Translations under genes and position numbers: made by a program | In this document: positions 1 through 64,000 of the stretch, in pieces | Position numbering within the stretch: the stretch's first letter is position 1 | Layout of the letters: each line of letters begins with the position of its first letter | Notes under the pieces: generated by a model | The model's input: the letters and a program-made list of their open reading frames with translations, nothing else | What the model was told of the DNA's origin: nothing | The model's database searches: none | Assembly: GCA_964016885.1 (NCBI GenBank) | Contig: OZ024746.1 | Span: forward strand, 86,800,001-86,864,000 | Length of the DNA stretch: 64,000 nucleotides | Source: Eledone cirrhosa | Lineage: Eukaryota | Reading direction: 5' to 3'

Positions 1-1710
1 GGAGAGCTGGATGATCATCAACGAGATCACAGGGAGGAAGAGAAGGTGTTCGAGTCAGATCCAGGGAACGGGGCCCGAGGATAGGAAGAGGAAATGGCTA
101 GACCATTTTAGGACCCTACTAGGAGAGCCACCCTCCACAGCCCAGAGCACTGGGGAGATCAGGCGGCTGTTTGAGGAACTGGATGTTGAGACAGAGCCCT
201 TCACCAGAGAGGAGCTTCAGAGAGCCAAGAAGAAGATCAAGGAGGGCAAGGCTCATGGAGAAGATGGAGTGGCATCAGAGGTGATGAAGAGGTGTGATTT
301 TGATGATATCATCCTGGGATTCTGTAACGGGGCACTGGAGAAAGGAGTTGCCCCGAATCAGTGGAGGATCAGTAACATCGTCCCAGTGCCAAAGAAGGGA
401 GATCTCTCTAACACCAACAACTACCGGGGATCTCACTGACGTCACTTGTAGCAAAGACCCTCAACAGGATGATTCTTAACAGGATCCAGCCTGAGATGGA
501 GAAGAAGCTCAGGGACAACCAGAACGGCTTCAGAGAGGGTAGATCAACCACCAGTCACATCCTGATGCTGAGGAGGATATTAGATGGAGCTAGAGCAAAG
601 TGCCTTCCTGCGGTCATGGTTTTCATTGACTTTAGGAAGGCCTATGATTCTGTGGACCGTTACTGCCTGATGAAGATCTTACAGGCTTATGGAATCCCCA
701 AGAGGATAGTGGACCTGATATCACTGCTCTACACCAACACCAAAGCCCAAGTCATTACACCTGATGGGATGACAGAGTTTTTTGAGATACTGGCTGGAGT
801 GCTCCAGGGAGATACATTGGCTCCCTACCTTTTTATCATCGTAGTGGACTATTGTATGCGCCTTGCACTGGAGAAACACCAGGACTCTGGCTTTACTGTA
901 GCACCGGCTCAGAGCAGGAGAGTTAGGGCGAAAAAGGTATCGGATGCTGAATTTGCCGACGACATAGTTTTGGTGACAAATACAGTGAAGGAGGCAGAGG
1001 ATTTGATGCGGGAGGTTGAGACTGTGTCGATGAGTGTGGGGCTGAGAATGAATGAGACTAAAACAAAATATCTGGTAGAGAATGTTGAGAAGCCAGAGGG
1101 GATCACTAATGTAGGCGGGAAGCCGCTGGAATTGGTTGAGGACTTCCTGTATTTGGGAGCAAAGATTGGGAATACGGAAGATGATGTGGTTGAGAGGAAG
1201 AGCAAGGCCTGGGCGGCGTGCCACAGCTTCAGATCGGTGTGGAAGTCGGACCTTCGTAGAGACCTGAAAATCCTCCTCTTCATTGCTGTAGTGGAGTCTG
1301 TGCTGCTGTATGGGTCTGAGACTTGGACACTGACCAAGAAACTCACTCAGATGGTGGATGGGTGCTACACGAGAATGCTGAGGATGGCTCTGAACATTAA
1401 TCAGTATACACTGAGGATGAAAAACTCAGAGCTGTATGGGATCATCCCAAAAGTCAGCTCAAAAGTGACACAGAGGAGACTGAGGTTGGCTGGACATGCT
1501 CACCGACATCCAGAGTTGACATTAAACTCAGTGCTCCTTTGGGAGCCCCTACATGGACACGCTAGAAGAGGAAGACCAAGGTTAACATATGTTGATGCCC
1601 TAAGGACAGACACTGGTCTGTTGGAAATGCAGGATATGGCAGCGATAATGAGGGACAGAGACCGCTGGAGAGAACTCGTCCATGGATCTCGGGAATTTTA
1701 CCCGCCTTAG
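1..1710 (+). mobile_element. RTE-clade LINE, ORF2 reverse transcriptase region (5' part lies outside the window), one frameshift at ~426-430
   Basis: ORFs 11-439 and 469-1710 join as ...KKGDLSNTNNYRG/ISLTSLVAKTLNRMILNRI if one G is added to GGGG. RT motifs NQNGFR, FIDFRKAYDSV, GVLQGDTLAP, FADD, FLYLG. RTE-type C-terminus LLYGSETW, RRLRLAGH, RRGRP. The stop codon runs directly into (TA)n. Confidence 0.93.
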
Positions 1711-1743
1711 ATATATATATATATATATTTGTTTGTGTGTGTG

Positions 1744-1933
1744 TAGGAAAAGAGTCGGGACCCCGACGGCTGAGCTCCGGCCGCTGCAACAGCTAGATTT
1801 AGTTCAGATCTAGCTGTCGAATCGGCCGGAGTTCAGCCGTCGAGGTCCCGACTATTTTCCTATCACCCACTCTACTACCCAAAGTATTGAGTACTCTGGT
1901 GCGTTATGGCCCACCTAGTATCTTACCACACAC

Positions 1934-1938
<5 letters not shown>
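1744..1938. mobile_element. Penelope-like element terminus with inverted duplication
   Basis: ~120-bp palindrome at 1744-1862 followed by a tail (cccactctactaccc...tggtgcgttatgg...ttaccaca). Related copies at 2712-2790 (-) and 49390-49592 (+). All copies sit in (TA)n or (TG)n. Confidence 0.6.
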
Positions 1939-1967
<29 letters not shown>

Positions 1968-1970
<3 letters not shown>

Positions 1971-2057
1971 TATAAGAACAGATTAAAGTTTAAACAAAGA
2001 ATCGCTGCTTTCACCCTTATCGAGCCCTCTTCGGATTTTAGACTTCACATTTATTAT

Positions 2058-2060
<3 letters not shown>
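1968..2060 (-). repeat. Short dispersed repeat, probable Penelope-like 3' end
   Basis: aagaacagattaaagtttaaacaaagaatcgctgctttcaccctta recurs at 5411-5512 (as a palindrome), 15780-15815 (inverted) and 16100-16170. A partial copy is at 49310-49350. Confidence 0.55.
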
Positions 2061-2084
<24 letters not shown>

Positions 2085-2091
<7 letters not shown>

Positions 2092-2205
2092 AAAAACAGA
2101 TGAAATCTAAAATGCAACTGGAGTCTTATTTTTAATAAATATATATATATTTAAAAAAAAATAAGACTGCAGTTGCATTTTCGATTTCATCTTCTTTTCT
2201 TTATA
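2085..2205. repeat. Inverted repeat around a (TA)n spacer
   Basis: Arm tataaagaaaaacagatgaaatctaaaatgcaactggagtcttattttt versus arm aaaaataagactgcagttgcattttcgatttcatcttcttttctttata. Confidence 0.8.
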
Positions 2206-2288
2206 CTTTTACTCGTGTAGGACACCCCTGTTATTTTTCATTTTGTAAAAAAACTTCACTTTCTAATATATATATATATATATATATA

Positions 2289-2536
2289 GTTATACTTGGG
2301 GAGGGTAATGTTGCCAATAAGAAACACACGCACCAGTTGCTTGCACTGCAATTTATTATAAATTAAATTATAAATTTAAAAACAATGTATATGAACAACC
2401 ATCCGGTTGTGGAACCAACCAACCAACCGGAAATATATTAATTTTTTAAACATATAATTTAATTTATAATGAATTAGAGTGAAAGAAACTGGTGCGTGTG
2501 TTTCTTATTGGCAAAATGACTCTCCCAATGTATAAC
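2289..2536. repeat. ~250-bp imperfect palindrome, probable Penelope-like end
   Basis: Outer arms gttatacttgggag...gccaataagaaacacacgcaccagtt and aactggtgcgtgtgtttcttattggc...ctcccaatgtataac. Central hairpin ccggttg..caaccgGAAA. Confidence 0.75.
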
Positions 2537-2612
2537 AATATCGGTTTCCACACACGTTTTCAGATAAAGAATCTTGCTAAACAAATTCAGAAACGAAATC
2601 TATATCTATCTA

Positions 2613-2704
<92 letters not shown>

Positions 2705-2806
2705 TATATAAAACGAAGGAGGTGTGGTAAGGAACCAGATGGACCATAACGCACCAGAGAACTCAATACTTAGGGTAGTAGGGTGGGTAATAGAGTGGTT
2801 AAACTT

Positions 2807-2885
<79 letters not shown>

Positions 2886-3511
2886 CATGCGTGTGTATGT
2901 TTGTATGCATGTATGTATGTGTGTCTCAATTTGAATAAACCAATTAGGAAAATGCACTCAATTTTTTTTAGTAGAGTTTATTTATTCGTTTGAGTTGGAT
3001 GATTCGAAACATTCATCGCCTGAACGATCTCACTTGCAGGGAATTATCATGAGCACCGAAAAAATAGTATGTTTACACATACGCATTCACATTCACATAA
3101 ACAAACAAACACATACACAGCCACACACCTACACATGTGAATGTGTAAATACCCGCATGATATAGGTATGTATAATTTTAAAGCTGTATTTCAATGTTTG
3201 TTATCATATGAATAATTAGGATTTCTAATATTGGCAGAAGAATACATGGTTATATCAGTTCATTAAGAATAAAATGTTCGATTTTGAACTACAAATTTAG
3301 TTTATTTTATCGAAAAAAGAAGTAGGATATCGGACATTAATATTAACCTCAGTACTTGACTGCTATTTATTTTAGCAATTTGAGAATAATAAAAACTAAA
3401 TGCGACCTGGGAGGGAAGCGTACTCAGAATGTAAATAGCCGGAACAGGTACTGCTAAGCTTTTATTCGACATTAAATGATTCTACTAATCTACCATCTTC
3501 TACCATATGAA

Positions 3512-3697
3512 TAATTATTTCTACTTTTGGCACAAGGCCAGCAAATTACCCAGTGTATTACTGGTACTTTATTTTATAGACCCCGTAAGGATGAAAGGCA
3601 AAGTTAACCTCGGCGGGATTTGAACTCAGAATGGCAAAGGCTGTATCTCAATGCGTCAAAGAATGGCGTCCGACCCTCTACCGATACTGCCAATCAA
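3512..3697 (-). mobile_element. tRNA-derived SINE, family A (Meta-SINE-like central domain)
   Basis: Matches the window consensus: A box tggcagtatcgg, B box gagttcaaatcc, core gcctttcatccttacggggtcgataaaataaagtacc, tail ggccttgtgccaaaagtagaaacaattatt. An older degenerate copy lies at ~3330-3500. Confidence 0.88.
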
Positions 3698-3929
3698 TCA
3701 TATGAATAATAAAGAACAATATGTAGATAGGTGTGTATCAAGAATCATTAGAGTCTTGAATTCAAAGTCTTCTAATATATTTTTCCTCACAGTACAAACA
3801 TGCATACAATAAAAATCTGAAAGTGGACAGCAAAAAATTATTCCTGCAATCTCACTAATAATTCCCATCCTTACAACCCTTATTGATCGAATCTGACCTC
3901 ATCTTCATAATGTAGCTAACATCATCCCG

Positions 3930-4050
3930 CCACTAGAATCGCTAAGGTCATACTTCACATCCAAACAAATGCTGACTCTCTATAAAACTACAGTGAGACT
4001 CAATGATATACCGCTTCTATATCATGGACGATACTGTTGATATGAGCGGA
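3930..4050 (+). pseudogene. Degenerate CR1/L2/Jockey-type LINE RT C-terminal fragment
   Basis: Reads ..LRSYFTSKQMLTLYKTTVRL.., resembling the post-RT 'LxLYKxxVRPxLEY' segment. Confidence 0.35.
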
Positions 4051-4914
4051 GTCAAAGCAAATCGCAACTAAAAGAGAAACTTGCTGTTTCTCACTCCCCA
4101 ACACACTCCAACGTGATACAAATAACAAATTCCCCATGAAACATTATACTGAATTCTTCTCATCCCACAGTTGAGAAGGTGTGTTTGCATCGGGATCAGG
4201 GGAGAACATAAATAATGTTCTGTGCCGCAATACAAGACATGATTTCATGTTGTTGTGCAGGAGTTCGTTACCTGCGTCGATGAGTGGCTCAGAATAGCTC
4301 TGGTGTGGCGTGAAAGGGTCCGAACTATTTATAGAATTGCTTCAATGTGTGAGGAGTGATTGAAGTTGGAGAGTACAAAGTACAGTATCACTCCCTGCAC
4401 AGAAGTGTATTTACTCAAAATATATACGCAATTTACGCCTTTTATCTGAACGAAACATGAAGGAATATGCTTTGCTGTCGTCACTGTATCTTTTAAAGTT
4501 TAGATTGTTTTCCCGTTAAACGCATTACCTACGTTTGAATTTAATTCCCCAACACTGTGATGAGTCAACGCAGTTCAAATGAGTTTTATAGTTTCCATTT
4601 AGAGCTTGGTAGTTCCTTTTGGCTTTGTTTGTATTAGTTAAGTATTATTACATAATGATTATCACACCTAGTGACGGGTGTAGTCTCATCAATGTGTGTA
4701 CGACTCGTTATAGGATTATTACGTACTTCACTAATTACTAGCAAGGTTTTATTGTAATGCGTCCGTGTAATTTATTTTGTAAAGGAGAAATTGGAAATGT
4801 AGGAAAACAAAAGAATATTGTAAGGCTAGAAATGTAAAATAAATAGAGAAGGTCGGATAGGTTTTTGAGAAAGAATTGCAATGGGAGAGAGAGAGAGAGA
4901 GGGAGGATTTAGTG

Positions 4915-5210
4915 TAGGGCTTAGTGGTTAGAGTGTTTGAACAACGACAGTAAGGTTTTGACTGATTTTTGGTGGTCTGATGTGTCCATGGGCAAGATAC
5001 TTTATTTCATCTTACCTCAGTCCACCCAGTAGAAGAAAATATGTTGCATGTATAATTCAAGGGACCAGGTTTTTCACACATTGTTTCACATAGAATCCCT
5101 TTGAGAATCGTACACTTACACTTGTTTGTATAGTGTATGTTAAATTCATGAGCAGGCTCGTCTGTTGTTTAAATAACTGGAACACACTTTGTCGGAACCG
5201 GCGCACTTCC
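4915..5210 (+). mobile_element. tRNA-derived SINE, family B (CORE-like), degenerate
   Basis: Head gggcttagtggttagagtgtt, core gtccatgggcaagatactttatttc...cagtccacccag. The 3' part is shared with 52990-53205. Confidence 0.6.
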
Positions 5211-5410
5211 CATCTCACACATCACAGTGTATGTAAATATGTAGTTAGGAATGTATGCCTGTATTAATGTGTGTGTGTCTCTCTCTTAACTCCCTCTCTC
5301 TCTCTATATATATATAATAATAGTAATAATAATACATGTGAAGAATGAAATCCGAAAAGGGATCGATAAGGATTATATATATATATAAAAACCTGTAGAG
5401 CATTTATTTA

Positions 5411-5512
5411 TTATAAGAACAGATTAACATTTAAGCAAAGAATCGCTGCTTTTACCCTTAACGTTAAGGGTGAAAGCAACGATTCTTTGCTTAAACTTTA
5501 ATCTGTTCTTAT
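5411..5512. repeat. Near-perfect 100-bp palindrome of the 1968-2060 family
   Basis: ataagaacagattaa...cccttaac|gttaaggg...ttaatctgttcttat. Confidence 0.85.
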
Positions 5513-7395
5513 GATATATATATATGTATATATATATATATGATATGCGGCCATGTTTGAGCTCCGACTGAACTCAATTTATTGATCTCACAATGTATAG
5601 GTCAGCCCGAGTGTATATGGAAAACATTCGCACCGCGGAGCCATACAATGGAATTGAAAACATACGTCGTGTAAACGAACCCTGCCTACACCATTAGTCA
5701 ACAGATAAATGGTTACAGACAAATACTGTGTTATCATCTGGTTATATACAGTACATTGAATGAAAGTCGCAATATTTATTTGCTCTATATGCATTAGGTT
5801 CAAAACGTTCAAAATAAGCAAAAATAAAGGAAAGTCAGAGAAATAACAATTGCATAATAACAACGTCAATCATTTCTAAAAATAGAAATAGAAGCTTTCG
5901 GCATATTTTTTTTACTAAAGAAATTTTAGCCTGATAGTGGAGTTTAGAACCCTCTAAGTAAATAAAAAAGATGAGTATTGACGTACATGGGAGTCGAAGC
6001 CACACTTTGGTTATCCAGACCACAGAAAAAAAAAAAAAATACTGCGAAATCTCCTGTTTCTATTTTCAAACTTGTTTGTTGCTTTAACAAAATTTACTTG
6101 TATATAAAAACTTACTAATATATTTTATATACGAAGTACTTCGATTAAAATCTTTATGTTGCGTTATCCAGCTGCGCATTATTATTATGAATTTAAATCA
6201 GGAATGCTATTAACGTATTTTCTTCTAAAAATTTGTTAATTTTATAAACAAATATAGTGTCCATAGAGCGGATGTTGAACTGAGTTTCTTCATATTATAC
6301 AGGATTGTTCTTTTTGTATCACAAATAACGTGCCAGAACATGAGTTACGTGCAGTGAAATAATGTCTATTTAGGATTTCAGCCAAGAATCAACGAAATAT
6401 CCATAACGCATCTGAACCTTTAACCTTTGGGTCACTAGCATTCAAATCCATTATTCATACGATTATTTCACCTCTTTTTCATTATGTATCAAAAAATAAT
6501 TAAATCCACAACGAACCAAGCAACAAACGATAAAGAAACCTAGAAAATACAAACTACTATTGAAGATGACTAGATGGTACTCAAAACAACAAGAAGGAAA
6601 TAAAGATATTGATCGCGGTATTTTTCAATTATCAAAGAATACACACAACGCTATTATAATACTCGACAACAACGTTTATGAAATAGCTAATTAACTGAAG
6701 ACATATATTTCTGTCTTTTAACATTTCTAAAATATTCTGAAAATTTATGTTTCACAAACATAATAATGTGTATCGACATTTTTGAAGCAGGATTAATTTT
6801 TGTTATATTATTTTCTAACAAAGTAAGACAATTTCCTTCCTTGAGCTAACATCTTCTAATACACTGATAGAACATTCATCCTTTTTTTTTTTATTTTACT
6901 TCACCATTCACGTAACTTTAAAAGTCATCCTTGTTTAATCTTTTCAGTTCACATCATTATTGTGTCTCATTTAATTTCCTGACCAGATTCTAAAGAAAAA
7001 TGAACCGAAGTTATTATCAACATTATAAATAATAGATTTCGCTGTTTTCTCATCATTTTTCTTCCTATCATTTTCTTTACACCTTTGTTTCCAATTTTTT
7101 AAAATACTCATTTCTGAATTTCTATGACGCTGGTTATTTCTTCCGCTTCATACCCTCCATTATAATAATGCATTGAAATATTTGCTTTCTGACATATATT
7201 TGTTATTTTTTTACTTAAATAAACACAGTTTTAGACTCCTAAAAATGTTGCCTTCTATAACACAAAAAAATACAATATAGAGAAATATCATATAACAAAA
7301 GGAAATATCATTTACTAAAATAAAGCTGATTATTTATTCTGCTGCTGCTACTGCTACTACTGCTACTTCTATTGCCACTGCTGGTACAACTGCTC

Positions 7396-7585
7396 GGTGA
7401 ATTGGCAGTATCAGTCGAGGGTTGGACGCCATGCTTTCTAGCATAGTTACGTCCCTTTACGGTCTGAGTTCAAATCCCGTCGAGGTTAACTTTGTCTTTC
7501 ATCCTTACGGAGTCGATAAAATAAAGTACCAGTAATGCACTGGAGTAATTGCTGGCCTTGTGCCAAAAGTAGAAACAATTATTTT
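7396..7585 (+). mobile_element. SINE family A, followed by a degenerate copy to ~7880
   Basis: Full match to the family A consensus. Confidence 0.88.
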
Positions 7586-8929
7586 TAATGTGACGCATGA
7601 GCAAAGTTGTTCGAACGTCAAATAGAATACTTTAGGGTTTCTGCGGCTTGAATCCAGTCGAAATTAACTTTGCCTTTCAATTTTTCTTGATCGATAGATT
7701 ATTGAACCAGTACTGAACTCAATTCTTCTTCTATCTATCTTTTCCCACATTCTTTCTTAATCTCTCACTCTCTCTTCTCTATCGCTCTCTCACTCTCTCT
7801 CTCTCTCCCTCTCTCCCTCTCTCTCTTTCTATCTCTCCTTTTCTGGAAGAAAACAACTGTGTTCAGACCTTGAAAATAGGTTTGCTTTGTGAAGTGTTAT
7901 GCATATGAGTGGTTTTGTATCTCTTTAGAAATCATCAGACCACAAATATGGAGGAAAGCAAAATACGTTATTGGTAGTTGTTCGAGTACTTCAGCGGGAT
8001 TTTAAGAGTGAGGGCAACACACTGGGTAGCTTTGAATTTACTAATATATGCCGCAAAATAGTCTGTCGAATATTCTATATTTAATAATGTAATCTCTAAC
8101 ATAAAAACAAGGCCAGTACTAGTGTGAAGGGGAAATCGACTAAATCTACTCTATTTCTTGGATAGTACTTCATTTGTCAACCATGAAAGAGTGGAAGGCA
8201 AAAGTAGAATGTGAGAATGTGATATAGAGATGGTTATATTTATTAAAGTATGGAATAGAGTAGTATAGAAAGTGAATTGTGTTATGTAAGTATGGAAAGA
8301 GAAAGAAAAGAAAATATATAATGGAAGTATATAAATCAAATTAAGGTGGTTGAAAATCAGTCGAATTTATATAATATTTCCTCCACCATATAATGCAATA
8401 CTTCTGCTATAGTATACAAACACAAACATGTCGTTGATCTCAAATTTCAAATTTACATCTTAGAGTTATTTCGCTTAGTTATATTACGTTTGTTTCCTAA
8501 GCACGCGTTCTTAAGACACTTTACTTTTAACGGTATCTTATAAACTCGTATAAGCACATGAAGACAGGCCACTAATTTGATGCCTCTTCTATGCTGGAGG
8601 TGTGGTAAAATTTGTGACTTGAAACCTTAGGTAGTGGCTGTGTTCCATGTAAAAACATAAATAAATAATTTATTTCAGCTCCTGTCCCGATTGCGCACTA
8701 TTTATCTTTTATATTTTTCACACCAACGGATATTGCTACGCACACACGCACACAGACATATGCACACACTCACACTCTTACACAATATACACACATACAC
8801 ACACACATGCACACACATATACACACATATATATATACATATATATGTATATATACACACCATCTCTCACACACACATATATATCTATAATTTTAGGAAT
8901 AACCAAAGAGTGCTTAGAAATACATTGTT

Positions 8930-8985
8930 TTATTAGCTAACAGTGTTTCATCCATACCCTATGGCAGGAATCATCAGAGCCTATA
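8930..8985 (-). ncRNA. Minimal type I hammerhead ribozyme motif (Penelope-like element type)
   Basis: Minus strand reads ataggct-CTGATGA-ttcctgccatagggtatggat-GAAA-c-act-g-T-t-agctaat. Stem I is ggct/agct, stem II a hairpin, stem III very short, cleavage triplet GUU. Confidence 0.65.
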
Positions 8986-9488
8986 AACAAGAGTATATCA
9001 ACAGTTGCATGTTCCATCAAGCTGCGTCACCAGAACAAGGTTAAACGACGAGCAATGGGGGTCCCGAGGCCAGCGCTATAGAGAAAAAGACACAATACAT
9101 GACGCACATAATGTCATAAAATGTCATAAAAAATTACATAAAAAATTACATCAAAAATGTATCACATAAATGGTGCAATAATTGATAAGTAGGTTGGGAC
9201 GGGGGTAGCAAGGAATGAGTGAAGGTGTTACTCAGCATGATCAAAAACAAAAAAAAACAATAAAAAACCAAAAGAAAACCCAAACCCAAAAAACAAAACA
9301 ATGAAAAGCATAGATATATCAAAACACAAGCAGTGCAAATACAGGATGTACAGGCAGATTAAGAGAGTTTGCAAGTATGAGTCTGTTACAAGGCGATATA
9401 ACTGGAGTGCACCAGCCTTCCTATAGACAGGATTTTTATTTGCAGCAGAATAGCAAAGCTTCCCCACCAAAACACCACCCAAAATATA

Positions 9489-9606
9489 TAATTGTCTACT
9501 TTTGGCACCAAGCCAGCAAATAACTCAGGGCATTACTGGTACTTTATTTTAACGATGAAAGGTGCGGATGAAAGGTAAAGTTAACCTCGGTGGGATTTGA
9601 ACTCAT
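9489..9606 (-). mobile_element. SINE family A, 5'-truncated
   Basis: Tail and core match the consensus. The head is missing. Confidence 0.75.
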
Positions 9607-10049
9607 AAAAAAGCAAGATACAGTAGGTAACTGCAGAATATATGGTGATTGGGAAATAACTGACCGCATTTTCTCTGGCTGCCCAGTCATATTAGAAAAA
9701 ATGATATAGCTACAGATATGACAGAGTTGGGATTTATTTACAATGGAAGTTATGCCATCAAAATGCAATAATAACAAAAAAAAACAGGGTACAAACACAC
9801 ACAAGAAGAGGTGTCAAAGAATGCCAAAACAACGATAATTTGGGCTATGCCAATACACACAGATAAGAGATTATAGTAAAAAGAAAAACACAAATAGAAA
9901 AAAAATAATTCTTTCTAATTGACGGAACAAAACTTGCAATCAGCAAAAAAACTCTCATAGTAATGAAGAAAGTATCCAAATATAAAACGTGAAATAGAAA
10001 TAACCGGAAACAGAGACATAGAAATAACAATGATGAACTGAGAAAGAAC

Positions 10050-10345
10050 TTCTCCAGCCGCAACCTGGTACAGTCTGCAACTAACCCAGGTTCTGCTGCA
10101 CGTCAGGAGGTGGAGGTCAAACTCTTCAAATACCGGTCGCTATCCGACAGATTTGCAGTTGTACTCTTGACAGTGGAGACATCTGGTGTCCTCGGCCCTA
10201 GGGCTACCTTCCTACTCACCATCATAGGCGCTGAGCTGGCCAACCGCAGGTGTGAGCCTCGCGAGCTGGAATGGCTTTTCCAGCGCGTCTCCTTTGCCGT
10301 ACTCCGCGGGAACGCCTTCTCCATTCTGTCAACCAGGGCTGTGGG
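10050..10345 (+). mobile_element. CRE-clade non-LTR retrotransposon 3' fragment (end of RLE domain)
   Basis: KYRSLSDRFAVVLLTVETSGVLGPRA...WLFQRVSFAVLRGNAFSILS matches the CRE C-terminal pattern 'ETxGxxG...FQRISxAxQRGNA'. Homologues at 16760-17035 and 59430-59645. Confidence 0.75.
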
Positions 10346-10688
10346 GAGGTCACCAATATGTTTGACTGACTTGTCATTTTATCAGTCAGATGTTTTTAGA
10401 CATCACCCAGTTAAATATCAAACGAGTATATCTTTAGAAAGAAATTACCATTGTTGTTAATCTACTATTTAATACGTGATCTGGCAATGAGAAAAATATC
10501 CACATATACATAACCAAAATCCGAGGAATTACAAATGTATATAACATACAAGAAATAACACTAACCGACACTGTACGTATATCACGAAGAATACTCATAA
10601 TACAAAAGAAACTGCCCCCACCCCACAAAAAAGAGCGCCACACTTACCGAGGCGCACAGAGCTGTGCTCGTTAAGACAGTAACGATAC

Positions 10689-10775
10689 GCAATAATAATA
10701 AAACTACTACTACTACTACTACTACTACTACTGTTACTACTACTACTACTGCTGTTGCTGCTGCTGCAGTTGCTG

Positions 10776-10822
<47 letters not shown>

Positions 10823-10898
10823 GCTGCTACTACTGCTGCTGCTGCTGCTACTACTACTACTACTACCACTACTACTACTGCTGCTGCTGCTGCTTTTG

Positions 10899-10932
<34 letters not shown>

Positions 10933-11045
10933 CATCAGTACCACCGCCACCACCACCACCACCACCACCACTACTACTACTATTACTACTACCACCACCA
11001 CCAACATACCACCACCACTACTACTACTACTGCCACCACCACCAT

Positions 11046-11104
<59 letters not shown>

Positions 11105-11118
11105 TTAACAATAATAAC
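10689..11118. repeat. Compound trinucleotide microsatellite (ACT/GCT/ACC)n
   Basis: Direct reading. It explains the poly-T, poly-V and poly-L ORFs. Confidence 0.97.
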
Positions 11119-11558
11119 ACGACACTCTAATTTCCTATATAACTTTTCAATTATACATTAAAAAAGAACAACAACACATTAATTTTGGAACTTTAACATT
11201 TCGGTTTAATTATTACTTGACAATTTCTTTTTCTTGTATATTCCTACTTTTGATGTGGTCTCTTCTTAGTTGTTGGTCAATGAAGATCTTATTTCCTCCA
11301 TTGTGATTAAACTTCCTTTTAAAAACTCTTTTATGTTTGTTGTTTGATCTATTCTCGTGTTTTCATGCCTCTCGTTCGTTATCGTAAACGAACAAAACAT
11401 AAGAACAGAAGAAAAAAGAATAAATATATAAATATGATCCATTTTGATTATTTCGTCTTCAATATTTGCTTTCATGATTAAAAAAAAATAAATATAAAAG
11501 CAATCAATAGAAATATGTATACACACGCCCACTTATACACATACAAACACACACATAA

Positions 11559-11614
<56 letters not shown>

Positions 11615-11617
<3 letters not shown>

Positions 11618-11763
11618 AATACAAGGACGATTTGTTAAGCCTTCATTACGTTTCTTGATTGGTGACGCACGTTTCACTATTGATCAGCTCTAGGTTCGAT
11701 CTGTATCGATCTGGCCAGACTGTAGAATCAAAACTAGTCTGATCTTTGCTTTTGTAATGACAG

Positions 11764-11832
<69 letters not shown>

Positions 11833-11885
11833 CTGGCCAGACTCCCGAATCAAAAACTCGTGTGACCTCAGCTGTTGTAATGAGA

Positions 11886-11919
<34 letters not shown>

Positions 11920-12322
11920 GAATAACAGGAGGCTCGACTGGTGTAAATCCTTGAAATGTTTAATATACTATGACCGGGTTGGTTCAGTATGAATCCGGTG
12001 ACATCATCAGGTATTCAAAATATAACAAAGGAATATAACTGATAACATCCTGGGGCTGAAAATCAGAGACAAGAGGACGACCGCTTATTTAGCGGCTTCT
12101 ACCTCGGTCGGCCGACTGTACTGGCACCACCAACTACACAAACGAAGACGGGTGAGTTGCATTACGTTGAGTGCTGTTCGTAATATTACATCGAGGTTGA
12201 CCATACGGAATGGCCAGTTCTATCCAATGGTGAACCAACAAACCTAAATATATATATATACACATATACTGTCATTACAACAGCTGAGATCAGACGAGCT
12301 TTTGATTCTAGAGTCTGGCCAG

Positions 12323-12330
<8 letters not shown>
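11615..12330. mobile_element. Cluster of Penelope-like termini in (TA)n, direct and inverted
   Basis: atcgatctggccagact...gaatcaaaa occurs at 11705 and 11826 and inverted at 12263-12328. 11615-11720 is homologous in inverted orientation to 49870-49960. A degenerate CTGATGA lies on the minus strand at ~12004-12010. Confidence 0.5.
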
Positions 12331-12421
<91 letters not shown>

Positions 12422-12427
12422 TATATC

Positions 12428-12579
12428 GATCTTCAAAATATATATAATGATCTTCAAAATGTTTTTAATTAAACATACTGTATATTGCCAAATATACTAT
12501 ACATTCATTCATATATATATATATATATATATGTTTTTAATTAAACATACTGTATATTGCCAAATATACTATACATTCA

Positions 12580-12619
<40 letters not shown>

Positions 12620-12680
12620 TGAATGTATAGTATATTTGGCAATATACAGTATGTTTAATTAAAAACATTTTGAAGATCAT
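12428..12680. repeat. Direct plus inverted duplication of a ~55-bp unit around (TA)n
   Basis: atgtttttaattaaacatactgtatattgccaaatatactatacattcattcat occurs twice, then once inverted at 12614-12680. Confidence 0.85.
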
Positions 12681-12869
12681 TCGCTATGAATTTTAAAGTA
12701 GTGACTAATTCACTTACTTATTATCGGCAAAATATTTATGTATAAGTATTAATTTAGTTATGGCTGAAAACTGTGTGTGGTGACACTGGAGTTTCGCCTG
12801 TTTTTCACAGGGTCATCAAACAAGAACAGTATTGAGTACTCTTTTATTTAAGACCTCAACCACATATGG

Positions 12870-12902
<33 letters not shown>

Positions 12903-13409
12903 TATGTATACGTACATACATATATGTATACAGACGTACAGTAGTATGTATATATATATATATATACATCCATGCACACACATATATATGTACGTATGGA
13001 TTCACCGAACATTTATTATAATGATCGGTGTGTTTGTAAACAAACATCCCGAATTAAGCCGTACAGTGTCTAGCAACCATCGTTGCTCATTTGTTCAACA
13101 CTGACAAAGGAACGCTGTACTAGTTTCAAGCTTATTAGCTATCTTCAGCAACGTATACCTTCCTGCCAGATGGTTGAACGTCTGAAAGTATTTACTTTCC
13201 TTATGCATATTAACAGCTGAGCAGCCTAATTTGCATATCGAGTGAGTTAATCGGCCGGGGTACCGAAAACGATAAACAGAAAAAATGAAACGAAATTTCA
13301 TTTCTCACTCTTAGTACGGCTGTTACTTACATATAAATATGTATACGTACATACATATATGTATACAGACGTACAGTAGTATGTATATATATATACATAC
13401 ATGCACATA

Positions 13410-13626
13410 AATTAAGGGTGTCTGTCATAGACATACGCCATATCACCCGTAAAATATGCTCCAAGATTCTAATGGGTAGATCCGATCGTTTTATATGTTT
13501 CATATGTTTAATTATATGTCAATTAATTTCTAGTTGATATAAAATGCTCGGATCTACCCATTAGAATCTTGGAGCATATTTTATGGGTGATATGGCGCAT
13601 GTCTATCCGACATGACACCCTTAATT
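13410..13626. repeat. ~215-bp inverted repeat
   Basis: Arm aattaagggtgtc...atatgctccaagattctaatgggtagatccga versus arm tcggatctacccattagaatcttggagcatat...gacacccttaatt. The spacer recurs at 14065-14110. Confidence 0.85.
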
Positions 13627-14104
13627 TCATTTGATTTAATTTAATTTAATTCAATTTATCTTAATTGTGGATATATATAAATACGGCCCCTTAATTGTAG
13701 AGCTAAATCAGTTGAAAGGACTTGACTGCTGTTTCTAGTTGTCGTTAACCCTATTCACGCCACTGGGACGAAACTGATATGATGTGTGTAGTTTTAGTGA
13801 TACAGCACGTGTTACTGGCCAGTCACAGATTTGAACTTGACGCGTAAACACAGATCGCTTGACCTCTCCCTTGTTGAAAATCCAGGACCTGGCAACTGTC
13901 GTTTACCAATCGATTAATTGGTGAAATATATTTCTTTAATGGAAAATATACGAAGAAGATTAATCAAATTATAAGGTATCTATTTTTGAAGTTCTAGTTA
14001 AACTTTATTTAGTTACCTACCTAGCTATGTGTGCTTACACACTTTTACAAATTATCCCCTGTGATTGTTTCATATGTTTAATTATATGTCAATCAATTTC
14101 TAGT

Positions 14105-14156
<52 letters not shown>

Positions 14157-14471
14157 ATTTTACATTTATATCTGTATTTCTTTATTATTCTACATTCTTC
14201 TAATTTTCTAAGCCTTCGTAGCTTATAATCACAGACTTCCTATAGACAGGCTGTTACGCATGAATGGTATCTGTACAAGACCATCATAATTTACCATCTT
14301 GGCCAACTGGTGATAGTAAAGAGATCGAACCAGTGGCCGGGAATTGAAAAAAACATTCGTTATACTAAAAAATTCATTATAATGTAATTCGTATAACGGA
14401 AATGAAAGACCACGTGATCTTTGCGCCGCTGAAGCCCTTGAAATATCTACGCCAATGACCATATCTTAAAC

Positions 14472-14800
14472 AAATAATTGTTTTTACTTTACGCACAAGG
14501 CCAGCAAATACCCAGTGCATTACTGGTACTTTATTTTATCGACCCCGTAAGGATGAAAGGAAAATAAACCTCGGCGGGATTTGAACTCAGACCGTAAAGG
14601 GACGTAACTATGCTGGAAAACATGGCGCCCGACTCTCTACCGATACTGCCAATCCACCAACGCTCTTCTTAAACAAATAATTGTTTCTACTTTAGGCACA
14701 AGGCCAGCAATTACCCAGTGCATTACTGGTACTTTATTTTATCGACCCCGTAAGGATGAAAGGCAAAGTTAACCTCGGCGGGATTTGAACTCAGATCATA
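14472..14800 (-). mobile_element. Two tandem SINE family A copies (one full, one truncated)
   Basis: Consensus matches at 14472-14660 and 14677-14800, each adjacent to cttaaacaaataattg. Confidence 0.88.
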
Positions 14801-15822
14801 ATGGGCTGAAGCAATTTGGCTTGTTAACACAAATTTCATAAAACTTTCCTGTATTAGAGCCCCACATTATAACCTAACATATAGTACAATACGTGGATAA
14901 TTTACGTCTTGATGTGGTAGCTAAGTATATTTCATGTTTATACCCTTACTTATTTGTATACGTAAGTATATCTTACCCGTATGTTTTGTGAAGGTACGTA
15001 TACTTTCTCGTACGTATATATGCTTGTAATTGTTATAGGTGTATATATTATATTATATATACTGTTATATGTGTATATGGTTATGTGTATATGTGTATTT
15101 CGTGTTTGTGTGTATGCGTGTATGCGTGTTTGCACGTATGTAAGGTGTGTATATGTGTACTTTGTGTTTTGGTTGACGTACATTTGGTGTACATATGTGT
15201 ATTTACTTGTAAAATTGTGTGTGCGTGCACTATATACATACTTATGTGTGTGTATGTATATACGTTTATATATTTATATGTATACACACATATATATACG
15301 TATATATTTTTTAATGTGTATTTGGTGTATACGTTCGTATGTGTGCGGGTACATGTATCGTGCTTGCGGGTTTATGTTTGTGTGCGCGTGTTTATGCATG
15401 CATGGAGGGTGTTTTCGCATTTGCACGTGTATGTAAGTATATGGATAATATAACTATTATTGATTTTAATAACCTCTGTCATTTTCGTTCTACTATTTTT
15501 TATACATTATTCTTAACTCTGAAGCCGAGAATCATTCGGTTTCATAAACATAATATTAGTCTACGACTTCATTTACACCATAAACGTGGTTTTGTCTTTG
15601 CGTGTAATTGTTCTCCACGCTAAACATAACGACGTATTATCTTTGGTTTTTTCCGTTCATTGACAGGGAACGTTTCCACGAACCAAAGTATCGTCTTCCT
15701 GTTTTCCTTCGGCTGCAACGTTTTTCGAAATAATTACTTCTGCGTTCACAGATTGATTTTTTTAGTTTCAGAAGAACGCAGGGATTCTTTGCTTAAAGTT
15801 TAATCTGTTATTTTAATAAATA

Positions 15823-16219
15823 CTAGCAGAATGGCCCGGTATTGCTCGGGATTCTATACGTAGATTCGCATGTTTAACCCTCCTTTCTGAAACAGTACAG
15901 AGAAGTACGGAATTCCTCGTCCTCGGGATGGTGTCTACATTTTGTGCTTATAAACAAAATTCGTCGTAGATTACCAGAGTTTTTTTTCCGTGCGAAGAAA
16001 ATCAATACTTTATCGCAAAATAAATACTTTTGTTTATATGTTATTATTGTGTATGCAAAAATATCTGTACACGAATATATAATTATATATATATATATAT
16101 ATAGAAATAACAGATTAAAATTTAAGCAAAGAATCGCTGCTTTCACCCTTAACGGGATCTTCTGGAACTAAACAAATCAATCTGTGAACGCAGAAGTAAA
16201 TATTTCGAAAAACGTTACA

Positions 16220-16295
<76 letters not shown>

Positions 16296-16528
16296 TACAC
16301 ACACATACACACACACACACACACACACATATAGCGTCATAATGTCGTAATGCAGACAGCCAGACATATATTATAATGGCGCAACGTTATATCTATGTAT
16401 CTATCTAAAAAGAAAGACTAAGAATTATAGAGAGAGAGATCGCTAAATCGCCTAATGCGGCCCCTATTATAGGTTGGGTGGTTCTCGAGTTTCAGGTAGT
16501 CAGACAGACAGGCAGACATTCTCTGTTT

Positions 16529-16535
<7 letters not shown>
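15823..16535 (-). mobile_element. Non-autonomous Helitron-like element with internal insertions
   Basis: Minus-strand 3' end cccgagcaataccggg-ccattctg-CTAG-t. The 5' part (16340-16535) is homologous to 48490-48620 and carries (ctgt)n. Confidence 0.55.
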
Positions 16536-16589
<54 letters not shown>

Positions 16590-16759
16590 TGTGCGTAGTT
16601 ATTAGACAAGCTATAACTCCTAAGTGACTGAGAAGGCTTAACAACAATGATGTTGCACCAGGTTCGAACCCTAAAGAGACGAACTCCTACTGTCATCGCC
16701 TCCATCTCTCTCGCCCTCCCCATATCTCTGTATTATGAGTAAATGGGGTCCCATGTGCT

Positions 16760-17035
16760 GGCTTCTCCACGGTCCCGCTGGAGAGAATCGAGAAGGCGTT
16801 TCCCCGGAGTATGGTAAGGGAAGTGCGCTGGAAGAGCCATTCCACCTCGCACGGCTCACACCTACGTCTAGCCAGCTCAGCGCCTATGGTGGTAAGTAGG
16901 GACCTAGCCCTAGGGCCAAGGACACCAGAAGTCGCCACTGCTAGAGGCACGACTGCAAGACATCTGGTGTCCTTGGCCCTAGGTATAGCTCCCTATTTAC
17001 CACCATAGACACTGAGCTGGCTAGCCGTAAGTGAT
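16760..17035 (-). mobile_element. CRE-like 3' fragment with fold-back inverted duplication
   Basis: Minus strand encodes ATSGVLGPRARSLLTTIGAELARRRCEP..WLFQRTSLTILRGNAFSILS. 16960-17035 is an inverted copy of ~16858-16930. Confidence 0.75.
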
Positions 17036-17353
17036 AGTAAATGTTGCTGAATTCTAGGTCGACTACCCACAGGGATTTGACCAAATACAATTTACCATGA
17101 CAAAAGCGACGATAACACATTTGTTATACGAGTGTTTGTGGCAGCCTAATTTGACGAATTGGGTGTTTATCAATTCATCCACATTTGGACGTGCCTCTAC
17201 ATGTGAGGACATATATCTAAGGAGCTCCCGATTTCAGTGTAAGTATTGAACATTATTCGATCGTTCCTCGAGCTGATCGGCAGTAAAACATGTAATATGC
17301 AATTAAATATGTATATAATACAATACTGATTCCTTGTTCCCATTACACACACA

Positions 17354-17396
<43 letters not shown>

Positions 17397-17412
17397 ACAC
17401 AGACACACACAT

Positions 17413-17449
<37 letters not shown>

Positions 17450-18017
17450 CTAGCCGAATTACCCGCGCCTTGCTGCGTTTCACATATGTTTTTTTTGTAA
17501 GAAAATGCTGATAGATTTGAAATCAGTAATATAATTTATGGAGAAAAAGTAAAGGGAAAATGGAGAAAAAATTAATAGCATTAACAAATAATTTTTGTTG
17601 TCATAATTCTAGTGATGTTTTGCCATAGATGAATTGTCTAAATTAGCCAAATTTTACTATAAAAGAGTTTTTTTGTTGATTTACGTTTAATTAATAGAAA
17701 AACCCCGTGATAATAGAGGTTCCAATACTCAAGTTATGGGCTTCCAAGATTTTCACTATAGGAGATTTAACCCCATTAGGGTCTCTTAATAATATTGAAA
17801 TTTGCTGAAATTTTGTGAATAGGTATCACATCTTGTCATTTACCTATGGTTCAAATTTCATATAAATCGAAGGGAAAACATTTTCAGCGGGGGTTTGTGC
17901 CCCCCGGGGAGCCCTCAAAGTACTCTGGGCAATGTAGTTTCAAAATATATATGGTTACAGGAGGACTTCGTGAACAAACAAACAAACAGACAGGAACTAC
18001 AACTTTATATATATAGA
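17450..18017 (-). mobile_element. Non-autonomous Helitron
   Basis: Minus strand starts TC-tatatatataaagttg...(tgtt)n and ends cgcagcaaggcgcgggtaattcgg-CTAG-t. Confidence 0.65.
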
Positions 18018-18042
18018 TATACTGAGAAAGGGAGAGAGAGTG

Positions 18043-18092
<50 letters not shown>

Positions 18093-18390
18093 TGAGAGTT
18101 AGATAGATATAAATATATACAATATTCATTATGCTATAATTATTTTTGTTTATATTACATACATTACAGATATATTATTATATTTTCTATTTGAATATTC
18201 GCTTCATCTCTCCCTGGGAAAACTATTTTAAAGATAAACATTCAACTTCAATACTTTATTTAATTTTGATATATAAAAAAATAAATACCACACACAGAAA
18301 CAAATGAGTGTAACATAAAACAGAAGTAACAAAATATAACCAAACATATTTAAACTATTCTCTTCCGACGTGGCTGTATGTATGTATATG

Positions 18391-19308
18391 TTATCTCTTT
18401 CTCTTAATTTCGAGTATATTTTTGACCGGCCACCTTCCTGGTGGCGAGGTGTAAAAGAAAAGAAATTGTCATCCCTTGAATCGCAAGAATGTTTTGCAAA
18501 TTTTGAAGGTGCCAGCTATCGCAGTCATTTGTAGACTATGAATTAGGGAGCTGCGCTCTTTGTCCGCAAATCCAAGTTCAGTCATACTTTGGTCCAAGCG
18601 GTTTGGTATATAACCCGTAGCTCCAATAATGATGGGTATGTAGCTAAAGGTGTATCTTGGATACTAGATTTGTAAAATCCTCATCAATGGTCAGTAGATG
18701 TCATCCTTCTCCTGTATTTTTCTGACAACGTTTACATCAAGTAGGCAGCTGATCTCCACAACAGAACACGTTTTCAATGTGTGGTCACAAACAACAATAT
18801 CAGGCCGGTTGTGCTTTAATTTGGTGGCAGTTTTTATTTTCAGGTTCCACCAGTATTCTTTTGTGCCATCTGTCTCAATATATTCTTCCTCGTTTGTTTT
18901 TAATTTTGTTTTCCGAAGTGCGTTCCAGATGGTTCTAGCTATCCCATCGTGCCTCATGGGTAGGTAGTAGCGAGATGACATTCTTTCCCAGCTGGCAACA
19001 ATGTGGCTTACATCTTTGATCTTTGTTTTACATAGCCTACATTTATTGTCCGCTGATGGCCCTCCCCTTTTGTGCAGCAGATATTTGGTAGGGAGTTCTT
19101 GTTCTTGTATTGAATAGAGATATCCCTCAAGGTGTGATGTCATAAACTTGTCGGAACTCCATGCCAGGCTTTTTGAGTGGTTTATCCCCTCTATGGTCTG
19201 CGTTTTACGTCTCAAGTATCCATGCACAACTTTTTCTGTAAATTGGTCAATTTTTTCTTCTTGTTTGAACATTGAATAGGATCTTCCGATTTCTCTGGGG
19301 GAGAGATT

Positions 19309-19309
<1 letters not shown>
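18391..19309 (-). mobile_element. R4-clade-like non-LTR retrotransposon, 5'-truncated, inserted in (TACA)n
   Basis: Reads EGYLYSIQEQEL, CRLC..HIVAS (CCHC remnant), RHD, HNRPDIVV..VVEISC..K...Y (PD-(D/E)xK RLE) and IPIIIGATG. Internal stops at ~18691 and ~18664, final stop at 18469-18471. Flanked by (tatg)n at 18375-18390 and 19310-19397. Confidence 0.85.
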
Positions 19310-19340
<31 letters not shown>

Positions 19341-19397
19341 TGTATGTATGTATGTATGTATGTATGTATGTATGTATGTATGTATGTATGTATGTAT

Positions 19398-19475
19398 GTT
19401 CTCTCTTTCTCTTAATTTCGAGTATATTTTTGACCGGCCACCTTCCTGGTGGCAGGTTGTAAAAGGAAAGAAATT
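19398..19475 (-). mobile_element. Second copy of the same R4-like family, 3'UTR only
   Basis: Near-identical to 18391-18468 (ctctttctcttaatttcgagtatatttttgaccggccaccttcctggtggc...aagaaattgt), again between (tatg)n units. Confidence 0.85.
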
Positions 19476-19486
19476 GTATGTATGTC

Positions 19487-19923
19487 GCATGGTCGGCGAC
19501 TAAACCGGCAACCCCACCAAGTTTACTTGGTGAGGAGGGTGATTTTGGACACCCTTCAGGACAAAAAACAAAACCTGACAAAGGGTGGAAGAACTCATGA
19601 GAGTTAACGGCCATCCGAAAGTGTGTAAATATGTATATAGACATGTACCACGCGATTAAACCACTGGGAGTGAAGGATCCCTAGCCTTTGTCAGGAAACT
19701 GATATAAAACCTGCGGCTCAGTAGTTACCGATGATGTTGATCTTTTCTTCTTTTCAGGTTATAGCTACTGTCGCTCAGAGAGTGGGACTGGCTCGGTACA
19801 CAGTCTTTCCTCACTTTAAAAAATATCTTCACGCACAGGCATTGCACGATAGAATTAATTAATAATTATTAATAATGGTATATCGTGCAATGGCCATACT
19901 CGGTAACGAGGGGGCAGCCATCA
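19487..19923 (+). mobile_element. Non-coding structured insertion, resembling an RTE 5'UTR-derived non-autonomous element
   Basis: Flanked by the 12-bp direct repeat tgtatgtatgtc (19475-19486 and 19924-19935). Hairpins caccaagt/acttggtg, caccctt/aagggtg and cattgcacgata/tatcgtgcaatg. No ORF. Confidence 0.5.
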
Positions 19924-20442
19924 TGTATGTATGTCAGGTCGCTTTCGAGTGCTACTGGTAACATGTAACCCAGTACAGCCTGTCTCATATAATCCAATGT
20001 CGTATCTATTCTGTCATTAGGATAATCAATTAGAAATTGCTTTGTATTTTAACATTATCTTTAAAAACCATGGCATTTATCTAAGCTCAAGAAATTATAT
20101 CGATGGCATGTAATGAAATATTAATTTTTTTAATGTTCTGGTCTTGATAATTGAACGAGGATATTTTAAGTGATACACGCATTTAAAATTTTAATTACAT
20201 AATCATTGTGCAACACATTTAAGTGACACAATTATAATTATATATTTCTCTATTAGTCAAAAAGTTGTAGGGTGTAAATTAAAGAATATTTCGTTAATCT
20301 AAACCCTTCGATGTTCTTATTATTCTCAATATTACTTTCACCACATATGGAGTTTTACAATTTCAGCTATCTATATATTTTTGTAATACTCTTTATACAT
20401 AACTAGCAGAAAAACCACCCTCTGGTGGTTTTCTGCTAGAAA

Positions 20443-21300
20443 GTGTAGTGTGTATATTGATATTATACGCAAGTATATATGCATGTAGATATGATACATC
20501 AAATAAAATCGTAATTGACAATATACACAGAAATTGAACGAAGTCTGTGTTACACTCTCTTATGTATTCAGTAACGTACTCCATGATACATTAAAAAAGA
20601 CAATATTATATATATGTTAGCATGTGTAGTGTGTATATTGTTATTATACGCAAGTATAATTTAGTGTGCTGCTAGACCCGGAGTTATTCACCCGAGTAAT
20701 TACCACCGGAATCTAACTACTAAGTTTTTTAAGGAAAGATAAGAGATTTCACTTAACACCATGTCGAATGAGAGTTAATTTCTCAACACCAAGGTAATGA
20801 TAAAAACGCAGGCAGTATCTCAAAACGTGTATCAAATTTAAATCCTCATTTATTGGTGCTTCATGTTACAGTTGTGGTTAGTAAATATTCTTCTACATAT
20901 AAAGTATTTCAGGTTCATAATGTATGGTTAGAGAGAAGATAACATGCTCGTGTCCTGTGTTGTCAATCCGAAAGGAAAGCGCCAAAAGAGAGTATACCTT
21001 TGGCGTAACCACGCGTGGCACAAGCAGGCAGCCAAAAAGTGAAAAGAGAGAGCGTTTGATTGCGTTGCCTCTATTTATATACTTTTTTCCGGAAGTTACA
21101 AAGAAGGTTCTAGAATTTCGACGGGAAGTAACTCTAGCTACTTCCCTTGTCTAAAGATATCTACAATATGCATGTAGATATGATCAAATAAAATCGTAAT
21201 TGACAATATACACAGAAATTGTACGAAGACTGCTTTACACTGTCTTATGTAATCAGTAATGTAATCCATGATACATTAAAAATAGACAATATTATATATA
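20443..21300. repeat. Tandem ~180-bp duplication whose second copy is interrupted by a probable solo LTR (~20659-21165, minus strand)
   Basis: 20443-20480 repeats at 20625-20658, and 20481-20613 repeats at 21169-21300. On the minus strand the insert begins TGTAG and contains tatataaatag and a downstream aataaa. Confidence 0.6.
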
Positions 21301-24239
21301 AACTGAATTAGGAGAAAATTAGTGACATAAATATATATGTATGTTTATTTAAACGATCGCTAACCGGAAGTGTTGACATTTGAAAATTTTAAAGAAGTGA
21401 ATCTTTAAATAAGTAATAAAATATATTTAATGAACAGCCACGAAATTTAGTAGATAAATTATATAATATTCATTCATTATTTATTCAAATAATCCAACTT
21501 ATTTTACTAAGGGGATAAAAAAAAAAAATAAACCGTACTCAGTCCTGCGCTTCGTACTTTATTATTGTTTAGATTATGACTTTGATATTGGGAAGGAATT
21601 GATTTTGTGTAGCGAATAAGAATTCATGTTTACCCACCCAGCACGATATTTCTGAGACAATAATTAGTTCTTTTGTATTCTACCTCCCTTTAGCATACGT
21701 GTTAAATATATTCAACTTAATATTGATCTGTTTTGAAATTACGGCTTTTAAATTCTCTTAGCTGCATTTTCCCTCGTTTTTCTTGGCATCTTTATCTGTA
21801 GTATTTTGATGGCTTTTCTGAAATTGAATAGCTTATTTCTAACTGTTTATATCACATTGCCATTATTGTCTATTCATTATTATAGTAATCCTACAAATAG
21901 CTATTTTATTATAATCTAAAAATTGTATTATGTTTTAAATCAATGTTTTTCAAATGTCAGAATGCGTATCGTGCAATTTAAAAGCTGTTATATATGTTAC
22001 CCAATTTCTATTTCTTCGTGCCAGTAAATTTAAATCACTGTTGAATACAATATATGTATAATGTATATATATACCTGTAACAGGTTTTGTATTCATGCGT
22101 ATCATTTTATTCTTGATATTTAATGGTGCTTAAATCACTTCTATTGTATTCAATCCAAAAAGTTTCCTTTATTTTGGAGTCTCGACTCTGTTCAATCCAC
22201 TGATTCATAAGTAATTGTATGTCTTCCTTTATTACAATTCTTGAGCTTGCCATTCTTCGTAACTAGTTAAATATTAATATTCTATGAGACTACGTTTATC
22301 GGGTTATTTAAGCCACTTTTAGACCATTCATTGTCATAGTAGAAATTTCTATTATCATATCAGCGTCCTGTCTACAGCAAGTTGTCTAGTCATTGTTAAT
22401 CTCCAGCAGACAGAATCAGAACATCTTCATATAAATGATAATTGTTTCTAACATAACAGTGTCTACATTAGCATTATCACAACACAGATATGTAAATGTG
22501 GTTTTGTCACAGTGCATTCACTTCCCCGAACGAATCTCTATTTTATCAAACATTTACTTCATTCTTGGAGAATCGGTCTGGGAATTATTATATTGCATTG
22601 TTTAATGCCGGATCAACTGCTTATTGTGATATAATACGCCATCGCGTACCAATACATTAGTTAAATACCATTCTTTCATCTGATACGCAATCATATCGAT
22701 GTTTCAGTCGACTATTTTAATATTCTAAAATGATCGACGCATGTCCTGATCGGTAGAGCATCAAGTAAAACAGTTTGTATTATTTGCTTACATCTATTTC
22801 AAATCCATCAAGCTATTCATAACATAATTCTAAGGTTGTTAAATGAAGTAATTGGCACGATTTTATCGATTATACCGTAAAAAGCAGTGTCGTATCATGG
22901 CGTAGAATACCTTAAATTCAGTTTACAACATATCACATCAAGATATAATATGTAGTGTTCTACCCAGAAACACATTTATAACACACAGCTTTTCTCAGCA
23001 AAGAAATAATGTACTATAATTAAAAGTAGCAGGTAATCATAGACTATATGACTGACACATTCCAGTATATTAAGATTGTAGTAGAAGAAATGCAGTTCTT
23101 GATATACTCTATAAAGGCAGGTTGACTTTCAAAATATAGAAAAACGTCAAAGTCAGGAAACATTTGTTGATACTTTACAATCATGCGTGAGATCCGTAGT
23201 AGAATAATAGTCACACATCTGGGACAAATCTGCAGTAACACAACATATTCTAAAATACATCAACAAGAATCCAGTTGACTGATTAGCAAAGACTCAAATA
23301 CCAACTTACATCGACCCCCTAGTCCTCAGACACTGTGTCTCCCTATCATTTCTCTTCCAGTGATACCACAACGGCCTCATATTCATCCAAGCCAACATGG
23401 CACATCTGACTCACCCCGGCATGTCATGCACTCTCTATCTTACTATCATGACGCAGCACTAACCATTATGTTCAAGTCACTCTTAGATGCTAAACACTGA
23501 ATATTCCCACAGTCGTTGTATCACAGCCGTTTAAACTAGATATCAACCGCATCAGGAAGATCAGACTTTAGGTCGTGCAAACGACATGGTCTCTATTGCA
23601 TGCTTTTTACTAACTTAATACAATAACAAAAAACAACTATTTTTTCTGAATACAAAGAAATACCCCAGTGAGTACACTTCAATTCCTGCTGGATTTTTAC
23701 AAGTACTTAACTGTGGTCCCTCTCACGGAGTGAATACTTCAAAACAACATGCTCCACTTGCTTTTTCTTAAATACATTACATCCATACTTGATGATCATT
23801 CCCCATGACGTATTGCCATCAGCCTATGTCTCCCAGCTCTCCGTATCAATCTTCAGAACTTTAAGTATTTTATGACATCCCTAAACCGCTTCATTGGTTT
23901 ATGTTGTGACATTTTTCATCTACTCAGCTTCCCATAAAATAACCGTTAAATCAACCTACCGACTTCCATCCATGACCAGCCCGACGGATCTGGTTTATAA
24001 TAATCGTCTTCTTGATACTAGAGCGGCCAGCTTGCTCAAGTACAGCAGCATCATGTGTGTAAGAGGACCACATGATGTTCAGGATGCGTTGGATACAATG
24101 TTGATGAAATCATTACAGCTGCCTGATGTTATGCTTGTAAGTTGTCTACATTTTGCATCCGCAGAGCAGAGCTGTAAAAACACAGGCCTTATAGATAGAG
24201 CTTTGTGTTTTTCCTGATACCCCGACCTGACCAGTTTTG

Positions 24240-24900
24240 GTTCTCAAGCTTCCCGAAGGCACGACACGCTCACGCAACCCGGTGAATTATTTCAGAATCG
24301 AGGGCACCATCTCTACAATGTGTAATTCCAAGACAACCAAAGCTGTCCACCACTTCAAGTATTTTTCCTGTCACGAAAAGGTCTGGCTCAACGTAGTCAT
24401 TCCCAACTATTGAAGTGTACATGGTCTATATCTTGTTTATGTTAATATTTAGAATAAACGTATCATTAGCATACTGAAAATCCCTTATAAGAGCGTCACA
24501 TGTTTTGGACTTGATGTTAAAATGTCTTAGATTAAATACATTGCCAGAGGTACTAAAGCGAAAGTATCCACCGATTCCGACGTTTTGGAAAGCAAATGTC
24601 AGCAGCACTGTGAAGTAGGTGGAAGACAGTGTGAGTGGAAATATGTCACCCTGCTTGACACAGATTTCCACTGATGGAGTTCTTTGAATATTCCACCAAA
24701 TTCAGGAAGGCCTTGAGTTTCCCCAATATGATCCACAATTTACTATGATTAACAGTATCGAAGGCTTTAGTACGGTTCACAAATACTTGCTGCTCAACAC
24801 ATTTCTTCATAAGCTGACGGGCTGAGAAAATCACGTTCATAATACCACGCCCAGCTTTGAATCCACACTAAGTCTCAGGGATGGCATTAGGGCAGATTCA
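24240..24900 (-). pseudogene. Degenerate RTE (BovB-like) RT fragment
   Basis: Reads IFSARQLMKKCVEQQ, KAFDTVNH..LW.ILGKL, VKQGDI.P.TL, SGNVFNLR and LIRDFQYAND (decayed YADD). Confidence 0.8.
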
Positions 24901-24919
24901 TTTTAATATACATACATAG

Positions 24920-25110
24920 ATGTTGTCCAAGGGAAAGGCAATGACCGATATAGCCTGGCCCCAGTGACGTCCCAACTCATTTCTACAGATGAGTAAACTG
25001 GAAATACGTGAAATACGTAAAATAAAGTGTCATGCTTAAGGACATAACGCATCACCCGGTACGAGAATCGAACTCACAACCTCTCAATTGCGATCCCAAC
25101 GCTTTAGCCA
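24920..25110 (-). mobile_element. SINE family B (CORE-like)
   Basis: Minus strand head ggcgcatggcttaatggctaaagcg, B-box-like gagttcgattc, core gtccttaagcatgacactttatttt. Similar to 53275-53590. Confidence 0.75.
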
Positions 25111-25353
25111 TTAAGCCATGCGCCTTCACTATATCCATCCATACATACATGTATACATGCATGCATGCATACATACACACATACATATATATCATGGCAA
25201 ACATAGCAATAATTTCTTTCAAAACGGTACTGAGAGAAAGTAGTGTTATTACTTAGCTTAATGTTATTACTAAGCTCTATTTTTATATATTTGGTATCTG
25301 GCTGCATAATTTGTAATTTATTTCCTTATGTATGGTGTATAGTTACTTTGTAG

Positions 25354-25385
<32 letters not shown>

Positions 25386-25420
25386 GTATAAATATATATA
25401 CACATACACACACGCACACC

Positions 25421-25513
<93 letters not shown>

Positions 25514-26059
25514 TCCTATCTACTAGTATGTGTGTATTACATTCTAGAGATATATTTTATATTTGCATTCTATATTTAATCCTTCCAAATACTAATTTAA
25601 AATAGTGAAGCTCTATGAGATAGACAGTTTGTTAGCTTCCATCTTATTTTCTATATCCTGTAACTATGCAAGATAATCCCAATATTGGTTTATATTTAGT
25701 TATTCTCCTACAATTGGAAAGATTCCGTCTTTGAACATTATATTTGAACATTTTATTGGCATCTTGTTTCGCTACTTTTATGCTTTGAGTTAAATATTCA
25801 GGAACTTGATAGTCGTACAGTATATAGAATATTTGTGTTCAGTACAAACCAAGATAGTTCGCAGCCAAATTCCCCTTAAATTATATTTATTCGTCTTAGA
25901 AAAAGAATGTAAACTAGTTTTAAGGGAAATATGTCTGGAAAAATGGGTTGTTGCAGGTTGTGAATAAACAGCCATGTGGAAAAGAATAAAAACAAGAACA
26001 AAAACAGTTATTATCTATAATGCAGTAGCAGTAGAGTGTCAGACCCACTTTGTGGCATA

Positions 26060-26360
26060 GAATTATAGCCTTTTACGTTCTGAGTTCAAATCCCGCCGAG
26101 GTTAGATTTGCCTTTCATCCTTACGGGGTTGATAAAATAAAGTACCAGTAATGCACTAGTGTGGATTTAATCGACTTTCTCCTTCACTAAAATTGTTGGC
26201 CTTGTGCCTAAATCAGAAACTATTATCTTTAAGAAACAAGTTATGATCTTAGTTCAAATCCTGCCGAGGTTAACTTTGCCTTTCATCCTTACGGGGTCGA
26301 TAAAATAAAGTACCAGTGGGATAATTGCTGGCCTTATGTCAAACGTAGAGACAATTATCT
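26060..26360 (+). mobile_element. Two tandem, 5'-truncated SINE family A copies
   Basis: Core and tail consensus occur twice (26060-26225 and 26250-26360). Confidence 0.85.
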
Positions 26361-27006
26361 TTAATAAAGAAAGAACAAATTCTATCAGAAAACCAAAGTT
26401 TTACAAGACTAAATTAATACTTCCTGATCATTGTAATGTTTTTTTCGTTGATATTTCTCATTATATAATCACTATATTATACTAGAGAGTAATGTTGTAG
26501 TTTAGAAAAGAATGTACTTGATATACACCGTTGTGTATCTGCTAGAAATAGAAAAATATAATCTACATTCCTGCTTGCAGTACAATCTAACTTTGCCTTA
26601 TATCATACAAAACTGTTTCAATAAAGAGGAGATGAGGATGCATGGAATATCTATGAGCATAATCTTCATGAATAGGGGTAATCTTGAGGAACCACAAAAC
26701 ACCATCAACAACCCTTGCTTTAGTTAAAGGGCAACGCTGCCGTAAGTCTCTTTATCGCTCTCTTGCACTCTATCTCTCACTCTATCTATCTACTATCTAT
26801 TTTGATAGAGTAAGACACGCTTCACATCAGCTCCGCTATTCCATCGGGATTTACCCTTACTATAGTAAGTACCGGATAAATTTTTCAGTGCAACACATTT
26901 GGAACACTAACCCCTGTTATTTAGGGAAACATTTTTGCATTTACCCCCTTTTTAGGATGTAAAATAAATATCTATTTTTTTGCCGAAAAATTTCTTTCTT
27001 GGCAGC

Positions 27007-28836
27007 ATGGCGGAAAAGATGGCAGACATGTCTGCCATTAGCTCTACCACGCCCCCCAAGTCTGAAGAACAAAAAATAATTACAACAAAATTAGACAACG
27101 AAACAAACAAGGAAAATGGAAAAACAAATGTTAAGGAAAATGAGCAAACGGAAAACAAACAAACAGAAAATAATACAAATAACAACAGGGCAACTTTCGC
27201 CCAGAAAACAAAACAATCCATAACATACACACCAATTGACTTAACTGCCGCCAGAGAAAAACTGGCCGAAGCGAAAAAACAAATAGTCTTGGGGGAGAAC
27301 GGAATGTTTTCCATTAACTCCCCCCCAGAATTCAAGAAAGCCAGAACAGAGAGCACAGTTCTCTTCAGAACTATATTGAACCAAACAAGAAAGCCAGCAC
27401 AGCCCAGCCAAATGGAAATAGAGTTGGTCCTAAAAGACTATATGAAGAATATTCTCTTCATACGAAAGGACCGACTCTATGGCAGCATTTCGGTCTTAAC
27501 AAAAGACAAGGAAACGGCGGAGAAGCTTTCCCTAAGCCCACTCTCATCGACAACATACAGCTTCTATCCCTCCTACATGGGTAGAAGAACACAGAGAGTA
27601 AAAGTAAAAACAATGCTGCCCACAATGGACTTCTGGTGGGCTATTGCTGGCTTCATAGACATGGGCGAAGACACAATGCTGTCAATGGGGAAGGCAACTG
27701 GAGATGCGTTCCTGGGAATGGGCCTCGACATACTAGTCCAAATGAGGCCCGAAAGAATAGCACAAATCCCGGATCGCATCTGGCTGGATGACCTTACCCC
27801 AATAGATATAATTGTAGAGGGGAGAAGACCAGCATGCTATTTATGCACGGAAAGGGGACACGTTAAGGCTAACTGCCCGAAACGTATCCCCCAAAAGGGA
27901 CTATTGCCCACACCCACCACAAACAGTACACCAACACCACCCACCTCCAAAAATACACTAATACCACACACAGCAAACAAAATACAGACACCGCCAACCA
28001 CAAACACAACACAAACATCACCACCACCAGCACCAAACACAAGCACGACACAAAAATCACCACCACCAACCACAACACAAACATCACCACCACCATCACC
28101 AACCACAAGCACGACACAAACATTACCACCACCACCACCACAAAACCCATTCTAAACAAATAAAAAAAAACAGTAACAAATCTACCCCTCCCGCAAAAAA
28201 AAACAACCACACAACACGTCCCTCCCACCTAGCGCTGAAGAGTTTCCCCCAACTTCTGAAGAAGAAGGAGGAGAAGCCTTCAGACAAGTTAAAAGAAAAA
28301 AAAGAAAACACACACCCAGCACACCACAAATAACCCACACACAAACACCAACTCCAATCAAAAACACCCCACCCTCAACAAACAAAAATAAATCTGCACC
28401 TCCCCTCTCCGAAACATTGACAGCATCACAAAAAAAGACGTTGCAATACACATATATATAAAGAAAACAAAAAACTGGTTAAATTAATAAACAATAGCCC
28501 TTTGGTGCAGACCGAAGGGCCAAACTTTATCTCAACAGAGAACTTCACCCATTTAAAAATGATAAAGGTCCCTCTGGACCTTTATCGTTCCTTAAAAGAA
28601 CAATTTAGACGGGACGTGAGCCCCCCTGTTTAAAACCGTTAAATCGCGTCCTCTTGAAAGATTTCCCCATAACCGCCCCTCTCCCTGACACAACTCCAAA
28701 TACCCCAACCCCACCACACACGGGTACCCCCACACCACCACAAAACATCCCTCCACCCAACACACCTGATGCCATGGAAATTACACAACCCGGAGAGGTA
28801 GGTGCTTTTCTTTCTTCACTTTCAACACCAAAATAG
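27007..28836 (+). pseudogene. Tx1 ORF1 (nucleic-acid-binding protein with CCHC zinc knuckle and Pro/Thr-rich tail), open to 28155 and then broken
   Basis: ATG at 27007. Knuckle CYLCTERGHVKANC. 22-aa tandem duplication TTQTSPPP.... The Pro/Thr-rich reading continues in shifted frames to TAG at 28834-28836. Confidence 0.8.
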
Positions 28837-28841
28837 ATCAA

Positions 28842-31584
28842 TTGAGAGTTGGCTGTTTGAACACGCGTGGCCTGGGCTCAGCTTGTAAGCAAGCAAAGCT
28901 TCTAAATGACCTCAGGTCACAAAGTATAGATGTGATGGTTGTTTGCGAGAGTCGGATCAGCAGCGTGAGACAGCTGGCGCCCGCCTTCGATGACTTTGAG
29001 ATGCACGCATCTCTCTGTCAACCCGGAGGCGGGGGGGGGGGGGAGGGGAGTTGCCGTACTGCTGGATAAACGTCTGGCTCTCGACGTACAGATTGTTCAC
29101 TCGGACCCGGGGGGTCGATTACTGGTGCTGGACGTCGGAGGCGGTGAAGGCGGGGCTTTCAGACTGGTCGGTCTTTATGCCCCCTTCGGGGCGGAAAGAG
29201 CCGACTTCTTCCAGCGTCTGGAGACTTTTCTAGCTGGGCCCGCGTGACAGAAGCCAAGAGTGGGATTAAATTCACCATTCGGTCTTTGCGAGACCAGGAT
29301 GGACGGGTGATCCTTGAACCTGAGCGGATGTGCGAGGCCTTTCAAAGGCACTTTGTTCGACTGTTCGGAGGGGGCGGGGGGCCGGACGGGGATGTGGACT
29401 TCGGTCCATACCTCGACGGTCTACCGCGTCTTTCGAGGGGCGAAGCGGAGTGCTGCGAAAGGCCAATCACGGCCACTGAAATCGGGGAAGCGCTCAGCCA
29501 ATGCAGCAGACGCAAATCTCCGGGTCTCGATGGTCTACCATACGAACTTTATTTAGCTATGCCGGTCTTGTTCTCCGAACTCCTCGGCTGTCTATTGCAA
29601 CTGGCAACAGAACGGGAGAATTCCCTGTTCTGTGACCAAGGGCGTGGTCACGCTAGTGAGGAAGGACGAGAGCAAAGGGGACGACTTAAGTAACTTTAGG
29701 CCCATAACTCTGCTAAATGCAGAGTTACAGATTTTGGCCAAGGTGTTGGCGAAGAGGTTGGCGCTTGTGGTGGGTGGTTTGGTGGGAGACGCGCAGACAT
29801 GCGCTATCCCGTCCAGGTCCATTCACGACAACCTCCACCTCATGCGATACATCGTAGAGAGGGTTGGCAACGAACCCGGCTTTGGTGGGGCCCTGATCAA
29901 CTTGGATCAATCTAAGGCGTTCGATAGGGTCGACCATGGTTACCTGGATGCGGTGCTAGCGGCGGTGGGCTTCGGACCCGTTTTCAGGGGCTGGATTTCT
30001 GCCATGCACAGTGGCAACATCTACTCTAGGATTAAAGTAAACGGCTACCTCTCGGAGCCGTTTCAAATCACCCGGTCCATCAGACAGGGGTGCCCCCTCT
30101 CCTCCCTTCTGTACGTATTGACTCTCGAGCCACTGCTGCGGAAGTTGGAGTTGCTGTGGGGCATAACCCTGGAACCGGGATTGCACAAAGCGGTCTCGGC
30201 CTATGCTGACGACGTAACAGTAATGGTGGCGGACGCCTCGGAAATCGGGGCGATCGCCACCCTACTGGAGGAATACGAAAGGCTGACGGGGGCTAGGCTG
30301 AACCAGGACAAGTCAGTCGGTTTGCAACTCGGAACGTGGAGGGGCAAACCGATGCCGTTAAACGGTGTCGTCGGGCGGTGGATGGAGGGCCCGGTGAAGC
30401 TGCTCGGGGTCTGGTTCGGACCGGACCTCCAGGTGGAGAAGAATTGGGGCGAGGTGACGAGCAGGGTGTTTGCGCTGACCCAGAAGTGGGCCAAGTGCAA
30501 ACTATCACTCAAAGGTCGGGCGGAGGTGACGAACGCTTACATAGCGTCCGTCATCTACTACCGCCTGACCGTCGTGCCTTGCCCCAAGGAAAAGCTCACC
30601 ATCATGGAACGCATGCTCTTCCAGTTCCTCTGGAAGAAGCGGCCTCCCATGGTGAGGAGATACATCTGCTGCCAGCACCCTTCGAAAGGAGGGCTGGGTA
30701 TGCCGTGGCTGTTGATGCGTAGGCACGCATTGAGGCTACGGCATCTACAGGTATTCCTCAACGGTCAGCCGGTGTGGGCCCCGTTTGTGAGGCGAGCCTT
30801 CCCACAGCTCGTCTCGCTCACCGAACTGCAATCCTGGGTGAAGCAAAGACCGAGAAAACTGGGCAACTGGCACACCGAGTGTGCCCAGGCGCTCACGGCT
30901 ATCTGGCAAGCGGACCCGACTATCAGTGGAGAATCCACCTCGACATTCTATAGAGGGTTGGTGGCTAGCAAGGGCGACGACACCCTTGGAGAGTCGCTAG
31001 GCATGGAGGAGGACGAACTGGCCAGCCTGTTCGATAGAACTTTCGGCCCGGGACCCATGGACAACTTCCAGAGGTCCCTAGCCTGGCAGTGTTACCGGAG
31101 GGCTCTGCCCGTTCGAGAAAAGCTCTACAGACACGGGCGCCCGGGCAGGGATCCCGCGAAAAAGATCTGTCCCAGATGCGTGCGCGACGAGGAAACGGTT
31201 GCGCATGCACTGGTACACTGCCCGGGCGTTGCCGATCTGTGGGGTTACGTCGAACGACTGCTGTCGCGTGTGGCGCCGATTCGATTAACCGCCGAGTCTG
31301 TGGTGAACATCAAGCCGCCTCCTCCCTTCAGAAATGAAGCAGAGGCGGTCTTTCTGTGCGTAATAGCCATGATGAAAGAGGTTGTGTGGTGGACGCGCCT
31401 GAAAGGTCTGAGGTCGGGTGACTTTCTCTCCGGCCATCACCTGGTTTACTTCTTCCGATACCACTTCGGAAGAAGGATCAGGATGGAGAGAGAAGTGCTT
31501 GGCCCCAGACAGTTTTATGAAAGGTGGGTGAAAGAAGCGAGAATGGCCCGTGTAAATGGGTCTTCTCTCTACATTGTTCTGTAG
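28842..31584 (+). pseudogene. Tx1 ORF2: APE endonuclease (partly deleted), reverse transcriptase, C-terminal zinc-binding domain
   Basis: APE motifs LNTRGL, VVCESR, RGVAVL, DPGGRL and LVGLYAP, then a jump at ~29244 that loses the GDxN/SDH part. RT motifs KSPGLDG, NFRPITLLN, LDQSKAFDRV, IRQGCPLS, YADD and KGGLG. C-terminal CPRC..ETVAHALVHC. Frameshifts near 29035, 29244 and 29585. 650 aa open at 29632-31584. Confidence 0.92.
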
Positions 31585-31840
31585 GTGAAGAAGTGAAGAG
31601 GGAAGGGGGAGCGCCTCCTCTCTGGGCTTCCCCCGCGAAAAGAGTTGCACACTTTTCGGGGGTATGTGCAATCCCCAACACGCCCCCTCCCTTTTGAGGA
31701 CTTTTTATTGTTATATTATTATTGTTATTCCTTTTTTCTTTACTCGATTTATGTAAACTTCCCCACTGTGTATTTGTCCCCTTCTTTTGAGCCCTCGTGG
31801 CAAATAAATAGAAATCTATCTATCTACTATCTATCTAATT

Positions 31841-31934
31841 GCCTCGGAGCGCAGGAAGCAGCGCGCCAGTCTCATAATCACATGTGAAAATCAGAGAAAT
31901 CTGAAGGTTGTGAGTTCGATCCTCACCTGAGGCA
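31841..31934 (+). tRNA. Elongator tRNA-Met(CAT) with a 22-nt intron at 37/38, probably pseudogenised
   Basis: GCCTCGG-A-GCGC-AGGAAGCA-GCGC-G-CCAGT-CTCATA-[atcacatgtgaaaatcagagaa]-A-TCTGA-AGGTT-GTGAG-TTCGATC-CTCAC-CTGAGGC-A. The exons closely match eukaryotic elongator tRNA-Met. A T-run follows at ~31938-31944. Defects: U8 missing, D-loop GG changed to AG, C27-A43 mismatch. Confidence 0.85.
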
Positions 31935-32579
31935 CAGTTCTTTTATAAAAAATATATCTCTCTATCTCTCAATCGATCTACATATCTACCTAACTATCGT
32001 TTGATCTATTAGTATGTCCGACTCGCTGTTCTATTTTTCTATGTGACTATATATTTAATTGCACGATATCACCTAACCAGAAAATATATTGAAACAATAA
32101 GCAATGCAATGCAGTAACAATTCTTCACTTCTCTTACACTTCTGCCAAAAATTATCATACGTGTGTGCGTAAATTTTGTATATCGAATAATATACGTTAT
32201 GTTTACGAATAAATATTAGAAAGCCTGTAGCCATGAATTTTAAAAGGTGGTGGCAGAACGCCACCTAGAGAGTTCCCACATAGGCAAGAGGATATTACCG
32301 ACAGGTGTTTCTAACTTATATCGTTATTAAGGTAATGCACTCGAGGTCGAAGCGATATGTTAGACTACGTCCTCGTGAGGGAAAAGGACTGACACGATGT
32401 TTGTGTCACAAATGCCATATGTGTTGCAGAATTTAGGACAGATGACAAAAAGCTAATCATAAAGTTCAGCATCAAATTACAGAGGTCTAAATACAAATTG
32501 GAAATCTTACTGCGAAACAAATTAAAATACTGCTATTGTAATAGTTTGACTCAACTCAGTGAATCGCGATAAGAATGAT

Positions 32580-32780
32580 GAAGATATACTGAATATATTG
32601 GATGTAAAACATCAACTCCATAAAGTGCATCTAAGTGACCCTACTTCCATCTCAAAGAGGAGAAGATATCTGAAGTTAAGCAGAATCTACGTAGCATGAA
32701 AAACCCTCGGTTAAATAGGAAGGCTGAGTAGATCCAAGTTCACATTGACAATCATATGTCATTCAATGCAATGTACGGCC
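32580..32780 (+). pseudogene. Very degenerate RTE ORF2 fragment
   Basis: Reads like KHQLHKVHLSDPTS..K...EVKQNLRSMKN..RKAE.IQ, the RTE linker between APE and RT. Confidence 0.4.
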
Positions 32781-33329
32781 TTGTTTTTATTTGTAATTTG
32801 AAATTGTGTCTAGGTGATAAGTAGCTCATGAAATGTGCAAGCTTCCAGGAGCGGGAAATCGATTGGGTTTGCACTTGTTAATAATCTAATCGAAACCCTG
32901 CGTTAAAATTGTTACACGTTTATTTGTTCTGGGCACGGTTTGGATGAGGGACAAACATCTTTTATTGACGCCATCTCTTACTTCATCGATGTTGGCCAAT
33001 TTTGCGGGATATGCGCTGATTAATGTGATGAACTGTTTCAATGATTCGAAAGACTTGAATCACTGAAATTTCTTCATTAACCTGAACCATATAAATTTTG
33101 GTAACAGCGCTCACCCGTTGGTTCAGTGTTTTTGCCAATTATATAGATTCTAATAATTATTCAAACGTATTCATCCTAGCAGAAAAGCTGAACGGAACAA
33201 GTAAGACCGGTGGAATTTTAACTCAGAATGTGAAAGTGTGTAATTAAATACTGCAGAACATTTCGTCCGTCACCCTATCGAATCTGCTAATCCTTTGACT
33301 TTTAAATGAAATATTCTCTCTCTCTCTCT

Positions 33330-34385
33330 CTTTTCTCTTTTTCTTCGTCCACTTATTGCTGAGAGGAGGGGGGGGGGGGGGCTCCTCAAACAATGCTACC
33401 AGCTAGTACTGTTAGAAGCAACCGTCTCCGTCAGATGCCATCTTGCTCGGAGTCGACCCCTTGGTCTCCAACCGACTGGTGTTGCCCGAAATATCTGCCT
33501 TTCATCACTCGTGAACACAGCCCCAAGATACTTGAACATCTCCACCTGCTTCAGTGGAATTTCATTCACATGTAGAGTGCACTGCGCAGGTCTCAAGCCT
33601 GCGGAGGAATGTGTTAAAAGGAGAAAATTCTTTCCTGATCTCCTAAACCCGATCACAACAGCATCTTCTGATTTACACAAGGTGTATCTGGGAACGGTGA
33701 CTAATCTCTCGGAAGCTGAGATCACAAGAGCAGGTAATGAGCTCAAATGTGGAAAGGCTGATGGAGAAGATGAAATCAGAACCGAGGTGTTAAATGTCTT
33801 AAATAGAAAAGGTTTTGGAGTATGGGGTGGTTTTCAGCTTTTTGCTGCTCTCGTGTATTTGTGTTCGGATAAATCGTGCTGAATGAAAATAATTCAATGT
33901 GGGAGTCGGACTCCGCCAACGGTGCGTACTTTTATCTCTCCTATTCATTATTTTCATTATCTCTCCTATTCGTTATGAAGGGCGGGGGATTGGCAGTATC
34001 GGTAGAGGATTGGACGCCATACTTTGTAGCATAGAGTTACGGCCCTTTACGGTCCGAGTTCAAATGCCGGCGATGTTATCTTTGCCTTTCACCCTTACGA
34101 AGTTGATAAAATAAAGTACCAGTAATGCACTGGGATAATTGCTGGCCTTGTGCTAAAAGTAGAAACAATTATTTTCATGAACAGGATTGATATGTGCATC
34201 TCGGCTGGAAGTGGTATTACGACTGGCAGGTGTAAAATCAGTCGTTTGGAGTTTGCATACGACATGGTGTTACTTAACTTGAGAGAAGGTGTTTTCCGAC
34301 ACGCGCTTGATAAGTTTGCTGCCCAGTGCTGCATGACTGGAATGAAGATCAGTGCTGCGAAAACTAAGACACTCGTCCTCTCAAT
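33330..34385. pseudogene. Rearranged RTE remnants: 3' end on minus (33330-33560), RT pieces on plus (33600-34385), interrupted by a SINE
   Basis: Minus strand: QVEMFKYLGAVFTSDE..RPRGR. Plus strand: LKCGKADGEDEI, VGLRQRCVLLSLLFIIFMNRID, LEFAYD, MKISAAKTK. Confidence 0.75.
33978..34172 (+). mobile_element. SINE family A inserted in the RTE remnant
   Basis: Consensus match. attattttcat occurs on both sides. Confidence 0.88.
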
Positions 34386-35689
34386 GATATATTCATTTCA
34401 ATATATTTTATCATTCTGTTTTTATGTTGCATTTTGTATTTACTTATTTCGTAGTAATATTGATAATAGATAGATTCCGATTGAAAAATCGTTTTAAATC
34501 TAATTAATATTTATATTTTAGTAATAATAATAATAATAAAACTCTTGTTACATATACATCTATCGATCTAAATGATACCATCAGTGTAATATTGAAAATT
34601 AATTATTTATTATCTCACCAGTGTAATATTGAAATTTAATTATTTATGGAAATTACAATTTTTTTAAAATCAGAAAGTAGTTTTCTTTTCAAATCAAATA
34701 GATTTAACTTTTAAAATAAGATATTTAATGTGTGACAGGGAGGTGGCGGCGGCGGTGGTGGTGGTGGTAGGAGGGGGTGGGGCACTGAGAGATAAAGCGA
34801 ATGAAAAAGGAGAAGAAGAGATATAAGGTGAGTGAGAATGTAAGAGAAAGAGACTGGCTGAGGAGGTGAATGTAAGAGAAAGATAGAGTGATGAATGTAT
34901 TTATTATTTTTTTCCGAAATAGATAGACAGGATGAACATTGAATGAATTTAATCCAATTTTATGCCACCATAGAAGTTAATGGAGTATTTTCCTCGATTT
35001 CTATTCGAGTTCAAAAGTTCACGAACAAGTCTTTTCTTTTTTTTTAGCCATTTTCTACTTGTTTCGCTTTCAGTAATTCATTGTGTATGTAAATCTGTTA
35101 GGCGAGGGAATTATACATTCATTCCTACTCCGATATCTATTCCAACGCATTCAACTGCGTTGTAACCCCCTTTAAGCCTTATCAGATATACTGTTAATTG
35201 TTAGTTAATGATCTCTGGGAATCATTTACCTTTACAAGTATTTGTATAATTCCATCCAATTAACTTTTCTAAAAAGGGGAATCTTTTTCATATTTACATA
35301 TTTTCAAATAATAATGATAATGCCTTCGATATTCTGCAAACAAACCACTCTCAGTCGTTGGCCATTATGAGTAAAATATCTATTTTAAATACAAGCGGCA
35401 TTCCTAGAGCCAACAGAAACTCCGCGCTGCAACCGAACGGTGATGAAGTCACTATTCGTACCTCGTGAAAGGTACAGTCAAAACATATATTTTACTGACA
35501 ATTACAATTCTAAATACCCACCTCTAACTCACACCCAGAAAATGCAATAATCAACAGGAACAAAAACAGTACTTTTAACTTAGCAAATATCTAAAATAAT
35601 ATATCCACAGACTAACCCGCGCCCTAAAACAACGACAATTAAAAGCATGAAGCCCAAACCGAAATAACCGCCACCACCACGTTTACGGT

Positions 35690-36302
35690 TGATCGGTGGG
35701 CACTGCCGGTTCGAAATAAACGCTACGGCCAGGGAAATGTGGTCAGACGGACGTTTCTGAGATACGCGTGGAGAGAGAGATGAAACCATTTTTCACGTAT
35801 TCGTGCATCACCAACTTGTGTAATTTTATTAAACAGATAATTATCGCGTGTAGGACATATCTGGTTATCGACCGAGTACATCGGGAAGCTGGGTACGCCA
35901 CATTATTTTGACCAGGAATGGCAGGAAGTTTTCCTTTGCCTGGTGGCCATAGGGAAAGAAGTTGTGAGGTTGAAAGGACTGCAGACATATACTTTCTCTT
36001 CGGCCAATCCCTCATCACTTAGAAAGGAAGGGGATGGTTAAGAAGAAGTGCTGCCTCCTAGTACATTTGCTAAAAGGTGGGTTAATGTTCCGAGAATGGT
36101 CCGTGTGACTCTGAGCATGCACCGGTAGGCTAGCTGAATTGAACTAGAGAGGGGTCCACTTCTCAGGTGCACTTGGAGCGTCGGGGGCTTCAGATATGTT
36201 ACCCCTATTGAGGAATTTTTAGTGTAATAATTTTAATATCTATTTTATTTTGTTAACTCAATTTTCTACTATATGTCGGCCCTTGTGGCCAATAAAGAAA
36301 TC
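35690..36302 (+). mobile_element. Old Tx1 3' fragment ending in (ATT)n
   Basis: Degenerate ALPVRNK.YG.G..V.R...ET.FH and KRWVNVPRMVRV. The 3' end ggcccttgtggccaataaagaaatc is followed by (att)n. Confidence 0.7.
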
Positions 36303-36314
36303 ATTATTATTATT

Positions 36315-37748
36315 GCTAGGTGTCTAGTTCGGTCCGGACCTCCAGACGGACAAAAACTGGGACGAGGTGACGAGCAGGGTGGCTTCTCTCACCCAGAAAT
36401 GGGCAGAGAGGAAGCTATCCCTGAAAGGTCGAGCGGAGGTGGCGAATGCGTATATCGCGTCCGTCATCTACGACCGCCTGACCGTCTTACCTTGTCCTAA
36501 GCCTCGCCTGACTGCGCTGGAGCATTTGTTCTCTCGCTCTTTTTGGAAGGGACGCGCTCCGATGGTCAGGCGGTCCATTTGCTGTCTACACCAGCTACGT
36601 GGAGGGCTGGGCATGCCGTTGCTGATGATGCGTAGACACGCGCTTAGGTTACGACATCTCCACCTCTTCCTCGACAGTGATCAGGTGTGGTCACCGTTTG
36701 CTAGACGCGTTTTTCCCCAGCTCGTCTCCTTAACGGAGCTGCAGTCCCGGATCAAGCGAAAACCGAGAGGGAGCGCTTGGAGACTGGAATGTCTTCTGGG
36801 CGCTCACAGCCCTCGACCAGTCACGCAATGTGATCGGTGGAAACTCCACGTTGGCGTTCTATAGAAGATTAGTGGAGGGGGAGAGCGACGACGTACTTGG
36901 GGGAAACTGTAGGCGTCGATGAAAATCAACTAGCCAATCTCTTCGGAAGAACTTTCGGGCCGGGGCCTATGGACAATTTCCAGAAATCCCTGGCCTGGCA
37001 GTGCTACCGAGGAGCTTTGTCAATTCGAGATAAACTCTACAGGCATAGAAGTGCCGTCAGCCGGGCATGTCCGAGATGCGCGCAGAGCGACGAAACCGTC
37101 CTGCACGCACTCGTCCTGTGTCCGAGCATTGCTGACTTGTGGGTTTATGTCGAACACCTGCTGTCGCGTGTAGAACGGATCCCGCTATGAGCTGAATCCA
37201 TCGTGAGGATTGCCCCTCCCTCTTCCTTTAGCCGGGAAGGGCATGCAATTTTTATCTGTCTGGTGGCAATGGCGAAAGAGATAGTATGGTGAACGCGTGT
37301 GAAAGGGCTGAAGACGAGCACTTACCTCTTCGGTGATACCCTGATTAACTTTTTCAAATTTCATTTGAAAAGAAATATCAGGGTAGAGAGGTAAGTACTC
37401 CTTTCCCAACATTTTGTTGAAAGATGGGTGAGAGAGGCAAGAATGGTCCGAGTGAATGGGCGTACTCTGAGTATGTGCCTGTAAATTGAAGGTGGAAAAC
37501 TGGGAGAAGGCACTTGCCCTGGTGGTCAGGGTTACCGTGGCCTTTTTTTAATGGGCTTTCTCCACGATGGCCCCCGAAAGCCTACCCCTATAGGGGAATT
37601 TTTCATTGTTCTTTTTTTGTTACATCCTCTGTTTTTGTATTTTTTACACGCAGAAATGACCATTTGTACCGTCCTGTATTGTCCTGCATTGTCCTGTACT
37701 CTCCTTAATGTCTACTTTGTGTCAACCCTTGTGGTTAATAAGGAAAGC
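36315..37748 (+). mobile_element. 5'-truncated Tx1 copy related to 26801-31814, between (ATT)n tracts
   Basis: TSRVASLTQKWAERKLSLKGRAEVANAYIASVIY, RTFGPGPMDNFQKSLAWQCYR and CPRC..ETVLHALVLC. Several stops and frameshifts. Ends cccttgtggttaataaggaaagc followed by (att)n. Confidence 0.9.
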
Positions 37749-37758
37749 ATTATTATTA

Positions 37759-37793
<35 letters not shown>

Positions 37794-38814
37794 TGAGTCT
37801 CAGTCATTGATGTTAGTTAACTGGAAAGTTTGTTGAAATGAATATCAAGCCACTACCTGCAGCCTCAGATATTCAGGACGTATCGGAGGGTTCTTGCTGT
37901 TCCCAGCAAGCATGCCTTTTGAAGCGTTCCAAAAAGCGTGGCGGGGCCAATTTTCTTTAACCATCCCTGGAAACATTTTGAGATAGTACCTAGTGCGCCT
38001 ATGACAATCGGGACCACTTTGACTTCATGGCAGTTCCAAATCCTTTTTACCTCCCACTTTAAGTCCTGGTATCGGTTAAATTTCTCCCTCTCCTTCTCTT
38101 GCACTCTCGTGTCGAATGGGCAGGCCACATCCACAATCAGGTACGATCTTTTTTCTTTGTCCACAACAACCAGGTCAGGTCTATTGTGTTCCAGTTTCTT
38201 GTCCGTCTGTATCCTAAAATCCCACAGCACCTTCACCTGATCGTTTTCTATCACCGACTCTGGCTTATGCTCATACCACTTCTCAGAATGTGGTAAATTG
38301 TTTACTTTGCATAGGTGCCAGTGGATCACCCTGCCCATCACATCATGTCTCCAGCCCTTATAGTGAGTCTGGGCTAGGTGTTTACAGTCGGATACAATGT
38401 GAGCCACAGTCTCCTCTCTCTCTCCACAGATCCTGAACAGTGGGCTAGCCTCCTCCTTGTAAATATGGTGTTTCAACCACTTCGTTTTGAGGGCCTGCTC
38501 TTGCGCAGCCATTAACATTCCTTCTGTAGCCTTTTTAAGGTCTCCTCTTTTCAACCAGTTCCATGTCTGTGGATCTCTGAATTTAGTTTTCTCAAAGAAG
38601 GTACTATGAAGGGATTTTTCCTGAAGGCTGCTCTTTCTCCTTGATGTTATTTCCTCCTTGGACATCCCCTGGTCTATTGTCCTCTCCTTCAGTACAATTC
38701 TGAGCATTGGCTCCTTACTATCAGTCACATATTTGTGTAGGTTGTTTTTCTCCATCTGAACACAGTCCTCTATGCTGATAAGACCTCTTCCACCTTCAGA
38801 TCTCCTTAAGTAGC

Positions 38815-38815
<1 letters not shown>
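37794..38815 (-). mobile_element. Dong/R4-clade non-LTR retrotransposon, 5'-truncated, in (TAA)n
   Basis: YLRRSEGGRGL, TEGMLMAAQEQAL, RIC..ETVAHIVSDC, RHD, LWDF, HNRPDLVVVD..IVDVACP..KE.EK..RY and VPIVIGALG. Open frame to the stop at 37865, ~70-bp 3'UTR. (att)n at 37749-37793 and 38816-38884. Confidence 0.92.
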
Positions 38816-38885
<70 letters not shown>

Positions 38886-39090
38886 AGGCGGTGGATTGGC
38901 AGTATCGGTAGAATAGAGTTACTTTATGAGTTCAAATCCCACCGAGGTTAGCTTTGCCTTTCATCCTTACGGGGTTGATACAATAAAGTACCAGTAAGGA
39001 TTAGGATTGATTTAATCGACTTCACCTTCACCTTAAATTTCCCCTTCACCTTAAATTGTTGGCCCTGTGCCTACAGTAGAAACATTTATC
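38886..39090 (+). mobile_element. SINE family A with internal deletion
   Basis: Head, core and tail are recognisable. Confidence 0.8.
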
Positions 39091-39312
39091 ATTATTATCA
39101 TATTTAAATTGCAGTATCGGGCGTAATCTATTTCATATCTATCCCGAACAAAATGATGATAAAATTAGAATTACATATCCAGATTTTAATCATAATTGAT
39201 CTCACCAGTCTAGTATTAAAATGTACTTATTTATGGTAATCAGTCTAGTTGTTATCTGTCAGAAGTATTTTAGTTTTAAAAAGAGTTTTCAAATTAGAGA
39301 TAGATAGACAAC

Positions 39313-39376
<64 letters not shown>

Positions 39377-39651
39377 CAAAGAGAGGGAGAGAGTGGGAGG
39401 GCGTAGAATCTTGAATTGATTTAATGTCTTTTGTTAATGTCTTTTGTGTTGTGTTTTGCCTGGTAGCTACACGCAATCAAATGTTCACTAAAAAGTATTT
39501 CCGTTTTTTAGCTATTTTCTTATGGTTTAGACATCCTTCGGTTGTTTGCCTTCTTATATTTATCATCTTCACCTTCGACCTAGAGCAGATAACTCTCATG
39601 GATTCATGAATATACTCGGAATTGTTGTTAATAAACGATGACTGATATGTA

Positions 39652-39905
39652 GTTGTGTGATCTAGTGATCAGCATGCTGGAGTTCCGATCATAATGTTGT
39701 GGTTTTGATTCCTAGACTGGGAGGTGTGTTGTGTTATTGAGAAAAAAACACTTCATTTCACATCGCTCCAGTATACTCAGCTGAAAATCAGTATCAAGTA
39801 TAGCTGCTGAGTTTAACTCTACGATAGACTGTCTAGGGGGAATCTTTTACTGTCAATCGCTTAACGTCACGCAAGCCGGGATAACCACTAGCCTGCGAGC
39901 TTGAG
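39652..39905 (+). mobile_element. SINE family B, degenerate
   Basis: Core cacttcatttcacatcgctccagtatactcagctg with a decayed tRNA-like head. Confidence 0.55.
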
Positions 39906-39960
39906 ACAAACACAGACTTTTAGATGATTGAAAACTCCATATGTTTACAAGAATCTATTT

Positions 39961-40167
39961 CAGGCATGTCAAACATGCAATCCGCGAGCCGCATGCGTCC
40001 CTTTACAAGCACACCTGCGGCCGCATAAAGTTTTTTTTACAGCGTGAGCATTTTTTTATCTTCGTAAAATTAGTTCTAATGTGCGCAATTAGTTATTGTG
40101 TGTGGCCCTCAGACAACACATATGTGACCCACGTAGCCTTCGGTGGACCCACAGTTTGACATGCCTG
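39961..40167. mobile_element. hAT-type MITE (207 bp)
   Basis: TIRs CAGGCATGTCAAAC and GTTTGACATGCCTG. 8-bp TSD atctattt / atccattt (7 of 8 match). Confidence 0.9.
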
Positions 40168-41999
40168 ATCCATTTGATTGTCATAGAATTTCAAACATTA
40201 ATACAGAGACTACACTTGAAATATCTCTCTGTACCTGACTTGTCGTTTGAAAAGATGGAAGGCAAAAACTGCTAATACTCGGATAACAGATGTTCGAAAT
40301 GTATTCAGCTATTTAGAGAGACTGATCTTCAACTATTTCTTTCATCCTTCTAATCATGATTGAGGGAAACAAGAATGCTCGTTAAATGTGATATTAAGAG
40401 GTTTAAGTTTCTCTAAAGCGAAACAGCATTTCATTCACTCAGATGGCCCCCAACGTTTCATTGGACAACATCCCTAAAATAGTGTTTACGCCACATCTTT
40501 CAACGTTCTTTACATGACCTATAATAGCTACTCACCCATCAGTATAGTAGAAAAGTGACGCACCACCAAATTTAAGTTGTTCATACATCAAATATAATCT
40601 AAACAAAACTAACTTCCACTCTTAACAATCATCTAATAACCCAAACTCTCTTTACTGTAAGCAGTGTATGCCATACTGCACACATATGGAACAACTGATT
40701 TCCATCTAGAAATGTATAACAAAAACATAATATACGAAGGATTGCCGGGCGACTTTCGAGCAAATGAACGAGTCGCTACTATGTCACACGACCTGCTAAA
40801 AATAGCAACCAAACCTCCCTCAACGTACATCCAAATATCTTTTAAAATTGTAGTCCTAGATACATCATACCCGAGAAGAAAGTTAAAATGGTTAGGGCTA
40901 ACATATAGGTAGAAAACACCCACAATTTCGAATGATATTCCTAATATATAAAGCGATTCACTTTACTAGAATACAATTTTCAGATCTGAAGATACATTCA
41001 AATATATTCGATATTATCTTAATGTTCCATTAGTGTCGAATTTCTTCAGTTCAATAGATCGACTTGACAAGAGAAATTAGTACTACATGAAAGCAATAAT
41101 TAATTCTGTCAGACCTACACTTTTTGTTTCGTCTGAAATACACCTTCAGAATATTGATCACTGCTTAAGAGTGCTGGTTAATTCTCTTATATCATTGATG
41201 GACAAATTAGTTGTGTGTAATTACATATACCATATAGTCTCTCTCTCTCTCGCTTTTTGTTTCTCTTTTTCTCTCACTCTCTCCCTATATATATATGTAT
41301 ATATATATATTAATAAAAGTAATTCCAACTTTGTCTGATTCACTCGTTTTATTTACAATCCTTTAAAATGTATAATGGTATTAGAATGAAATAGTATGGT
41401 AGAATATTAAATGTTAAGTGTTAATTGAACAAGTACTGTCATGCTTTCGCAATCTTCAGTTAATATTCTGTGATGACAGTCAAGTTTGCAATTTTCAACT
41501 GTAATGAGATGGATAAATTTGTGCCTTAAATACAGTGAAAAGCGGCTACAGGATGCTAAATTTTGCAAACTGTATTTCGACCAATTGGTGTGTAGTTTCA
41601 CTGGATTACGAAAGCTGATGCTTTAGGCGTTACGGTTGGTTGAGTATGTCTAACGACTACTCTTTGACCCTATCCAAAGCATCAACTGTTTTGCTATTTT
41701 TAGAAATGATGAAAATAGCATTTTCTAGTAATCATCACTATCATCATCACTTTTATTATTATTATTGTTGTTGTTGTTAGAGGTGGTAGTCGACATGACA
41801 TGATCGTAGTCATAGTCATAGTAGGAGTAATATCCCATTATTATTGTTCATTTAGCTTGGGTTGGAATTTATCAATAGCATTCTTTTCTTTGATTTTTCT
41901 CTTGATTTCCCTTGGGCTGTGTAATAAAAGCAAACCCACCGATCATTGCTCAATGTAATGAATTAAAAGGCTTAATCACAGACCGATCTTTGAGACTCT

Positions 42000-42400
42000 T
42001 AGTAAAAGACAGTCGAACAATTTGAAGCAATTACTAACAAAAGCAAAGTTTGACCTTAACAACAAAGACCAATCATTCACTGTATCTAAATGCAATGATA
42101 GTCGATGTGGCACATGTCAATCCATACACGCCGGTCAATATATGAACACAAACACTGGAAAAATATTCCCAAATGCAAATATGAACTGCAAAAGCCGAAA
42201 TCTAATTTACTGCATTAAATGCCCGAATTGTGAAGAACTATATGTCGGTCAAACTGGAAATGCACTATCGGAACGTGCACGCGTGCACCGACAGCAAATC
42301 AGAGACCCAAATGTCCGTCAGATACCCCTGAGTAACCATCTAGAAACATGTGTCAGAGAATTTTTATAATATTTCCATTCTACAAATTACACAATATATG
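42000..42400 (+). pseudogene. Penelope-like element GIY-YIG endonuclease fragment
   Basis: LKQLLTKAKF..CNDSRCGTC..MNCKSRNLIYCIKCPNCEELYVGQTGNALSERARVHRQQI. Confidence 0.88.
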
Positions 42401-42447
42401 CTTGCTAGGGTTATACTCCTTCTAATTGAATGGAATCAATTTTGGGT

Positions 42448-42518
42448 GGTGTGTTGGTGTAATGGTTAAACATTGGTCCAGCAAACTAAAGATGCTGGTT
42501 CGTGTCCCATGTACGTCA
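42448..42518 (+). pseudogene. Degenerate tRNA-like sequence
   Basis: A box tggtgtaatgg and B box ggttcgtgtcc at tRNA spacing. The stems are poor. Confidence 0.4.
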
Positions 42519-42684
42519 ATACTCATCCCTTTTTCCCTTTACAGGGGTTTTTAAAACTGACTATTTCTATTTAGTCAAATACGGCGTAAGCACATGTTAC
42601 TACCTAATTTACAAATTCGCTAGCCGCTTCTAAACAAGGCTTGCTTTGTGTCTCCCTATTAACACACACACACACATACGCATA

Positions 42685-43995
42685 CAAGGGGGGATCAAAA
42701 CGTTCGCGAAATCTTTCAGAAAATAATCTATTTTTCAAAAAATATGATTTACCTTCAATTTATTTTTCTACATAGTTGCATCCAGGTCAATACACTTCAC
42801 AAGGCGATGCTTCCAGCTTCGTAAGCCGTCTCTAAAGAAAGTTGAAGGCCTTGTTCGAAGCTATGTGTTGGCAGTGTTTTTAGCTTCTTCAACACCACTA
42901 AAACGGGTTCCTTTTAGCATTTCTCTGAGTTTTGGAAAGAGCAAAATGTCTGATGGGGCTAAATCTGGACTATAAGGCGGGTGAGGAAGCACTTCCCATC
43001 GAAATTCTCGAAGAACTTCTTTTGCAACAAGCGCAGAATGCGCTGGTGCATTGTTATGGTGAAACAAGATCCCACCATGAAGTTTCCCTTTTCGTTTCTT
43101 GACTAATACCTCTTTCAGCTTCCTTAAAACATTTGCATAGTAAGCTCCTGTCACAGTCCTTTGACGTTCAAGATAATTTATTAGTATCACCCCATCTGAA
43201 TCCCAGAAAATGGTGGCCATCACTTTTTGATACGACTTTTGAGATTTGAACTTGATTGGCTCCGATGATCCACGTGGAAGCCACTGTTTTGACTGCTGTT
43301 TGGATTTAGGATCATACTGGTAGATCCAGGTTTCATCTCCGGTAATGATTCTGGTCAGGAAATGCTCTTCATCAACTTCAATTTTGTTTAATATCGCCAA
43401 AGACAGATCACTTCGAAGAATCAGCTGATCAGGGCGCAACGTTTTGGGACCCATCGTGCTGAAAGCTTGCTTAGTCCCAAATTATCGTGCAGAATTGAAT
43501 TTGCCGAACCATATCAAATGTCTAGGGACTTAGCTAACTGATTAACTGTTATTCTTCGATCTTATTCAATTAAAGTCTGAGCAGCCTCAACGTTTTGGTC
43601 ATTTTTTTATGTTCCTAGTCTTCCACTGCGATGGTCGTCTTCAAGGTCGTCTCTCCCTTGTTTGAATCGTTGAATCCACTTGTAGAGGGCAGTTTACTTT
43701 GGAGCAGTAGTACCGTAAACTTTAAGTAAAGCCTCCATAATCTGTGTCCCTTTCCATTTGAGTTTTACCAGAAACCTGATATTCGATCTCATCTCAAAAT
43801 AACTATTTTCCATTGTTCCCAAAACAGGTTTTTTAAAGAGTGTCAGTACTGTACAATAGTCCACGCATATCTGACTGCAAGTGACTAATAGCAAGGTAAA
43901 CACCCAGTGACAATGTTCTGACATGTTTAATATTGTTTTAACCTGATTTTATTTCTTGCTGCGATAAAATTCCGTGAACTTTTTGATTCCCCCTG
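42685..43995 (-). mobile_element. Mariner (DD34D) transposon, full length ~1.3 kb, inactive
   Basis: Imperfect TIRs caaggggggatcaaaacgttcgcgaaat and attccgtgaactttttgattcccctg, with TA on the left. Transposase 43813->42760 has WVPKTL, ITGDETW, HHNNAPAH (D changed to N) and YSPDLAPSD. Multiple frameshifts and stops. Confidence 0.93.
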
Positions 43996-44356
43996 TGTGT
44001 GTGTGCATGTGTTATGTGAGCGTATGTGCATGTGTTTAAATATATAAAACGAAATTTTCTATTTACTGCACCTGTACCTTAGAAGGATTTAATTCTATGA
44101 AGACGGGAAGAGTTTAATCCAAGCCCAAACAGAAATAAAGATGAACCAGTTAATAACTATATCATCTGACTGAATTGGTTCTTCAGTGAAAACAACAATA
44201 ACAATGTAATATGAGGAAATGTAGCTAGGGATTTCTTAGCGTTAAATATTGAATATATGTCATCAGTGATAAATATGATAAACTATTTACTAGAAATAGT
44301 ATTACACCTTATTCAAAGATTCGATGAGTCTTTTCAAAAAGCGATTTGAATTCTAT

Positions 44357-44443
44357 ATATTGGGTCGTCAAGTATGACATTTGCAGACATTTCTAGAAGA
44401 AAAAAAACAAATCTCTACAAATTTCATACTTGACGACCCAATA
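44357..44443. repeat. Inverted repeat (hairpin)
   Basis: atattgggtcgtcaagtatga versus tcatacttgacgacccaatat. Confidence 0.8.
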
Positions 44444-44689
44444 TAATTTGTGGAATGACAGTGTCCAAATATTACCGTAGGCCTGGACTCTTCCTAAAAC
44501 AAAAACGACGTAATATAGTTGTTTCAGCATCTTTCCCTATAATTCTGCTTAATGACAGCTGATCTGGGATTAATCAAAGTTTGTAATCCATATATATCTT
44601 TTCATTTAGTTGAGATTTTTAAATCTCACTCACAAGTCGAGTTTCCGCGATCCAATGAACTGTACTTTTTTCCATTTGTCTCGATCTAG

Positions 44690-44840
44690 TATTATCACTA
44701 ATGCTAGATCCGATACATTTCCTCCCGTGTCAGCACGTAGCACATCCAGATACGTTGTTGCAGGACGACCTCTACTTCTATGACCATGTGCAGTCTTCCA
44801 TAAAAGAACACGGCTGACACACTCGTTTTTTTGCCTTGTA
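44690..44840 (-). pseudogene. RTE 3' fragment related to the 1-1710 family
   Basis: VSRVLLWKTAHGHRSRGRPATTYLDVLRADTG versus LNSVLLWEPLHGHARRGRPRLTYVDALRTDTG. Confidence 0.75.
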
Positions 44841-45404
44841 ACAGTGTCCCGTAAAACGCACCCTTTTTAGACGAGCAATATCCGACGCGGGAGGACTATC
44901 CAGATATAGTTCTCCATTTTTGACTTTCTGTCGCCAAGACATGTTCAAAGATTTTAAAATAAATGATAACTGTTACACACATTTCAAGCGTTTATACCAT
45001 GTTCTACACCGTTCTTGATGCCAGAAATGTCTGCTTCAACTGTATCTTTCAACCAGAGGTAACTGATTATAAAGGAGACTGACAGAATATTTTTCTAGTA
45101 ATAGTCAATTTACACGTGTTCCATAGCCTACTGAAAGCGTGGATAACGATAGACACTATAGGGCATTGAAGAATAGTTAAATTAACTATTCCCATCCTTG
45201 CATAGTATTTCCCCCCAAGCCACTTTACTCTGTATATGCTGCTTCCATCTGGATTCAAGTATATATTGTGACATATAAAAACAGCCATTGTAAAATTGAC
45301 GATTGATTAGTTGGCTTTTACCACTAAGTTCGATATATTTTGGTAAGGAAAGTTGTTAGGCATTGAACGCCGCCGTATTACTAGACTTGTTTCCCCTTTC
45401 TTTT

Positions 45405-45802
45405 TAATTCTACAGGCGGCCGAAATAGGATTCCTCCGAAGAGTCTTTGGAGTAACGTTACTCGATAGAGTGCAAAGCTCGGAGATTAGAGAGCTACTCC
45501 AGGTAAGCCACTACTTTTCCGAATTGAGAGATCACAGCTCCGATACTATGGGCATGTGATTAGAGTGCCTCAGGAAAGAATCGCTGTACAGATTTTACGG
45601 GAAAAACTAAAAGTTAGGAGACCCAGGGGTAGACCCCGAGCAAGGTGGTTGCATAAGATCCATGAGCTTGGCTTGTCACGCTTGGGAATCCAGCCGGATC
45701 AGTTGGAGACAGTTGCTTCTGACAGGATTGTTGGAAAGAGTGTTTGCGGACTCTGCCCCCACGACCCTCTCAAGAATAAATGGGCGAAGAAGAAAAAAAA
45801 AC
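45405..45802 (+). pseudogene. RTE 3' end with (AAG)n/A tail
   Basis: QAAEIGFLRRVFGVTLLDRV, GHVIRVPQER and RRPRGRPRARW. Same family as 33330-33560 and 61250-61710. Confidence 0.85.
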
Positions 45803-46045
45803 TCGAATTAACTAAAGGCACTAACAATATGAACTATTACATCCATGAAGGAAAAGACCAAGGACTTCTGTATCACTAGTATACTATTGCCGGCGGTTTC
45901 CTCGTATGTAGAATATGGAAGGGGAAAATAAGCTTGGTGACGAGAATATATCTATACAGGCTAACGTCAAATTTAGCTAAAGTATCACATTTCAGTTTTA
46001 CTGTTCTGTATTTATTGCAGTAATAATCTTAACTATTCTTTAAGT

Positions 46046-46380
46046 ATAGGCGACGAATTGGCTGAGTCGTTAGAATATCGCATAGAATGTTTATATTATT
46101 CGTTTCGGCACTCTGCTCTCTGAGTTCAAATCCCGCCGAGGTCAACTTTGCCTCTCCTCCTTTCGAGGTCGATAAAAAAAGTACCAATCTAGTACTGGGA
46201 TTGAATCTTCCTCTATATCTCTTTCTCATTTCCTCTCTCCCACTTTCTGTCTTTCTCTGGAATAAATCTACTGTACACAGGCCTGGAGAGAGAGAGCGGT
46301 TCTGCAAGGCTTAAAATGTCCAAGAAACGCCGTATGTCAATATGGCGTCCCTATAACTATCTCGGGAGTTACGGGACCAT
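46046..46380 (+). mobile_element. SINE family A variant with an alternative 3' tail
   Basis: Family A head and core followed by aaatctactgtacacaggcctggagag...cgggacc. The same tail is at 55350-55460. Confidence 0.65.
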
Positions 46381-47508
46381 ACATACATACTCTTTAAGTA
46401 ACTTATTTAGAATTAGCAGTCCAATCAATTGTCATAATGTAGCTTCAATGTTTGGATACGAACTATTGATATTTCTGTTTAAAATCCCACCCTCCTGTCT
46501 TGTTATAATATTTTTGTTAACAGTCAATGCCATAATGTTACGTTCAGTAAAACAAGCACACACATCACATTTGCATACATACACGCACACACACACATCA
46601 CATTTACCCGTACACGCACACATACACACACGCATACATACTAACATATTTATAATACATTGAAAGATACAAACCTACATACAAAAATATATTAATGTGT
46701 GCGTGCATGCTCCATCGCGTAACATGTAATAGTGTAATGGTGTGTGTGTGATTGCGTGTGTATGTGTATGTCTGTGTGTGTGATTGCGTGTGTATGTGTA
46801 TGTCTGTGTGTGTGCGTGCGTGTATGTGTGTGTGTGAGATTGAGTGTGTATGTGTTTATATGCTTTATCGAATCTGTTAACATACGTATGAATTATAGAC
46901 GTTGATGGATTTTGTACTAGCTGTCTTTATATGCTAGCTAGATATTCATAAATCATATTTATGACATTGATCAAAGCAGTATGATCTAGTGATGTAAATG
47001 CCATTAGGTGATAGAGTTGCCATTAGGCAAATTTGTTGTGATAGACTAATTAATCAAATAGGATAATTCCTACTCGACCTTATTACCGAATCATCGAGTC
47101 GATTTGCGATGATATCCAATACATTTCATTAACACAAATGGGATTTCCTAATAATAATGAAGTTGTGATAATAGGAAGTAAGTTATTCATAAGGATTTGA
47201 AGCTCATGTGAGTATAATCGTACATAGGCAATACATTTCACATTTATTACCCAGGTAGTAGCGAAAACGTTTATTGAAATTCTCAACATCAAATAAATAA
47301 GTTATAAGTTATACAACAATGCATTGACTAACCAAGTATCAGTAATATGTTAAACCTGATGCAAATGAATATATATTTTTCCACTAAAGGAATAAAAAAT
47401 ACGTACGTTAATTTATTACCCACATAATCACAAAATACGAGTGTGACCATTGAATACGTGATTAGGATAGTGATATTGTGCTAAAAGAATCCGCAGTGTG
47501 TGACTTAC

Positions 47509-47555
<47 letters not shown>

Positions 47556-47771
47556 CTTCTCTCTCTCACTCTCTCTCTCTCTATCTCTCTCTCTCTATAT
47601 ATATCACTCTCTCTCTTTATTAATATATATATATATATATATGTGTGTCTGTATGTGTGTGTGTTTAAGTATATGTGTGATTTTATGTATGTATATATAT
47701 ATATGTATGTATGTATGTTTGTATGTGCGTATGTATGTAGGTAGGTAGGTATATATATCTAATATATATAC

Positions 47772-47830
<59 letters not shown>

Positions 47831-47861
47831 CTCTACGGTTTTATATATTTATATATATATA

Positions 47862-49305
47862 CTAGCAGTGGTACCCGGCGTTGCAGGGATAAGTTATTTT
47901 GGAACGCGGGCCGCCAACAGACCTAATCGTGGAAAAACTGCATGCCTGGACAATATGTAAAGAAAATAAACCGAATACTCTGATGGCTGGATAATCTTTA
48001 AGATTTTCCTCAACGAAGCAGGAAAAATGTAGGTTTTCACCTAATGCGGGCCCTAGGGGATCAAGAAAATGAATTTTTTTATGTGCATAATATGCCTTGA
48101 AATTTCGGGAAAATCGGCTAGACGTAACGCCTCCAAAAGGCCCTAAGAAGCTGAAAAAATGAAGTTTTTCACCTAATGCGGGTCCTAGGCCATAAGAAAA
48201 TTGGGTTTTCTTACGGTATGAAGAAGAGACTGACTAATACATAGTTACAATTTCAAGGAAATCGGTCTGACCTTACGCCTCAAAAAACCCCTAAAGTCTT
48301 TAAAAACGCAGTTTTTCACCTAATGCGGACCCTAGGAGATTAAAAAGCTGAATTTATGTGCATAACACTCCCTGAAACATAAGTAATACAAACGTAAAGT
48401 GTTAAAAATGTCGGTTGGGTACTTCTCGAGTTTTAGGGATTCAAACTCACGGACTCACACACACACAGACAGACATCCTCAGGGAAGTGACGTAATGCAG
48501 ACAGTCAGACATACAGACAAATATTATAAGGGCGCGACGTTATATGTATGTATCTATCTCAAAAGAGAAAGACTAAGAATTATAGAGCGAGATCGCTAAA
48601 TCGCTTAATGCGGTTCCTAGGGCATTGAACATTTGAAATATATTTTGCTCAGAACACTCCCATAAACATAAGTATTAGATGTGTAAAGTTTGAAATGATC
48701 GGTTTGGTGCTTCTCTACAATATTAAGCGGTAAATAGTAACATTTGTTCTCGTAAAGGCACGTAAGTAAACAAACTGAAGCTATTACAGCGATGTTTTTC
48801 TTTACCGGCTTTAATTTTTAGTATTGTATGAAATATATAACCTGCAGACCTGATTTTTGAATTGCAGCAGGGTCGACTTTATTTCACTCACTCCACTAAA
48901 AGTTGGATTTTCTTTGCTCACGGTATGAAGAAGAGACTGACTTATACATAGTTACCGACTTTCCTTTTTAGTGTTGTGTGAAATATATAACCGCCTTAGC
49001 TAAGCTTAGTATTGCTGACGTAATGCAGACAGTCAGACATACAGACAAATAATATAAGGGCGCGACGTTTTATGTATGTAACTATCAAAAAAGAAAAAGA
49101 CTAAGAATTATAGAGCGAGATCGCTAAATCGGCTAATGCGGTCCTTAGGGCATTGACAATTTGAAATTATTTTGGCTCAGAACACTCCCTGAAATATAAG
49201 AATTACATGTGTAAATTTGAAAACAGTCGGTTGGGTGGTTCTCGAGTTTTAGGGATTCAAACTCACACACACAGAGACAGACATCCTCAGTTTTATATAT
49301 ATAGA
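47862..49305 (-). mobile_element. Non-autonomous Helitron with internal tandem subrepeats
   Basis: Minus strand starts TC-tatatatataaaactgaggatgtctgtc(tg)n and ends ccctgcaacgccggg-taccactg-CTAG-t. The motif ttttcacctaatgcgg..cctagg recurs about 5 times. A highly similar copy is at 59946-60610. Confidence 0.8.
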
Positions 49306-49354
49306 TTATTCTTATCGAGCCCGCTTCGGATTTTAGTCGTCACATTTATTATTA

Positions 49355-49389
<35 letters not shown>

Positions 49390-49391
<2 letters not shown>

Positions 49392-49590
49392 ACGAGTAGG
49401 ACCCCGACGGCTGAGCTCAAGCCGTTTCGACGGCTAATTCTGGACTAATTTTTAGTCCAGAATTAGCCGTCTAAACAACTTGAGCTCAGCCGTCGGGGTC
49501 CTACTCGTTCCTATTACCCACTCTACTACCCTAAGTATTGACTACTTTGGTGCGTTATGGTCCATCTGGTTCCTTACCACATATCCTTCG

Positions 49591-49592
<2 letters not shown>
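49390..49592. mobile_element. Penelope-like terminus with ~120-bp palindrome (family of 1744-1938)
   Basis: aacgagtaggaccccgacggctgagctcaag...cttgagctcagccgtcggggtcctactcgtt followed by the shared tail. Confidence 0.65.
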
Positions 49593-49657
<65 letters not shown>

Positions 49658-49660
<3 letters not shown>

Positions 49661-50074
49661 AGTGTAACTAGGAGTTACTGCAGGTTCACCCGGGTGAGCA
49701 CTCGATGTTTAGTTTCAGATCTATACAGAGTGTAATATATTGATCTATTCCATAAACCAAAACAATTCATATTGACCAACACATGAACTTCTGACTTTAT
49801 CATATAGCATGTATTCATTTTCTTATAGCATCGTAAATGGTCCGTCGAGCTGCCGATTATAGAGTCGGGTAAGATCGATACAGATCGAACTTTGAGCTGA
49901 TCAGTGGCTAAACGCGCATCACCTACCAATAAATGTAATTAAGGAGTAACCAATCGTCCTTGTTATCCTTTCAATATATTACACTCTGTATAGCTCTACA
50001 CCTCAACACAGAAGTAAAACTAAACATCGAGTGCTCACCTGGGTGAACCTGGAGTAACTACAAGTTACACTCTC
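49658..50074. repeat. Long inverted repeat enclosing a Penelope-like end
   Basis: Arm gagtgtaact...caggttcacc.gggtgagcactcgatgtttagttt...tatacagagtgtaatatattga versus its inverse at 49971-50074. Confidence 0.8.
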
Positions 50075-50193
50075 TAGATATTTAGCTCCTTTCTTTGTCG
50101 AGCGCTGACCTGGAATACAATGGAATTGTTCTACAACACTTCCTCCCTAAAGGAGGAAATGTTGTAGAACAATGATGTCTACATGATGTCTAC

Positions 50194-51000
50194 ATGAACC
50201 TATTACTAAAGCAGACAAATAATTTCCTCAGGAGGATCCGCTGGAGGACCTTCCACCACAACAACAAGAGGTCCCCCGGATCAAGTGACAATTCCACCAA
50301 CCACATAAAAAAACTCTTTAAATCGACGAAGAATACACCGCACAACCCACTCCTAGAGGAGTTTGAGGACAGGATCATTACCATGGTCCGGACCATTAGA
50401 TTCAGGAAACCACCGCGAAACCCTGACAGAAGTGCATTCCTGTCTGGGCTCGCATCTACTGTAAAAAGGATCAGGAATAGCCCTGGTATCATCGTACCAG
50501 CCGATAAAACAGGAAACTTATACCATTGGGAGTACAAAACTTACAACAAATACATTACAAATGAAATCGCTAAAATATACAAAACATCAACACGGGAAAA
50601 CCTAGCACACATAAACAAACAGGCGAAAACAATAATGACGGAACTGAGCATTGACGACAGGACTCATCCCTACAACCCTAGGAAACCGAGAATATCTATT
50701 AAAGGCCATAAACCGGACTTCCAGTCAAAACTACCGGTCAGACTCAAAACCCCTCTAAATCGGACCTAGGTGGACTTAGCAAATCGATTATTGACCTATT
50801 ATACCTGAACTTAGAAATAGAAATAAACTCAGCCTCTGCTCTTGTACAAAGGAGGTAATCGACTGGTTTTGTGGCATTGAAACTAAGTCTAATGCTCGAT
50901 TAGTCCAATTGGACATTACGAACTACTACGCATCTATATCCCCAGTCATCCTTAACAAGGGACTGATCTCAGCCATGAACAGATCAAGCCTCACTAGAAA
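50194..51000 (+). pseudogene. Penelope-like (Naiad-type) RT N-terminal fragment
   Basis: FLRRIRWR, IVPADKTGNLY, IKGHKPDF..KLPVRL, then after frameshifts SDLGGLSK, VIDWF and LVQLDITNYYASI. Confidence 0.8.
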
Positions 51001-51399
51001 ATTGCAGACACGCTAGTCTGAACACATTCTCTGCACAAACATTCGGTGGAGGGCCGCACACTAACCATGACCCAACATAATAATAAACACCTTTGCCCCG
51101 TCTCACCATCCCTCATCTCAGTGAATTTATTTTATTTTATTGCATGTAACCATTTGTAAGCCCGTATTTTGTATATCATGCCGCACACATCACCCCCACC
51201 AAAAATCACATCGCCATACACCCCTCATCTTTGCAACATTGGGTTCTATCTGTCCCCTCTGTCAGGTTTTACCTTGTAATCCATGGTAACACCTGATCCT
51301 GTAAATATAATGTCGACCATATCACCCCATCGCCACCACCACCACCACCACCACAACCGCACACATCGCTATATGTCTACCATCCCACACCCGCAACCT

Positions 51400-51933
51400 T
51401 ATTCCCCCATGTCCCCTATGTCTGCCTTAACCTACAACCACACGCAAAATTCGATCCTGTAAATGTCGGTGGTGGGTATCCATTTCGAGAACCCTGCTTC
51501 TCCTATGGCCAACTTTATGTTGCCTGTTCCCGCGTAGGGAGCAGGAATGAAATTTTTGCTTACACTCCTCAAGGGATGACATGCAATATCGCCTACAAAG
51601 AGGTGCTATAGAAGTTGGTGTAGGTGTTAGAGGTGTTGGAGCTATGCTGTCTGGAAAACTATTTCCTGGTAGGGTCACCCATGGCGAACAGATCTGACAC
51701 CCAGCGGCATCAGGGCCACCATCTTGCAACTTTGGTCTGCTAAATTCGCTATTGGAAGATTATTAACCCATCATTGATTGTCCAAAATGGTAATGGGTTC
51801 GAAACTTTTAATAACCGGTTCAACTGATTTATGCACTTAATTGATAAGCTTATTCAGTTTCAAGCCACGTTTACCTGTATGTAACTTTTCTAGCAAATGA
51901 ACAAACCCGAGCAACGCCGGGCTAAACTGCTAG
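51400..51933 (+). mobile_element. Helitron 3' end with a PIF1-like helicase C-terminal remnant
   Basis: 51483-51611 reads FREPCFSYGQLYVACSRVGSRNEIFAYTPQGMTCNIAYKEVL*. Terminus cccgagcaacgccggg-ctaaactg-CTAG-t at 51930-51933. Confidence 0.85.
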
Positions 51934-53274
51934 TATATATATATATATATATATATATAAAGCGAAGGAGAGATTAGAAGAAATAACATTAATTTCACAT
52001 TTGTCAAGCCCATTGTTCTTTAAAGAATCTCAAACTATATACATATATATATATATGTGGAAAGAGAGAGATAGAGATAGAGAGAGAGAGAAAAGGAGAG
52101 AGAGAGAGTGAGAGAGAGAGAGGGAGAGATAGATAGATAGAGAGAGAGAGAGGTGAAGGTGAACGAGGAATGAAGGAGAAAGAAGCACAAAAAGAAAAGA
52201 AAGTGTGAGTGAGAGAGAAAGGCAGAAAGCAACCTTCACGTACTGTATCTCATATGTATGTGCCCATGCGTGTGTATGCATGTGCACATTTCTAATAAGG
52301 TATGATCAGGGGTCAAATCAATCCTGATTGGACATGATCTTAGACCTTATATTACCTCTGTCATAACCTCACATATACAATATGTTACCATCTTTCATAT
52401 GAACCAGCTTGCTAAGAAAGAATCAAAGAGAGACTTACACTATATATCTACACTGCCGCATTAATGCCTGCTGTAATCACTCAAACGCTTCTTACGTTAC
52501 AAACACGCTACATTAAGTAGTCATAGTAAATTGCTTTAGCATAATGTATCATACTATCAAAGGGAAGAACCGTCGATCAAATTAAGAGATCAGCTTTTAT
52601 AAGTTTAGTTCATAAATGTTCAATTCAGTTTGGCGGAGATGCCTATCCAATTAAGCAGACAATAAATCCGTAATTTCCTTTCCCTTTGGCAATACTGATT
52701 TCAAAGAAATTTTAAAATTCGTTAGTTCAGAGCATACAATTGTACGTGTGACATCATAGCACAGAAAATATATTTCATTAATTTGCTTTAGTTTTTGTTC
52801 ACACTATTGTACATGGTTCATGTAAATTAATGCTAACTTCTGTTAAATATTACTTTCTTTTAATCAGCCACCAAAGCAACATATTTCAGGGAAAGAGAGG
52901 TCGTGTAGAAATGTATAGATATGTGACATTGACAGGTCTTTTAAAAGCAATTTTACTTTCATAAGGTGTAGGCAGCTGGGTCGACTATTCAAATGTTATC
53001 ATCGCAATCAAGAGGATGCGAGTTCATCCCATTGTATGTTTGAAAGCTCATCGAGTGGACTGCGCCCGTAATTCAAAGAACCGATCTTGTCACACAATCT
53101 GAGAATTGCGTTAATGGTATACGCCATTGTTACATCCGTTTCATGAGCAGGCTGTTCCATTGATCGAAGAAGTAGAATGATCTTCGTTGAAACCGACGGA
53201 GGTCTATTCTATGCCAATAAGGCCACAAGATAAATGTAATAGTTTTATCTGTAAATCGAAATTATAAAGCCTCA

Positions 53275-53590
53275 CACGGTCACAAATGACCATGGTTTTG
53301 CACCTAGAAAGCTTCCCGCCGATGCACAAGCCTGAACAAGGTTTGTTTTATGGAAGACCAGTAGTCGCCCATGCATATCAGTCTCCCCTTTTGACGCCAC
53401 AGATGTTGTCCAAGGGAAAATCAATGACCGATACAGCTTGGCACCAGTGATGTCGCAACTCATTTCTACAGCTGAGTAAATTGGAGCAACGTGAAATAAA
53501 GTGTCTTGCTCAAAGACACAACGCATCAATCGGTCTGAGAATCGAACACACAACCTCTTAATTTCAAGCCCAATGCTCTAACCTCTAAGA
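53275..53590 (-). mobile_element. SINE family B (CORE-like); a partial plus-strand relative lies at 52990-53205
   Basis: Minus strand head cttagaggttagagcattgggc, B-box-like gttcgattc, core gtctttgagcaagacactttatttcacgttgctcca. Confidence 0.8.
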
Positions 53591-54582
53591 TAAGAACATC
53601 TTAGAATTTTCCACCTTTCCCACCACACACTCAGTTAATTATTTATATCTTTACAACCATATATAAACCCATATTTTGAAGGTGAATAAGAGAAATGAAT
53701 ATTGTTACGGTAATACATTTCCGAAGTAAGTTATAAGAAAAAAACAAAACACCTCGCTTCAATAGAGAATTTAGTCCTGCACTGTATCGATGTTGGCATC
53801 TACTCTCAATGAAAGAATTTTTATGAGGGAGCAAACTTAGAAATTGCAGCCAAATTCCAAGCTATATTACAGTGTCTATAGAAAATGAAAGACATTGAAA
53901 TACTGTTGTCTTAGATATACTACATCTAAAGGCACAACTGGACGGCCACGATTAGAAAGTCTGTCATCATATCTCTGCTGTGTCACATCGGACGTGGAGT
54001 TAAACAACAACAACAACAGCAACAACCAAAACACCGATCTTGCGGAGGAGATCAGCAGAACGGGGTCCAAGTACGACTGAGGTCCTACAAAAAGTGGCAA
54101 CATTGTACTACAGATAACTGTTTTAATTTCATTGAGAATGGTAATTTTATGTTTCAATGGTTGGGCTAATATCAGTTAGTAACTATCATGTATTTCACAA
54201 TTATAACAACATTGACAGGTAAAGAGTATAGCTTTAATAATAAATGGAAAATGCAATTATTTCGTAGTTTTACAAGCTCTGCTCCTCTTCGTTATCACTA
54301 TTGACAATAACAATGTCAATACACTGATACATATGAATCAATCTGCGGCGAAGGTTGTGGGGGAATATTTTGAAAGGTTGTTCACTGGCGCTGTTGCTTT
54401 ATTGTTATTTCGGTTTATAGTTCCATCAGCAATCCTTCTTTACTTGCTACTCAACATTGTGTGTTGCATAGTGCATGGGAAAGCAATATGAATATTTATA
54501 CATACAAACGTGATTGCGTAAATATTTAATCGATATTAATGGTGGTTGTAGTTTTGAATAAAACAATAATGAGGATGATCAT

Positions 54583-54765
54583 AAATGTTTCTACTTTTGG
54601 CACAAGGCCAGCAATTAACCCGGTGTATTACTGGTACTTTATTTTATCGACCCCGTAAGGATGAAAGGCAAAGTTAATCTCGGCGGGATTTGGAATCAGA
54701 CCATAAAGGGACGTAACTATTTGCTGCAAAGCATAGCGTCAGACCCTCTACCGATACTGCCAATG
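54583..54765 (-). mobile_element. SINE family A
   Basis: Full consensus match. Confidence 0.88.
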
Positions 54766-55174
54766 ATACACGATGATAATAACGCCAACGAAGATGATGA
54801 TGACATTTATTCAAATTAGACAGTATATGTATGAAATATAGATGATGCTAGTGGCCCTTATATCAATGATTGTGTCCTCGGCATTTTTCGAAATATTTAA
54901 TTGTGTCTACAGTAGAGTCGGCCAACGACGCATGTCTCTGTTGGGATTCGAGAATGCTTGCTTCTTGGCCTATCTCAATATCATCGGTTTCATAACGGTA
55001 AATGTGTAAATAATTGGGGGACATAAGCTGTAACATTTGTAGACAGAGCAAATGTAGTAATATGTGTACACGTGATAGTGGCGGTCTTGATAGAGATGAT
55101 ACTGGTTGTACGAGTTGTTTTCAAGTTTTGTTGGAAATTCTATCTTTAGCTTTGCATTAGCATTAGTGCGAATT

Positions 55175-55460
55175 AGGTGGCGAATTGGCAGTCATTAAGA
55201 CGTCGGAGAAAGCTTTACCGTATCCTTCCCACCCCATTACATGCTCTGAGTTCGAATTCCCGCCGTGATCAACTTTGGCCTTCATCCTTTCGAGATCAAT
55301 AAAAAAGTACCACTCCAATACTGAGGTCGATTCGTTCGCTATAGAAAAAAAAATCTGCTGTGTTCAGACCTGGAGAGGGTTGGGCACTCCCAGGTTTAAA
55401 GGTATCCTAGACACGTCGTATGATGGTTCGTTTATGACACCATAGGAGTTATGGGATCTT
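55175..55460 (+). mobile_element. SINE family A variant with the alternative tail
   Basis: Same organisation as 46046-46380. Confidence 0.65.
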
Positions 55461-55871
55461 TATCCTTATCGTAGCATTAGTGTTGATGGTGAAGGTAATG
55501 GTTGTATTTTATAGTGCCTATGAGAGCTTTAGAGGATACTCTGTAAGAGATTTCTGTTGATCGGTCCATACAACACATTACATGCATTCCAAAACTGCCA
55601 GCACAGAAATACCATTCAAAACTGAAAACTGAAAACCACTTCGGAAAATGTTTAATAGCCTTGAGTAAAATGTACAGATTTTAATAATAAATAGAAATTT
55701 TCTGATATTTCCATAGTCAACATCAACAACAATGATAGTTATTATCCTCATCATCATTATCCTCATCAGAAGCTTCAGCATCAGTATCACTGCAGCAGTG
55801 CCATTAATATTATTGTGGTATGGGAAGAGAAGTGAAGGGAAAGGAGAAACATCAACAGCATAATATTTTAA

Positions 55872-56692
55872 ATAATTGTTTCTACTTTAGGCACAAGGCC
55901 AGCAATTACCAGTGCATTACTGGTACTTTATTTTATCGACCCCGGCGGGATTTGAACTCAGATGGTAAAGGGACGTAACTATGCTGGAAAGCATGGCGTC
56001 CGACCCTCTACCGATACTGCCAATCCACCGCCCATAATATTTTAAATAATGAGGATAACTACATTATCGTCAATTGCTGTCCTTGTGCCAAAAGTAGAAA
56101 CAATTATTATTATATAAGGGCGTTGGATTGGCAGTATCGGTAGAGGGTCGGACGCCATGCTTTGACGCATAGAGTTACGGCCCTTGCCATTATGAGTTCA
56201 AATCCCGCCGAGGTTAACTTTGCCTTTCATCCTTACGGGGTCGATAAAATAAAGTACCAGTAATGCACTGGCATAATTGCTGGCCTTGTGCCAAACGTAG
56301 AAACAATTATTATTAGAGGGTCGGACGTCATGCTTTGACGCATAGAGTTACGGCCCTTGCCATTCTGAGTTCAAATCCCGCCAAGGTCAACTTTGCCTTT
56401 CATCCTTACGGGGTCAATAAAATAAAGTACCAGTAATGTACTGGGTAATTGCTGGCCTTGTGCCAAACGTAGAACCAATGATTAGTATATAAGGGCGGTG
56501 GATTGGCAGTATCGGTAGAGAGTCGGACACCATGCTTTGCAGCATAGAGTTACGGTCCTTTATGGGCTGAGTTCAAATCCCGTCGAGGTTAACTTTGCCT
56601 TTCATCCTTACGGGGTCAATAAAATAAAGTACCAGTAATATACTGGGGTAATAGCTGGCCTTGTGCCAAAAGTAGAAACAATTATTATTATC
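55872..56692. mobile_element. Cluster of SINE family A copies: one minus (55872-56033), a tail stub, and three head-to-tail plus copies (~56117, ~56316, ~56492)
   Basis: Near-identical consensus units separated by (att)n. The minus copy is flanked by cataatattttaaataat. Confidence 0.9.
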
Positions 56693-59429
56693 AAAAATAT
56701 TGATAATGATCTCTTTTATTTGACACTGAGCCTCAAGGCGTTGGGTGCTTGACAGGAGAAAGGCGAAATACAAATCAAGCAAGAACATAATTATTGTTGT
56801 TGTTGTTGTTGTTGTTAATAATAATAAATTAAATGGTGATGATGTTAATGATGACGAAATCATGATGAAAGTCATCACTGATAGTAGACAGTTTTCTCAA
56901 TCATTAGGAAAAATATGTGAAAAGGATAGAAAATATTAAAAAATAAAGCAGAAAACATAATGAATGAAAGAAAAGAATAAAAGGAGAGGCAGAGAAAATG
57001 AAGTACTAGGAACACTTCTGAAGGAGTTTTGTAAAATGAAAAGAAAAAACATATTAAGAATTAGATAAGGTTGTCGTGTAATTATCTTGTTGCAGTAGAG
57101 AAAAAGAACTAGATGGGGAAAAATATGAATAAAAATAAAAAAAAAAGAAGAAAAGATAGAATTAGACTTTCCATATGGTACTTTGGCATTTTTATCTGTC
57201 GAGGTGAAATGTAGAAATAATGATTAAAAGATATGAGAAGTTTAGTTTAAAAAAAAAAAAGAAAATTGGGAAAAAATGTCCTAAAATGGAGAAAGAATCT
57301 AAAATATGATGCATTAAATATGGTTTCCAAATTACACGTTACGACTGGATTGTTAGTCATTTTGAAATTGGAACATGTTATTTCTATTAGTAAAAACATA
57401 TGCTTGTATGATTTATGGCCAGAGCGAATTCTGGTCAAGAAAATCATTGATTTAAAGCATCCTCAGATTTCGTTCCTGTGGAGTGTATTTTGGTTACATT
57501 TGGAAACTTGACTAAAAAATACCAGAATGCTGCCGCTGCTTACAGCCATCGCTTAAAACACAATAAATGCAGCAACTTTTCGCAGGCAGCTATGATGTGT
57601 ATGCCACTGAAATCTAACTATAATAACTAAGTGTATAGCGTTGTACATGCGACAGTTTAACATGATGACATGATCACTAGAGTGGCTGTTACTCTGGTTA
57701 AACAGAACTGTGATACAATATATTCTGGATGTAATAAGCCTGTCTTACTTTAAGGACTTCATTATCCACTAAATCGTTCTCAATATAAAAAGTCAGAAAT
57801 AGTTTTATGGAGACTGCTGGTTGAACTTTCCCTCATTCACAGATAAAATGCTTATCTATTCTGCTTGTTCTATCAACTACAGTATTTGGGAAACTTAATT
57901 GTTTCAGCTATAGTAAACGCTGTAAGCTAACAACCAAACCTATACCTTATAGGTTTGTTCAGTTGCGACTCTCACTTTTGTTGAGATTTATGAAGATCTA
58001 GAAAGAAAAAAAGTTTAAAAGTCATAACATTTTAATCTACTAATATCATTTTAGTGTAGGGGTTATTATATAGGGATCTTCTAGGATAACGAATTTGCAC
58101 AGAAGTAAATATCGAAGACCATACACAATCCATAAACAATAATTTTGTGAATGATTTCAGAAACGTCTGGGCACTAAACCATGTTGTTCAATATGTACGT
58201 ATTTTACGTCGCGTTTCAGGACTTTTGCATCAACTCCAGCATCATATGTTTCTATTGCGGTATTGAATAAGGTAAATATATATATTTAGACAGATTAATT
58301 TGCTATCGAGAAACCATGTTGCTGATAATAGATTTTGCTTTCTTCCGAATTAAATGATATCTGTTCTTTTCTTTCGTGTGTGTGCATACGCAAGTAATGT
58401 TTGTATTTGGGAAATATATGGCAGGCGAAGAGTCAAAGAGGCAGAAAGTCAGAGGGAGAGAGAGGATGGGGAATGAGAGAAAGTGAATGAAATATGGAAG
58501 GAAATACACAAAACGGAAACTAATTTCATTTTGATCTATCATGTGGATGATTTGTATGGTATTTGCAGAATATTTGTATATTGAAACAATGTGTCATTAT
58601 GAGTTTAATGTCCTGGACATTTAAGTGTTCCTATGTAATTGCAAACGTAATATTTGTGTATGTTTTGTGTTGTGTGATTTGTAATTTGTACATGTATTGG
58701 ATTATATTACAGAAAATATCTTATTGATCTCATATATTTGTTTTAGAAAATACAATCTTTCCGCTTTTGACTACATGTAATATATCTGATGCTACATTTG
58801 AACGGCCTATTACATCTTTACATAATATCTAATGGAGGTTTATACTTTTCCGTACATGAATTATGGAATGTTTGTATATCTCTATGCATAAGTGAAATCA
58901 TATGATAGAAAGTTTCTCCTTTTGACAAAAAAAAAAAAAAAATAATAAAAATAAAAATAAATGAAAGTGAATAAAAATAATTAAAAATAAAATAAAGAGC
59001 AAATAACTCGTTGGAAAAATTGAATAGCTAGAACTAGTTGGATTGGAAGTGTTCTGTTTACGTTAATTGCATTTACAGACCTCACTATTAAAGCATTAAT
59101 ACATTGATGTTACTAATGCTATGCGCATGGGATAACGACCAAAGCCCTAAGATCGAAATATATAAGCATTGTAGGAAATCTAGGAAAAGATTTCCTCGGG
59201 AGACTGTACGTATTTCAGTTAATCTGGTTTGTGAAATGGGTTCGGTTTCTTATTCAATGACTTTCCGTGTTCGATATTTCCCACTGTAGTCTTAAGAAAA
59301 GGGGAATGGACTAGGTTGATTTTCCAGCCTTTCAATACACCAAAACGAAAGTATTATGTCCATCTCACAATCCATTTGGTGGTAAGACCCGGCATCCCAA
59401 CCCACCTCACAGAGAAATGTAAAATAAAC

Positions 59430-59875
59430 AAATACCGGGGTTTGTCCGGTCGATTCCTCTTCACACCGGTCACCGTCGAGACGTCAAGCGTACTTGGCCC
59501 CCCGTACCGCCGAACTCCTCCGCAAGATAGGAGCATCGGTGGCCCGTCTGAGGAGGGAGCCCCCACGAGGTTGGGTGGCTGATGCAGCGGGTGTCACTGG
59601 CCATCGTCCGGAGGAATGCTTTTGCGGTCTTGTCCGCGGGCGGAGCACTCCTTCCCCTTTGCCCTAGGCCTAAAGCCCAATCACCCTCTCAACTCATCCC
59701 TCCCCTCTCTTCTGCTACACCAGAGCTCTTGTCATTCCCTCCCTTTCCGGTTCTTTTCTTCTTTCTTTCTCTCTTTTTTCTTCTATATTTCCCTATTCTT
59801 TATTTTCATTTGTTTCCACTTTTTTCATTTTTTCTTACTAAATAAGGTTTGATTTTTGCTTTTGAATAAATTCAT
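59430..59875 (+). mobile_element. CRE-like 3' end with 3'UTR
   Basis: KYRGLSGRFLFTPVTVETSSVLGP...WLMQRVSLAIVRRNAFAVLS, then a pyrimidine-rich UTR with aataaa. Confidence 0.75.
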
Positions 59876-59945
59876 TAGCCACATTAAACAATATAGAAAA
59901 TTGTTGAAGATATTCTTTATAAATTTAAAATAGTAGAGACGCTTA

Positions 59946-60610
59946 TCTATATATGTCTGTGTGTGTGCTGTGTGTGTGTGTATGTGTGTGCGTGTGTGTG
60001 TGTGTGTCTGTGTGTTTGAATCCCTAAAACTCGAGAAGTACCCAGCCGATTTTTTTCAAACTTTACGTTTATATTACCTATGTTTCATGGAGAGTTATGC
60101 ATATAAAAAATTCAACTTTTTGATCCCCTAGGGCCCGCAGTAGGTGAAAAACTGTGTTTTTTCAGGTTTTAGGGTTTTTTTGAGGCATTACGTCAGACCG
60201 ATTTTCTTGAAATTGTAACTATTTATTAGTCAGTCACTTCTTCATACCGTAAGCAAAGAAAACCCAACTTTTTTATGGCCTAGGGCCCGCATTAGGTGAA
60301 ACACTTCATTTTTTCAGCTTTTTATCGCTTTTTTGAGGCGTTACGTCTAGCCGATTCTTCCGAAATTCCAAGGCATATTATGCACATAAAAAAAAATTCA
60401 TTTTCTTGATCCCCTAGGGCCCGCATTAGGTCAAAACCTGTATATTTCCTGCTTCATCGAGGAAAATTCTTAAAGATTATCCAGCCACCAGAGTATTCTG
60501 TTTATTTTCTTTACATATTGTCCAGGCATGCAGTTTTTCCACGATTAGGTCTGTTGGTGGCTCGCGTTCCAAAATAGCTTATCCCGTGCAACGCCGTGTA
60601 CCACTGCTAG
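59946..60610 (+). mobile_element. Non-autonomous Helitron (family of 47862-49305)
   Basis: a|TCtatatatgtc(tg)n ... cccgtgcaacgccgtg-taccactg-CTAG|t, with three cctagggcccgca subrepeats. Confidence 0.82.
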
Positions 60611-60876
60611 TTCTTTATAAATTTAAGATAGTAGACACGCTAAAACATATATGTCATTTGACTGTTAAAACCACACCAGTCCTATATGACCAGTTACTGA
60701 TTCGCTCAACACTATTTGGCTGAAACGCATCTCATTCCTTTTCTGCGCCACTCACTCTGTGTCGATTGCTTTTCGCGTCTATGTGTCTAACTGAACCGTT
60801 CGTCTTATTTATTCTTTGTTCGATTTAACTATTAAACGTTAATATAATGTATTATTAAATGTAAGTATACATACGT

Positions 60877-60913
<37 letters not shown>

Positions 60914-61100
60914 CATACACCCCCCATATATATATATATATACATATATATACACATATATATACATATACATATACACGCATGGGTTATATCAAATATT
61001 AATAATAATATTCCATTCGTTTGCAAACATACAGTTCGATTAAAGCTTACCGTGCCGATGACAAATAGTCATCCGTTTGTTCAATACTGGCATTGAGGAA

Positions 61101-61141
61101 CAATCAACATGTTTCTGAGCTATTACCCTTCATCAGAACTG
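61101..61141 (-). ncRNA. Minimal type I hammerhead ribozyme motif (Penelope-like element type)
   Basis: Minus strand reads cagtt-CTGATGA-agggtaatagctca-GAAA-catg-T-t-gattg. Stem III is the palindrome ACATGT and stem I is cagtt/gattg. Confidence 0.65.
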
Positions 61142-61249
61142 TATACCTCTGCTAATCTGTTGAACGGTTGAAAATATAGTGTAGCCTCATTTGCATACCC
61201 TGCGAGTTACTGCTGACCGTTCCGAAAACTAAAAAAAAATTAGAATTTC

Positions 61250-61710
61250 TTCTTCTTTTCTTCACCCACATATTCCCGAGAAGGTCGTGGGGTCAGAATC
61301 CTTAAACACTCCCTACAGCGAGTCCTGTCAGGAACAACCATCTCCAACTGATAAGTTTGATACCCAAGCACGACCAGCTCATGGTTGTTATCGAACCATC
61401 TTGTTCGAGTTCTACCACTGGGTCTCATACCTGTTTGTTTTGCTCCTAAATTTGTCCAGTGATTCTTTCCTGAGACCACGTGCCCGAAGTATGACTGCTG
61501 TGATCTTTCAATTCGGAGAAGTAGCAACTCTATCTGGAGTGGCTCTCTGATCTCCCATTTACACACTTTTTTGAGTAAAGTTACTCCAAAGGCCCTTCGG
61601 AGGAACCCCATTTCAGCTGCTTGTGTTTGCTGTTGTACTCTTTCGGTCATTACCCAAGATTCATGAACATATGTAAGCATTGGCCCGAAAACCGAATTCA
61701 AGACAGTGAG
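61250..61710 (-). pseudogene. RTE 3' fragment with (AAG)n tail
   Basis: PMLTYVHESWVMTE, QAAEMGFLRR, IERSQ..YFGHV and RPSGR.RTRW. Confidence 0.85.
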
Positions 61711-61959
61711 TTTGGCTGACGCATTACTGCAAGATCGTATTTCTTTAAGATTCTCCAGTATAGGGTTGAATTATGATGTTAGATAGTGTGACTCAGAATA
61801 GAGTGGCAATATTGTTAGTGGTAATGGTAGGGGGCTGAAACTAAATAGCTTCATTTTGTCAGCTAGGAGCCAGGTGCTGTTTTGACCCATCAATGTTACC
61901 TAATTTGTGTCATCTAGATGCCTATGTTGTTATTTATTCTTCTGTCTGTTTTCACCAAC

Positions 61960-62088
61960 GTTACTATTTTCCAAACAAATCTAACCTAAAATGACACTTG
62001 TGTTTTATCATTATATATATATATATATATATATAATGATAAAACACAAGTGTCAAGTTAGGTTAGATTTGTTTGGAAAATAGTAACA
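61960..62088. repeat. ~130-bp palindrome centred on (TA)n
   Basis: gttactattttccaaacaaatctaacctaa..tgacacttgtgttttatcat(ta)n followed by its inverse. Confidence 0.88.
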
Positions 62089-62499
62089 TATCTTCCTCCT
62101 CTCACAAATGTGTTGACACGATAGACACCAGTTTGAAAGCACTTATCTTTAGTTATCTATCAATCTATCCGTCTTACTATCTATCCATCTCTCTCTCTTT
62201 CTCCGTATATATATACACAAATAGATTAAAAAGTTTGAGAGCAATTTTATTTGAAAAATGTCTAGACTTTTATGTATGCTAATTTGCATGAAATTACACT
62301 TCCGAACGATAATCTCATTTGGTTTGGTGTTCCGTCGATCCTGCATGTCAGCGAGAAGTAAAAGACAAAATGCAATTGCTCAACGTTATTATATAAAATG
62401 TTATGTCTCATCGGCTGTTTATGCATGAGATCTCTCTTTGAAATTCCTGTGGAAATATTTGATACGCATCAGTAAGTATAAAAAAGCGTTCGTTTTATT

Positions 62500-63400
62500 T
62501 ATGAGTGGGGTTGCAGATTATGTTCCTCTGTGAGAAAGAAAACAGTAGTTTGGTTCGTACTATAATAGTTCTATATGACATTTTCCGGAAAATATTTCCC
62601 GTCTTGCACTACCCAAATCTGTTTTCACACCTGAAGACCAAGAGACAAGTGTTGTTTTATAATCCCCACCTCCACTCCTATCAGGTTTCGAACACATTCG
62701 TTGTCTTCCATAGAACAATGTCAGCATGCTATTTGTTTTTTTTGTTTGTTTTGGCCATGTAAAATAATGAAGGAAGGTATTGTCAGCCCTATGCTTGTCA
62801 TTTTTGTGCTGTTGACAGCGACATCTACATTCTATGAGATGGTTTTTTCTCTAGGCGTTTGTTTTTAGTCGGCAACGATATATAATTCTAAAGTTGTAAA
62901 TCGACTTTTTACTTTACTTTAATGTTTGTAATATTTTTGCGTTGTGTATCTTAATGGCTGAAGATATCCTTGGCGGAGATGGAGCATATCTTAATATTAT
63001 TGATCATCTGGGATAGTTAATTACCTTTCGGGAAATGCTTCTGAGTTAGGGAGAGGAACGGTCTTGCAAAGCCACAACAATGTTATATGATGGGTTATAA
63101 GGTATAACAGCTCATTTCACAATATTTTTTATAAAATGATAGATGATGTTGGTAAGGGAACTATTGCTTCTTGTTTAGATTTGCGTTGTAATGCATAACT
63201 GTAATAATGTGCATTACTGCTGCAGGCGTCTATGTTGGAGCATCATGCATTTGTTCTCTTAGTGCTGCTAATTGGGTTATGTTTGTGACATTCGGAGAGT
63301 GGCTGGAATTGGTAGGGATGTACAATGTGGTGTTAAAATACATTGTAACGGGAAATTTTAAATGGAATTTTAGCATACCATGATGATGTTTTCATCAGCA
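62500..63400 (-). pseudogene. Highly degenerate Naiad-type Penelope-like element, RT C-terminus to GIY-YIG
   Basis: Minus-strand pieces LYIPTNSSHSPNV (cf. YIHxxSNHPP), VIPYNPSYN..RPFLSLTQKHFPKG (cf. WFNPPY..FLxLIDKHFP) and SIGLT (cf. YIGLT) occur in the expected order. Confidence 0.5.
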
Positions 63401-64000
63401 ATAGACTACCTGGTGCTGACCGAACACTCCTTAAAACTTAACCAATATCTGAATAACACCTCATTAATTCCTCACCAACATCATGTTTTTAGCACCTTTT
63501 AAGATTTCAGAAACGAGAGAGAGGCCGCTACATTTTACAAACATTATTAGGCTAATTTTTAAAAAGCTGAAATTGGGGGAGCATCTTTCATAGAGATTAT
63601 ATCCATTCAGTCTTCGTCAACTTCTTCTGCCATTTTTTTGTTTCTGAGGTGAATCAAATTAAAAGACTGTGGGTAATGTTCTGATAGCAGCATTTAAAAA
63701 ACTGATAATAAAACAGAGAAGTTATATATGAATAAAAATGCAATGGAGAAAATAAAATTTAGAGATATCTTTAATTCTTTCAAAGAAACATGAAAGGTTT
63801 CGACGGAAGATTAAAGAGGTTAAACAAGATACGAATACCAGGAATTAAACTAGAAATAGACGAATATTGGAAATAATTATGCTTAAAAGAAATCCGTTCT
63901 AAAAAAAAGATAGTGCGTATAAAAGATGAAACTCAGCAACATAGAGAATGCAAAGATATTGAAATACATGTCCAATGAAGTGATACAAATAAAAACAAAT

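What the first reader, a model, noticed from the sequence alone, without database searches (positions are those of the whole stretch)
26781..31945. Full-length Tx1 LINE inserted immediately upstream of a tRNA-Met gene: candidate tRNA-targeting retrotransposon
Seen: the 5-kb element has an exact 20-bp TSD (tctatctatctactatctat). The downstream TSD copy ends at 31834, only 6 bp before tRNA position 1 (31841), and both features are on the same strand. Known: several Tx1-clade families are sequence-specific (Dewa in tRNA array spacers, Keno in U2, Mutsu in 5S, Kibi/Koshi in microsatellites). Inference: this family targets either the 5' flank of tRNA-Met genes or the (CTAT)n repeat that happens to precede this one.
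Basis: partly seen in the sequence, partly recalled or inferred. Interest (0 to 1): 0.75.

Follow-up and report, generated by a model that had tools for sequence, protein, structure and literature searches.

The report
TATC-seeking LINE beside dead tRNA copy
This is a damaged copy of an abundant jumping gene whose copies sit in TATC repeats rather than beside tRNA genes, so its place next to a decayed, intron-bearing methionine tRNA copy is likely because that copy already lay in an old TATC repeat.

Summary
The 20-bp duplication and the tRNA 6 bp downstream are real, but tRNA targeting is refuted. The element belongs to a young family with 642 exact 3' ends. None of 67 other 3' junctions has a tRNA gene; 36 of 39 5' junctions end in TATC. 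Genome-wide, only this copy has a tRNA gene at this distance. None of 97 tRNA-Met paralogues has a TATC leader or an adjacent family copy. The copy is not intact: about 690 bp, including the endonuclease's catalytic half, are deleted. The tRNA has lost U8, G18 and C48 and is far more diverged (6/73) than the LINE (25/2573), so it likely decayed first. It lies in a degenerate TATC repeat whose paralogue has no tRNA. Side result: all 90 elongator tRNA-Met copies examined carry a 21-22-nt intron, outside the set described for animals. The scan already noted both the TATC family and this intron on other DNA. New here: the orphan may be a retrocopy of unspliced pre-tRNA (about 30%).

The parts
26768..26788 (+). 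Left copy of a 21-nt imperfect direct repeat (19/21) that brackets the tRNA copy; possible older duplication from insertion of the tRNA copy
   Evidence: D9; weak: 5 of 198 other TATC-rich 60-mers match as well or better, 0 of 198 hold its exact 12-mer
26781..26800 (+). 5' target-site duplication in a degenerate (TATC)n repeat
   Evidence: D17, exact 20 nt
26802..31814 (+). Tx1-like LINE, both ends present, 5,013 bp, internally deleted; 97-99% identical to siblings
   Evidence: 25 differences in 2573 aligned bases of the 3' part
27007..28155 (+). ORF1, 382 aa, weak CCHC zinc knuckle at aa 276-292; siblings' frames from the same point run 405-555 aa, so probably shortened
   Evidence: (E 0.006, under the curated cut-off)
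28770..31584 (+). Broken ORF2: N-terminal half of an AP-type endonuclease, deletion, then reverse transcriptase and zinc-binding region; three frame segments
   Evidence: a natural sibling frame of 1171 aa (L121) has Exo_endo_phos, RVT_1, zf-RVT
29231..29233 (+). Junction of a ~690-bp internal deletion (3-bp overlap) that removes about aa 157-387 of the sibling frame, the second half of the endonuclease domain among them
31585..31814 (+). 3' UTR with AATAAA at 31803-31808; family 3' end
31815..31834 (+). 3' target-site duplication (its first bases cannot be told from the family's TATC-type tail)
31841..31934 (+). Degenerate elongator tRNA-Met(CAT) copy; U8 missing, G18A, C48T and three further exon changes
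31877..31898 (+). 22-nt intron at the canonical 37/38 position, closest to the 21-nt introns of the C8 gene cluster
31935..31944 (+). 3' trailer ending in TTTT, 9 of 10 bases like the trailer of paralogue C8:3878329
31945..32010 (+). A-rich run, then degenerate (TATC)n/(TC)n repeat holding the right copy (31960-31980) of the 21-nt repeat
31952..32141 (+). Flank with one paralogue 200 kb away (C6:86632691, 78-79%), where a clean (TATC)n follows an older LINE 3' end and no tRNA-Met is present

Best explanation
The element is an internally deleted copy of a young, high-copy Tx1-like LINE family whose junctions lie in (TATC)n repeats in one orientation, and it likely landed 6 bp before the tRNA only because an already decayed tRNA-Met copy lay inside an old TATC repeat. 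Shown: junction composition, absence of tRNA beside siblings, absence of LINEs beside intact tRNA-Met genes, damage to this copy and to the tRNA. Inferred from known non-LTR biology: the AP-type endonuclease nicks the GATA strand, the RNA's TATC-like 3' end pairs with the freed primer, reverse transcription copies the RNA in place, and a second nick about 20 nt away makes the duplication. Each insertion leaves TATC on both sides, which would explain same-orientation stacking. This copy could not have made a working endonuclease after its deletion.
For: 36 of 39 5' junctions end in TATC, 38 of 39 have two or more TATC in the last 20 nt, background 0.3%; the 5' flank is target, not tail. 66 of 67 3' flanks show TATC in the first 12 nt; 23 of 67 are followed within 150 nt by a related LINE, all 23 on the same strand; 16 of 39 are preceded by a LINE-like 3' end. 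0 of 67 have a tRNA gene. Of 642 exact 3' ends, 8 have a B-box-like word 60-120 nt on: this locus, 4 copies of repeats also found in the window (SINE-like heads), 2 LINE bodies, 1 unassigned; only this one gives a tRNA call. 0 of 97 tRNA-Met paralogues have two TATC in the 40 nt upstream; 94 of 97 have a loosely defined TATA-like word there; the nearest related LINE fragment (70-73% identical) is about 5 kb away. tRNA exon divergence 6/73 against LINE divergence 25/2573, Fisher p 1.5e-4. The one paralogue of the flank has a clean TATC run and no tRNA-Met.
Against: 16 of 39 upstream TATC runs are tails of earlier LINEs, so part of the signal is self-made. The sampled copies are the best matches to this copy (29 of 2453 candidates at the 3' end, 39 of 658 at the 5' end), not a random draw. 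The genome-wide test covers only exact 24-nt ends and a B-box word 60-120 nt downstream on the same strand; upstream or opposite-strand tRNAs were checked only at 30 5' junctions, 500 nt each (0 found). Cleavage specificity was not tested. No empty allele was seen.
Confidence: 0.9

Rival explanations
1. The family targets the 5' flank of tRNA-Met genes, by sequence as Dewa does for a tRNA-Leu spacer or by distance as TRE5-A does.
For: One copy ends 26 nt before a tRNA-Met-like sequence on the same strand. tRNA-linked targeting exists in non-LTR elements (PMC3706591, passages).
Against: 0 of 67 other junctions, 1 of 642 genome-wide, 0 of 97 paralogues. This tRNA has lost two A-box positions and appears older than the insertion, so a polymerase III complex to tether to was probably absent.
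Confidence: 0.02
2. There is no endonuclease preference for TATC: the runs come from the element's own tail and from pairing of that tail with chance TATC-like sites during priming.
For: The 3' end runs straight into TATC in 66 of 67 copies; tail and duplication cannot be separated; 16 of 39 upstream runs are older LINE tails.
Against: Full-length 5' junctions end at the same phase (35 of 39 end in TCTATC), in unrelated flanks as well, which shows the target held TATC before insertion. This does not say whether the nick or the pairing step selects it.
Confidence: 0.08
3. On the origin of the tRNA copy: it is a decayed remnant of a DNA-level duplication or of an old tRNA gene, around which the microsatellite grew, not an RNA-derived copy.
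For: Other decayed copies exist in gene-like settings, one 20 nt behind a tRNA-Cys-like sequence with the usual leader (C3:199426166). The bracketing 21-nt repeat is matched by 5 of 198 control windows. No spliced copy was found, although retrocopies of mature tRNA might be expected if RNA copying were common.
Against: Likeness to paralogues spans only a few leader bases to the T-run; the usual upstream TATA-like flank is missing; the paralogous flank has no tRNA.
Confidence: 0.55

Closest known systems
Kibi (TC)n and Koshi (TTC)n of teleosts; crocodilian Tx1 families in (TTCC)n/(TTTC)n (PMC4494074, passages and section 15)
   Same: Two-ORF LINE with AP-type endonuclease and RT, inserted in a pyrimidine-rich simple repeat; far above that paper's 20% rule for target specificity.
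   Different: Target unit is TATC; host is an invertebrate (probably an octopod, from earlier scan notes and a recalled SINE likeness, not tested); no tree was built, so kinship with Kibi/Koshi specifically is open.
Dewa (tRNA-Leu spacer, zebrafish) and TRE5-A (near tRNA genes, Dictyostelium) (PMC3706591, passages)
   Same: One copy lies next to a tRNA sequence.
   Different: No family-wide link to tRNA genes or their arrays; the tRNA-Met arrays here hold no family copy.
L1-Tx1 repeats of Octopus vulgaris (PMC13282606, passages)
   Same: Recently active L1-Tx1 families are listed there (13 families, 421 insertions).
   Different: The word 'target' does not occur in its main text; whether this family is one of them was not tested, and its supplements were not opened.
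Intron-bearing elongator tRNA-Met of plants and algae (PMC13578239, section 9)
   Same: Canonical 37/38 intron in elongator tRNA-Met.
   Different: That review speaks of a feature possibly lost in animals, and bioRxiv 10.1101/2025.06.17.660180 (passages) says metazoan introns are essentially confined to Tyr-GUA, Ile-UAU, Leu-CAA and Arg-UCU; here an animal genome has it in every copy examined.

Membership tests
Tx1 clade non-LTR retrotransposon | ORF2 with N-terminal AP-type endonuclease and RT | tested here: met
   Sibling L121: Exo_endo_phos 46.9 bits, RVT_1 84.9 bits; window copy keeps RT, endonuclease half deleted
Tx1 clade non-LTR retrotransposon | ORF1 with CCHC zinc knuckle (feature recalled) | tested here: inconclusive
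   zf-CCHC 17 bits, cut-off 20.8
Tx1 clade non-LTR retrotransposon | RT groups with Tx1 rather than L1 in a phylogeny | tested here: inconclusive
   No tree. Sibling ORF2 scores 306 bits against a protein named YTX2 (recalled as the Tx1 ORF2 label) and 340 against a Tetraodon pol-like protein, versus 160 for human L1 ORF2p
Microsatellite-targeting Tx1 families (Kibi/Koshi type) | More than 20% of flanks in one repeat type, at a fixed phase | tested here: met
   36 of 39 5' junctions end in TATC; 66 of 67 3' flanks start with TATC; rule from PMC4494074
Microsatellite-targeting Tx1 families (Kibi/Koshi type) | Endonuclease cleaves the repeat specifically | not testable with these tools
   Needs a biochemical assay
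tRNA-targeting elements (Dewa, TRE5-A type) | Copies enriched at a fixed site or distance from tRNA genes | tested here: not met
   0 of 67, 1 of 642, 0 of 97
Functional elongator tRNA-Met gene (window copy) | Invariant U8, G18, G15-C48 pair, intact A box | tested here: not met
   U8 deleted, G18A, C48T; ARAGORN default 0
Canonical eukaryotic tRNA intron (paralogue family) | Position 37/38 and base pair between position 32 and the third-last intron base (feature recalled) | tested here: met
   90 of 90 have 21-22 nt at 37/38; C32 with G in 84 of 90
Canonical eukaryotic tRNA intron (paralogue family) | Intron removed in RNA | not testable with these tools
   No RNA holder listed
LINE-made retrocopy of a small RNA (window tRNA copy) | Ends match the transcript, A-rich tail, target-site duplication | tested here: inconclusive
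   Leader-to-T-run likeness and A-rich run present; bracketing repeat matched by 5 of 198 controls

The most novel reading that the evidence does not exclude
The orphan tRNA is a retrocopy of an unspliced pre-tRNA-Met (short leader, intron, trailer up to the polymerase III T-run, A-rich tail) that an older TATC-targeting LINE wrote into this microsatellite, after which a younger member of the same group hit the regenerated target 6 bp away. A second orphan on C4 that begins at +4 and keeps its parent's intron and trailer would be another such event. These fossils would record that octopod-like LINEs capture nuclear pre-tRNA before splicing, and that this animal's only elongator tRNA-Met genes need splicing.
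Probability: 0.3. Interest if true: 0.5.

Novelty: new member of a known kind. Interest (0 to 1): 0.3.

Why it matters
As a tRNA-targeting retrotransposon the finding falls. What remains is a microsatellite-targeting Tx1-like family, a known kind with a target unit I did not find in the papers read, and one the scan has noted in many other windows. Sister families in other repeats would allow a test of how endonucleases switch target. The intron in all examined elongator tRNA-Met genes departs from the stated animal pattern and bears on whether this intron was kept from early eukaryotes or gained anew; the scan noted it before on other DNA. The possible pre-tRNA retrocopy is a small, testable addition.

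Tried and rejected
tRNA targeting: rejected. Empty-site tRNA-Met paralogues with the CTAT leader: none among 97; upstream flank is single-copy, downstream flank has one paralogue without tRNA-Met. Empty allele in public runs: not seen; the listing was swamped by other family copies (60 joints not shown) and 31821-31883 had no coverage, so no conclusion. Expression or splicing: no RNA holder listed. One intron pattern was too tight, missed the window's own copy and found 1 gene; replaced. Automatic TSD lengths in siblings (0-52 nt) are confounded by the repeat and were not used. Relaxed ARAGORN calls far downstream (13 genes in 9 of 30 sequences, 1.5 kb each) were, apart from this locus, hundreds of bases away or had implausible introns. 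RNA folding did not separate intact from decayed tRNA. Paper searches found no report of a tRNA-Met intron in molluscs or of unspliced pre-tRNA retrocopies in this group in listings and the passages read; PMC8343393 was irrelevant; PMC4090602 (passages, section 5) and PMC4536317 (passages) gave no isotype list covering it. Kojima and Fujiwara 2004 was not read, only seen cited. No supplements were opened; those of PMC4494074 and PMC13282606 may list related families. No tree was built for want of a stored outgroup.

Full report
Observation. An exact 20-nt direct repeat stands at 26781-26800 and 31815-31834. Six bases later a tRNA-like sequence runs from 31841 to 31934 on the same strand (Rfam tRNA, 32.6 bits), with anticodon CAT, G1:C72 and T54, which by established tRNA rules mark an elongator Met. 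Between the repeats lies a two-ORF LINE: ORF1 at 27007-28155 with a weak zinc knuckle and an RT with a zinc-binding region in 29557-31584.

The element is damaged. Of 39 siblings fetched by their 5' ends, most are about 5.7 kb; this copy is 5,013 bp. It lacks about 690 bp at 29231-29233, equal to about aa 157-387 of a natural 1171-aa sibling frame, and its ORF2 lies in three frame segments. The sibling's endonuclease domain spans aa 41-253, so its second half is gone here. The copy is young: 25 differences in 2573 bases from the majority of 29 siblings, whose median is 0.78%.

The family is large. The 3' end gave 2453 candidates and the 5' end 658, of which 40 each were scored; an exact 24-nt 3'-end word occurs 642 times. 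The sibling ORF2 scores 306 bits against a protein named YTX2 and 340 against a Tetraodon pol-like protein, against 160 for human L1 ORF2p. That fits Tx1, but no tree was built.

Target. At 39 sibling 5' junctions, 36 end in TATC, 33 in TATCTATC and 35 in TCTATC; background in the window is 0.005 per position for TATC and 0.00014 for the octamer. The 5' flank is target DNA, so the sites held TATC before insertion; 16 of the 39 are tails of earlier LINEs. At 67 distinct 3' junctions (29, 39, one shared; two of the 39 end in a more distant family), 66 begin with TATC within 12 nt and 23 are followed by a related LINE, all in the same orientation. These samples are the best matches to this copy, not a random draw.

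No tRNA link. None of the 67 has a tRNA gene in the first 200 nt (one wrap-around call discounted), and none of 30 5' flanks within 500 nt. A genome-wide pattern for the 3' end followed by a B-box-like word 60-120 nt on found 8 of 642: this locus, four repeats also present in the window (SINE-like heads), two LINE bodies and one unassigned; only this locus gives a tRNA call. From the other side, 97 near-full tRNA-Met paralogues in arrays on C2 and C8 and two single sites have no TATC leader, and the nearest related LINE fragment is about 5 kb off.

The tRNA copy. It differs from a natural C8 paralogue at 6 of 73 exon positions, among them U8, G18 and C48, and fails ARAGORN at default threshold. 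That is far more than the LINE's divergence (Fisher p 1.5e-4), so the tRNA likely decayed before the LINE came, if the paralogues' exons have stayed close to the parent. It sits in a degenerate TATC/TC repeat; the single paralogue of the downstream flank, 200 kb away at 78-79% identity, has a clean TATC run behind an older LINE end and no tRNA-Met. Its upstream side is not homologous, so it does not show the ancestral state of the tRNA position with certainty.

Origin of the copy. Likeness to paralogues runs from a few leader bases to the T-run, then an A-rich stretch follows, and a 21-nt imperfect repeat (19/21) brackets the whole. That is the anatomy of a retrocopy of unspliced pre-tRNA. A C4 orphan begins at +4 and keeps its parent's intron and trailer; two C3 orphans are 5'-shortened. 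Against: 5 of 198 control TATC-rich windows match the 21-mer as well, one decayed C3 copy lies in a gene-like setting, and no spliced copy was found. I put the retrocopy at about 0.3.

The intron. All 90 copies matched in the fetched regions, this one included, have 21-22 nt at 37/38, with C32 opposite G third from the intron end in 84. An exact spliced-junction probe has 0 matches in the genome; diverged intron-less genes could be missed. bioRxiv 10.1101/2025.06.17.660180 (passages) states that metazoan introns are essentially confined to Tyr, Ile, Leu and Arg isotypes, and PMC13578239 (section 9) treats the elongator Met intron as enriched in plants and possibly lost in animals. Splicing was not shown.

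Mechanism. Inferred from known non-LTR biology: nick on the GATA strand, priming helped by the RNA's TATC-like end, second nick about 20 nt away, TATC left on both sides, hence stacking. Whether the nick or the pairing selects the site is untested.

Comparison. It works like Kibi, Koshi and the crocodilian (TTCC)n/(TTTC)n families (PMC4494074) and passes that paper's 20% rule; it does not work like Dewa or TRE5-A (PMC3706591). The scan's earlier notes describe the TATC family in many windows of this genome and the tRNA-Met intron twice; none was found near this window or on pre-tRNA retrocopies. They are unreviewed and were not counted as support.

Verdict. Real insertion, known kind of targeting, coincidental neighbour. 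Interest 0.3.

Noticed in passing
G000 C2:102.026-102.141 Mb, C8:3.877-3.904 Mb, C5:80619028: Elongator tRNA-Met(CAT) genes in arrays, every examined copy with a 21-22-nt canonical intron; no exact spliced junction in the genome.
   Followed up: yes
G000 C4:291545894 (-), L160: Orphan copy of the C8:3880648 gene that starts at +4, keeps intron and trailer to the T-run, then (TA)n; no clear duplication. Candidate pre-tRNA retrocopy.
   Followed up: partly
G000 C3:187262745 (-), C3:170469471 (+), C3:199426166 (-); L184-L186: Three more decayed intron-bearing tRNA-Met copies; two are 5'-shortened, one lies 20 nt behind a tRNA-Cys-like sequence.
   Followed up: partly
window about 35690-37790 (+): 5'-truncated sister LINE, 69% identical to the focal element, ending in an (ATT)n run instead of TATC.
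   Followed up: partly
L069:5685-5705: The C8-type intron contains a stretch like the start of exon 2, which might hint at origin by a short duplication; C2-type introns show it less. Speculative.
   Followed up: no
L069:172-244, 6183-6255, 7733-7805, 8791-8863: tRNA-Arg(TCT) genes in the same C8 cluster are intron-less.
   Followed up: no
window 25053-25134 (-), 26022-26364, 56069-56695 and many more: Abundant tRNA-headed SINE-like repeats; the weak Rfam tRNA hit at 25061-25118 is one of them.
   Followed up: partly
L006, L013, L015, L016, L138, L155: Head-to-tail family copies separated by only a few TATC units.
   Followed up: partly
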